DNA of 64,000 nucleotides from Leidyana gryllorum EB-2025a (GCA_048772705.1 JBLWGC010000043.1:489169-553168), one strand, 5' to 3'; numbered from the stretch's first letter, positions 1 to 64,000 are shown. Program-made: numbers and translations. Notes: generated by a model from the letters alone, not told the origin.

Positions 1-516
1 TTGCGGACAGATCGCTTAGGCCAGGAGCGACGACAAGTTGTGACTGCGTGCAAAGCCATGTCTGAAGCCCTCACAACGTCCACTTGTCCCAGCCGCATTC
101 TTCTTTTGCTGTTGGCCATCCGCAGCGGGGTGCGGATCAGTGAGAGTGTTTGGTGGCGCACAGAGCTGTCCAGATATCTCGAGGATGTGCAAAGCAAGAC
201 TGAGTGTGCTTTTCTTGAGGTCGTGGACGCAATTCGCGCTAGCAGTGCGAGCCAAATGCTGGAGGGGGTCATGCAGGCATATGATCGACTCACAGAGAGT
301 CACAGTAACCTGATCCGACGAGTCACAGTGAGCGCAGTCAAAGGCATCAATGTCTCAGACGCCGTTGTCGACAAATTGGACCCGATGGCAGAATTGAAGG
401 AAAAACGTTTACTACTAGTTGAGGTCACTGAAGATCAAGTCGCTGAGCTAACTAAAAGAATCGACTGCTTCCGCTCTCGTTTACCCCAATCTACCGCAAC
501 GACATCAGTGTACTAA
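1..516 (+). CDS. 3' end of an unidentified protein (helical/coiled-coil), truncated by window edge
   Basis: Open frame from the window start to TAA at 514-516; no recognisable motif. Confidence 0.5.
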   Translation: MRTDRLGQERRQVVTACKAMSEALTTSTCPSRILLLLLAIRSGVRISESVWWRTELSRYLEDVQSKTECAFLEVVDAIRASSASQMLEGVMQAYDRLTESHSNLIRRVTVSAVKGINVSDAVVDKLDPMAELKEKRLLLVEVTEDQVAELTKRIDCFRSRLPQSTATTSVY

Positions 517-590
517 CATAACAACACATCGTCGGCAACAGAGCAGCCGCCAGTCAGACAGATACCGATAAAACTGACGCCTCAGCTCCT

Positions 591-1646
591 TCACTCTCGA
601 ATAAGAATAGGGGAGAATCGAGGAGCATTCCAATTGGGAATCACCGCCAACAGCAGCACAGACACCAAACATGTGATCGACACACCCAGAATGTCAATTG
701 TCACTTGAATGGCAGCACCTGCAGAGAGAAGTGAGTGGGAGAGTGGGAGAGTGGGAGAGAGCAACAGTGCCAGTGATCGTAGCCGAGATCAAATGTGTGA
801 GAGGGGCAGTGACTTTAGTGAGTTAAACACAAAGTAGTGATTGTTTGTTTATACCTGCGTGTGCAGGATCGAATCCGCACCACCAGAGCGCCAAAGGCAT
901 AAAAGTGCCAATGAGGACCGCGACAAAGACGATCAAATACATTGAAGCGCAGATCGCTGAAACGCAGCAGGAGATGTCTCCGCTATGGGGGAAGAGTCGC
1001 TTACCGGCCACCTCCCATACTGTGCCTTCGAAGAGATAGACACGGGCAAAGGACACCGCGGATAGAATGGTCGCCAGCTTGAGACTGCGCAGACAAACAG
1101 AGTACGTTAGACATCTCGCCCCACCGCACTGCAGTCTACTCACCCCGTCCAGAGCTCGCGACGCACAAAGTGTTGGAGTGTCTTGTGGGGGTAAAAGTCG
1201 TTACGGGCGATGGCTCTGATGACCAGAACGGTAGATTGGCTACCGGCGTTGCCTCCGGCTCCAACGAGCATTGTGAGGAAGAATACAATGATGGGATGTT
1301 GGACCAACAGTCCCTGGAATCGCTTGAGGATAAAGGAGGATAGACTCTGGAGGACCAGAAGCGCTACGAGCCATGAGAAGCGATGAGAGAATCGATTAAG
1401 ACTCTCAACCTCATCGGGTACGCGGCGATCGCTTTCAAGTCCACCTCCAGTGTTGGTGGTTACAAGACAGGTGGCGGGTCCCAAGGTGCGGGCGCTGGGA
1501 TGTGTGACCATGCTGGGTACTTCGGACATGTAGTCGAGCACTTCGACGCTTTCGGCGCGGAGTGTACTCGGTCGCAACATTCCAACCCCCAAATTGATTG
1601 ATCTCTCCAATCCCACCTCAAACAGTGTTTCAGCAGATGACATCAT
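591..1646 (-). CDS. MgtE/SLC41-type divalent cation (Mg2+) transporter, membrane domain, multi-exon
   Basis: Motifs RFSWLVALLVLQ, MLVGAGGNAGSQS and DPAHAG-AAIQVTIDILG match the MgtE membrane domain. Intron 1085-1143 is GTGAGT...CTAAC...CAG, with further short introns; TGA at 591-593. Confidence 0.85.
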
Positions 1647-1674
1647 AACTATCTCTCTCTCTACACATTCATTG

Positions 1675-2607
1675 TTAAGGGATCTCGTGGCCCCCTTTGC
1701 GGGTTCTGAACCAGAGATGGCTCAGAAAATGGGTAAGCACTACGACTAAGAAGACAATTATCCAGAACCTATACGCTAGTAGTAATCTGCCGACTCGATG
1801 ATCTCACTCACCGCACATTCATCACAGGATCCAGATATTGAACGGGCAACTGACCCTCGTCTAACTTGTCCGCCACCTCTCTCCTGGTCACAGCTGACCG
1901 TCTCTCTACTTCCTCCACCACAACAGTGGGTGAAACGGCCAATCCGTCGCCTCCTCCAGACTGCTCTGGATTCTTCGGTGGGGGAGTGTGGGCGGGTACC
2001 TCGGCAGCAGCCTCGATCCGCTTGAGAACATCAGCCTCCTCCTTCGTGACCTCCTGACTGTTAGGAGCCATGTCGGCGACCGCAGTCTCGACCGCCTCTT
2101 CAGCACTACTCGACGACACCAACTCCGCCGTAGTCGGCTCCTCCTCCTCGGCGGCCGCCGCAGCTGCCGTCTCCGGCGCCGGCTTCAACAAGGCGTCCTT
2201 GAAAGACAGAGATTGCCGCGGCTCTGCACGTAATGAGACAGAGAAATCGATTTGGTTCCTGTCAATCTGCCCAACTCACCTCCTGCGTCCTCCTCATTGG
2301 CGGTTTCCCCCTCCGAAGGAGGAGCCTCCCGCAGTATCTGCTCTGTGGCCGGAACGATTCGGGTCGTATTCTGGTTGGGCTCGTAGGTGCGATGATGTCT
2401 TATTGTACGCTTCTCCAACAGCGGGTGTTCCAAGAACGCCCCTCGCTTGTCTGCGGGCAAAATCACTACAGCGCCAGGAGACGTCTTGGAGGCAAAGGGC
2501 GTGGGAGCTCTGCCCCCCATAGATTCGACAAGTTCATTCAGCTCGTCCAACACTTCAGCCTCCAAAGGCAAGACCGAATATACCTCTAAAGTTGGTGGAC
2601 TAGACAT
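1675..2607 (-). CDS. Unknown acidic/low-complexity protein with C-terminal transmembrane anchor (tail-anchored), 3 exons
   Basis: ORFs 2185-2733 and 1808-2191 join through GT-AG introns; the last exon encodes RFWIIVFLVVVLTHFLSHLWFRTRKGGHEIP*. Confidence 0.6.
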
Positions 2608-2656
2608 TTTTCCCGTATTCGCGCGAATTTTCCTTGAATGCATGTGCACATTAAGA

Positions 2657-5298
2657 TCACCAGATGAAGTCAGATTTTGCGTACATCGCCCACGGGAACT
2701 TCCGCAATAATGACATATTGAAAAACTTCTCAATGGGCAAATCGAGTTGTTTACAGAAGGTTACAGTGATTCTGCAAACAGAGAGAAATCAATCAAATAA
2801 CTTATAAAATGTGCCGTTTCAAGTCGCCGATTCCCAACACATTTTCGGAGACACACTCTCCACATTAATAATCAGAGCATCCGTCGTAACGAGATGCGGG
2901 GTGCAGTTTCAACGGCGACATCAAACGTAGAGCGCAGAACCGATGAATACTCACCTTGGATCCATATAGTGTTGCTTCGAAGTGTGGTTCGACACCGTCT
3001 TGTTCTCATCCTTGACCCGAATCCTCAACTCTTGATTGACGCGTTTGGTACTATACGGACGAACAGAGATGGCTATTGGGGAAAATGAGATTGACAATCA
3101 CTTACATTAGCTGTGTCAGCCGCTTCCCAACTTGATCTTCTCGCATGTTCGGTCTGACTGCAGACACTCTCGGAGGATCATCAGGACCCCGAGATTGAGC
3201 CTCGAAAGTAAATTCACGTTTGGAATCTTTCTTCAGATATGCGGCGTAGGCTTCCAACTCTTGAATGTCCTCACACAGCCAAGCCAACTGCTTCTGCAAC
3301 TTTTCCATCGACGCGTCGTGCTGTTTGGGAACACTACGCTGGTGATTACATAGGATGGCGACTTGACTGCAGAACGGCAATGAATGTCTTGCGCGCGAAT
3401 CGACCATACTCACCGATTAGCGTGTTCATAGAATCGCTTGCAGTCTTCAACATTACTTTTATCCACATTGTGATCAGGTTCGTCAATCTTGGCCAACTCT
3501 GACTGCAACGTGATGGACGCATTATAGGTTCTGAACACTTTTGCCGATAAACCAGGCATCAGATCTCGCAGATAACGATTGAGGGCACCTGGCTGAACCG
3601 CGAATGATGAGGGAATGTCATCGACAAAAACAAAGTCCACTCACCGAGGTGGTGTCAAATATGTTCTCTGTGGCGCTCTTGTTGGCACAGAAAGACTTGA
3701 GATTGTGATACGCCATTGGATCCAACGTGACAGTATTTAAGTATCGGATCGAGTCCTTCCCGAGAAAATCAAGGGTAATTTGACACTGCTCATCATCAAA
3801 AGCTGTCACGTGTTCAACTCTGAGACTGCAACACCCAACGGTATCAGCTTCTTCCTCACGATCTTTCTCATTCCCAACTCTCAGCGCCAAAGCGTCAATT
3901 ACGTAAGTAGCTGTACCCAACTGCTTCTCGGTGATGTCAGTGGCTGCAAACACACGTGTGTCATAGGAGACACGGAGAAATAATGTGCCACTTACACTGC
4001 ATCCGAGCCCGATAGTCCTTGCGAATGGCATAGATATGGTTCTTCAGCCTTCTCGCCAACTCGTACTTGAGATAATCTTTGATGCCCTTGACAGCACTCG
4101 AAGCGCCCAAGAACACATATTTTGGCTGATTGTTTACGGTATCCCTATATAAAGCCAGCCAAGTGACGCTGGGATCGTGATAGACATCTTGCCAACTATG
4201 GCCGCGTAGCCACTCAGGTAGTCGAGGCACCGGGGCGTTCTCGGACAGGTTTAAGATCACCTCATCAGGAAAGATTCTTCGCTTCAATTTCCCCATCTTT
4301 GGATGTTCACCACGTCCGCGAAACAGGCCTGGGACTTCGGCTTTGTAGCTAGCCACTTTTTCTCGAATCCAGTCATGCAGAGCGTACATGTGCGGGCCTT
4401 CCACCTTGAGCCTTTTGATCCTTTCCTCCTCACGTTCCTCCTTAGTTAGAGCTTTGCGATTCTCCTTCTCTTTGATCTTTTGTGCCTCCAAGAATTCACG
4501 GATTTCTGTGAAGTCCGCCTTTTCAAAGTATGGCAAGTTGGCCTCGACTCTGTTTCTTTTCCGCGAGCTGCTTCCCGGTGTCATGGCCAGCGCAGCAACT
4601 TTGGTATTCAATTCCATCGCCGGAGAGGGGTTGGAGGGAGTTGGAGCAGCAGCGCCGTCACTTGGGGGCTCCTCGTACCCGCCATTGATGAATTTGTGAT
4701 CCTCCGGGAAGGTGGAGAGGAAGGCTGTCCAGAAGTTGGTGACGAAGCGAGACTTTTCGGGATAGTCAGAAGTTTGGGCAGCACACCAGAAGTTCGCAAC
4801 CTCCTCTGACTGAGGGGGAAGCTCGATTCTGTGCCCGTTATATATCATAGGGATCTTGTGAGGCTGATACGGGGGATAGAACATGAGTCCATGATGTTCG
4901 AGATATCTCCATTGAGGATCATCCTTGCCCTTCATAGGCTTATCCCACCAGGTGTTAACAGGCTCGAAGTGCTCTTCAGTCAAGATGTGCTTTCGCTTTC
5001 GTGTGCCAGCATTTTTGGTTGGAGTTCGAGGCTCCTTCTTGACACTTGTCTCTTGTTTAGCCGAATTGGAGCGTTTGACGGGTGTTACAGGCTCGTGTTT
5101 GACTGTCTTGATTGGTGGCAGCTTAGTAGGGGGAATCAAAGGCTCCTCATCATCATCATCGTCTACAGGAGGTATGGGGACTGGAATAGGGGGCGGCAGG
5201 TCACTCGAGGCAGCGGGTAATATTGGCTCGTTATCGGACACATCCTCGTCAAGCACCATGTGTCGACTCTGCTGCCTGCGGGGTGGTTGGTCACCCAT
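2657..5298 (-). CDS. TOP1: DNA topoisomerase IB (multi-exon)
   Basis: [79 protein letters not shown]; catalytic Tyr in [10 protein letters not shown] (codon 2966-2968); last exon ITVTFCK...KFPWA. Confidence 0.97.
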
Positions 5299-5340
5299 CA
5301 GATCGGGGAAAAATTTTACAAAGTTGAACAAGGCTGATCG

Positions 5341-6167
5341 ATGAGGGTTTCAGATGCTGCTTACGCCCCGATAGGACAGAGTTTCAGCGTAGTGCCGACT
5401 ACGGCAGATGATCATCTCGTAAGCATTAGCGCTGCGCATTGTATTGTTGCGGCAGGTAACGTACGTTCCCGCGACGCACACTTATGTGGCCCCGGAGAGT
5501 ACTGCCACAGCGCCACTGAGAGAGTTGCAAGGCGACGAGTTTGATCCGTCAGCGCCTCCGATTGACAAGGCGCATCTGAAGTCTCTGTCTGGCATTATAG
5601 TGTCGTTGATATTCACGATGATGGTCATCTCAATGTATACCTGCCTTTCCCGGCCTGATTTCAGCTTTCCGTTTCTGCTAGTTGGTTACTACGCCTGGTG
5701 TGTACGTGGGCAGTGGAGTTCTTCAAAGATTTTCCGTGTCACACGTAATGGGCACACTAAAGAGGTGGAGAAAGTTTACGACCACACGACCAATCTGGTG
5801 TGTGCTACCCCCGAGACAGTAGCGAACGTGCAAGCTTTCAGCTATCTATTGGCAGCTATCAGTGTGCTCGACGCAATATGGATCTTCACGGGTTACAATG
5901 CCTGGACATGTCGTTTTGACGATCCCCCAAAGAATGATGACTCGAATCGCAAGGATCCGACCTTCTGCTTTGACGAGCGGTCCGAAAAGACCCTGATGAG
6001 TACCTATACAATTCACTCGTTCGCATTGCAGGCGTCTGTCATCAACATATTCTTGAAAGTGAGTATTGAAATCCCCCGTTTGTTGGTTGCCACACAAGTC
6101 GTAGGTGCTCACTGTGATCCTCTGCGCTTTATGGGTTTCGAGGCAGCAGAAGGCCCGATCAGCCTGA
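5341..6167 (+). CDS. Multi-pass membrane protein of unknown function (weak AGTRAP-like look), 3 exons
   Basis: About 4 hydrophobic segments in ORF 5444-6172; short GT-AG introns near 5419-5456 and 6059-6104. Confidence 0.55.
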
Positions 6168-8423
6168 ATTGACAGCTTCAACAGCAACAGCGGGTTGAGG
6201 CATGAGGCTGGGGAACTGCGCTGCCAACAATGTCTTGACCACTTCCCTCTCGTGTCGTCGATGATACTGAAGTGGATCGTCTTCTGCCCGTTGAAGACAC
6301 ACCCAATAGAGGCAGGCCATGACCCAATCTCTGGCCGGAGACCACTGAGCGACGACGAAAGTCGAAATTCGAGACAGCAGGACGACTCACCAAATGTTGA
6401 AAGACAATCTGTTTGGCCTCAATGTCAATCTCGAAGGCTAACCACCCGTTTATAGACCCTCGTACTCCTTTCTCTGTCCATTCCGGCACTAATCCACCTT
6501 TCTGGTACAACTCTTCTGCTTCGAGCACTATATGATTGAGACCTTCAGGACTCAAACACGCATCCGGAAGGTCCACACGGCACTTGAGCAGCACCTCCTG
6601 AGCTTCAACGTCGACGTAGGTGCTCAACTCATCCTCCTTGATCAAGCAAACTCTCTGCACGACGGCGGGGGATTGAGGGAAACAAAGACATTTTGTCTGA
6701 CTCACCCCTTGGGGTCTCGAGAGGACAATGGCACTGGAATACGGGCGGCTCTCCTCGTTCTCGTCCATGGTGCTGTGGATGATAAAGTTTGAGGGGTCGG
6801 CGGGCGGCAGAGACCCACCTGTCGTTCTCGGCTGCCAGTTCATCAGCTAAGCTTCCGAGCACGAGAACTTTATCTTTGATTGGAAACTCCAGCAACACTC
6901 TTTGAAGGAGATCGGGAGTGAACACCGAGAGTGCGGGTCTCAGAGCGACGAGTTTTTCCTTCAAAGCCCGCATTTCATTCCTCTCTCCGTGAACTAATAT
7001 CACAGAGGGAGGCATAATGCTGTCAATCAGATCGCTGGTCTGCTTGAAATCCGCGTGCGCCGAGAAGGATATCATCTCAAAGCTCGACCGAACGGGAATC
7101 TCTCGCCCATCGTTCCGAGTGATACTCGCCGGAAGCCCTTTGAGTTGATCTGCCAACGTTCCCCGCAAAGTGTACCCCGTCAAGATCACCCCGTTCCGGG
7201 CGTCTCCAGCCCACATCTCGAAGATCTCTCGAGAAGGACCACTCTGCAACATACCGGGAGCAGCGAGAACGACGCACGGCTCTGCGAAGATTGATTTGGG
7301 ACACTCCCAGCCAGAGACTCACCATCGCGTGTTAGAATAGCCCGAATTTCCTCAACACTCCGAGCAGACCGCACGTGTTTAAAGTTGAAGGCGTCTTGGC
7401 CTCTCATTGCCCGTTCCCGAACATAGTTTCCTCCATAGCCGGCCGCATATTCGGCCATAATTTCCATTCCCTTATCACTGAGAGCCGATAGATATATGAT
7501 GGGAGTCTTTGTCTCTCTCCGGCGACTCCACTGCTCATTCAGGATGAGGAGTAACTCTTGGACGCGGCCGAGCGCAAAGATGGGCAACAGACACTTCCCC
7601 CGTCTCCCCACCACAATGTTCTCAACAGCTTTGATGAACCGCCGCTCCCGCGCGAGGCGCTCTTCGTGGAGCTTAAGTCCATAGGTGGACTCACAAATCA
7701 AAACTTGGACGGACAAACCGCGGGGAACCGACGCCTTGGGGACATGTCTGTCCTCTTCGGCCGAGTAGTCACCTGGAAGAGTGTGTCGAACGGGAGGCCC
7801 CCCAGAAATGTCGCTGGGCTCTCACCGGTATAGAGGAGACGTATATCGCCGATTTTGACGGCGAACATACACGCGCCCACCACGTGCCCGGCTCCAAAGC
7901 AGGTGACTTCGATCCCACCATAGTCGACAGTTTGGCCAAAGTGCATAGTGTCAATCTTATCTAAGCACTTCTGGACATCATTCTGATTAAAGAGCCACGA
8001 CGCTCGGCCGCCAGAATGCTGTTTAGCGAATCCCGCATAGTCGTTCCAGACCAAAAGCGATAGAGCTTTGGTGGGTTCCGTCATTAATACCCGGCCACGG
8101 AACCACGTGTGGTTCAGCAGATACGGCAGCGCTCCACAGTGGTCGAGATGGAAGTGGGTAACCAGACAGAGTTCCACATCAGCCAAGTCGAGGACATCGA
8201 ATATAGGGAGGGCTGTCACACCAGTGTGGGCCGGGTGGATACCACAGTCGAACATTATCTTGCGGCCTTGGAACGATACGAGGATACATGAGCTGTTGTG
8301 GAGAGCGTCGCCGCCATAGTGACAATATTATAAAAGCACTCACCGCCCAACTTCGCATCCCGCCCCTAATGGGGTGACCTCGAGGTCAGAAGAAAGACGC
8401 CCTTCAACCTGGCGTCCCAGCAT
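6159..8423 (-). CDS. CPSF3: Cleavage and polyadenylation specificity factor 73 kDa endonuclease (CPSF3/Ysh1; metallo-beta-lactamase/beta-CASP), multi-exon
   Basis: PLGAGCEVGRSC, DCGIHP, THFHLDHCGALP, AGHVVGACMF, ESTYG, PIFALGRVQEL, SFSAHADF, LVHGE; C-terminal LLAAQFP. INTS11 paralog not formally excluded. Confidence 0.88.
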
Positions 8424-8457
8424 TGAGTGGTAAGTAGTTTTTTGGCATTGCCACCAA

Positions 8458-9098
8458 TGATGTACAACTGCTCTGAACCTCCTACCCCTCTTGACCACTC
8501 CGCTATGCGCTCTCATCACCACACTCCCACCGAGAATCATGTTGAAAGACTTCTATCTCCCAACACCCTCCCGCCTTTCCCCGCCTCCGACGCCCCTGTG
8601 CAATCAGAGCCGGCAATGTGGCCCACAAGCGTGGGGGCCTTGCTGCTCCTCGCAGGACATCTGGTAACTCCAGATCGTACCCACGCTCTATGCTGCAACC
8701 TCTTATGTCTCGTCGTCTGTCTCATCATGTCTCTCGCCCCCCGCTACCGACCCTGCAGTGCAAGTACTGCTCTCTTCACGGCCACTATCCTCGAATTCGC
8801 CTTTACTGTGTGGTGTTTCTGCCTCTTCTCGGAAGGCGAGGGTCCGATCACTAACCCCGCTGTCTACTTGCTGCTCGGCCCTCACATTGACCCTCGACCC
8901 CTCTGTCTGGCCACAGCCGCACTACTCATCGCCGCCTTCTCGTGCCACGGATACGCCTTCCTCCTCGCCAGAGCTTCTTCCTACGTCGATCTGCGGTCAC
9001 TCACCCGAGCAAAGATGCCCTCGAGCCCCACTCAATTAGGCTTCTTCGGCGCCGGAGGCCCTCACCACGACGACGATGTCGATTCCTCCTACCCCTAA
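8458..9098 (+). CDS. Hypothetical multi-pass membrane protein
   Basis: Single ORF with several hydrophobic segments. Confidence 0.5.
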
Positions 9099-9382
9099 TC
9101 ACCCCCAAAAGATCGATTCAAAAGCAAAGCAAAGTCTCCATCACCCGTCCCGGTTTCGGACTCTACAAATCTAGTTAGTGAATCCACTCCAAAGAGTGTG
9201 GACAACAATACATACATTATCCGTTGAACCAAAATCTTATATACACAGATAAATCGCATAAATGTGTCTGATGATTTGATGCTATTTCTCCGCAATGACT
9301 GACTGACTGATTCACTGTCTGTCTGGATGATTGAATGATCAATGACAACCGATCGACTACAATTCATCTAATACCCCCACTT

Positions 9383-10463
9383 TCAGTGCAGAGCTTTCGA
9401 AAGGAAGCTCACTTGAGCCCCCGGCTGCACCCCGTTGTTCCCCGGTGAACCCACACCTGTCGAAGTCGTGACCAAAAGCTGTTCTGAACTCTTTTTCTCA
9501 TCGTTCGTGAACAATGTGAACTCTCCGTTCTCAGATGGTGGAGATGACATGTCGGACGACATGGAAATCGTCACGAACGACTTGTCACCTGCGATACTCA
9601 CTTGTTCACCTGCCTCTTCTGAGCTTTGAACAGTCTCCTCAGCTGGAACACTCTCCTGCACCTCGTCTTTCAGCGTCCAACTCCACCGGTTCGATTGACG
9701 CTCAGCGTTCTGATAGTAGAATACTGCCGCATTCGCAGTGGGGTACAGTAATTCGAATGACAAGCGGAGTGCCTTGGCTGCAGAGTCTGTCCAGTACACT
9801 TTCCGCCGTTCTGCAAAGGGATTCCGAAATCCGAAACCCTTTCTGGCTTCCCTCAGATACAATCCCAGCTGCTCTGCCAGAAAGTACACATCAGCTCCCC
9901 CTGCGGGCTTAGCCCCCAAGAAAGTCAATCGACTGTAGTTAAATGGAGTGGATAGCTCTGTGGCATGAGCAGAAGACGACGAGCGACGCTTGTCAAGAGC
10001 CGTACCATAGTATGCCCCAACATATTTGGAAGGACAGTGTTCCCGTCTAGGGCTGGTGCATCTAAAGCGTTCCCCAAGATACTGAAGCATAAAGCGCCCG
10101 CCCGGTGTCTGACATTCGTCGCGCGCCTCGCCACTATAGCCAAAACGAATTCGCCAGACTGAGCCGCCATAACATCCGCAACTCAATCGGGGGTACCGTC
10201 GCGTTATTGTGAGGTTCTTACCTCCGGCCAATTCCTGTCACAAACGTGTGTGGTTGCGCTCAATTTTAGCTGGCACTTACCCATCCATCCTTCTTGCACG
10301 TGATCTGTGCCACAGATTCCTGCTCAAAGAGCTCCGGCCACCTTTCGAACCGCCAACAGACTATCAAACTCTCCACAATCGCTCTGCAATACGGGTTGCT
10401 GATATCGACATCCTCGCCAAAGATGCGGTGTCCAATGTGTGCTTCAAGTTCGCTTTGTTTCAT
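9383..10463 (-). CDS. Hypothetical protein, at least 2 exons
   Basis: MKQSELEAH... exon joins ORF 9383-10231 in frame via a GTAAGT...CAG intron; 3' end uncertain. Confidence 0.45.
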
Positions 10464-10813
10464 CGAGCAATACTATTAGGTGGCAGCGTCTATAGTGACG
10501 GCGCTGACGTTCTGTTGTTAGGTGTGGAGAGATACAGAGACATGTGTGTTGTTAGTCGGACAAATCCAGCACAATTCCGAGGGCGCCAATATAAACGCGC
10601 GGTCGCGTGTATTACGCACGCCTACACCAGCGCGATATTGTAACCAACTTACGAACAATTGATCACTCTGGAGTCCCGTCGCGTAGCGTGCGTGTTGGTC
10701 TGTGTGTTCTTAAGGGAGTGAGTACATGAACCACTGGTCAATTAGATCTCGGCATCAGCTCTTTCTGCGCGACTTTCTCTCTCGCTCGCAACCCCCACGT
10801 TCTGCAATCCCGG

Positions 10814-13545
10814 TCATTCGTCACCCTCTTCCTTCTGACTCCCGCTTACCCTATGTTGACTTAAGAACTTCTCCTGAATAACTTTGGCCTTCCATTCTCC
10901 CCAGCATGAGGGCGTGTTCTCTGGCATGCCCCAGGGGTTAGGGGGTGAGGTGGGTTTACCCACCGGTCCCGCCGCAGCCATGCCTACCGGCACCGGCCCT
11001 CTCCAGAAGCCAAGACTGGGCACGGCTGGGGCTGCAGCCGCACGCGGCTCGAGGTCCAATTTCGGGCGTTGTTTCCCGAGCCCCACGGCAGGCACCGTAG
11101 GTACATATGGGAAAGACATCCGTGCTTGGTTAAAGACACCAGGATACCCCGTTGGTGGCCTGGCCATACTGGCAGGGGCCCGTCCCATGGGAGGTCCTGG
11201 GGTCATATACGGCCCAGGCGCAGGGGGTACAAAAGTGCCCGTCCTCAGCGGAGTGGTGGATGGAGGTGGCTGGGGAGCTCCTAAGCGTCCGAAGGGAGCG
11301 TTGGGGACTCCTGAAGGAGTGGGGTGGAAGCTCGGGGCAGGTTTGATACTGCTGGGAGTGGGGGTATCGAGTTCGCTATCGGACTCATCAGAGTCGGAGG
11401 AACTGCCCTCATCCGAGGACGAGCTGGAGACTCCCCTTCCACCTCCAGGCCCGCCACCCAGTGAATCTGAAGACGATGTCCCTGGCGAGGGGAGACGGTG
11501 ATGACCCCATGGGAGGGTGTCGGGTGATCCCTGAAGGGCCCATCGATCACTCAACAGCTCATCACCCATTACCCGATCAAGTTGAGGCTCAGGAGGTGAC
11601 TTGGGCAACGGAACCTCTTCTTCAACGGGTGCGGGCTGTTCGGCACCCATATTCCAGTTGAGAATACGCGGTAGGGTGGCAGGAAGGTGTAATTCATCCT
11701 GGGCTTGCTTTTGTTGGTTGACTAAAGCTTTGAGGTAGAGGAAGAACTGGCGCTGCTTGATGGGCGGTAAGACGTCGACATCGGGTGTATATCGCAAATC
11801 CTGGGCGCACAAAGCCGAGTGGATACCCAACTCGTCTTTCACCAAGTCTAACACCTGAGAAGAGACACATTGTTAAGATCGCGTCGGTCCCCGCACACAC
11901 ACGACTTAACATTGCACACACACGACTTAACATTGCCCCCGCAAGGGTTCACATTGTCCACACAGAGTAGTTTCTTACTGCTTTGCGGTAGGTGACATCG
12001 AGTTCCTTGAAACGTGCCAGCGCCGTCCGTTTCTGACCCACGCTGAGCATTGGAGGGAGGTTCTTGTTATCTGTGGGGGGCACTGGACAGGGCGCTGGGA
12101 GAGCAGAATATGGCTCATTAGCCGCGAGTTCCATTCCGAGGCGCGTATGAGCACAGTCGGGAGTATATATAATGCCCAAACCTTCCTTGGTGGTAACGCC
12201 GGGCGGAAGCTCGCGTTCCTTTCCTGCCTTACTTTTCCCCCGTGCACTTCGCGGGCCTCCGGTGCCGACTCTGGAGTCGTTGTTGGAGGCAACGGGGGGC
12301 TGGGCGGCAGGAGGGCCGACGGAGGACCCCGTGATACTGCCAGCGAGAGGCTGTAGATTAGGCGAGGCTGAGGAGGGAGTTGGCGCTATGGAGGGGACCC
12401 CTGAAGCAGCAGCTTTCACCAGGAGGGCTTGCAGCTGCGCCGCGTCCATAGTGATCTTTTCGCCGGTCGCAACAGGTGCAATCTGTGGGGAGAGGGCAGG
12501 CGATTGGGAAGCAGACTGAGTTGGTGGGGCTGGCATAGCAGCAGGAGCCGCAGGCACTTCTGCCATCGGCTCCAAGACAGGTGGGGTGGGGGGTCGAGGT
12601 TTCAACTTGGCTGGACGCTTGAATACCACATATGGGTTCACCATGTCCTCCTGTTTGAGAAGGTTCTCAAAATGGACTGCCAACTCGTGAGCTGCTCGCC
12701 GCACAGGACTCCCTTCCGGATGGTATGTAAAGGCATTAAAGAATATCGTGCGGACATCTAATTGCCAACGGAACGGATGGCTGTACATATTGCCCTCGAG
12801 TTTCTGTCGTATAGTCTCTGTGTGTGTGTGTGCGAAGTGGAGTGATCTCGGTTGAGGACTTACGGAGGTCAATTGGTGTCTTGACTTTTTCGAAATAGTC
12901 TTCAAGTCCTTCTGCTGCAGGATTAACGGGGGACATGAAGGAAACGGACATTGGGTGCGCCTCTAATTTCGCGAGGACCTGTGAGGCCGCCTCCACCCAG
13001 AAAGCATCAGCGCTCTCGATGATGATAGGTCCTTTCCGAGGCGGAACCGTTAGAGGCTCGGTTATGGGGAGATATTCTTCTTGACGAGGTGGTGGAGCAG
13101 GAGGCACGTCAATCGGCGCCGGGGAGGTTGGAGCAGCAGCCGGTCGATCTATGACAGCAGGAGGTGGTGGGACACTTACAGCAACGTCAGTCTCACATGA
13201 GTCGGCTGTTCGCTTCTTTTTGGTTGCGGGCTGCTGCTGCTCGGTTGAGGGCACCTCCGGAGCAGCGGCGGACTTTGCGGGCGGCGCCTTCCGTTTTCCA
13301 GCACTCGCCTGCCGACGAGGCCGGGCGGTTTCGGACTTGACAGGTGGGGCCGCCGCTGGGGGGGCAGAGGGGGGGGTCGTCCTTTCATTCGTGGTGCTGG
13401 GTGGAGCCGTTAGCTCTCCAAACCGAAATCCGGCGGCGAGAATAGCCGCATTAACCTTCTGTACTTCGCTTTCGCTCAGTAAGAGCTCACCGAGGGCGCA
13501 CCCAGCGCCATGGATAGGAGGGGATAAGGCTAGGGGTTGAGACAT
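10814..13545 (-). CDS. Bromodomain + ET/NET-like domain protein (BET/GTE-like), proline-rich, 3 exons
   Basis: Bromodomain: HPMSVSFMSPVNP..GLEDYFEKVKTPIDL.TIRQKLE...DVRTIFFNAFTYHPEGSPV. ET-like: LSVGQKR...LDLVKDE...DVDVLPP. Confidence 0.8.
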
Positions 13546-13585
13546 ATTCCCTTAACCATGGCACAAAAATCCTCACTGGTTAGAA

Positions 13586-16304
13586 ATGGTGACAAAGACT
13601 GTTACGCAAGATGTCACCCTCAAGGATACTCCAGCTGCCATTATAGCGGCGATCCAATCGGAAGGACGATCGAACCCACCAGCCAACATGGTTTATTTAC
13701 GCGCATGGACACTCAAAGCTCTGGATGAAATAGTAAAAACGAACAAAGTACATTCACATTGCGATGTGGAGTGCGTCAGATGTGCCGTAAACCGCTCAGC
13801 CGCTGACGCTCTCCTCAATATGTTCGATGCGGCAAACTTACATGCCAATTCCTGATATTGGTGCGATATTGCTCCATGCCTCCTGACGCCACCGATAACC
13901 CTCTAAACCTCACCAAAGATCCCTCTGCGCCCCCCTCTCCCATAGCTTCAACCAGTTCGGGAGACAGTGACCTCCTCCCGGACAAACATAACCTCGTCTC
14001 AACCCGCCCTCTCACAGCAGATGAAATACCCGGCCCCCTGACGCCCCCCCCTCAAGAGAAATCAGAATACACTGCTGGATTTGACAAACCGGAGTGGACC
14101 AAATTGACCAAACAGACCAAACCTAACAGACCAACCGCCCGTTCCAAAGCATCAACGAGCAAACGTCGAGACGATTCAACATCTGACTCACCCAATGTAC
14201 CCAAATATATACCCTCCTCCCCAACCGTCATCCGGGAGACCCATTATGACGAGGATGACACCGGGACTGCTGTACGCCCCTTCGAAGGGTCCACCAATCT
14301 CCCTCGCCCCCACCAAAGCCCCTTTCTCACCATACCAGAGTATCGACCCCTCCTCCGACGTCCTGACCCCTGTGCCCATTGGCCAGTCAAGAACTTTCCG
14401 GCAGCAATTAGGTGAGTCTCATGCGGCTGCGGCGCTGTGTGGCTGTTATGATTCCACATCCATACATATTGTCCCCCCATTCGACAGATTGATGAGTAGT
14501 TCCAAAGCTCCCCGCCGAGCGTTAGCCGAAATCAGAGGATTAGCCGGACACTTTGCAGCGTCAGAAATAGCGATGTGAGTGTAGAATACAGTGTAAAGGA
14601 AAGGAGAGTCCACGCTTTGCTGCTGCAGCCCATTGTTGAACGAAGCCGCCACCTCCCGTCAGATCTTTGACTACTTCAAAGACGACGTCCCAAATCTGGC
14701 GACAGGCGACAATGTGTCAGTGTTATGGAATCTGATCGGCTCTGAAGCGGCCGATCCCTGTGACACACTGTGGGGCACTGAGAAGACACCGGGACTGCTG
14801 CATTGGACGATAATTGAGCTTTTCAAACAGATTGAGTCTCGTAACAAACTGAAGACGCCCAATGTCCCGCTGTCACACAGAGACGAATACATTGTCTGCA
14901 TCAGCGTTGCTGAGGTCGGAGATGAGAGAATCCGCGACGTTGCTGTCCAGACGCGTCTCACTGGGATCTTCAGATCCCACGAAGAGCATAGAGCTCCTCG
15001 ACTTGTCGATCCCTCGGTGGCTTCAACGAGTCCCCTCAACGCGATAATCTTTAGTACACTCGACCAGGGACTGGCAATGGTCGAGCGTCTCCGTGACGCC
15101 TGCGAGAGTCTGTACCAACGGATCGGAGTCCCTATTGGGTCGCGGATCAAAGTTAGCGGTATCGAAAGTGAGATGACACCCGGGGCGAAACTGAGGAGTG
15201 GAGACATTGCTCGGCGAGTTATGAATTCAATCCACGGGAGTCACTTTGTGATCCATTTGACCGTCGACAGGCTGAGCTCCTATCTCAGTCAGTGGGCCTC
15301 ACAACGTGATCCCGACACACTGCGACTCGGATCGACCACTCGATACTCGCCGGACAATCTGATTCGAAACACTCTCACCATAGTGGCCGCCGCCCCAGCA
15401 GACTGTCTCACTGTACCTCAATCACGAGCCGTGAGTCCGAGTCCCTTCCAACTGCTGGACCTGATATCCACAATGGTCGACCCCGTTTCTCGGACACCCG
15501 AAACCCTCGCTGCCAACTTGGCACCGTCGTGCCTCACTCGCCTGCTGGACAGTCTTCTGCAAGCGTCAAAGTTCTCCCCACCTCGCTTAGAGTGCCGCAG
15601 TACCATCTGCAGGACACTTCTGCATGTGTGTCTGTTTACCACACCCCCTCCGATCGCGATGGGTTTCTTGAAGTTCAGCCGTCTCCTGGCGCGGGGTCGC
15701 TTGTTGAGGCAGCGGCCGCCGCCCAATCGGTGCAGTAAGCCGCTGGTGACAACCTTTGATCCCATTTTGGATTTGGAACACAATCTCGAGATTGAGACTG
15801 CCAAAAAGAGGAGAGAACGCTCCAACGCGCCACAAGTGCGGGGCTTAGCCCTCGCGGACGTCCTCCGTCCATACGTAAGACACTCTCAAAGCCCTTTTCT
15901 CTCCACAATAATTGAATGTTTCTCTCAGATTATTACACCTGAAGGACTTCGCGAGGAGATTGTGGAGGGGGCCGGAAGGGCGCTGTTGGCAAAGATTTAC
16001 AATGCCGACTCGAAGATTAACCAGTTGGACGACGTGGCTGGCGGAATGGCTCACAGCAATGAGCCCACCTCGGCCAGCACACATCTCCTGGGAGCCTCTC
16101 GTCGTCATTTCGCCACAGCGGCCCCGTTGCAGAAGGCTATGCAGGCGCTGGAGGGAGCAAAGATTATGCAGTAAGTATTCGGATGGCAGAACTTGCGCCC
16201 AACTCCTTTTCTTTCTCAGCCGTAATCGCACCATTGATCATATGAGGGTCGTAGCCGAACAGGTTTACGCTGACTCGATACCGGTTCAACGTCAAAACGG
16301 ATGA
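13586..16304 (+). CDS. Divergent kinesin-motor-like protein with degenerate nucleotide-binding motifs, multi-exon
   Basis: Ordered kinesin-like elements: FDRLM, TSRQIFD, GDNVSV, TLWG..PGLL, ISVAEVGDERIRDV, SHFVIHLTV, SCLTRLLDSL. Gene ends approximate. Confidence 0.6.
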
Positions 16305-16427
16305 TCAAATATCTAATGAGGCCGCCCCGACTTCACACCGAATCGTTGCTGTCACACCGAATCGTTGCTGTCGATCTCCTCATAGCTCTCCTCGGGCGAT
16401 TTGACAGTCTCCAAATACTTTCTGAGT

Positions 16428-17887
16428 TCAGCAACACCCTCCAACCTGTGTGTGCAGTCGAAGAAATGATTGTGGCACGGCGGACAAAACATACCTTCCC
16501 CAATTTGGAGGCCGTCCTGTCGATGCCGTCACTGCCGAAAGGATCTGTGCTCTGTTTTTGTTGGACTCGGACACTCGAGCTCTCAGAGCTGCGATTCGCT
16601 TCTCAGTGTCGGCACACTGCTGTTGCATATTTTTGAACATTCCATCCAATCCGACATCCGGATCTGCGAGGAAACCGAGTTCTCGTCGTTGTTCTCTGTT
16701 GGTCTCTTTGCCAAACTTCCGCCCTCTTATGACGCCCCGATCCTCTCTGTAATACTCATCTTCACTCTCGAAAGGTTTGTTTGCCACGTGGGCGTACGGT
16801 TTGTCGGGCCACATATCTTCGGGAATCTCGTTGGGGCGGGGACTGCGTCTCGCCCCGACAAACGGTTGACCCTGAGTCCCACCTCGAAGCTTCGCCAGGG
16901 CCTTCATACGGCTCGCGAACGCACTCTCGAAGGGAGAGGCGGCCGCCGCCTCGGCCTCTAAACGCTGACGTTCCGCCTCGGCCGCCTTTTCGGCGGCTTT
17001 GGCCTCCTTTTTCTCTTTGCGCTCTTCTTCGCGTCTCCGTCTCCTCCGGTGTTGCTGCTTCTTCTTCGCTCGTCGACTTTTGCGTCGATCCTCATCGCTG
17101 CTGTCGAGAAAGTCGGGGGGGTCCGGTCTGTCTCTCGGGTCGGCGAGATGTCTCTTCAATGTTTTGTCATCCACGTCCTCGTCTTTGGACCCGTAGAATC
17201 TGCGGCATCAAATTCTGCTCGAAAGGGGCAGCACAGCACCACTCACCCGTCAAAGTGCCATCGTTTCAGATCCTTACTGAGATCCTCAATTTGTTCCTCC
17301 GTACTGCTGTCGATTTTCTGCAAATGCTTCCGTACCGCTACATCGTTCAGATCGTTCTGCCCATTACTATCCAACTTTCTCGGACACACGAGTTTACCGT
17401 GTCCCTTCAACGGCAATCCCGCCCTCAGCATTTCCTTCATAGCCTTCCGTCGTTTCTCTCGGGTCCGTTCCGGCAGTCTCGGGCCTTTGAGCATCTCTCC
17501 TCCCATAGACACATTCACCTGCATACTCGCCGGAAAGCGATTTCCGACAACCACGGCACCCGGTCCAGCCTCCGTGTAGCCATTCTTCATTGCATTCTCG
17601 GCCACTTTCAACTCTCTCCGCCGCATCGAATAGGAAGAATCCGACCCATCACACGACGAACACGACGACGACGACGCAGAGGAGGCCGACGATGTGAACC
17701 CGCCGCTTGAGGACGACGATGACCACTCATGACCTCTCTTCTCGTCCCGTCTGGGAGACACGTTGCCGCTTCTTCTTTCATTCGTTGGCCCAGTTATAAC
17801 AATATTGGGTGGGGCGCGTCCGTCATACTCGCCAAACCGCCCCGTGGGCGGAGGGGCCGTATGCAGACCGACTTGTTGGATCAACAT
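16428..17887 (-). CDS. Hypothetical charged, low-complexity (R/K/E/S-rich) protein, at least 2 exons
   Basis: ORFs 17243-17887 and 16428-17174 join in frame via a GTGAGT...CAG intron. Confidence 0.5.
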
Positions 17888-17924
17888 GGTCCAATATCAG
17901 GCACCTCACATGTCTGCACCCCAT

Positions 17925-20019
17925 GGTCGATTCCCCGCCCCCAACGATCGATACTCCGCCCTCCGTCTCGGATCCACCCACCAACCAAAGCCCTTCGACC
18001 GATGCTCCCCATAGTGGTGAAGTAAACGAGGCCCAACCGCCGCAACCGGCAACCCCGCCGACAACCACACACTCTGCGGTTGAAAATGCCTCTCGCTCAG
18101 AGCCGCTCGGAGAACCTGCGGGGGACGCAGTTCCACCGGAGGGTCTCACTCTGCCGATCCCTCCACCAGACACTGCTGAGGACAGCACTGAGGTCAAAAA
18201 ACACCAGCCCGAAACACGACCCGTCAAAGATGGCCGGTACTGGGTGGCTGGTAATGTGGGTGTAGAGTCAGACAACGAGAGACGTCGATTGGAGCTGTTG
18301 AGGGAAGCTGAACGCCGTAGAATATACGGCGGTGATCGAGTTCGCCACGTTCAAGAGAGAGAGGACGATAGACGGAAACGGCAGTCAGCCTATATTCCGC
18401 TACAACTGTTCCACCAGAAACCGGGAGAACATGCAGACGAGGGCGGTCCACTCAGATTGGAAGATCGAGAACGCGACTGTCACCGCCATCGAGCGGTTTT
18501 TCGTTATGTTCCCCACACTCTCTTTTCGGTCGTCAATAATGCCACAAAGAATGTCACCTTTCGCGACGGAGCTTTCAACATGTGGTCAGACGCCTCCGGG
18601 AATCTCTTTAACCCTCTGGCAGATGAAATGGAAGAAGACTATCAGAGAAACTTCCGGGACAATCTCAGACCCAATCTGCGAGGCTTAGATTGGAAAAACA
18701 CTCTCGAAGAGCGCAGGAAACGATTGGAAGACTCTCCCAAACTCAGTGCAGAAGAGATCCAGAAACTCGAGGAGGTCCTCAAGGCTCACGATCAAACAGA
18801 TTACTTCGATCCTCAAATACAATTCGACGCCCTCCTCGGCAAAATGTTACGAAAACAGATCAAAGCTCGCCAAATTGCCAACGGAGACTCAAATGACTCG
18901 ATGCCCTCAAATCTCGGCTCCTCCTCCTCATCCGATCAGGACTCCATGTTCGATTCGGGGGATTCCGAAGATGAGCGCCAACGACGCAGACCGCGTATCG
19001 TCGTCACCACCAAAACGAGAGCTGACGGCCAAAAACGTGTTACTGAAGAGCTATACGGATACTCTTCAACTTCAGAATCTTCCTCCTCCAGTGAAGACGA
19101 AGACAGCTCCTTGACAACCACAAATACAGCCACCCAGTCCTCCCTTTCCAGCTCCGTCAACACTTCATCAACTTCAACATCCTCCCCTACCACCACCGAC
19201 CTTTCTTCCACCAGCGAAAGCAGCACAGCATTGTACTCCAGCTCAACTTCCCTCAGCCAAATCTCCTCGGGGGCTCAGGAGACCACAGACTCCTCTCAGA
19301 CTCAATCTTCACTCGGCTCTTCCACCACCAGCCCTTCCGGCACACTTCAGTCAACGGAATCCCTCGTCAACTCCTCGCCATCTTCGTCCGACAGCCTCGC
19401 CACTTCTTTACCTTCCAGCACTTCGACTAAGTTCCGTCACTCTGACCCGGGACCTATCACACCACCGCTCCTCGCTCATCATGACACCCTTTCCGCAGAG
19501 GCCCTGCCACCCATAGAATTAGTGTCTGATCAGAACCTCCGCAACACTCCATCAATCTCCCCCAGAACAGATGTCTATGCCTCCCGATCATCCGTACAGA
19601 CCCCACCACACACCCACCGACCCTGTCCTCTGCACAGTCCGCCAGTCACCAAACCTCCCCCATGCCCAGTGCACCTGCCTCCCACACATAGACCTCAGAA
19701 TCCTTCTGTTCCTGCTTCCACTGCCAGGGTACAACTCGTACCTTTGGGAAGACGACTCAGCCGAGTTTTCTCACGCCAGATTCATCTTCCACCCAAAAGC
19801 CAACCATCTCCACCTTCTCCTCGTATATTTGGTCGCAATTTCAATCCCATGGTTCAGAACGAGAGATATATGGTCACACCATTCCCACTAAAAGGCTGCG
19901 AACAGATGAAAGAGCAATTCCACAGAGACTTGATAGCCTGCACAGATAAGATCTTTACCAGGAATTTCCCAACTCGAAATGCCAGACACCTTGGACATGT
20001 CGGCCGCAGGCCACGATGA
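17925..20019 (+). CDS. Hypothetical protein with long Ser/Thr-rich and Pro-rich disordered tracts
   Basis: About 700-codon uninterrupted ORF; start taken as the MVDSPP ATG, approximate. Confidence 0.6.
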
Positions 20020-20050
20020 CTTCTGCTGAACTGGATCTATCTTCGCCTTC

Positions 20051-23000
20051 TCAGGCAGAGTCTGTATCCAACGGTGCTTTCTTCACTTTGGGCGGGGGTC
20101 CATGCTTCTTCCCCTTCGACTTGATCGTCACAGGGGACAAATTCTGCCATTTCGGTGCACCTTCGTCCATCGAAACCCGGGTTCGCGTGTCTGACTTTGT
20201 AACACCTTCTCCGTCAGTCATGTCACTGTCAAGCGGTGGCGTCACAGCACTCGTGGTCACGGTCGCAACCCCCTTTGGCCCTCCTCCGGGCGGGCCTCCT
20301 TTCTTGGCGCCAGGAGGTCCTTTTTTGCCACCTTTCACGGGGCCAGGAGACCCCTTGGGAACGCCCGGTGACCCTTTTGGAGGAGCCGATCTACTCTTTG
20401 ACATTTCGTCATTCTGTCCGTCGTGCTTCGACGCCATCAAATCCATCTTGTTCATCGGTTTCTTCATGCCCTTGCTTGGTACTAAAGCCGTCTGTGGCGA
20501 CCCGATGCCCTTCTTGGCGGGAGGTCCCTTCCCAGGTGGGCCTTTCCCGGGAGCTCCTTTCGAACTCGCCATGAGACTGAGCTCACGTTGCCTCTGTACC
20601 GCTTCAAGAGCTGCGGGTCCTTCAGCGTTGAATTCAGTCATCAGGAATGACCTCAATGCCGAGTCACGAGTCAGTGATCCGCGCGATCCGTGCATTATTA
20701 TGCCCAGCAAAGTCTCGCCATGAAGTGAGTGGCGGGGATGGAAGATGTATATCATGATCGGGGGCTCATTCTCTCGCATGCTCAGTTCAACTGGTCTGGG
20801 TTGCGACTCCAGCCCGCCAACAAACAATGCCAATTCCCATTTGAGTACCTCCTCACTGCTTTCGATCTTGGCAAATCCAGATGCTTCATGAATGTTTCGC
20901 ATCTGCGATTGCAAAGCCGGAGAAAGCTGCGCCAGTGGCTGAATGTTAGGGAGACATTATTCAAGTAGATCGATCTGCTGACACTCACTCGAGTACGGAA
21001 GTGCACCTCATTCTTGTTCTGATCCACATATCCATAGCAGACCGAACCTGGTACAACCACGTTCGGGGTCTCTTTTGACAAGGCCTGTTTGGGATTCTTC
21101 CAGAACGAAATACCGCGCGGTTTCGCTCGCAGAAACCTGTTCAGTTGGACTTTGAAAAGCCGTATAATACCAGTCTCACCTGGTAGCCCGTGTTGCGTCC
21201 GCTGGTCTATCAGCCACCCCTAATCCCGTCGGAGTGGCTTTCCTCGTGTCTAAGTAACCCTCTGAATTAAGCTTATCATGCAACAAGTCGAATGCGGTGA
21301 TGGTGGGGCATAACAATTCTATGCGATCTTCGTCTGGTGTGCCGATGTTCCGACGAATCCTGATGATGCGATTCTTCAGTATGGTCACCACCTCGCAATT
21401 GTGCTTCCTCGCGACGTATATGATGCGCCGATCCCCTTTGGATGATCTAAATAAGGTGACTGCTTCCGGAAGAATGCTTATCCAATCCAAGTCTGGCTGG
21501 GGAGCACCTGTTTCCACGCGGACCTGGAAAATGTACTCATCCATATGTCGGTAGGCTTCTCTAGATGCATCTCCTTCTTCTCCCTTCACAAAACCAGCAA
21601 ACTGCAAGGCACGTAGCCAGTTGAAGTACTCCCGAGTTGTAGCGCAATCGAATCGTGACAACTTCGACTTTCCTCCTCCCATGTCTTCCACCAAAGTGAA
21701 CTCCATACGAGCACGGTTGGCATTCGCTGTGGTCTTGTCGGCCGTCATGCGTTTAATAACCTTTGGTTGGGGACTATTGTAATCCTTATACAGAATCAGT
21801 TCGTTATCTCGGACGACGGCGACTCTGAAGAAAGAGACTTAGATGGCAGAGCTCACCCTTCACTTACTCGTCAGTCATTCGCGCGTTGCTCTTGCTATCG
21901 AAAAAGCCGTTCTGCTGGAGCAGCGCTTTCTTGGCTTCGTATACTTCGGAGTCGTCGAAGCGGAACTTGAACTGGTCGCCGCCTTCGCCATCAGGGCTCT
22001 GAGCAATAGACTGTATACAAATATAAATGGGGCACAGAACTCACGATACGAGTTAGCGTAAAGCTTCTGGTTAGATCATCAAAGGTACCGATTGTCTCAT
22101 TGGCCCGCATGACCACAACCGGGGGTTCTCCTTCTTTCTCATATAGGCGTACTTCTCGATCAGCAATCTGAAAGTTGTCAAACACGTCTTTGTTGGGCGC
22201 AGCTTTCGCAGCTGCTGTTTTCTTGGGAGGCATCTTTGGCCGCATTCGGGCAAAACTGCCACGACGAAGATCAACAACACTTTCGTCACTGGAAATGTCC
22301 GAGAAATCCGATCCTGCACGTTTGCCTGGTTTGGAGGCAGCCACAGGTCCGCTTTTAATCGGAGACTCGAGACTGGACATTGAGCTCGCAGCCTTTGGTT
22401 CACTCTTCGGGGTTGGTGGAGACTTGGGCGGCGGGGTCTTGGGACTCGGAGCTTTCTCGGGTATCTCTGGCAAAGTCACCGGGGCAGGTGGCGCGCGTAA
22501 CTTGTCATTGATGAGTTGCTGCAGGTCTCGAAATTGGGTGAGCGTCAAATTGTTTGATTGCGCCAAACCATTGAGCAGATCCGTAATACGACCCAGGTGC
22601 TCAGTGTGAGACGCTTCCTCGCTTAGCTGCGCTCGTCTCAATTCCGTCACCGAACCGGAGAGTTCATTGATCGCGTTTTGTGCACCTTCATAGTTCATAA
22701 CTTGCCATCGGAGATTAGCTCCCAGCACATCTTCCACTTTCGTACAAAACTCTTTCAGGCGACTACTCAGCAGCAGATCAAGGCTGTCATCGTATCCTGA
22801 GCCTTCACCCTTTTGCCCTCCACCGGCACTTTTGATATGCCGATTCAACATCAAAAGAGTTGGTGGTAAAAGCGTCTTCTCCTTGTTTAACAAATCGACG
22901 GTGTCCATCAACTGTTGGATTTGTTGCTGCTGCTCACGTATCTTGCTCCGAGCTTCCATCAACTCCAACTCCGCACTGGCCATAGCCGAAGCCGACTGTT

Positions 23001-23680
23001 GGGCCTCTACCACATTTTGGTGACCAGTGCAAGCCACAACTACTCACCTTCCTGCTTCACCCTCAGAGCACGAAGCATTCGCTCCTGGGTGTTCACTTCA
23101 GCTTTAAGACGCTTCAGACGACCCTGTAACTGGAACTCGGCAGCCAAATCATTCTCCAATCCGGGAGTCAGGGCCGAGAGCTCCGTCAAACGCTCACGAA
23201 GTTGTTCGTTCTCTGCCTGTAATCGTTCATTAATGGACGGTAGTGTATGCAACGCGTTTTGCAGGTTGGTGATCTCTTTTCTTTGCTCCTTTGCATGTTG
23301 TTCGAATTGCTTGATTTGAGCTCCCAAGCGTTCTATCTCTTCATCTTTTCCTCCATCACCAGCGAGATAGCGTGCTCCCAACTCAACCTGCAGAAGGGAC
23401 TTCAAGATCTCCGCCTTCAGAACCCTTTCACCTGTAACAGATCCCGATCAGTTCGAAGAACTGCGTTATTCTTTCTCAAATTGGCAGTTTCTTCAACAGT
23501 ACGATTCTCATCGCGCCGCCTCAGAGCTTCAGCCTCGCGCAATTTGGCCTTCAATTCTTCGACGTGATCACGCTGTGCCTCGACGGCCACTTCCGCCTGG
23601 ATAAGAAGCTCATTTTCGAAGGGATTGTAGTCCCCTAAGGAGGTGATGTTGCGATCCTTATGATTAGCTCTTTCACGCAT
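20051..23680 (-). CDS. Large coiled-coil protein with PH-like domain(s) and Gly/Pro/Lys-rich C-terminus, multi-exon
   Basis: Consecutive minus-strand ORFs bounded by GT-AG junctions; heptad-rich N-terminus; PH C-terminal helix FDCATTREYFNWLRALQ; KGPPG repeats. Confidence 0.6.
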
Positions 23681-23804
23681 TCGGTAGTGTGTGCAGCTTA
23701 ATGTCAATATACGAACGCAATATCAGTTTGAGAGTTCAAGTTTCAGAGTTCAAAGAAAGTACATCGGCCGGCACACACGTGTGCTGGCCCACAATTCTTA
23801 ATAG

Positions 23805-24985
23805 CTAATGAGTATAGAGTGGCGAAACAGTGCTGACGAGCTTGCCATCCTGGGGGAGTGATAAGAGATGGCCGGGACGTGAAGATTTACCTGGAATTTG
23901 TGAACAAACTGGAAAGGAATCTGATGTTCCTCGTACTCATCTTCCTCATCCTCTTTGGGGGTGTAGAGGGTTGCAGAACCTCCGCCACTGCTGGCGATGG
24001 AGAGCTCAGCCATTGAGGATCTCGGAATGTAGATCTGATGTATGGAAAACAATTCGTGACATTGACAGCTCGGTGGAAGTCTTACAGAAGTGCTTTCACA
24101 GGAGTCTACAGAGGCTCCGGGCAAGCGCTCCGTCACGTAGATATTGCAACTCGACGAATTTCCAATGTCCACGGAGGAAATGACGGCTCCAACTTCTAGG
24201 GTCACTTTCTTGCAGTTGTCTGGCGTTTGATGGAAACGTGAGCGAGGTCAAAGGTCAGACAGCTCACTCATTTCGACTTTGTTCACTTTCTTGGTGATCT
24301 TGATAGCGCAGTTGGAGCAATTGCTGATCATAACAGCGTGCTGCATTCCGACGCTTTCCTCATCCCCGAAGAGAACCGGTTCATCGATATTGTGATAGTT
24401 CTCCTGGTGAAAGGAAGAGCAAAGTGGATGGACCACTGGGCTGCACTTACGATGAAATATTTGTTCGGGGGAACAAACTTGATGGTGGGTTCCTTTTGGG
24501 GCTTTGCGGTGGGCATCACGTTCTCCTTCTGATCACTTTTGGCGGTCTCTGCACATTTATCGTCGAACGGGAGGTGCATGCCTTCCTCGCTCACCTTGCA
24601 CGGTGGACGGTTGTTTAGTCATCTTTTTCTCGCTTGGGCCTCCACGGGGTTTCCAGATCATACTGAAAGTGTTGCTGACCCCGCGGGTGAAAAAGTTCGA
24701 CGAGGCAGTGGTAGTAGATGGGGAGCGGCTGTCGACCTCATCGGTCTCTTTCAGAGGAGCTGAAGCCGCCTCGTTCGCAGAACGGGATCGAAGGAAGGTG
24801 TCGTTCCCTTTGTTCTTCGAGCTTTTGGAGGAAGGGCGTTTGAGTGTGATAGACTTCCGTAGGGCTCCGATGAAGGTGGAGCTCTTCACAGGTTCTGCGG
24901 GCTTCCCTGTCTCACCTACAATGAGGTCGGTTGTGTACACGGGGGAGTTCAGATATTCGGGTGCTGTGCACAGCGTAGCGCCCAT
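23805..24985 (-). CDS. CAP: Cyclase-associated protein (C-CAP/CARP beta-helix only, apicomplexan type) with N-terminal extension, multi-exon
   Basis: ENY, VMISNCSNCAIKITKKVNKV, NCKKVTL...VISSVDIGNS, VDSCES, EEHQIPFQF, final DGKLVSTVSPLYTH*. Confidence 0.85.
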
Positions 24986-25212
24986 GGAAAAATCTTACCG
25001 ACATTAATGGGCTGGAACGCTGATGCATCCTTGGAGGAGCCTGAGGAACGGAGTCGAAACTCTGTAGTTTCCGGTGCTGCGGCTGTTGTCATGACGAATT
25101 TGCGAAAAATACCCACTAAGCGGCTTCTTCAATCGACACCACACATCCACAAGCGAAGTGATTACAAATGGTTCAGACATTCTAACTAAACACCGTTTGG
25201 TGATCAGAGTAG

Positions 25213-26928
25213 CTATTCTAGTCGATGTGCGTAACTTCTCAGACTCACGAAAGCCAAACCAACAAATACGGCCATCAAGATCAGACCGGCTAGCATAGAT
25301 GATCTCCGAGAAGTGCAATCGCGTAGAGCTCCGTCACCCAGTGAGCACTGAATTGCCTTGTCCGCAACTGTGACTCTCGCCGGCCTTCCACCATCTGCAT
25401 CCTCTTTACGCTTACTCGTCTCTATCAGTGCTCCAAGCATCTGTTCCGCTTGTCCTGCGCGCAACCGCGCAAGCGCCTGGACACTGTGGTATACTTCTCT
25501 CAGGTCTTCATAATTCCGAGGAGTGGCGGAAGAGACGTCGAACTCTGCGGTACTTATTGGCCTCTGCTTGCCTCGTTCAAGCACTTTCGCTAAGTTGGCC
25601 TCTCGTTCAGGTTGTACCACCCGCTGACTCATTGGATACGGCTCAGTCAAGCGCCGTAAGACTTTGCGATTAGAAATCTGGTTGAGCACAGGAACAACAG
25701 CACCACCCTCCTCGGTTAGACACTCTACTTCCGTATCACCACCGCTAGGAGAGCTGACATTGGCGGTGGTATGGGATTTACGTAAAGCAAACTCGTTCGC
25801 TACATATTGATCATTCTGAGGGTTCGTGGACGCCGACCGTTCTCTTGCCAAAGGAGATCCGAAAGCCACCGGCTGCAACAAAATTGAAGAACCTCCCCTT
25901 TCCGAATCGTCGCTCACCGAGCCGTCCTTCTCTCCATTATTTGACCCTTCGTCCTCCGACCGACTGAGAGCACCATCAGGCGAAGCAGAGGCACTCCCCG
26001 AGCTCAACTCGAATGTACCCATCCCATCAGGAAGGTTCCATAACGATTCACGAGCAGCTTTAGTACTCTCTTCATCGCCAGACTGTAAAACTCGGGACGG
26101 TATCTCGGCTATTGGGGAAGGACGGTGCGAATAACGCGGCTGACGCCCCCCCACTACGCTCGTAGGAGGTCGCCGACAGTGGTATCTCTCATCACCGGAA
26201 TCGCCGCGCTCCCTCATAGATGGGTCACCTGTGGGGAGCGCATTGGAGAAACTCTTCCGGAACCGCGGTCTCGGAAGTGAAGTATCAGTTGAGAAGGTCT
26301 CCTGCCGGTCAGTCAACCCTCGTCGATTACTATCCACAGTCACATAACTCCGAAAGACGGTCGAGCTGGCATCGAAAGACGAGTTCGCGCTGTACCGAGA
26401 GGCTGCTGAACTCCGTCTCTTGCTGGGTAACCCCCTCTTGGTCCACGATCCCGGCTCGTGGATGATGTCAGGCTGATAAAAGAACTCAGCAGTCAGAACT
26501 TGCTTATACAACTCCTCGTGGTCGTCCCATATTTCTGCACCTGGGAGTTCAGGTCCATCCACAAACCGTGAGAGAATCATGAATTTGTCCTTCGAGATCA
26601 TAGGAAGGTACTCGTGCGGATCTCTTTTCGTGATTTCATCCAGCGGCTCTGGTCGTATGTAGTGCAATCGGAGCCGCAACTGAGTATGGGGGTGAAGCAC
26701 TCCTTTACTCGGTTTCACTGTGTACGAGGGGAGGGCGGTTATTTTCACCTTGAAAGCTACATAATCTGTGGTGGGATTTCGAAGATCAATGAAACCTTGT
26801 CCGTTATAATTGGCGTCAAAGTTCAATGTGGCTTTCCTGCCCGATTGAATTCGCAGGGGCGCACGTCGATGGCGCGAAATCTCAGAAGCAGTAAAGGAAT
26901 AATCCGAGTCAATGGTGACATCGGTCAT
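25213..26928 (-). CDS. MSP (major sperm protein) domain protein with C-terminal TM helix, VAP/Scs2-like
   Basis: LRNPTTDYVAFKVKITALPSYTVKPSKG and DKFMI; long disordered linker; C-terminal LAGLILMAVFVGLAFV. Confidence 0.8.
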   Translation of the reverse strand: MTDVTIDSDYSFTASEISRHRRAPLRIQSGRKATLNFDANYNGQGFIDLRNPTTDYVAFKVKITALPSYTVKPSKGVLHPHTQLRLRLHYIRPEPLDEITKRDPHEYLPMISKDKFMILSRFVDGPELPGAEIWDDHEELYKQVLTAEFFYQPDIIHEPGSWTKRGLPSKRRSSAASRYSANSSFDASSTVFRSYVTVDSNRRGLTDRQETFSTDTSLPRPRFRKSFSNALPTGDPSMRERGDSGDERYHCRRPPTSVVGGRQPRYSHRPSPIAEIPSRVLQSGDEESTKAARESLWNLPDGMGTFELSSGSASASPDGALSRSEDEGSNNGEKDGSVSDDSERGGSSILLQPVAFGSPLARERSASTNPQNDQYVANEFALRKSHTTANVSSPSGGDTEVECLTEEGGAVVPVLNQISNRKVLRRLTEPYPMSQRVVQPEREANLAKVLERGKQRPISTAEFDVSSATPRNYEDLREVYHSVQALARLRAGQAEQMLGALIETSKRKEDADGGRPARVTVADKAIQCSLGDGALRDCTSRRSSMLAGLILMAVFVGLAFVSLRSYAHRLE

Positions 26929-27130
26929 TTCCACAGCAATATACAATAAATAGTATGCACCAACTGGCTCAATTCCGTTGCCAGGCAAAATTCAAGCCAA
27001 GCACATGCAACCCGCGTCACCTAAACTCAATCTCTGCAACAAATACCCACACCAGCAGTAGACGGATCAATCTGATCTTCCAACACCTCGTCGTGTTCCT
27101 CTGAAAATGATTTGAGCACTAATTGACAAT

Positions 27131-28476
27131 TCATTCTATGTACCCACCTTCTTTAAGTCGTGCTATCACGGTGTCCATTGCAAACGCATCATCTCGTCTA
27201 CCAGTCCAGATTCGAAGTCCGGATTTATGCCAGCCCAGACTCGCAGCAGCGGCGTAAACTCCAGCTGTCAACTCCTCGTGCGAGCACAAGTGATGGGTTT
27301 CATGGCAACCTTCCTCTGCCTGGAGTCGTGTACAACCTATGCACGCTAATTGAACAAAGGACGGTTCCACGCCTGGCAGTCCGATAGCGCCGTCTGCTTG
27401 TACCCAGGCTTCACCCAGGGCTGTGCGCCAGAATTGTAGCTCGTCCACCATCACGCTGCAGAGAACAGCCCATTCGAATGAGGTGCCACTTGAGTCCAAC
27501 TTACGGAAATCCTCCGCAGACGTTCTGTGGACCGCCCCCGATATAGAAGGGTTGCGTGTTGCCCATGACATCAGAATCCAACTCATAACTGGAATCTAGG
27601 ACACCTGGAGGCATCGAACATTTCTGGAACGCTCAGCGGGCTCACCATTGATGTACAGCACCCATCGCCGCCCCGACCGAACTAATGCTATTCTATACCA
27701 CTGCTGATTCCGTAATCGCGAGTTGGATACAAAGAATTCTCCTCCGTTCGTATTCACCCGACTGGTGGCACATTCGACCTTCAAATGCCCACTACGCTCG
27801 TCTACGTATATAGCTGGGGACACAGAAGCGCTTCCGTCAGGCATCTCTGTGCCTTTGCTGAGAACTAACCAAGGCTCTGACAGGACGTATCGAGATCCAG
27901 ATACTCACCTGGACACCATTGCTCAGGTCCAGACGAAGCGGTAGGAGGTGCAAGATACGGGTCGCTTAGCAAGAAGAGCCAAAAGGTCACGGAGAACTGA
28001 TCAAGGCCGGTAAATTGTTCGTGGTGTGGAATCATCAGGTAAGACCCCTTGAACACTGCAGAGTTCCCCGCTCCGCCTATAGGAGAAGGCCCGCTGATGA
28101 TTTCCCCCTGTCCATGATTCCGCAAAGGACCCGTGTCCACTGGAACAATTTCGTTAAAAGTGTATCTGCCTATGAGATCGGAGGGTACTGCGGGTGGCAA
28201 AATGACTGGAAAACGCAATGAGGGGATATGACGCCGACGGCTGACCTTGTTCGCCATCTCGAAGACATAAAGAGTTCTCAAAAGTGACATCACACGTAGG
28301 GTAGGGCACTACGAAACTAGAATAGATAAGGTGTTGAATGACCTACGATCGGGGAACGGATTCTCGGGCGCACTGATTGAAGTCAGCACGGCCTGCGCAG
28401 AGCCGTCATTGGACGCTTTCAGGCGCATGGAGGTCACAGTCGCCAAATGGACAGCAATGGATAATCTGCACAGCAT
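27131..28476 (-). CDS. Secreted LamG/concanavalin-A-like jelly-roll protein with Cys-rich C-terminal module, multi-exon
   Basis: Signal-peptide-like start MLCRLSIAVHLATVTS; YTFNE, FSVTFWL, WYRIALVR...LYING, VDELQFW; C-terminal C..C...HLCS..EL.AG...GW. Confidence 0.65.
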
Positions 28477-28528
28477 GAAAGCGTGTGTGTCGAACACGTG
28501 TGAACATCCCACCAGCATCAAAAATTAG

Positions 28529-30847
28529 ATGGGAGACATTCAAGAAGGCTACGCAAGTGGCATAAGCATGGTCTGATAGCTATTGAACCCACTCAGCGAA
28601 TATGACCTCCAAAACGCCTCCAAAAAAGGCGCGCCATGCAGAAGGCTCAGCGAGTTGAAGGGCGTGGCCGGCTCACCACTAAGGAGAAGGCTGCTGCTCC
28701 TCATCAAATCACAGCAGAGCAGCTCCTCAGAGAGGCTGCTGCACTACAAACAGATGAAGCTCGCCCTCCTGCTAGACGCTTGGTCGACGAAGATGAGCTC
28801 AATGAATATAGAGTTCGGAAGCGCAAGTATTTCGAAGATAGTCTTCGAAGGCGCCGTCAGGCGATGCCCTTATGGACATCATATGCACTGTGGGAATCTG
28901 AACAACATGACTTCCGGCGAGCTCGCTCAGTATTTGAGCGCGCTCTGGAAATAGACCAGCAGAACACTAATCTGTGGAACAAGTACTTGGACATGGAAGA
29001 GAAGAATCAGTTCATCAGTTCGGCCAGAAACCTCTATGATCGCATCACCACTATGATGCCACGTATCGATCACTTCTGGCTTCGCTACACCAAGTTTGAG
29101 GAAACTCTGGCCAACTATGCCGGAGTTCGAGCTATCTTCGAACGATGGATGGAGTTTGAACCCGATGATCGTGCCTGGTTAGCGTACGTCAAGTTCGAAG
29201 AACGATGCGGGGAGCTAGAACTGGCTCGTAGAGTGATGGAAAGATTCCTAGTCGTCCACCCCCGAGTACCGTCTTTCCTCAAATTCGCCAAATTTGAAGA
29301 AGACCACCGTAACTTCCAAAGGGCGCGAGCAGCATACGAGAAGGCTGTGGAGGTGTTACCTCAGGAAGAGTTGACTGAGAGCTTCTACATCAAATTTGCT
29401 CGCTTTGAGGAACGTCGGCATGAGTTTGCTCGAGTGAAGGCCATATATCTGGAGGGTATCCGGCGTTTGGGAGCAGCAGCCGAGGGTCTTGCAGCTGCCT
29501 ATATCTCCTTCCAGAAACGCTTCGGTGAAAAGGAGGAAGTTGAGAACGTTGTAAACGATCGAAGGCGCCTCCACTACGAAGGACTCCTTGAAAAGACCAA
29601 GTACTACGACTACGATCTCTGGTTGAGTCTGATCTGGCTCGAAGAAGCACGCAAAGATGTACAACGGATCCGGGAGGTGTACGAACGGGCTATCAAGATG
29701 GTGCCTTTAAGTGATCACAAGGGAGGATGGAAACGATACTTCTACATATGGTACAGTTACGCCATCTTCGAGGAATTAGAAGCCAAAGACATCGACAAAG
29801 CTCGTTCGGTATGGCAAAGGCTCAAAGAAGTCATTCCGCACGCCAAGTTCTCCTTCGCCAAACTGTGGACCGGCATGGCACACTTCGAATTGCGACAGGG
29901 CAACCTGCAAGCCGCAAGATTAGCGTTTGGTGAAGCCATTGCGCAACATCCAGTGGCTAAAATATTCGCCGCGTACTGCGATGTAGAATTGAAACTGGGA
30001 GAGATGGAGCGCTGCCGGAAAATATGTGCCAAGTTCGTGGAAGTCCACCCCAATAAACCTCAAAGTTGGTTGGCACTCATCGATCTCGAGCTCCTGGGCA
30101 AAGAGTACCACAGAGCCCGCAATTTGTTCGAACTCGCTATTGAGAATGCAGAAATGGAAACGGCGGAAGTGGTAAGTTTCTTCATCTCCAGCTTGAATTG
30201 CACACTCCCACAGATCTGGAAAGCATATATCGATATGGAGGCCAATCTCAAGCACTTTGAAGCGGCTCGAGACCTCTTCGAACGCTTGATCCAGAAAACT
30301 CAACATTGGGAAGTATTCCGCTCGCTCGCAGAATTCGAGTGGCGAACTGTAGCTGATGTAGATAGAGCCAGGAAAGCATACCATCGAGGTGTTGATGTTT
30401 GCAAAGAGAATGAACAAGACGAGGAAAGAGCTACATTGCTCGAGGTGAGAACAATTGCCTCCTGTGAACAGACATCGCATCCCTCTATTGCAGTGTTGGT
30501 TGAAATTCGAGCAGGAAGTTGGTGATCAGACGAACATAGCGGAGGTACAACGGAAACAGCCAAAGAAGGTCCGAAAACGGCGAACCATCCAACTCGTTGA
30601 AGGGTAAGCGTCCCGCATTCTATTTCTGTTATCATACACAATCCGCAGCGGCCCGGAAACAGTGGAGGAATACACGGCATACGAGTTCGCCGACGAGGCC
30701 GGTTCAGCATCGGTAAGCTCGCCAATCGATGCCTACATCATCTCTTCTACTTGTTCCACTCAGAGCCTGGGCATCCTGGAAGCCGTCAAGAAATGGAAAA
30801 AGCGGAAGTTAGAAGAGCAACAGTCTTCTGCACAAGCCGCTACCTGA
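28529..30847 (+). CDS. CRNKL1: Crooked neck / Clf1 / Syf3 HAT-repeat splicing factor, multi-exon
   Basis: QITAEQLLREA, EYRVRKRKYFED, ARSVFERAL, IPHAKFSFAKLW, QPKKVRKRR, ILEAVKKWK. Confidence 0.93.
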
Positions 30848-30950
30848 TGATGAGTGATGTATTATCGCAATGGCTCACCAGCCATGTCATCGATCTGTTG
30901 ACTGCTTCGTTGAGCTTTTGTGCCGATCCCACTCTGAATGAGGTGTCATC

Positions 30951-31448
30951 TCAGCGAACCGACTTTTGCTTACTCTTCAGATATCCCATGATCTTGTTCA
31001 TCCGTTCGCTGGAACTTGTTGCTTTCTTCGCTACCGGCTTCCCAGGACATGCATGATCTTGACCTAATCGATGCTTCAGACAAACCATTTGATAGCAGAC
31101 TCGACATTGATATTTATTGGATAGAGTTAGCTGTTCGTTGCAAAGCTTGACCGGACATCTGGCGATCTTTGGTGGCTTGAGGGAAGGGTCACAATGTGGT
31201 CGGTGGTGTTCGAAAACCACGTTAGGGTCGTCAGCTGCAGTGTATCGTACCACTGCATCGCATATGGGGCATACAAAGACTCGTTTGTCTTGGCTCTTGT
31301 AGGCTGGTGAAGCACACGCGTGGTCCTCAGGCCGGAAATGCTCCAAACAATATGTTTTGGTGCAGAAGTCACACTTGAAAGGCAGAAAATCTAACTGATT
31401 GCAGTAGGAAGCCTCACAGTGAGCTCCTTTATCCGAGAAGTACGCCAT
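30951..31448 (-). CDS. AN1-type zinc finger protein (ZFAND2/SAP-like, two AN1 fingers)
   Basis: GAHC...CNQLDFLPFKCDFC...CLEHF..DHAC, CPIC, and C..C.QMVCLKHR..DHAC. Confidence 0.92.
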   Translation of the reverse strand: MAYFSDKGAHCEASYCNQLDFLPFKCDFCTKTYCLEHFRPEDHACASPAYKSQDKRVFVCPICDAVVRYTAADDPNVVFEHHRPHCDPSLKPPKIARCPVKLCNEQLTLSNKYQCRVCYQMVCLKHRLGQDHACPGKPVAKKATSSSERMNKIMGYLKSKQKSVR

Positions 31449-31453
31449 CGTCC

Positions 31454-32592
31454 CTAACTTTCGTCACCTATGTCCTCAATAAACTGTCTCAGCAAATGAG
31501 CGTCAATTAAATTCTTTTGTAAAGCTCTCATATAACGGGTAACCGCCTGTTCACTTCTATTCAAGGTCATTCCACCCCCTCACCTTCTGTAGGATCTCGT
31601 CGTCGAGTTCGCGTTCCTCCTTGCGCAGTACGAGTTCTGCGCACATTATGCACATTTCGGCGCAATAACCTTACCTGTCTCAAGGCGTTCGAGCGCACTT
31701 TCTACTCTTGCCTCAAAAACTCGATCTTCTATCATCTGACCCTCAGAGATGCGGGCAGCTAATCTAGTCAGTTCCCAAGTGGGATCACTACTTATGTTAT
31801 CTGTGGCACAGTCATGAATCAAATCCAACGAGCCCAGCACGCTCACCAAGGTCATCTTCGGATTCCTGGCCTAGATAGCTCACACGGAGCCCACTAAATC
31901 GGTTCTGCAGATTCAGAATACTCCTTTCCACAATACTCTCGGCCATCATAGTGATCTGCCGCAGCCTTTCCACCCAGTCCGCCTCTTCGCCCCTCTGGTG
32001 TGACTCGAACGCTGCGTACTCAGCTTGAAATGCTGCTACTTCGACTCTGAGCTTTTGCAGCAAGCTCTATCGGACTGATTGCTTCAAGAAGTTGTCTCAA
32101 TTTGTCTCTACCTGTATGGGTGTCTCAGCCCGCTTGTTCTGTAAAGCTTGCAAGCGGATATCCAGGTTCGCGCAGCTCGTGAGTAATGAACTGGCACCGT
32201 TCTGAGTATTATCAGATGAGAATTGGACCCTCGTAGGACCAGCCACTGACCACTACTTGATCACAAGCGCGATTATATTTGTCCGAGATGTCCTGCCCCA
32301 TGGTAGCTACCTCTGGCCGGACCCCCTCAGTGAATTCTATCTCGACATGATGAGTGACTGCGTTGCCTTCCAGTCGGATCTGGTCGCGGAGGTCTGACGC
32401 CGCAGCTCGTATTGTCTGCTCAAACGGGATTTGAGGGAACGCAGAATGGGAGTTGCTTACATTCAAACGCCGATCATTTTCTTCACGCTTCTTTTCAGTA
32501 TCAGCTCGCATATGGGTTTCGAATTTCGATATACTGCCCTTGATGGACTCCAAAGCCCGCCGCAGCTCCTCATTGTTTGGCATGGCCGCCAT
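31454..32592 (-). CDS. Striated fiber assemblin (SF-assemblin/beta-giardin-like) coiled-coil protein, multi-exon
   Basis: Coiled coil beginning IKGSISKFETHMRADTEKKREEN; C-terminus EERELDDEILQK|AVTRYMRALQKNL resembles the SFA C-terminal motif. Confidence 0.6.
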
Positions 32593-32618
32593 GTTGAGTG
32601 GGAACACACGCGTGTGTC

Positions 32619-35600
32619 TCACGTTAGGGCATTCAAGATGTCGTACTGAAAAGTCTCCCCACTACTTGCAGAATCGGCGCACACTTCGAGAACGTACTCA
32701 TAGTCCTCTGACCCTTCCTTGTGTCTGGCAAGCGCACATCTCAACACGCATATGGCTGTATGCCGGCGATCACAGATTCTGGTGTCTCGACATCTGCCCA
32801 TGTGCCGTTCCGCTAGCTTCCGGTCGTTTAGTTTGGCATGTAGATAATCGGTATGGCTGGGCGAGGTGCCGAACGTAGCAAGATCGCTAGGAACGTCCAG
32901 GATCAATGCGGTGAATAGGTCAACCTGTTGCGTGATCTGTTGCGAAAGAGCAACACCGATTGATCCGCCTCGGTTTCCGCTCAGGGCTCGGACAACGGCC
33001 GGTAAGTAGGCGGAAGGGGTCAGGAGATCAAGCACTTGTTCACAGTTGGCTTCCTGAACTCGTATAAATTTCAGGATGTGTGAGTTGTAGTGGAGGGGTT
33101 GACTGTACTGCATTTGGATCTGCAGAGCACTGCGAAGATCCTGCTCCAGGGTCACGAGCACATAGTTCAAGTATGCGTTGTTTGGGAAGGCTTGAAGTAG
33201 ATCCTTGGCAGTTTTGATCAAAGATCTTCGAGTATAGGTGCCAATGAGCGTTAGCAATAGGGATGCGATGGCAGCGGCCAAGGGCTCGCAGCCCTGAGTG
33301 CGGAGCCACCGCGGCGAAGCCTCTGTCCAACACGATTGCAAGGCTGTAAGGTCAGTCGAGATTGAGATGCCTCGTTGCAGCTCTCCTCCAATCCGCAAAA
33401 TACATGAAGCTAAGGAGTGAGCCGCAGGTAGCGGGAGCACCCAAGAATAGTCGTCCTCGTTTGGGAGGTCCATCAGATTATTCCCGTGTGTGAGCACATC
33501 AAGAAGAGAGGAGGGCTTTTGGTGTGATTGGACAATACCCTTTTGATCGTGCAGCCGTTTCTCCCTCTCCCACCATCTTGTAGCGTCAGCAAGTTTCTGA
33601 AAGAAGTCTGGTTGAGCAGTGAAGGTGTGTGCATCGCCCATAGACATTTGGGAAGGATTCTCGTCGAGAGGCAGACACAAGATACGGAGGCAGAGGGATG
33701 GAATGCCTTGACCAACAACAGAGTCCAGATTTTCGTGTTCGACTGTCAAGAGCTCCAAGCGGGCCCACATGGCGCAGATGATGGCCAGCTGTTCACTTGA
33801 ACGCGAATTGGCTATGCACTGTAAGAGTGTGACCCTCGCTTTGCCCAGACTCTGTGGTGTCTTTTCTCGGAACCATAAGGAAGCCAGATACAACCAGAAG
33901 GCAGATGGAGCACTGGAAAGAGTCAGAAGCCATTTTTGGACCCGTTGTTCGCGCGGATAGGCAGCCGCATTGATCGCGAGTAATTGACAATTTCCTTCCA
34001 GTAACCCCACTGCGAATGTGGTGGCTACCCGTCCACACCACTTTGCCAGCCCGACGCCGCCCACCAGGTCGCCGAGCACCTCGCGAGTGAGACTGGTGAG
34101 ATTCTGGCCAGAAATGCTGACATCTGTCTCTGTCGGTGTGATCCAGAACTCGGGTCTGACCCGTTGTTGCAGTTGGCCCAGAAAGCCGACGCGGTGCGCC
34201 AAATGAAACATCCAATCATCAGAGGGCCTTCGGTGCGGTTCAGCTCCCAACAGCATCAACAACTCTTCCAGGAATCTCCGGAGATGGAAGAAGCGCGGCT
34301 GAGAATCCTCGAGGCGCAGAAACATTGCGTCTGAGAGTGTCACGCAAGCGGAACACCCGTTGTCTTCCATCGAGCAGACTGGAGATTCTGGACTCCACGC
34401 TTTGGCAGCGGCGGCAACCTCCATCCGGTACCAATCCTCCGGACTGAAAATCTCGGCAATTTCCGCCTCGCGAGGAACGCCCTCAGCGCGAAAGACATCA
34501 CTCAAAGACTGCACAGCTTTTGTCACGGCCTCCGAGAGGGGACGAAGTGGGAAGATGGAGTCTGGCATATCGGGTTGAGGGAGAGATGGGGACGGAACAC
34601 ACGTGTGCGTCGCTATGTATCGATCGGCGGTGAGAAGCGCCGATCCATACATTTTATAGCCTGAGATTCCGAGTTTCAGAACAAAGCCCAGAAAGGTGGA
34701 AAGGAGTATCCTGCCGAAGCCTATGTGACCTAACCGAAGGGCAGTACACGCCAGCCTCCCCACTACAATCCAAGTAGCTTCGTCGAGTGCCAACTGTGTG
34801 GTCCACGAATTGGCTGTGACTTGTCTCCGCCGAGCACCAATGATTTCGAGGAGTCTGCGATATCGTTGGCGACGGGTCTCCCAGGATATTGAGCCAAATC
34901 CATGATCGAATATGTTCGCCACGTAATGGATCACCCACCGAGTTGTAGTGTACCGCTGGGCCATAAGGGAGAGTCGCGCAAACAAAGTTTCGCTGTCGAA
35001 GTGCTCCCCACGACGCTGCAGCTCTAACTGCAGGACGTCGTATACGCTTCGCTCCAGATCATTTTGCGGAGGCGGCCGAATAGAGTCCATGAGCTCTCGG
35101 CTCTTCTGTATGATGTGAAGGGGTGATGTCATTCCATCAACGTACTTCAAAACGTCCATATGAGCGATCAGAGCCCCCACCAATGCTTGGTACCTCCCTG
35201 GATACTTGACGATGAGATCTTTCACATTTATATACAGAGAGCGCGCGCGGTGTGTGTGCTCGAGGAAGGCCAATTGGCCTTCAATTGAATGGGCGTTTCT
35301 TTGGCGCTTCCCTCGCTTCTTGTTCTGCCGGATGGGTTGGGCGGCGTCAGTGTCACTCGCTGCCGCCTCGTCGTCGTTTCCGTATAGAGAGGTCAGCGAT
35401 ATGTCGCCTCCATCATCGTGCAAAGGCACATAGTCAGACACCGTAGTCGATAGGGTCTTCTCGAAGGATCGCGTCTTTTCCCGCTGATCACGAAGCCATT
35501 GGTGCATCTGTCGGTCCGAGACGACCAATTTACGGAGGCCACCAAACCGCTTGATGACATCGTTGTATATAGAGTCTTCAGGGGTCTTCTCGTACCGCTG

Positions 35601-36119
35601 GTGATATCGTCGCTTTTCGCCAGAGGGGGCCTGGATTTCAGCTCCCCAATCTGTTGTATAGATTCGAGGGTCATTGAGAGATGTCCAGAGGGCTCGGCGA
35701 GAGGTCTCGTCTCCGTGAAAGCCGATTAGCTGATGGTAGCGCCATGTGGGATTTATCCACTGCTGCTCTTGTTCACATTCCGGGGTACCCCCGGTGTCAA
35801 TGGAAATGGACACTTCCGCTGTGTCTCTATCTCGGGCTATGACTTGTTCGGGCTCATTATCGTGTACGGGCCGACGGACGACGTGTCGGTGGCGGCGGTG
35901 TGTGGACGAGCGGGGCTTTTCATCGTGAGGGGACGGATGAAGACGAGTCTCTTTTTGGCTATGAGGTTGGGGTACTGAAGCACGTAGTCGAAAATGGCCG
36001 GTTTCGAGGAGAACAGCTTCCTCTCCCTCGTCATCTGAGCCACTATCGGGCGTGTGAAGGTTGTGATTGGTCGCTGGTTGGTGTTTGCCCCATCCAAAAG
36101 CTGGCCGATTAGAGGACAT
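32619..36119 (-). CDS. Large helical protein, possibly NRDE2-like RNA-processing factor
   Basis: 1166-codon intronless ORF; W..ME....W.P...CVTLSD motif and HAT-like helical pattern resemble NRDE2. Tentative. Confidence 0.45.
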   Translation of the reverse strand: MSSNRPAFGWGKHQPATNHNLHTPDSGSDDEGEEAVLLETGHFRLRASVPQPHSQKETRLHPSPHDEKPRSSTHRRHRHVVRRPVHDNEPEQVIARDRDTAEVSISIDTGGTPECEQEQQWINPTWRYHQLIGFHGDETSRRALWTSLNDPRIYTTDWGAEIQAPSGEKRRYHQRYEKTPEDSIYNDVIKRFGGLRKLVVSDRQMHQWLRDQREKTRSFEKTLSTTVSDYVPLHDDGGDISLTSLYGNDDEAAASDTDAAQPIRQNKKRGKRQRNAHSIEGQLAFLEHTHRARSLYINVKDLIVKYPGRYQALVGALIAHMDVLKYVDGMTSPLHIIQKSRELMDSIRPPPQNDLERSVYDVLQLELQRRGEHFDSETLFARLSLMAQRYTTTRWVIHYVANIFDHGFGSISWETRRQRYRRLLEIIGARRRQVTANSWTTQLALDEATWIVVGRLACTALRLGHIGFGRILLSTFLGFVLKLGISGYKMYGSALLTADRYIATHTCVPSPSLPQPDMPDSIFPLRPLSEAVTKAVQSLSDVFRAEGVPREAEIAEIFSPEDWYRMEVAAAAKAWSPESPVCSMEDNGCSACVTLSDAMFLRLEDSQPRFFHLRRFLEELLMLLGAEPHRRPSDDWMFHLAHRVGFLGQLQQRVRPEFWITPTETDVSISGQNLTSLTREVLGDLVGGVGLAKWCGRVATTFAVGLLEGNCQLLAINAAAYPREQRVQKWLLTLSSAPSAFWLYLASLWFREKTPQSLGKARVTLLQCIANSRSSEQLAIICAMWARLELLTVEHENLDSVVGQGIPSLCLRILCLPLDENPSQMSMGDAHTFTAQPDFFQKLADATRWWEREKRLHDQKGIVQSHQKPSSLLDVLTHGNNLMDLPNEDDYSWVLPLPAAHSLASCILRIGGELQRGISISTDLTALQSCWTEASPRWLRTQGCEPLAAAIASLLLTLIGTYTRRSLIKTAKDLLQAFPNNAYLNYVLVTLEQDLRSALQIQMQYSQPLHYNSHILKFIRVQEANCEQVLDLLTPSAYLPAVVRALSGNRGGSIGVALSQQITQQVDLFTALILDVPSDLATFGTSPSHTDYLHAKLNDRKLAERHMGRCRDTRICDRRHTAICVLRCALARHKEGSEDYEYVLEVCADSASSGETFQYDILNALT

Positions 36120-36135
36120 TTAGTCGTTTTTAGCG

Positions 36136-37452
36136 TCAATACTCTTTGGCAATCCACTCTGTGTCAGGCAAGAATTCCAAAAGGCGTTGAGCGAGAAGGT
36201 GAACGGGTTCCATGGCATCGATCTTGGCTTTGATCTCGTCATCGTCCATTCCACGATGGGCAGCTCGAATACGTGCTTGAGCTCGGAGGACCGCGTCGTC
36301 GAATACTATCTGTTGTTCCTCATCAGTCAGCCGCAAGAATCCGTGCAGCCCTTCGAAGACCTCAGCGTTCTCAGCTTGCCATTTGAAGGTATCGGCAACG
36401 GCTTGCTGTAGTTCACGCATCTCCGGATCACTCAAACGCTTCCATCCAGTCACAAAGGTCTCTTCAGGGATGGGTCGGTAGGCAAAGAGAGGAGGCTGGA
36501 TGAGATAGGCCTTCTTCTGCATAGTGGCCGTGACGAGAAGGTCGATACGGCAGTTACGAACATTCTCAGGCCGTTGGGCACAATCGAAAACATCTTTGGT
36601 ACGATCGTCCATGGAATCCAGTCCATACCTTCGGTACCGCGCCAACATGGCTTCCATGCCGCTACGGGTCCAAAAGGCGGCACCGTTGCCGCGAGCGGCC
36701 GGGGTGGACTGCTTCAATCTTGTCAGAGGCATTCCGCGTTTCCATGCAATGTAGGCTGTCCGCCAGTCGTGACGTTCGGGATAGTGGTAAGCCAAGTTTA
36801 CGGTGGCCCAGTTGGCCCGGCCCTGAACAGTGGTGTCGATGACTCGCAGATACTCATCAAAGTCGGCGTCCCAGTAGATACTGACAGCTGGAGAAATGGA
36901 ATCCCTCATCAGCACCACCTCATCCGCGCCGGATCGATAGGCTTCAGCCATCATTTTCATGTATGATTGGAATTGACTCATTTCGATGGCATTAGTCCCC
37001 AACTTGCGCAGAGAACCAGCAATGTCGTCCCCTTGGTTACTGGCAAAACCAAGGAACTCGCGTAAAAGCTCTTCAGTAGGCGTGTTGGGGTAGGAGGGCA
37101 CAAACGTCAATTTCCCCGTTGGTGCGAACCCGATCTCCATCAATTGCCGCTTTATTGGTGAAGCAGCTTCGTCACATGTGTAATACATCGGTAATTGAGT
37201 TTTAAACATCCCCCGAATCATGGGAGGCATTTCGTCTTCCGGTACATCGGTCAGACGCTCAGATACCTCCCTCAACATATCCAACTCGGCTGACGTTAGA
37301 TTCATCGGCTTATGCTGCTCCCCATATTGTAATGGTGATGATGACTTTACCACCCAGTTTCGGTAACTTGAGAATAGCAATAAAGTGACCACGGCAGCAA
37401 GTCCCAGGAACAGTGGTGTTCCAACCACCACCTTTGGCAGCCTTGCAGACAT
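36136..37452 (-). CDS. Type II membrane protein, glycosyltransferase family 25-like
   Basis: N-terminal TM anchor; GAAFWTRSGMEAMLARY, IDLLV and AYLIQPPLF resemble GT25, but the EDD motif reads MRDS. Confidence 0.45.
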   Translation of the reverse strand: MSARLPKVVVGTPLFLGLAAVVTLLLFSSYRNWVVKSSSPLQYGEQHKPMNLTSAELDMLREVSERLTDVPEDEMPPMIRGMFKTQLPMYYTCDEAASPIKRQLMEIGFAPTGKLTFVPSYPNTPTEELLREFLGFASNQGDDIAGSLRKLGTNAIEMSQFQSYMKMMAEAYRSGADEVVLMRDSISPAVSIYWDADFDEYLRVIDTTVQGRANWATVNLAYHYPERHDWRTAYIAWKRGMPLTRLKQSTPAARGNGAAFWTRSGMEAMLARYRRYGLDSMDDRTKDVFDCAQRPENVRNCRIDLLVTATMQKKAYLIQPPLFAYRPIPEETFVTGWKRLSDPEMRELQQAVADTFKWQAENAEVFEGLHGFLRLTDEEQQIVFDDAVLRAQARIRAAHRGMDDDEIKAKIDAMEPVHLLAQRLLEFLPDTEWIAKEY

Positions 37453-37485
37453 TCCACTCGCACCAACAAAATCAAAATCAAAACA

Positions 37486-37818
37486 TCACTCAGTTTTGGC
37501 TTTCCTACAAGGGTGATTCGCAGCTGTCTACCCAACCCCCCCTTTCCTGCACTCACGCCATCAGCTTCTTCTTCATTTCCTCATGCACTGCAGGATTGAT
37601 CACTTCCTGCTTCGCTAGACTATGCCCGGCTGCAGCCAATCACTCCTATCTATGGTTACTTATATCGTAGCTAACCTTTTCTATTCTCAGGTTTGGCACC
37701 ACCAGCTCTGTGCAGATCTCTATGTATACACACAATATAACGGCTGCGCTCACTGAGGCGGTTGCTGATCCTGCCCTGCCGTCTTGGCTTCGTTGGATTG
37801 TTCCTGATTGTCTGCCAT
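37486..37818 (-). CDS. Predicted 62-aa four-exon microprotein absent from the ORF track
   Basis: Exons 37818-37754, 37707-37676, 37629-37557, 37504-37486; three GT-AG introns of 46, 46 and 52 nt keep the frame open. Confidence 0.6.
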
Positions 37819-37929
37819 CGCTCAATATGGGGGTGCACCTTCCCGGTCCGGCCGGCGCAAAGTGATTGATCGTTCGATCGTTCGATCGATCGTACTTTTT
37901 GTGTGCATTCAGCGCTCAGTGTACGCCGC

Positions 37930-39675
37930 TCACTCCCAGAGTTTGATGCGACCATCCCAACCGCATGTCGCCACCTACAAATGTCCACAGTTTACACCGA
38001 CAAGAGCTGATCGACTTACCATCGACTTCTTATGGGGATGCCATATAGCTGACATACACGGTCCTTCGTGGGCTGTCAAGCTGCGGTAGACCTTTGAGGT
38101 CTTCCAATCCCAGAACCAACAGCGACCTCCGCTGTCCCCACTGATCAAGAAAGCCGCATCTGGCGAGAATCCGGGCAGAATCGCATATCCCGTGCAAGCG
38201 TGTCCTCTGAACCGTTTGCGGCTCTGTAGTCGGAAGCGTCCGCGACCCTCATAGACGACGATCTGGTTATCCATGGATTGGCAAGCGAGGAACTTGCCAT
38301 ATGGGTCCAATTGCACTGCTGGCATGGCGTGCATATACGGTTCGGCGATGTGTTTGACAACGACTCCAATGCCGAACTCCCAGACGAACATCTTCTTGTC
38401 GTCCGCGGTAGTAACTAGTTTCTGACCGTTTTCGCAGAAGGTCACTGAATTTACAGCTGCGAGATGCTCATTGTATTCCTGGACTATTTGCCCAGTGTTG
38501 GAGTCATATTGAACAGCTTTCTTGTTCTGACTAGCGCAGATTACCACATTCTGCATTGCCGGATCGGGGTGCACGGAGACGCAATAGGGCAACTTGTCGT
38601 TTCCGAAGGTATTGATGACTTTGCCATACTCTGTATCCCACAGCTTGACGGTGGTGTCAAAGGAGCAGGAGTAAAACTTGGACCCATCGGTTGTGAAATT
38701 GATATCTCGAACAGCTTTAGTATGGGACATATAGGTAGCGACACACTTGCGGTGATCGTCCACGCTCCAGATGCGGCACGTGTTATCCATTCCAGCCGAC
38801 AGAATGAGATGGGCAGACTTGGGAAACCATTTGATGCGATTGATACCCTTAGTATGTCCAACATACGTGTGGATTGTTTTCTTCGGAAGGGCGTAATTGG
38901 AAGGTTCGCCTTCCTCTCCGGGCATAACAGCCCCTTGCAGAGGCGGCGCAGCAATCCAAGAGCGTCCCTGGTAATCGTATAGATTTTTGAGATGGAATTG
39001 GACAGTAGGGGCATCGGGATCGACTTGGGGTTTGGGCGGGATTATGTTTGCCAACGCTTTCTCATGTTCCTTATTCTCGGCAGCTTTCGCATTCAGCTCC
39101 TCGGACATAAGCCGGAGTTTCTGTCTGCGTTCTTCTTCCCCCTGGTAAGGAGCCCAAGGGCCCAGAAACTCGGCCGACGCAGGATCATCATTACGAAGAC
39201 GTTTTCGGGTTACGGGCGGTAGAGTGACCCCACAGCTTTCAGCCAACTTGTTCTGTTGTTCGACTTCTGTTTGAGTGGCAGTGCGGCACTTTTCACTGTT
39301 TGACGCCATATCCTCTAACCTTCGGGCTTCGAATTCTGATGCTATCGAGATGGCTTCGTCGCGGGTGCATTCTCTCAAATGCCCCATCTCATGATTACGG
39401 TGTTTTCGATATAATCCGCCTGGACGATTCTGTCCGGGGGCGAGCGGCCCATAGAGAGGTTTCAGCTGTTGCGCTTCTGCGGGAGAGGCCCGAGCCAAAA
39501 CATCGGTAGGCTTGACTGCTACTTCAGGTTCCAAAGGCCGTATGGATTGATTCTCGAAAGCCACCAAGTCTCTCTTGGTGAAGTCTCTGACAAATGCCTC
39601 ATACGGAGTGTCATTTGTCCTATCTCCACTGTCAGAGTCGGAGCCTTCTGGATAGCCCTCCAGCAACGACTCCAT
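37930..39675 (-). CDS. CDC40: Pre-mRNA splicing factor Prp17/CDC40 (WD40), 2 exons
   Basis: FLGPWAPY, YDYQGRSW, GHTKGI, WEFGI.VVVKHIAEPYMHAMP, CQSMDNQI; final exon VATCGWDGRIKLWE*. Confidence 0.95.
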
Positions 39676-39735
39676 TTTTTTTGCTTAGTTTGATGGCTCT
39701 TGACAGACTTGCCAGTCTAACAGACTCACCCTGCC

Positions 39736-41091
39736 ATGACTATTAACTCGCCCATAAGTTTACGATTGCCGCGTATGACAATTCCGCCCTCCGCCGATGT
39801 CAACGGTGCAGATTTGCCAAGCGCGAGGCAAAGGCACTTCCAGATTGCCCCTCGGAGAGTCACCCTCCTGTGTGAACGGCCCGACAGAAGACGATCGACG
39901 TTACTTTTGGGTCAACGGAAGCAGACGATGCTGTATCCCGCGGAGCCCATTTCAGGGTCGCCGGAATCATCTGATCCGAATCGACAGTACCATCATGTCA
40001 AAGCCCACAGTTCCCACTGTTTCGCGATGCCGATGGGTCAGCCGCCGGATCAAGGCGTTCTGGAGGGAGACCCGGAAGGCGGGTTGATGGGGTCGGACTG
40101 CGAAGAGTCGTCTTCTTCCTGTCAGCGGGCTGTGCCGAGTGCTCACACCCACATCAGAGGTGGATCGAGTTCGTCTACAGTGCACTCGAACAAGAGTCAC
40201 CCAGCCGTGGCCCCGCTTGGCCCCACGGGATCGGCTGTGAAGGCACCGCAGCAAATGTGGGTTCCAGTCCACTCGGCCCGATCATCGGGTCTCGATGTGC
40301 GACGACGAGTCTCGGCAGTCACGAGGGAAGGCGGAGGCGGAGGCGGGGGCGGGGGGTCTGTGCATCACCACAGTCGGCCGCAAACGACTACAACGTACAA
40401 TCGCACACGGGATGTGTGGGGAGAACCGCTACAGTGTCCTGGTCGTGCGTCTGTGAATGGGTACCATCACTATGTGTGCATTTATTGTGCCCGTCATCTC
40501 AAAGGCATTGAAACTGAACTGTCTACGGTAGCTTCTAGCGTTGTGCATCAGTTAGCCACCCCAGAACACGAACCCCGGAGTGTTGGAATACCAGGTGACA
40601 GCGAGGAATCCTCACAGGTTTCATCGATAGGTGGAACAGCGCCCTTTGTACCTCTGCCCCGCACAGACGCTGAGACCGATCTCCATCCGTCTGTTCGGTA
40701 CCGTCCTCGGCGAGTGATACTGCAGCGAGGGAGCGGTCGTATCTCGCCGGGGTCCGAGGAGCTTCCCCCCCACCAGGTCGAGCAACCGATTTTGATGACA
40801 GATTTCAACAATACTCTGCCACCGGAACTGTTGCTGCAGGGCGTAGGAGGCCGGAACAGTGGGAGTTGGGATGTACGTCGATCGCACGGGTCTCCGTTTT
40901 TCACCAGTGAGAGTGACACTTCAGGTCAGACGAATGCCGCTCTTGCGTCTGGATCAAGAAATAGCAGAATCTTCATGTTTGATGGCGCCTTTCCCCCAAT
41001 TTTCTCGCCTCCCGGTGTTCACACAGTTCAGCAGCCCAATATGAAGGTGCCAAATACGAGCCCCACCCAACTTCGCCACCACCTGCCCTAA
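39736..41091 (+). CDS. Hypothetical, largely disordered protein
   Basis: 451-codon ORF, S/G/P-rich, with one CxxC (CIYC). Confidence 0.5.
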   Translation: MTINSPISLRLPRMTIPPSADVNGADLPSARQRHFQIAPRRVTLLCERPDRRRSTLLLGQRKQTMLYPAEPISGSPESSDPNRQYHHVKAHSSHCFAMPMGQPPDQGVLEGDPEGGLMGSDCEESSSSCQRAVPSAHTHIRGGSSSSTVHSNKSHPAVAPLGPTGSAVKAPQQMWVPVHSARSSGLDVRRRVSAVTREGGGGGGGGGSVHHHSRPQTTTTYNRTRDVWGEPLQCPGRASVNGYHHYVCIYCARHLKGIETELSTVASSVVHQLATPEHEPRSVGIPGDSEESSQVSSIGGTAPFVPLPRTDAETDLHPSVRYRPRRVILQRGSGRISPGSEELPPHQVEQPILMTDFNNTLPPELLLQGVGGRNSGSWDVRRSHGSPFFTSESDTSGQTNAALASGSRNSRIFMFDGAFPPIFSPPGVHTVQQPNMKVPNTSPTQLRHHLP

Positions 41092-41142
41092 CATGCGAGG
41101 AGGAGGAGCGAAAGATTTTTTCGGACTTCCCCCAACAACGAG

Positions 41143-41980
41143 ATGGCCGACTCCATACTTAACATACAACACAAACCATTCAAGTATGTCCTAATCCCCA
41201 CTGACCCCGCTGAACCCGTGAAGGCACTGGAATTTCCCGGCGGAACCGAAGCCGACTTTCAAAATCTGATGAAAGCGCACTTCACACGGACAAAGCTGGA
41301 GGACGCGGGCCGCAAAGAACTGGCCGAGACGTTGACTGCAGAGGGAAAACGACAGACGGAAGCCCAAGATAAGCCAACAAATCTGGAAAAGTACGATTTC
41401 GAGGCATTGGCCTCCCAAGCTGCCAGCACCTACCAAATCATTCCCCTGGTACTGCCCACCAAATCAAATGGATGGCGTGCCGTCAATGCCTACATTGACA
41501 ATGTCGGACGAGTGAAGCAGTTGGACAAAAACGCTCGCGCCAGCCGTATCACCAGTGATGATATCAGAGGCGATTGCTTCCTGTCGGAAACATTCGACGA
41601 CGAAGAAGACTTTCGCCGCGTGGACTTGACTGAAACACAGTATCAAGAACTCCTCGATAACCCACCCAGTGCCAAAAACCGATGGTCAGCGGAGACCGCC
41701 ATGGCTAACTTCACAGGACAGGGACAGCAAGTTATTCAAAAGGCGGCAGATGCCGAAAAGGAGAGGCAGGCTCGACTTGCCAAGTGTAATAGTTGTCAAG
41801 CCACCAAAATACCACTATCGCGGTGTGGCAGATGCAAACAGGTACTACCTATAATCTTTTCTCTCTCAACAACTACTTCTCTCACAGGTGGCTTATTGCT
41901 CCACTCAATGTCAGAAAGAGGATTGGCCCTTTCACAAACGAGTTTGTCAAGCGGCGCCGGTGCAACATACTGCTAAATAA
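41143..41980 (+). CDS. MYND zinc-finger protein, 2 exons
   Basis: Splicing gives CNSC...RCGRCKQ|VAYCSTQCQKEDWPFHKRVC. Confidence 0.88.
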
Positions 41981-41981
41981 T

Positions 41982-43448
41982 TTAAGCGACAACTGCGGAC
42001 TTGGGAGGTGGAACGAGTTCGGTCGGTGCAGCGGTAACCGAAGGTGACGATGACGACTTGTCCTCCCCAACTTCTTCACTTTCCGCTGGAATAACTTGGC
42101 CTGTGGCCATCACAGTCTGTGGCAAACGCATATCTCCTTGTGGAACCACCTGTGCCAATACTTCGCGCTGCTGATCACGCAGCCGAGCTTGGAACGAATT
42201 GAACTGCACCGATACTTGTGGAACAAACTCAGCACCTTCAACCCCATCAATCATTAGCTTTAAACGCTGCCGAACATCATTTCGGAGTCCGTTGTGGTCA
42301 CCATTTGTGACCCACACACCGATAACCAGTTCCTGAGATTCACAAAGCTATCAGTGACGAACATTTCGGAGTTATACTCGGGCGACAACACATTGGAACC
42401 CACAGACAGCATGGAGACACGACGAATGGCATACATCTAACACAGAACGACCAGTCATATGTGTGCGACCGGTCGCTCGCACTCCCAAACACCCACACAC
42501 ACAGATACGTTTGGCAGATGGAAAGGGCAAAATATCGCAAATATAGACCAGTGGCGAGTGCCGACGGAACTTGAGTAGCATTAGAATGCACGTAATTGGA
42601 GGGTATATGCATATAGACGTCGCTTTATGTAATCTTACCCTCGATCGAACACTACAAACAGCTCCCACAATCTCCGGCAGTTCAAAATTCTCTCCAATGA
42701 GGTTAAGCACACACTCTTCCCATAGGGCATCGACGAACTGGCCCAATTGCGAATCTTTGTCGACAGATGTGGGAGCTTTTGCGGGATTGTTGGTCGAAGA
42801 CGCTGGGCGACGGTTTCCACGAGGTCCACCTCTTTCTCGCCGAATGCGCATGACGAATCTTCCGCCATTTGGGAATGCCTGTTTAAAAAGTGAATAAGAA
42901 CAAGCGTGGGCGGGGGCTTTTGGCCCCGTTGTTTCGAGCTTACCTCCCACATTGGTTTCATATACTTCCTGAAGATGGCTAGGTTGCTCTCCGGGCCCAT
43001 TTGTGAGGGTTTCTCAAGACCTGACCATACTCTGCGGGGAGGGGAGGAGCGATAGTGAGTATTTTGCAGGGAGCACTCACTTGAAGAATTGCTCTACTGT
43101 ACCGAAGTGCGCGTGTTCTTTCAAGTCGCGCTCATAAAGATTTGCTGCAGCACTGGCAGGTGAAAGACCTCCTGCATCCTTTTCGAGGAGCTGCTGGCGA
43201 CACAAAGCTGTAATCTTTGTTCCTGTGACTCGGGGGTAACTCCAGATTGTCCACTCGGTCTCTAAGGCGTGTTCGCCGGGTGGGCAATCGATAGTGGCGG
43301 AGTGGCGGTGTTCAGGTGGGCGAAAAGGATTGGTGGGCTCTTTGGGTCTTGTGTGGATAGTGGGGGCCCATTTTCGGCCTACAGACGACCAAGTTGGGGG
43401 AGTAGCCCGCGAGTCTTCCCCTCCTGCGTCTAATGGTTTGGAAGCCAT
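41982..43448 (-). CDS. eIF4E-family cap-binding protein, multi-exon
   Basis: HALETEWTIW, FGTVEQF, IFRKYMKPMWE, NGGRF, WEECVLNLIGENF, GAVCSVR, IGVWV. Confidence 0.88.
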
Positions 43449-43499
43449 AATAAAGAATTTTGTGTGGATCTTTTCTGGCGAGGGACCAATCGTTAAGGA

Positions 43500-43775
43500 A
43501 TGCGAGAACCCTGCCTATCCGTATGCGCAGGAGTGTCGGTGTTTTCGGCTCTACTACTTCTACTGTGGGCGATCGCACTCAGAACTCATGTGATCACCCT
43601 CGAACACATCCCCTCGTCCAATAAGGAGAGCACAGCAAACAGTTTCATTGGAGCGGCGCTGATATATGTCGCTGTTGCCGCGTTGTGCCTGTGGCAATTA
43701 TTCAGATTCGATCCCTCAGCCCTCCAAGGTGCGTACACCCTCCTTGCCCCCACAAAACTACACCCTCTCTGCTAA
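43500..43775 (+). CDS. Small 2-TM protein resembling RNASEK / V-ATPase subunit f; may continue in downstream exons to about 44373
   Basis: CLSVC..SVFSALLL...ANSFIGAALIY...LCLWQ pattern. Confidence 0.5.
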   Translation: MREPCLSVCAGVSVFSALLLLLWAIALRTHVITLEHIPSSNKESTANSFIGAALIYVAVAALCLWQLFRFDPSALQGAYTLLAPTKLHPLC

Positions 43776-44415
43776 CAGCGAGGACGGCGGCGACGATGAC
43801 CGATCGGCACCTCTGTCGTCGCTGTTGGGTGAATGTGTGTCTCATCGATCTCATTACATTAACTGGTGCTATGCAAAATGTCGCTGGAATGAGCGGTCCC
43901 AGCGACAATCTTCTCTCCTTGTTGGTGGCGGCACCGAGGCAGAGTGTCACCCTTCTGATATGTGCCTCTGCCTCGTCCTGCTGCTCGCTTGCCTCTCTCT
44001 CTCTCTCTTTCGCTGTCTCTCTCGCTTTCTGGTCTCTCTCTTGCACTTTCTCACTTGCACACACTCTTCTCTCACTTACACACACTCTTTCTGTCCCGTG
44101 TCTCCAAGTGTGTGTGTGGTCCCTTTTGTGTGTTCAGTTCGCGCGCGCGTCTGGTGCCAATTCCAGTCTGCAGATTCTAAACTCCTGGAAGATGCCGAGG
44201 CCAAATTAGCTGATCGCGCACCTAGATTGTCTGAAGCAGCAAGAAAGCTGGCCGTTAGAGTGCGGCGGGACTTGCACAGTACGGGTTTGGCAGATCCTTT
44301 GTTGGAGGATGCCGGCCAACTGTCACTACATTTGCGAGCTTTGAAGGAAAACACTCATCAGGGGCGTCGATGAAGCGTCATTTTTTATATATAACGAATG
44401 AAAAGGAGCTACAAA

Positions 44416-44673
44416 TCAGCAGCAAGCACCTCTTGGCTTCTTGTGAAAGGTTTTGGTGGTAGGCCTGCTATTGAGCAGGGGCGGGGCCCAGTTTACCATT
44501 CCAGCAACCAGGGCAGCACTCTCTGGGTCGTCGATGAGGTCCCTCGTCAAAGTCTGGAAGTTATGGGGTACGGGCGCCGTAAGTGATGCAGACGAGGAAC
44601 AGCTCGACGATGACGAGCTACTGGGGGTGGAAGAAGAGTAGGACGACGAGGATGTAGTAGATCCGTGCCTCAT
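44416..44673 (-). CDS. Small Ser-rich protein ending in a polybasic stretch plus CC
   Basis: 85-codon ORF filling a gap between plus-strand genes; C-terminus KKPRGACC*. Confidence 0.45.
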   Translation of the reverse strand: MRHGSTTSSSSYSSSTPSSSSSSSCSSSASLTAPVPHNFQTLTRDLIDDPESAALVAGMVNWAPPLLNSRPTTKTFHKKPRGACC

Positions 44674-44786
44674 GGCGACGAAAAATTATTGTGTGGACCT
44701 TTAGCGTAGCAAGAGCGAGCGAGCTGCAAGAGCGCCAGTCACTAATGTTGAACGTTCCAAAATCGGGGAGACTATCCAACATTTGA

Positions 44787-47700
44787 ATGGCTGGAGAAAG
44801 AGTGCCACCAGAAACAGGACCTGCCTCTGAAGTAAGCCCACTCTAACACACCCAACAACGACATTTATTTCAGCCTTTCCATCTGGTGGCACTACTTTCG
44901 GATCTTCGGTCCTCGCTCTCAGATGTGCTGCATAGTACTCGCTGGCTTCCTTCCTCCCAGAGAGACAATTATTCCCCCCCTGACCTGTAAGTCCTCCGCT
45001 CCGCAGATATGCACACCACCCCTCAGAGATGATCTGGAGGACCAAATCCCACCTCCTCTCCTACGTGAAAGCTGTTCGGGAGCCGCGGATGTCTTTCTCC
45101 ATCGTCAATGGCGCTTGAGCGCGGCGCAAACCTTCGCACACGCCGTCACCGCTACTCTCAAACAGAAACGTCAAGCGGATACATCTTGGCGAACCCGGGC
45201 TCTCAATAACGCTGCACGAGCCTTCTGGCTCGAAGCGGCTTCTCAACGGTCCTGGCCCTCCAAACTCGCCAAGGTGCGCCTCGCTTGTGAAGTGCCTGTG
45301 TTCGAACGGCCGACCCCTGACTCCTCGCCGCCCCTCCGCGCAGGCTCTAAGCGCCTCCGCTCACCGAACTTCCGGTCTGGGCGCGAGAAACGGAGGCGGT
45401 CGAATACCAATGACATTGTTGTTCCTGCGGTTAACACACGTACGGTGACGGGGGACGCCTCATCGCTCGTCTTTGGCCTTTCTGTCGCCGACCTCCCCGC
45501 TACAGATACTGTTTGGGACTCTCGTGATCGCAGCACACGCACTTCGTCACCATCAGAGGTGGATCGATATGCACAGCGCTATATATATGATATGCTTCGG
45601 CCCTGTCTCGGCGACTTTGAACCCACCAGCAGCAGCCCCAGCCCGCCAGCAGCCGCCGTTGAAGCTTCTCCAGACCCATCTGTTCCGGGACCAGAGCGAG
45701 AGCCGCAGCTTGTTCGGACCCGGATAAGGGTACCATGTCCGCGTTACAAACCCCCCAATGAAGGTGAGAGGCCGGAGACTCTTTGTGATGCATAAATCGT
45801 TGTTCCCCCACCATCAGCAGTCGGACCAGTCATAATGCCCTCCAAAGCCGTTGACACTGCTCGCGAGCTTGTATGGGCGAATAAGTCGAATTTGATCTTG
45901 TCACAGTACCCAGCTCTGCTTGAAAGTATCGCAGACCCCGGAGTCATTTGGCCCGAGAAGTCGTGGTGCCCTCCGAATGCGCCTCCCGCAGAGCTCGTAG
46001 AAATTGTAACGTCCAAAACGTGTGGAGACTTTAGGAGGAGTGCGTGGGCAAGTCGAAAGGTTGTGTGCGAGTCGGTATTACGCGTTCAGGCGGTTCGTTC
46101 GAAGGTTGCGGACGGCAGTCGCCGGAGTCTCCAAGTAGTCACAGCCAAGCTGCACGAAGCTCAAACTATGGATACCACAGTAGCGGTGATCTCGCCGCAT
46201 ACCGTCGCTGACATAGGGCTTATGGCGGCAATAACTCTCACTGGATGGACCTGGCCGCCGGAATTAGTGTCTGCGTGGATCACTATGTGTCGATTCCGAC
46301 AGCTGCAGACTGTCGGGAGCATGCGGCTATCCGCAGAACTCAAACAGCGTGTCATGTCTTTCACCAAGAATGTGGAGGATATGGGGGTCATTGACGACAA
46401 TGTGAACATAACACCTCTCATAATCCAGGATTATGCTGCGCACGTCGTTGCAAAGATTGGAGAACCAGCCGAGTGGGCCAACAAAGTCATCGGAGAATTA
46501 GTACGCTTCACTCAAGTTGGAGGCTCGTGGTCGGAAGTCACTGATCCCAAACGACCCGCCACACTCGTCTTACCCCTCGAGGCTCTCTACTTTGTCATAA
46601 GACGTAATAATCGGGAAAAACGGAGGGGACGAGCGGCTGTGGAAGCTCGCCGCTCGGGCTTCGACTTGGAAAGAGCCCTGCAACCTACGGAGACGCCCAC
46701 CGCACCAACAATACCTCCCGTGCCCGCGGTTTCAAGTCGGTACGCCGGACTCGTTAGTCGGCTGCCTTTATGGGCGAGTCCCTTTCGTAAAGCTGTTCTC
46801 GCTCCGAATCCTCGCGATCTATGGGACATAACTCTCCCTCTGCTCGGGGCTTTCAACCAATTCGGTGGAGCACTCATCAATGTTTCGGACCGTCGGTCTG
46901 ACCGCGCAGGTATGTTACACTTTGTCTTTGTGCCGCAGAGGAGCAATGGGTGAATCCAATTTATACTCTGCCCCCCCTCTCCTCCTCCTCAAACTCTCTC
47001 AGTCGTCTCGTCCTCAATTCTCCTATTCTCTTCAGATTTTGCGAGTCGTTTCATGACGCCGGAACAAATGGCAGACTTTCAGCGACCCATTCTCTTTGTT
47101 CGGATGACCCGATTTCTGCCGGTGGTGACCAACGACGTCGTGTCAGGCGGAGGGGGTGGGACGGAGAGTACGTCTCTGTCGGCTCGGTGCAATAAAGTGG
47201 CCATTGGTCCAACGTCTCCTGCTGCTGCCAGTGGATCCAACGAAGCTCAGGCGCTGTGTGCAGATCAAATGTCTCTTCCGACTACGGTATGCATCAAAGC
47301 CGCCAATCGGACGGGGAAGACTTTGGAGATAATTTGGGATCCGTATGAAGAGTATTACTTGTGGCGTGCCGTAGCGGACCAAGTTCGATATCGTTTCCGT
47401 GCACAGACCGACAGCGCTCGGCCAATCGATGACGAGTTCCTGAATCGGATGCATGAGGAGATGGTGGCTTATCTATCGCAATGGGGCACAGCAGTCAAAG
47501 CGTTGAGCTCCTCTGCAGGCGGGGGAGCCGGACTGCCGGGACGGAATCGCTGTTGGTGGCCCCGGATCGTTCACTACTTTGTTGACACGAATTGGGAGTA
47601 TGTGGCCCACGTAGTGAACACGAGTGTGTTGCCATTTGCCCGCTGCCGATCCTCGGAAGCGTGTAAGGCCAAATTCATTTCTCTTCTCTTCGAATACGTG

Positions 47701-50329
47701 GCTGGAGGCTTGAGTTTAGCGCCTCCGGATCCAACTCGAGCGAGCGGGGGCAACGATCACCCACTAGACACACGACAGAAGGGTAGTGCGAACGGCGGCA
47801 ACGTCGTCGCCAAGGCGTGGAATCGGATCGAGGAGATCGTCATAGCGAAGCCAAAGGAGCGGTGGAAAAATGGCGACGAAAGTGCACAGTTGGCTCACAC
47901 ATGGTGTGCCGGAGACCTTTTGGTGTCATATGTCCAAGATGACCCTGTGGCTGAAACATATAATGTATGGGGTGACGATTTGTGGGAAGAGGGGCTGCAT
48001 AAGGCCTCAGCTAAAGCCACTGATGAAAGTACTAATAATGTGATCGGCTTTGAGTGGGTCAAAGAGCGAGCTGGGGCGCTGGCACGAGTCCCGGAATTGG
48101 CTGAGGTGCCATTACAGTTACACGAGATTGATCATTTTGAGGTCAACGAAGACGAAGAAGACGAGTTACGTCGCAAATTTGACGCTGAATGGGAAGATGA
48201 AGATGAGTTAAGTGGCTTCAGACCTCCAGGAACCACCACCGGTGGTGCAATGACTCACGCGTCTCACCACTTTTCAACAGCAACACATCGTGGAAGTGTC
48301 GCTGACTCGACGAAAGTCTCTGAGACTATGGAAGAAGGTGCCAAAGGCCATTTATTGGAAGAATCTCAGCTTCAACGACTGCACTCTTTCTTTACTTCTA
48401 TCGCTGATTCGGCCAAGGCTCTGCCAGCCCAAGGACGGGGTGGCGGCTGGTTCGCTACACTCGAAGCGCAGGTGGCTCGTCTCCAGTTGGGCAAGACGTT
48501 CACTCACTTCAAAACCCAAGGATTGGTGTCTCTATCGGCCGTCTCCGCACTGGAACCCAACACTCTGTCTGGAAACTCAACTTACACTGCAACCAATCCG
48601 GCTGTGGGTACCACTTCCACTGACTTGACGGTCTCAGAAGCAGACTATTTGGTGAGACTGCTCAACCTAGGGATTTTGGGCGATCAAGCCGGAAGACTGA
48701 TGAGAGTTCTGATTTTGTTACACAGCGAAGCCGAGAAAAGGAAGCGAGGACAGTGCATATCACACGAGAACTTTGTTATGGAGAAGTCTCTTCGAAACCT
48801 CATTGGTGCTCCTGAGTGTCTCGCACTGGTTCAGGCAATGAGAGACTATATGCAGTCCAAAGGGGCAATCGACCTCAATCAAGCGCCTCCGACGGCCGTC
48901 CACTCACAAATCCAGCAGAAATACCATCGTCTATTACTGCCGGTCTGCGAGTCGCAGAGTCGATGGGCTCATGAGACATTTGTCGCGGGTGGCACTCTCA
49001 GTGCCCTCCCCTGCTACATGGCTGAGAAGGCAGATGAACCCACCTTCATTCCTCCTCCATTGGCTCCTCTGCTCAAGTTGATGGCCGTGAGCGTATCTGG
49101 ACGGGTCGGATTCGACATGCTCACTAAGACCCCCATTCTGTACGCTACTGGTCACACTGCAGTACCATACATAGGGAGCTTATTGGACCTCAAACGTCCT
49201 CTCCTGCCCGTAAGCCATTTTTCGAATTCGACGTCTCCTCAATGACATTTCCCCCGTTTCTGCAGACCTTCACCTTGCAACCGCTTCAAACTCGTCCTCC
49301 TGCGACACCGGCGGGGCGGCGTAGCGGTAACACGGCCGCTACCAACGCTTCGTTTGACGCCCTATATATAGGACGGGTGTCGCCAGATCAAGCGAATGGT
49401 CATCACATGACGCCCAACATGGGGGAGGGTGCTTCCGATGTGAGTGGGAGGGGTCGATCAGGTGGCTACGGCCAGGCTCCATCGTCTTCCCAATCCAAGC
49501 GGATGGCTTCCACCGCTAATCACCAAATTAGCCCTCAACAACGGAGTAACCGTCCCGCCACTCGACCTGTCAGTATCCTGACCCCTCCGATGGTCCCACT
49601 GGGAGGAGGTTACTACGCTCCTCAAGCCCCACCCCCGCAAGCCCAAGCTACCCTCCCCGATCGACCAGCAGTCTTACCAAACCCGTGGGTCAAGTCGGAA
49701 GCCACTGCAGCCTATCCCCGAGATTTCACGGCCCGTCCCCCAGACCCCACTGTCCCTCCCCAATATGCTATGCCGCCGGGTGCAAACGTAAGTCGTCGGT
49801 CGAGAGGAAAGTTCGTCAAAGCTCATGTTTTGTTCAGATGTATATGCACATGTCAGGACACTATCAAGCACCTCCTCAAGCCGCGGCGGCATGGCCACCA
49901 CCCAGCCCGTCGGGCCCCGCGCAGGGGCGTGGACACCCGCCCCGTTATATGACTCAGCCGACGCCGCATCAATGGGGTGGCGGTCCTGCCCCTGGCTACT
50001 TGGGAGTTAAAGGCGGGGCATATATGCCCCAACAGTATGCGGCCGGGCCCGGAGCTCCGGGCGGGCCAGCCTCTTACACCGGATATCCCCAGGCTCCGTC
50101 TGCGGCGCCCCAAATGGGCGACTACTTTGGTCGGAGTGGAGCTTCGCCATCAGCAGCAACAGGTCCAGGTCAGCGGCTCCCCCCCATGTACGTAGATCCT
50201 ACCTCGCAATATCCACGGGGCCCCCAACATAGAGCACCACCCCAGTATTACCGTCCCCCTGACTATCCCGGGCAAGTCCCTCCACCCTACTATGACACGA
50301 GGAATACACAGTGGCGTCCCCCGATGTGA
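44787..50329 (+). CDS. EAF1/EP400-like chromatin scaffold (HSA + Myb/SANT domains, Pro/Gln/Tyr-rich tail), multi-exon
   Basis: HSA-like LLRES...DVFLHRQWRLSAAQTFAHAV...RAFW; split Myb WDPYEEYYLWRAV...NWEYVAHVVN...RSSEACKAKF; ORFs linked by GT-AG introns. Confidence 0.6.
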
Positions 50330-50464
50330 ATAATGCATGATTTCTTCCCATCAAATCGTACACACACTAACCCAAACGCGAAGTTGTTGGGAAACTGAAA
50401 TAATAAGGCGGTGGGTCGGTCACTGAGGGGGGAATTCTCTTTTGATGGCACCAAGAGCAGTCCT

Positions 50465-51329
50465 TCAAACCATAGGTTGTACTGGAGTGGTTCCTGGCCC
50501 TCTGAACATCGGTATTGAGCGGTCCCCGTAGCGTTGATACAGTGGAGCCAAATGCTCCTCGGGCAGGTCGGGATTGGCTGCGCGTAGTTGAGCGTTGAAT
50601 TGTGAGGGTGGCATCTGCACCGGACGAGTCTCTTCCGTCTTCTCTCCGGCAATAAGGTTTCGTTCCACAGGAACCGGAACATAGACTTCGACGGGCACCG
50701 TGTAGGGCACATACTTTTTGACCTTCACCACCTGCTGATGTTGGTCCGACTCGACCACGTGGGGCTTGAAGACTTGCGATACAACGGTGGGAACTTCCTC
50801 GTCAATATATTTGTTCACCACTTTCTCGTTGACGACCTCATAGGGTCTCTTGACTTCAATGATCTTTCCCTGAACCTCCACTTCCCGCACGACTTCTTTA
50901 ATCTCAACTTTCGGGACGTATTGAATAACCTCCTTGGGCACTTCAACAATCTACAACACCCACAAAAGCATAAATAGAGTGATAAACCAACGTCGCTTGG
51001 AGGAAGGGGGGGGAGAATTTGAAGTTTTGGGGATTTGAAGGTTGGGACGACTTACCCGAGTCACTGGTACGTGAACAATCTTCTCGACATATTCAGGGAC
51101 CTCCACCACTTTTTCCACAACTTGAACTCGGGGAACCTCTATGACCTTTTCTTGCACTTGAGTGACAATCTTCGGCACAACGCGCTCGGTGTAAACCACT
51201 TTCTTCACTGGAACTTTAACGATGCGTTCGGTTGGCACTTCAACCTGTGTAGTATTGCAGCAACTGCTGTCTCAACCATAACAAGCGTACCTCCTGGTAA
51301 GTTATCTTTTCCTGAGGAGCACGATCCAT
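50465..51329 (-). CDS. Alveolin / inner membrane complex (IMC1-family) protein, 3 exons
   Basis: EKVIEVP, VEKVVEVP and IVEVP valine/proline repeats; introns 51245-51290 and 50951-51055. Confidence 0.9.
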
Positions 51330-51471
51330 TCTCTCCGATGTTTTGATTGGCCCAAATGCAACAAGAAGACTGCGACAACCAAAAAAATTCAAACACAGAG
51401 CGCATTGCGCCACCGTCACTATCACTCTGAATTACTAGTCGCAATTGTGCAGACACTCGTCAGCTACCTGC

Positions 51472-54400
51472 TCAAAGCAATCGTGGCAACCGCTTCACCA
51501 AACCAGCCACTCTGCGGAATCTTTCCCCTGCTCCCCTCGCTATCACCCCTGCGCCATTTTCACTCGGGACGTTCACATCGTTCACAGACCGCTGACCGTC
51601 ACCTCCCTCCGACGCCCTATCCAGTAAACACCTCTGAACCTGCTCAAATACCTTTTTGGGACACGGATGGCGGAGCAAAGGCCTAGTCTCCGGCCGTCTC
51701 TCCTCACCTGTCGTCTCCTCGCCGTCTCCCTCCTTTTCCTCACGTATCATGGGATACCGCCCAGACTCGTTCAGCTCACTCACTGCTTGTGCTGCTTGCC
51801 ACTCTTCAATTATACTCTCGGGCAAAGAGGGAAACTGACGGGACTCATTCATTGCCTCAGCCCTTGGTGCAGCTGGCTTACCCTCCTGGGCAGATCGCCC
51901 GGACCCTTCCGGCTCAACAGTCTGTGCCGCTGACCCTCCCTGCTGGGGACACCGCCCGGACCCTTCCGCCTCAGCAGCTCCGGCTTCTTCTTCCCTTTCT
52001 GTCAACATGTAATCCGGCAGGAACGAACGGAACCCCGACCGGGTAGTTTGAGTGGCAGTCTGTGGCTCTGAGCCCTGTTGGATGGGAGAGGGCCCCGAGT
52101 TGTTCCCCTCAGCAGCTTCCCTTAGTGTCGGCGTGTGACCCGGCAGGAACGAACGGAACCCCGACCGCGTAGTCTGTGGCTCTGAGCCCTGTTGGATAGG
52201 AGAGGGCCCCGAGTTGTTCCCCTCAGCAGCTTCCCTTAGTGTCGGCGTGTGACCCGGCAGGAACGAACGGAACCCCGACCGCGTAGTCTGTGGCTCTGAG
52301 CCCTGTTGGATAGGAGAGGGCCCCGAGTTGTTCCCCTCAGCAGCTTCCCTTAGTGTCGGCGTGTGACCCGGCAGGAACGAACGGAACCCCGACCGCGTAG
52401 TCTGTGGCTCTGAGCCCTGTTGGATAGGAGAGGGCCCGGAGTTGTTCCCCTCAGCAGCTTCCCTTAGTGTCGGCGTGTGACCCGGCAGGAACGAACGGAA
52501 CCCCGACCGCGTAGTCTGTGGCTCTGAGCCCTGTTGGATAGGAGAGGGCCCCGAGTTGTTCCCCTCAACGGCTCCGGCAGCTTCCCTTAGTGTCGGCGTG
52601 TGACCCGGCAGGAACGAACGGAACCCCGACCGCGTAGTCTGTGGCTCTGAGCCCTGTTGGATAGGAGAGGGCCCCGAGTTGTTCCCCTCAGCAGCTTCCC
52701 TTAGTGTCGGCGTGTGACCCGGCAGGAACGAACGGAACCCCGACCGCGTAGTCTGTGGCTCTGAGCCCTGTTGGATAGGAGAGGGCCCCGAGTTGTTCCC
52801 CTCAGCAGCTTCCCTTAGTGTCGGCGTGTGACCCGGCAGGAACGAACGGAACCCCGACCGCGTAGTCTGTGGCTCTGAGCCCTGTTGGATAGGAGAGGGC
52901 CCCGAGTTGTTCCCCTCAGCAGCTTCCCTTAGTGTCGGCGTGTGACCCGGCAGGAACGAACGGAACCCCGACCGCGTAGTCTGTGGCTCTGAGCCCTGTT
53001 GGATAGGAGAGGGCCCCGAGTTGTTCCCCTCAGCAGCTTCCCTTAGTGTCGGCGTGTGACCCGGCAGGAACGAACGGAACCCCGACCGCGTAGTCTGTGG
53101 CTCTGAGCCCTGTTGGATAGGAGAGGGCCCCGAGTTGTTCCCCTCAACGGCTCCGGCTGCTTCCCTTAGTGTCGGCGTGTGACCCGGCAGGAACGAACGG
53201 AACCCCGACCGCGTAGTCTGTGGCTCTGAGCCCTGTTGGATAGGAGAGGGCCCCGAGTTGTTCCCCTCAGCAGCTTCCCTTAGTGTCGGCGTGTGACCCG
53301 GCAGGAACGAACGGAACCCCGACCGCGTAGTCTGTGGCTCTGAGCCCTGTTGGATAGGAGAGGGCCCCGAGTTGTTCCCCTCAGCAGCTTCCCTTAGTGT
53401 CGGCGTGTGACCCGGCAGGAACGAACGGAACCCCGACCGCAAGCTTTGAGGTGTTGTGATGCTGCTGAGGGAGTCCATAGTGCACTCGAGGGGTAGAGAG
53501 GAGCCGCTGAAGTGTTCGAACAGCCGTCCGAACAGCCGATCAGGTGTCTCGGCAATGAAGTGAGTTCTCAGGTCTTCTGTTAATTGCGCTAAACCACCTT
53601 CTGTTACCTTCTTGACATGTTCTTCCGATATGTCAGGAAAGAATGGTGGGATCTCTCGTCCTAAAATGTTGTGAAGCGGTTGGGGGCTGACGTCTCCGTG
53701 TGAGAATGAGTCTGGCGCGTCAGTCATGGCCGTGCTGGCGCACGTCCACATCTGTGAGCTCGGAGGCGGCAGAGATGAGCCTCCATTGACTTCTCGATAG
53801 AGCAGTTGTAGTCGATTCAGAATCGTTAACCACTCCTTCTCATTGTGCATGGGCCTCTTTTCGACCTCGCGAGTCTGAGTTGGGACTAATTCCACCTGAT
53901 ACTCTATCTTGTTAGAGTTCTTTCCTGGGTTTGAGAGTTTGACGTCGTACTTGGCGAGGGCAGCGAGTTCCGAAGCCATGACTCCCATCTCTCCTTCGTC
54001 CATGAATTGTGTTGAGGCCCTATAGAGCGCCATAGTGGTGCAGAAGGGAGTGGCAGAGTAACGATTCTCGTGACAGAAGTCCGCGAACCGTTTGGCATTC
54101 GCCAAACACACCTTGTTCATCGACTGGGCGGTGTCGGCAAACGTCTCAAAGAGTCTCGAGCGATCCTTCTGGCTGGACTTGATGGAGAAATTGAATTCCT
54201 TCCCATTGCTAACGACAAAGAACTCGTCCTGCGGCTCGTCCGAGTTTCGTGGCGCCATGGGGGTGTGGCGGTACGGCGACGCGACGGCCGATGACACAAA
54301 CTCCGGGACGTTCAAAATGAGTCCATTGTTCACCACCTCGTGCCGGACTGTGGTGGTCTACGTTACGCGACGGTATGCGTACAACCAGATTGATGTAAGA

Positions 54401-54580
54401 TTCACTCACCTGCGTCGTCTCGACCACACTTTCCGTCCTGCTGGAGATGGTGGTGCTGCTCGTTACCAAATCGGATGCTGAGCCGAAAGTCGCGCTGGCC
54501 ACGACAGCTAAACTGCTGCCAAAGCCTGTGCGACCGTTTGCAGCGGACTCAGAGGGTTGAATTGAGATTGCCCCGGCCAT
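51472..54580 (-). CDS. Putative secreted tandem-repeat protein, paralog A (2 exons)
   Basis: ATG 54580; exon 1 carries hydrophobic LAVVASATFG; phase-0 intron 54358-54409; conserved domain shared with paralog B; 12 x 38-aa repeats. Confidence 0.8.
52015..53440 (-). repeat. Coding minisatellite: 12 near-identical units of 114 bp (two of 123 bp) plus a partial unit
   Basis: Unit encodes TRSGFRSFLPGHTPTLREAA(GAV)EGNNSGPSPIQQGSEPQT; spacings of 114 and 123 bp read directly from the sequence. Confidence 0.97.
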
Positions 54581-54969
54581 TGTACAAAAATCTGATTCCT
54601 TCCAAAATAAATTGCGGTCGGTGAACACCTCCCTTGCGTAGACACATTGGCCGTCAAGGCAGTTGATTACGAGGGTCCCGTTGGTTCGTTCCCATCGGTG
54701 GTTCATTCCACGAATAGACACACATATATTTCAGCCGAGTGTAATAAGGACGACCCAATGGTACTCAATGTCGGTCAAGGTGGGGTGCCAGGCGGAGGTC
54801 CCCCACAGTAAGGAGGGACTTTCGTGGTACTTAAAGTTCTCAAAGAAAAGCCATGGTTTGCTGAGCGCTACTTGCCATCAACAGCGAGCAACGTAACCTT
54901 AGAAGAGGCTCAAGTCATGTAGGTGGAGACGACGCCGACGACGACGACTCTGAGCACGAATAAATTAGT

Positions 54970-57900
54970 TTACCTGCGGCCCGCTGTTGCTCGAGAGGCG
55001 AGAGGGAGTCGAGTCTTCCTCTGGTCGGGCGTCTCGCCTGCATTTGTTGTCGGCGCGGAGCCAGGCTGCAGCTCTTCGGGAGTAACCGGTGAAAGCCTCG
55101 TTTCGGGTACCCGAACGCTGGTCCTGAAAACTTCGGACTTTGTTGTCGATTGAACAGTGGTAGTACTCTTGGATTGATGGAAGCTGGTGGTTTGAGATTG
55201 TGTCGGACCACTCTGAGATACTCGGGCGGCCTCCGGAGTGCCACTCGAGATTCGTTTTGGGTCTCGTCGTTGTAGGGTGGCTGTGCTCGTGGTGCTACTG
55301 TGGTATTCTTCCTGCGAGATCAGCACACTCGATTCCTTTTTGGGAGGGGATCTCGCCATCTTCGAGGCAGATGTGCTCGATGGGAAGGACTGCTGCATCC
55401 CATATCCTGAGGACTTTTTAATTGCGCCCTGTTTCCTCATTGCAGAAGGTGAGCCAAGACTTTGCTGGGAAGATCGGGGGGTTCCTCCTGCGCCTGGCTT
55501 AACTGCTGATGGGGGGCTCCTGGCTGCTGCGGGGACCGGCAACCCGGATACTATGCCCAACCTGGCCTTCCGCATGCGGTCTTCATGGCCGATTGGGACT
55601 GGATGAGGGTCTTCTGCCGCATTGGCTGAAACGCGACGAGAGGGTTTGCTTTCTGGCAGCGGGGGTGGGACGCTATCTGCTCTCGTTCTCGGCTGCAACT
55701 CTTCTTCTGTGACAGTCTGCACTCCTTGTGTACCAAAACCCGGTGTGTAAACTTGTGTGTAACTCTCCTCGTCTGCGACAGGCTGCACTCCTTGTGTACC
55801 AAAACCCGGTGTGTAAACTTGTGTGTAACTCTCCTCGTCTGCGACAGGCTGCACGCCTTGTGTACCAGACCCCCTCACGGAAACTTGTGTGTAACTCTCC
55901 TCGTCTGCGACAGGCTGCACTCCTTGTGTACCAAAACCCGGTGTGTAAACTTGTGTGTAACTCTCCTCGTCTGCGACAGGCTGCACTCCTTGTGTACCAA
56001 AAACCTCTGGGTAAACTCGTTTGTAAATCTGCTCCTCTATGACGGGCTTCAATTCTTGTGTGTGACTCTCATCCACTGTGACGGGCTTCACTACTTCTGG
56101 ACAAAACCCTTTGGTGGAAACTTGTGTGTAACTCTGCGGACCAGGGCCTGCCCGAAAGAGAGGTTCACCGCTCGATATGACTCGCTCCGACTCGCGACCT
56201 CCGTCTACGAGTGTAGAAACCTCGTAACTCGCCTGGACGAATGGACTCTTGCGCACTCGTCCGCTGTCGAGCAATTCTTGAGGGTCATCGCTCACATAGA
56301 GTGCACCTTGAGGAAAACTCTCTGCGCCCTGTGCTTCCCTCCCGCCACCACTCTCATTCGGCGGTGAGGTGGTTGGAGGCGGGGGAGGCGGGGGCAGTGG
56401 AGCAGATGCGAGGGAATCAATCGCGCCTTCGCTGCCAGTCCTCTTGCCGTCGGAGAGAATTCGATTTATCATCTTCACAGGGTCTTCCTCCTCCACTTGT
56501 GGCCACTGTGTTTTGACCGTAGGTTTTGCCCCGGCCGCCCTCTCACCGAGTTGAGACTCATAGGAGGACATAGCGCCATTGTAGTTCCCAGCCGCTGCCC
56601 CACTTTGATCGAGTGTGGAAACTTGCCTGGGCAGCGGAGGGCGCGGAGCGGGCTGGAGGGCGTCTGTGGAGGGAGGAACCGACGATCCCTTAAGGTCTTG
56701 GCCGATCTCGCGAGATCGCATGTAACCCACGACGCCGTCGAACGGGTTTCCATATACGGGGCCGGGAGTGGGAGTCTCGAGTATCGCTGTGTTGACAACC
56801 GGAGCGGAGGCCTTTGAGGTTGGAGCAATATGGAAATGCTGGGGTTTGGGGAATTTGGGTTGTGCCCTGGGGGAAGTCATTTGCTCCGCAGCCCAGTGGG
56901 GGTATGTGCTACGGCTGTATTTACCCATCGGATCAAAGTTGCGCTCTCCAGTCTTCTCGCGTGGCAATGATGAGCCGCTGAACATATCCATCAATCGGTC
57001 AAAAAGCTGAGTAGGTGTCTTGGAGACGAAGGTCGGAGTCAATCCCTCTGTCAACTCTCTGAACCCTCCTCTGGACACAGTCTCGACAAAGTTGTCCGCT
57101 ATGGCTGGGAAGGGTGGCGAGACTTCTCGGTCGTACTGGTTGTTTTGAGCTTCCAGTTCACGCTTGAATCTCTGTGCCGCCGTTTCCGGGGCGCTGCTTG
57201 TCGCCGGGACACTGTTTGTCTCCATCGCGGCAGAGCTCGCGGCTGTAGACTGGTCTGTTGATGCCTCCCTCGGCAGAGCTGGCAGTCCAGAAGCTTCGCG
57301 ATAGAGCGATTGCATTCGGCGCACAACCGTCCGCCATTCATTCTCGTCGTCCATCGGCCTCACTCCGACCTGGGGATCTTGGCTTGGGACCAATTCCACC
57401 TGGTACTCGATCATGTTGGAGTCTTTTCCCGGGTTCGAGAGCTTGACGTCGTACTTGGCGAGGGCAGCGAGTTCACAAGCCATGACTTCCATCTCTCCTT
57501 CGTTCATGAAGTGTGTTGAGGCCCTATAGAGCGCCATAGTGGTGCAGAAGGGAGTGGCAGAGTAATGATGTTCGTGACAGAATCGAGCGAACCGTCTGGC
57601 ATTCGCCAAACACGCCTTGTTCATCGACTGGGTGGTGTCGATAAACGTCTCGAACAACCTCGAACGATCCATCTGGCTGGACTTCATGCGGATCTTGATC
57701 AGATCTCCAGTCAGACCGTCTTTGTTCAAGACGAGAGCAAACTCGTCTTTTGGCTCGCCCGGGTTTCTTGCCACTTTCTCTGGAGGAGCCATGGGGTGGT
57801 GGCGGTAACGCGTCTTGACGACCGTCACTCCCACCTCTGGGACGTTCAAGACGCCTCTGCTCCTGCCGACGTTCAAACGGAGCCCAGTTGCATTGTTCAC

Positions 57901-58145
57901 CGACCCGCGCCTGCCTGTGTTGGTCTGCGGTACGTAACAGATTTGTATTGTGACCTCCTCGGAGAACTCACCGACTCGGACTGAAACACACTTTCAGTCG
58001 CGCTGGAGGTCGTGGGGTTGCTGCTGCTGACCAATCCGGATACTGAGCCCAACGCCGCGCTGGCCACGACAGCTAAGCTGCCGCCAAACCCTGTGCGACC
58101 GTTGACAGCGGATTTCGAGTGGCGAATACAGATTCCACCGGCCAT
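54970..58145 (-). CDS. Putative secreted tandem-repeat protein, paralog B (2 exons)
   Basis: ATG 58145; exon 1 carries LAVVASAALGSVSGLV; phase-0 intron 57925-57971 at the homologous position; shares SSQ.DRSRLFETF...FCHE..YSATPFCTTMALYRAST...KYDVKLSNPGK with paralog A. Confidence 0.8.
55709..56131 (-). repeat. Coding minisatellite, 66-bp unit (GTQGVQPVADEESYTQVYTPGF), 4-5 good copies plus degenerate ones
   Basis: 66-bp periodicity, e.g. ACTCCTTGTGTACC at 55721 and 55787. Confidence 0.92.
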
Positions 58146-58457
58146 TCTACAAAAATCTGATCGATCAAAAAATAAAGTGCGCTGAACACCTCCCTTGCGT
58201 AGACACATCGGTCGTCGAGGCAGGTGATTGGGAGGGTGTCGTTGCTTCCCATCGCTCGTACATTCCACGAATAGACACACTTAGATTTCAGCCGAAACTA
58301 ATCAAGGACGACAACATGGTGCTCAATGTCGGTCGGGGTGACTATTCCACAGGCCAATGTCCCCCACAGTCAAAAGAGATTCTTGTGGTACTCGGTGGCC
58401 AATATGGTACTCAAAGAAAAGGCGGCGGTCGGTAGAGGATGCACTCGCCTGGAGCTG

Positions 58458-58502
58458 GAGACAGAAACGGCCCCACCTGCCAGAATTCTACCTGAAATTT
58501 TT
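58458..58502 (+). promoter_or_regulatory. Putative U1 snRNA proximal promoter (conserved upstream 45 bp)
   Basis: 43 of 45 bases match the region upstream of the second U1 copy (61421-61465, minus strand). Confidence 0.5.
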
Positions 58503-58665
58503 AACTTACCTGCGGATTGCATTTCACCTGATCACGAATAGGTGGGCAGGGGGCCGAGCAGCCACTGCACACTGGTGATGTGACGCCCCTGGGAGTATCA
58601 ACAACGTTGGTCCTCCCATCTGAGATTTTATGGCATGGTGGATGGAGCTTGCTTCGACACCGACA
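58503..58665 (+). ncRNA. U1: U1 spliceosomal snRNA, copy 1
   Basis: 5' ACUUACCUG; SL1 CACCU-GAUCACGAAU-AGGUG (U1-70K loop); SL2 AGGGG...CUGCACAC...CCCCU; SL3 GGGAG...CUCCC; helix H CGGAU/AUCUG; Sm-like GAUUUUAUGG; SL4 GGUG...CACC. Confidence 0.93.
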
Positions 58666-58907
58666 GAACTTGTATAATTGTGTACATTGAACATTATAGT
58701 ATAAAACATTAACAAGTGAAGTATCGCAAGCACCTTTCTGCTGTCTAAGTAGTTCCATGACTCTCTTTTCCAGTGATATCTGATTGTTATGAGGACTACT
58801 AGAGGAAGGAACTATGAGAAACCGGAACTGAGGGTGCGAGTGTTCGTCATGTTTAAAGTATAATAAAAGGCTGTAACACCAGCTATGGATGTCCTAGAAG
58901 TGCTGCA

Positions 58908-61200
58908 GTGAGCCCGACGGACCTGTTGAAGCACGATTGCAAGTGTCTTGTAGGAGACCAGCAGATAACACACACGCGTGCTGGAGAGCCTCTACCCTTT
59001 AGATCCTCACATGACCCCGAAATTATACGTCACATTAGATCAGACCCGATGAAATGGCAGCAGCGACAGGTCTCTAAGAACAAGGCCCATCACGATATTG
59101 GTCTGAAGGAAGCAATCAGGCTGCCTCCTATTCCCCCAGGTCCACCCCTCAGCAGGTGCTGCCAGCAGCCTATCCGAAACCAAACCCAGAATCTCTTGCG
59201 GGCAGAATGCGAAGTATCAGCTCAAAGCGGTCCGAGGGCAGCCGCAGCCAACTCCGGTGGCGTCCAAGAAATCCTCATCAGTGAGGGAAGGGAGGCTCTT
59301 CCTGAGCTAATCGGCGATGCACCTCAGTATGAAAACGGTAAAGGCCTTCTATCCGCTCAAGTGAATGTGACTTGCCACAAAGGGATCGGGGCCAGCTTTT
59401 GACAACCACCGCCCACAACCGCTACCAGATAACACTCGATGGCACTTCTGGGCAAACCTTTGCTCAGACGAAATCGAGAGACCGGTCAGTACTCATCCAG
59501 TCCGTCTTATCAGCGACCAGGGACCCATGCAACTCGAGCTCCACCAGAGATGGAAGTGGTGGGCTGCCGGTACGTCCTTTTAGTTGCAATCGTAGCATGC
59601 GTGTTTCTGGTTGGAGCGGGGGTTTGAAGACCACCTCCCCCCCCCCCACCCTCAGTGGGGGATTAACTAAGACAGTTACTACGCAAATTATACGAGACTC
59701 CGGTGGATTGACTCCAACTACTTAGCAGAATGAGAACAGTGAGACAACACCCTCAGTTATTGTTCTTGGAGTAGGGCGAACGCTCGAAAACGGTATCGAG
59801 CGTAGCCACCGCTGCTGGGAGCAACGTTATTGGCTTTGAGGCACATCCAGAGTTCTCCCCTGAACCAGCCACGTGTAGGCTTCCAGGCGGGACACAGCCC
59901 AGCCGGCTTTGGCCTAGCCTTCCACTCTCTCATAGCTGACCAGAGAGACTACTTTCCAATCAAGAGAATAGCGGGACGAAGATAGATGAGTTATGGGTCC
60001 GCCCCCATCACCAACGAGCTTTTGACACCACACGCCGAGTGAATATTCGAGTGAACTTCCACTCGAACATGGGCTCCAGAATGAGCAGTCCAAAACGTGC
60101 TCTCCATTCAGCACTTGACGCTCCATCCGGGGACAGCGGCGGCCTCCAAGATGGGAGAAGCAAAGAACCAGAAGTGTCGAGTTGACTTTCCTGAACGCGA
60201 GCACCACAAAGCCGCGTCTAACAACCACCACAGCTGAATTTTGATCACAATGCCTCGAGAGCTCTCAGAAACTGCCATTTTGGGCGTCATGGCCAACTGT
60301 GCCCTGCAATTCCACTCCGTAGGCAAAAGCGACAATCGACGGTGAGCGACCTGGAGACATATGACACGTGTCAAGGCCACACGAGAGACCCCTCAGCTCT
60401 CCTTTGGCGGCCGCGGGTTCGTCACGGAAAGACGCGTTTAGATTCTTTTTAGCATTCGGACACTTGGGCAGTTTCCGACAACCGTTGAAGGAGTGCTTCA
60501 AACCGCATCAATTGTGACTCAGCTGCGTGATAACAACGAAGACACCGAGAACGAAGAGCAGGCGGCTGGGCGGGGGGACCAGCCGGGCTTCGGAGCATCA
60601 CGCCTGCGGTGCCAGGACGACTGGGGCCACGGCACCTCGCAAGCCCCCGGCTGACCGACTCCAGACTCACCGAGGCTTCAATGAGCCGCCAGCCACTGCC
60701 CTTCTTTCGCCACAGCAACAGAGGAAGATGAGACGGGACGACCGCGGATTCATTCGGTCAGAACCGAACAATACATAAAGGCTGCGAGTATAGGAGTACC
60801 CGGCCGAGATGGGTTACCTGTGTTTGCAAAGTCACCACATTACCTGTGCTGTGCCTGGAGTCCTCCACCGAGACCCCTCAATCCCCACGGAAGGGGAGTT
60901 GCGCTCCTGAACCTCAATGTAAAGCCATAGAAGATCTGGATGAAAAAGGAGACGTCAGCCAGCCGGAGTGCGGGGCGGGGAACTGGGAGAGCTGACCTCA
61001 ATCCATTAAGGCAGTAATCAAAGGTCGTCAAGCGTCTTCTATCTAATGTCGTCAAATGTCTTCGAACAGCTCCCTTTCGGAACCATTGGTTGTGCTTCGG
61101 GGCAGCTTCAATCTTCATACTGAGTAATCAGAATCTGTTGAGATTTGCAATAGCTCCTCGTGGCAGCGGGGGTTAGCCCATCTCCCTGCGTCTGCGAGTA
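58908..61200 (+). pseudogene. Decayed coding-like sequence with many stops and frameshifts; includes a possible FkbM-type methyltransferase motif-I remnant near 59750-59860
   Basis: No long ORF. Frameshifted reading VIVLGVG/AN../TVSSVATAAGSNVIGFEAHP resembles the VLDVGANxG..S..AA..G..VIAFEP pattern. Confidence 0.3.
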
Positions 61201-61257
61201 TATCTCGTGGGTCGACCTGTTGAGCAATGATAGAAGCGCTCTGATAAAGAGTCGCTC

Positions 61258-61420
61258 TGTCGGTGTCGAAGCAAGCTCCATCCACCATGCCATAAAATCT
61301 CAGATGGGAGGACCAACGTTGTTGATACTCCCAGGGGCGTCACATCACCAGTGTGCAGTGGCTGCTCGGCCCCCTGCCCACCTATTCGTGATCAGGTGAA
61401 ATGCAATCCGCAGGTAAGTT
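61258..61420 (-). ncRNA. U1: U1 spliceosomal snRNA, copy 2 (inverted, identical to copy 1 by eye)
   Basis: Reverse complement of copy 1; CAGGTAAGTT at 61411-61420. Confidence 0.93.
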
Positions 61421-61634
61421 AAAAATTTTAGGTTGAATTCTGGCAGGTGGGGCCGTTTCTGTCTCTTGGGACACACCGGAACGCGGACACCAAAGTGTGG
61501 GTGTGAGCTGTTGAGCGGGTGCTGATCCGTGTCTCTGTGTTAGGAGGTTATCAGAGGTTGACTGTGGATGTTTAACTGAGGGGTGTGCCAATTTGGAGTT
61601 GAGTATTGTGTATTTGTGTTGTGTAAAGGATATC

Positions 61635-62108
61635 ATGTCGTTTGTTGGGGGCGACCAAGAGGTGTTCTCGAACGGAGATGAGATCGTGTTCGAACGCATT
61701 GTTCCAATAGGCGAGGAGGACGAGTTCCGACGAGACATGGCTCGAAAGTACCGCGAGCACTGCGGTTCGATGGAGGATTTACTTCGGTGGTTGTGGAGTT
61801 TGGAGGCCTGTAAGTTGATCAACAAATATGTGGTGGCCGAACTGGCGATGAGAACGTGTGTAAGTGGGGCGGAGGAAGTGGCGAAATACATTGAGGGGAA
61901 ACGATTATTCCTCGGTGCCGAGAAGACTTCGTTGAATCCACCAAAGAGATGGGTTCAACAGAAGCTGAGTTTCTCGGGGTCGGGGGCGGCCGCGACCACA
62001 AAGATGACGACACGAATGGCGGCGTCGCCCGCGAGAAATGTGGTGAAACGTGAGGGTGCGGGCCAAAAAGGAGGGCACTGTACTCTCTCTAGCGCTACGA
62101 ACGTCTGA
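61635..62108 (+). CDS. Hypothetical protein (about 157 aa)
   Basis: ORF from ATG 61635 with globular-looking composition; divergent from U1 copy 2. Confidence 0.45.
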   Translation: MSFVGGDQEVFSNGDEIVFERIVPIGEEDEFRRDMARKYREHCGSMEDLLRWLWSLEACKLINKYVVAELAMRTCVSGAEEVAKYIEGKRLFLGAEKTSLNPPKRWVQQKLSFSGSGAAATTKMTTRMAASPARNVVKREGAGQKGGHCTLSSATNV

Positions 62109-62451
62109 TCGATTGTCGTAGCTGACACGACAATGTGTATATATATCAGATCCACCTGACGACAGACAAGGCCGAAAACAGCACACTCAGGCACAGCACA
62201 GCATTACTCACTCAGGCACAGAAGATTGATTGAGAGATTGATTGGTAGCGATAGATTCGACCCAAACAGAGATAGAGAGAGGGGGGAAGTGAGTGAGTAG
62301 GGGATTGGATACGAATGGATTGATCGATTTGGTTTGATACTGATGGTGAAATTTGGGAGTGAGTGAGAAGTGTGTAATAGTTTCTGGTAAGGAAGATTGG
62401 ATTACAGGTCGATGTTTGTGACATATCGTATGTTTTTATTAGGATCAATCA

Positions 62452-63564
62452 ATGACGCAGGGTGAGGATGTGGGTTCGTCGGACACTGTCAAGGACACTC
62501 TCCAAATTATTGAGGACGACGACGTCGTCGAGCGGCAACATCTGCGTGGCGCTTCTATGACGAGGACAACGACGCGGCCCGATGTATGGTATGATCCCCG
62601 ATCAGGTGGTCGTGTGCGGTATGTCGAGTTCAAGGAGGACGGACTCTACCGAAAATACATACTGGAGGAACAATCTGGAACGATGCAATGGGTCAGGTGG
62701 AAGGATCCACCTCGAGCACTGAACGAGAAGAAGCTGGTATTCGAGAAACAAGCCGAAGGATGTTTTGTTGAGCGGTTTATTGATACGGAAGATGTCGAAG
62801 AGGCTCAGTTGGCAGACTCTGACGACAGCGAGGAAGAACGACGACGGCTGCAGACTGTGTATTTAGTCCCACGGGTACGCAAAAGGTCCTCGTGGCAATC
62901 AGGAGATACAGATATTCACTACGACCCTCGATCTAACGGCTGTATCCGCTATGAACGGGGTGAAGATGGATACTATCGGAAGTTTCGACTGCAATTTAGC
63001 AGAGATCGAGCCCACGACTGGACTCCAGTCTCTGAACAGCGAAACCTGTCCGAAGTCGTTTATCAACGGTCACCCGAAGGCTTCTATCTGGAAGTCTTAC
63101 TTCCCCTTCCCGTGGCAGCTTGTATCCCTTCGAGCTTTGAGGAACGTTCCCGCCTGTCCCAATTACGGAGCGGTGGCGGCGGAGGGTGGCTCGACGATGC
63201 GCACGGCTCTTTATTGCCCCATCACAGAGCCGCCGTGGGCGCCCCTTCGTTCAACTCGTCATCAAAATGTCCAGATGAAGCTGAGCCCCCCGTCACGGTG
63301 TGCGTGCACAGTCCGTCTACCAAGGACAGCACCCACGTGACAGAGCTCATTCAGCGGACTTCCGTCTTCAGCGAGGCCGAGAAGGTGCTGGTGGGCACAC
63401 ATCATCTGTCGCCCAGACCTTACGGGCCGTCAGGGGGGAGGAGCAGAACATCAGAGGGCGCGTTGCAGGGGCACAACCCAAATTTCGACGAAACTGTTGT
63501 TCCACGGAGGCGGAGAATGACTGACCTGACGGACCGACTAACTTCACTTCTCCCAACACCCTGA
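62452..63564 (+). CDS. Hypothetical protein with two internal copies of a ~65-aa domain
   Basis: DVWYDPRSGGRVRY..EDGLYRKY...EGCFVE versus DIHYDPRSNGCIRY..EDGYYRKF...EGFYLE. Confidence 0.7.
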   Translation: MTQGEDVGSSDTVKDTLQIIEDDDVVERQHLRGASMTRTTTRPDVWYDPRSGGRVRYVEFKEDGLYRKYILEEQSGTMQWVRWKDPPRALNEKKLVFEKQAEGCFVERFIDTEDVEEAQLADSDDSEEERRRLQTVYLVPRVRKRSSWQSGDTDIHYDPRSNGCIRYERGEDGYYRKFRLQFSRDRAHDWTPVSEQRNLSEVVYQRSPEGFYLEVLLPLPVAACIPSSFEERSRLSQLRSGGGGGWLDDAHGSLLPHHRAAVGAPSFNSSSKCPDEAEPPVTVCVHSPSTKDSTHVTELIQRTSVFSEAEKVLVGTHHLSPRPYGPSGGRSRTSEGALQGHNPNFDETVVPRRRRMTDLTDRLTSLLPTP

Positions 63565-64000
63565 CATGTATGAGGAGGTTGAAAGAGTGGATGGTCCGTT
63601 TCAGTTAATCAGAAGCGCGGGGAGTCTGCTTGCTGTTTATCGAACGAGATCTCCTCCTTCTCTCTCTCTCTCTCTCTCTCTGGGGTGTCTGTAATGTTAG
63701 CCTTTACACTACACCCACCCACCACCGAATGTTCGATCAAAATTCGCGCCCCCCTGAATGAGCGAGCTCCGATCCGAGGATTTCAGTTTACATCCACCGA
63801 GATTACGCCGGACCTGCGACAGCTACACTCTCCGTAGTATCCTATAGCTAACTATCTGTGTGTTTTGTTGTGGGAATCAGAATTGTTGTGAGTGACCGAT
63901 GATTTTCTTACTGCATCCAACCCATTGACCAATCGGGTTTTCAGACCCCAACCGAAGATACTTTCACGCTCCCGCTCCCGCTACGTTGTGTCAAACCTCC

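Follow-up and report, generated by a model that had tools for sequence, protein, structure and literature searches.

A convergent pair of near-identical variant U1 snRNA genes and a Ty3/gypsy solo LTR in the spacer between them in Leidyana gryllorum

In animals, U1 snRNA genes are multi-copy and include variant genes, occur both in arrays and at dispersed sites, and evolve in concert. Mobile elements are also associated with genes of this type. The Dada transposons encode a DDE transposase and insert at a fixed site inside a U1, U6 or tRNA gene (PMC3706591); they generate duplications of 6–7 bp, are 4.7–11 kb in length and have no terminal inverted repeats (PMC3706591). Utopia and Keno are non-LTR retrotransposons that insert inside U2 genes (PMC4640811). 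In compact genomes, tRNA genes are the target of Ty3, Dictyostelium TRE, DGLT-A and Skipper (PMC5006619).

The locus analyzed here lies within a 64,000-nt stretch of the Leidyana gryllorum EB-2025a genome, referred to as the window (C43:489169–553168). The assembly comprises 237 contigs, and window position 64000 is the end of contig C43 (553168), which places the locus 2.5 kb from a contig end. As with the concerted U1 genes of animals, several U1 classes are present in one genome as tandem arrays and dispersed variants, and near-identity is limited to the gene and its putative promoter while the flanks are unrelated. The differences are that this is a 15.5-Mb protist genome whose U1 paralogs diverge by as much as about 35%, that none of them is found at the Rfam cut-off, and that the pair is inverted and convergent. 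The locus shares with Dada the association of mobile DNA with U1 genes, but the split target, 6–7 bp duplication, DDE transposase and 4.7–11 kb length of Dada are all missing from it. Utopia and Keno likewise home to snRNA genes, though their insertions are inside U2, and no reverse transcriptase (RT) or endonuclease remnant is present between the U1 arms. We read the locus, with a probability of about 0.62, as a locus with two convergent copies of one variant U1 gene, in which the arms have been homogenised by gene conversion and the non-coding spacer carries a solo LTR.

Two U1 genes in a 210-nt inverted repeat

The left arm (58458–58667, + strand) and the right arm (61256–61465, − strand) form a 210-nt inverted repeat that is 99% complementary, with 2588 nt between the arms (arm-versus-arm BLAST, E 1.4E-102). 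This pair of arms is the sole inverted repeat detected within 57000–63000. The arms differ at two positions only, 58489 (T/A) and 58494 (G/A) on the + strand, both upstream of the U1 start in the spacer that separates it from a conserved box. Outside the arms, local alignment identified no residual homology between the outer flanks (p = 0.09 versus shuffles) or between the inner flanks (p = 0.30 versus shuffles). There is no target-site duplication at the outer arm ends (..GGAGCTG / arm ... arm / TTGGGAC..), and none is read at the inner arm edges either. An earlier note on this DNA had described the repeat at these coordinates with two mismatches in the upstream part of the arms, an abrupt divergence of the flanks and no visible target-site duplication, and the present analysis agrees on each count. 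Its proposed copy-number check by BLAST returned the interior (bar the LTR at 58774–58878) and the outer flanks as single-copy in the genome. The right outer flank is unique, and the single match of the left outer flank is the upstream region of a neighbouring paralog, up to window position 58392. No further copy or empty paralogous site of the arm-bounded unit was found in the genome.

Each arm contains a variant U1 snRNA gene, located at 58502–58663 (+) in the left arm and at 61260–61421 (−) in the right arm, and the two predicted 162-nt RNAs are identical. The covariance-model search suggested by the earlier note yielded a full-length match to RF00003 in each arm (model positions 1–166, 58.4 bits, E 4.6E-13). 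This score falls below the gathering score of 69.5 bits; a default Rfam scan of the window returns nothing, and an E-value threshold is needed for U1. The hallmarks that had been noticed by eye are all found in each arm: the 5′ end, loop I, loop II and an Sm-like site. The 5′ sequence ACUUACCUG, which pairs with the 5′ splice site, is present in both arms and invariant across 15 aligned paralogs. Loop I reads GAUCACGAA and carries the U1-70K site (expected GAUCACGAAG, arms GAUCACGAAU), loop II (CACUGCAC) varies slightly from the AUUGCAC consensus, and the Sm-like site (AUUUUAUGG) also varies slightly from its consensus. The consensus fold of the 15 paralogs is a four-way junction, formed by stem-loops I–III and helix H, followed by stem-loop IV, with 45 pairs in total. 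Standard pairing is observed in 94% of cells, and compensatory changes on both sides occur in 30 of the 45 pairs. In 500 shuffles, none of five measures of this fold attains the observed value, and slid partners pair at 39–46%. The single-sequence fold energy (z = 0.05) is an uninformative measure for a multi-branched snRNA. Because the fold is kept with compensatory changes, the U1 variants are under structural constraint and cannot be read as decaying pseudogenes. Both arm genes look functional, and both are presumably expressed.

A genome-wide search with the U1 model identified 42 sites, none of which reaches the gathering score (best 68.9 bits). The sub-cut-off score is thus attributable to divergence of the lineage and is not peculiar to this pair. 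Besides 342-bp tandem U1 arrays on contigs C216 and C159, 72–75% identical to the window U1, the family includes no fewer than 20 dispersed variants; the nearest relatives of the window U1 are on C82 (87%), C85 (about 80%) and C21 (about 80%). The pair is not the only inverted U1 arrangement, as the C216 array ends with units in facing orientation, separated by about 2 kb. With all of its dispersed variants and arrays structurally intact, the U1 repertoire is unusually diversified. A divergently oriented U5 gene lies 0.5–0.8 kb from most dispersed U1 genes, and an Rfam scan with an E-value threshold found no U5 near the window pair. Synteny and other assemblies were also sought: the neighbouring 370-aa protein returned no homologue and no record, and a U1 30-mer had no match among metagenome contigs.

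Upstream of each RNA is a PSE-like box (GAGACAGAAACGG) that starts at −44 and is located at 58458–58470 (+) in the left copy and at 61453–61465 (−) in the right. The motif GAC(R)N1-3AC(G/A), usually GGAGAC..ACG, occurs at −39 to −47 in 17 of the 21 U1 genes, across eight or more unrelated flank contexts, and is followed in the U1 genes by an A/T-rich stretch at about −10 to −1. This conserved position suggests a promoter-like role for the box. The arm starts within 1 nt of the box start and ends 4 nt past the RNA (CAGA), which is about where the family-wide similarity (CA at +1/+2 in most copies) stops. Since the limits of the arm match the start of the box and the end of the family similarity, each arm corresponds to a minimal U1 gene only. 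The minimal gene of this lineage, as the arms define it naturally, consists of the −44 box, a spacer of 31 nt, the RNA and roughly 4 nt of 3′ flank. The 3′ flank of the right arm (CAGAGCGACT..) is common to the closest paralogs, C82a and C85b, and the right-arm locus is therefore old.

The interior and its solo LTR

The interior between the U1 genes (58668–61255) is a single-copy spacer without a detectable gene by copy number, Pfam, tblastx or codon score. It was described earlier as gene-poor within a packed window, and with the ORF minimum set at either 120 or 150 codons, the longest ORF-free stretch of the window does fall here. Pfam analysis of 17 interior ORFs on both strands (E up to 1) gave only two chance-level matches with an E-value of about 0.1, and no DDE transposase, RT or endonuclease domain was identified among these ORFs. 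The longest ORF, of 164 aa at 58908–59402 (+), exhibits a weak codon signal and has no homologue in a word search; an ORF of this length is expected in random sequence of this size about one quarter of the time by rough estimate, and it is probably not a gene. A hidden interior gene was rejected because the ORFs had no Pfam match and the longest one had no homologue, scored weakly on codons and was no longer than chance allows. Remnants of FkbM and chromodomain proteins were also considered and rejected, as no Pfam match was obtained. The interior was rejected as a decayed retroelement as well: tblastx against 15 loci of the same genome with retrotransposons or LTR copies gave a best E-value of 0.12. 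A second PSE-like box followed by an A/T stretch is present at 60731 (+), but about 1.4 such patterns are expected by chance, and the sequence downstream of it has a fold z-score of 0.45 and no paralog; an ncRNA gene at this position was not retained.

One part of the interior does have an identifiable origin. The segment at 58774–58878 (−) is a solo LTR of the Ty3/gypsy type, so identified by its TG..CA ends (TGATAT...GTAACA) and by the presence of CCAG on both sides, at 58770–58773 and 58879–58882. It lies 3′ of the left U1 at a distance of 110 nt, and its identity to LTRs on C173, C123 and C33 is 81–92%; the C33 copy has CACT on both sides. The full copy on C123 (L034 2766–7039) has two 109-bp LTRs that are 99% alike and 4165 bp apart. 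The pol region of this element contains Pfam domains (RVT_1, 5E-40; RT_RNaseH, 7E-35; Integrase_H2C2; rve) in the order RT, RNase H, integrase. The element also has a primer binding site (PBS; TGGTGACAAC, starting with TGG) after one LTR and a G-rich polypurine tract (PPT) before the 3′ LTR. The 105-bp element in the window had also been considered as an snRNA-type or pol III promoter on account of a TATA-like stretch and, at two sites, downstream T-runs, and it is absent from U6 genes. That reading was dropped in favour of an LTR, since the direct repeats 4165 bp apart bracket a pol ORF. The earlier description of the interior as a decayed insert stands only in part: no gene was found and a retrotransposon did land there, leaving a solo LTR between the two 4-bp copies of its target site, but the other 2.4 kb bears no trace of a gene or element.

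Further LTR copies were found with a sequence-only model built from the aligned LTRs. The copy on C173 is separated by 100 nt from the 3′ end of a U5 gene and has the relative orientation seen in the window, that on C213 lies 3′ of a U3 gene at a distance of about 139 nt and points the opposite way, and that on C35 lies between divergent U5 and U1 genes with a piece of internal element sequence. Those on C33, C51 and C75 (the last a weak match) have no recognised RNA gene nearby, and on C123 the relevant side is a contig end, with no neighbour there to score. Of about nine LTR sites, a small sample, four have an snRNA-type gene within 250 bp. Such neighbourhoods make up roughly 0.35% of the genome, which puts chance association on the order of 1E-8, a value subject to the small sample and an incomplete RNA-gene catalogue.

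A Ty3/gypsy element once inserted itself 110 nt downstream of the left U1; recombination between its LTRs later reduced it to a solo LTR. Judging from the neighbours of the related copies, the element may have been drawn to the snRNA gene. A broader reading, which we put forward tentatively and with less than even confidence, is that a Ty3/gypsy lineage with very short LTRs (about 105 bp) homes to the close vicinity of snRNA-type genes, and that this targeting keeps the gap between the two U1 genes open as a landing pad. The nearest analogue of such an association would be the targeting of tRNA genes in compact genomes (PMC5006619). In both cases a retrotransposon family sits repeatedly close to small-RNA genes in a gene-dense genome, here within about 100–250 bp, and the difference is that the neighbours here are U1, U5 and U3 genes in place of tRNA genes. 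A literature search found no LTR element with a preference for snRNA genes.

Origin of the arm identity

The 31-nt spacer between the box and the U1 start is identical between the arms at 29 of 31 positions, while the window and C82a spacers are only about half identical. Selection alone cannot explain the identity of the arms, because this spacer is not conserved among paralogs yet is nearly the same in both arms. With purifying selection inadequate by itself, the arm sequence must have been copied recently, through gene conversion or duplication. This is the form in which the first of the readings listed in the earlier note, a recent or gene-converted inverted duplication, is borne out: identity does not extend beyond the minimal gene, the flanks have nothing in common, and there is one genomic copy of the unit. 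Within a single genome, conversion and a recent duplication of 210 bp are expected to give the same picture. We moderately favour conversion between two pre-existing U1 genes, a preference drawn from one genome and two mismatches. Gene conversion would keep both convergent copies near-identical, and the conversion tract would be bounded on both sides by the sole block common to the U1 paralogs, from the box to the 3′ end. Conversion is favoured because the tract ends within 1–4 nt of this shared block, which random breakpoints do not predict, and because both mismatches sit in the 31 nt that are least constrained. The probability of both falling there by chance is (31/210)^2 = 0.02, assuming an even spread and given only two mismatches.

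The competing account is a recent non-homologous duplication of the 210-bp unit, inverted and placed 2.6 kb away, for example by templated break repair, with no later conversion. It would produce arms that are 99% identical with abrupt ends and unrelated flanks, and it fits a left copy that is derived, as the left arm does not have the 3′ flank that is common to the right arm, C82a and C85b. It would, however, require both ends of the duplicated piece to lie within 1–4 nt of the ends of the functional and conserved block, which is rare for a random pair of breakpoints. The solo LTR is also at odds with it, being 110 nt 3′ of the left U1, where LTRs of the family lie at like distances 3′ of U5 and U3 genes, and 8% diverged from its nearest relative. 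An adjoining LTR that is diverged to this extent and placed like family LTRs elsewhere suggests that the left copy is not very young. On balance this duplication is unlikely, and conversion between older genes remains the preferred reading.

More distant explanations treat the arms as parts of a larger unit or as an error. The 3-kb unit could be a present or past mobile element, either a composite with U1 genes as its arms or a Dada-like one; transposons are known to target snRNA genes (PMC3706591, PMC4640811), and the interior has no host gene. As both U1 genes are whole, no transposase, RT, endonuclease or other Pfam domain is encoded, no duplication (of 6–7 bp or otherwise) is present at the arm edges, and the unit exists as one genomic copy of which the interior measures 2.6 kb against the 4.7–11 kb of Dada, the composite and Dada-type insertions raised in the earlier note are rejected, and we regard a mobile unit as extremely improbable. 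It is very unlikely, if less so, that the arms drive a functional inversion of the interior or that convergent read-through from the U1 genes yields dsRNA. Inverted repeats of this length and identity (210 nt, 99%) are able to recombine, with a crossover reversing the interior, but the interior has no gene or supported promoter for which orientation would matter, and the assembly contains a single orientation; occasional inversion is plausible as a by-product of conversion. The U1 genes do converge, but transcription of an snRNA normally stops near its 3′ end, making an overlap across 2.6 kb unlikely. Proximity to the end of contig C43, at 2.5 kb, raises the question of whether one arm is an assembly artefact. 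Artefactual inverted joins are usually long perfect palindromes, which these short arms, with two differences and unique flanks on all four sides, do not resemble; the chance of an artefact is minimal.

Taken by itself, the U1 pair is an ordinary multi-copy snRNA locus, and the by-products of its analysis are of greater interest than the pair, namely the −44 box, the diversity of the U1 genes and the occurrence of a gypsy family next to snRNA-type genes. If the homing of this lineage is true, it would be an LTR-retrotransposon counterpart of tRNA-gene targeting, with snRNA genes as safe havens, and if the association holds, the targeting of small-RNA genes by LTR elements would extend beyond tRNA genes.

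Repertoire and upstream box of the U1 genes

The genome encodes at least 20 dispersed U1 variants in addition to arrays of a 342-bp unit (loci L037–L055). The variants and arrays diverge by up to approximately 35%; the 5' ACUUACCUG is kept across divergent variants and the fold is maintained through compensatory changes. None of the U1 variants genome-wide reached the cut-off of the Rfam U1 model (RF00003, gathering score of 69.5 bits). A conserved box, GGAGAC..ACG, is located upstream of U1 genes at -39 to -47, as exemplified by window positions 58458–58470, and is followed after approximately 30 nt by an A/T-rich stretch immediately ahead of the U1 start. In this lineage, the box may act as a proximal promoter element of snRNA genes. 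A similar GACATAAC is found approximately 50 nt upstream of the U5 gene on contig C173.

Within the interior separating the two U1 arms of the window, a motif resembling this box, AGACGGGACGA, precedes CAATACATAAAGG (60731–60775, plus strand) with the spacing of the U1 promoters, and UUACCUG occurs twice downstream. The motif is probably due to chance, because neither a fold signal nor a paralog was found for the downstream sequence.

Genomic setting of the U1 genes

The 5' part of the left neighbour gene and its upstream region (57271–58392) exhibit 74% identity with the corresponding stretch of a tandem paralog (53767–54831). This similarity ends 66 bp short of the left U1 arm, and therefore the left U1 lies just beyond the duplicated gene unit.

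Elsewhere in the assembly, a module of divergently transcribed U5 and U1 genes spaced 0.5–0.8 kb apart recurs at least eight times (contigs C12, C33, C35, C85, C152, C159, C186 and C82). The module looks as if it was dispersed as one unit, since several copies have long flanks in common. At one end of a 342-bp U1 array (L066, C216:13000–17000), units recur inverted across approximately 2 kb with 96% identity over 555 nt, a second inverted U1 arrangement in the genome.

LTRs beside snRNA-type genes

The LTRs of the Ty3/gypsy family are 105–109 bp long. On contig C123, which carries an element at L034 2766–7039, four tandem units of approximately 50 bp (L024 ~1290–1480, minus strand) adjoin the 5' LTR in the element sense, each featuring a T-run (..TGATGTCGTCA.CCTTA.C.CGTTACAAGTT.ATCGG..TTTTT). 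On C33, the approximately 100 nt immediately following an LTR (L023 ~1400–1510, minus strand) end in a T6 run and could represent a small pol III-type gene; Rfam analysis of this stretch provided no matches. Further LTRs of this family are located in the window (58774–58878) and on C173 (L022 1501–1606), C35 (L071 1501–1604) and C213 (L072 1501–1577). An LTR sits 100–140 nt beyond the 3' end of one U1, one U5 and one U3 gene, and another between both genes of a divergent U5-U1 pair. With four of approximately nine sites adjoining snRNA-type genes, the family may be an LTR element with a preference for snRNA-gene neighbourhoods.
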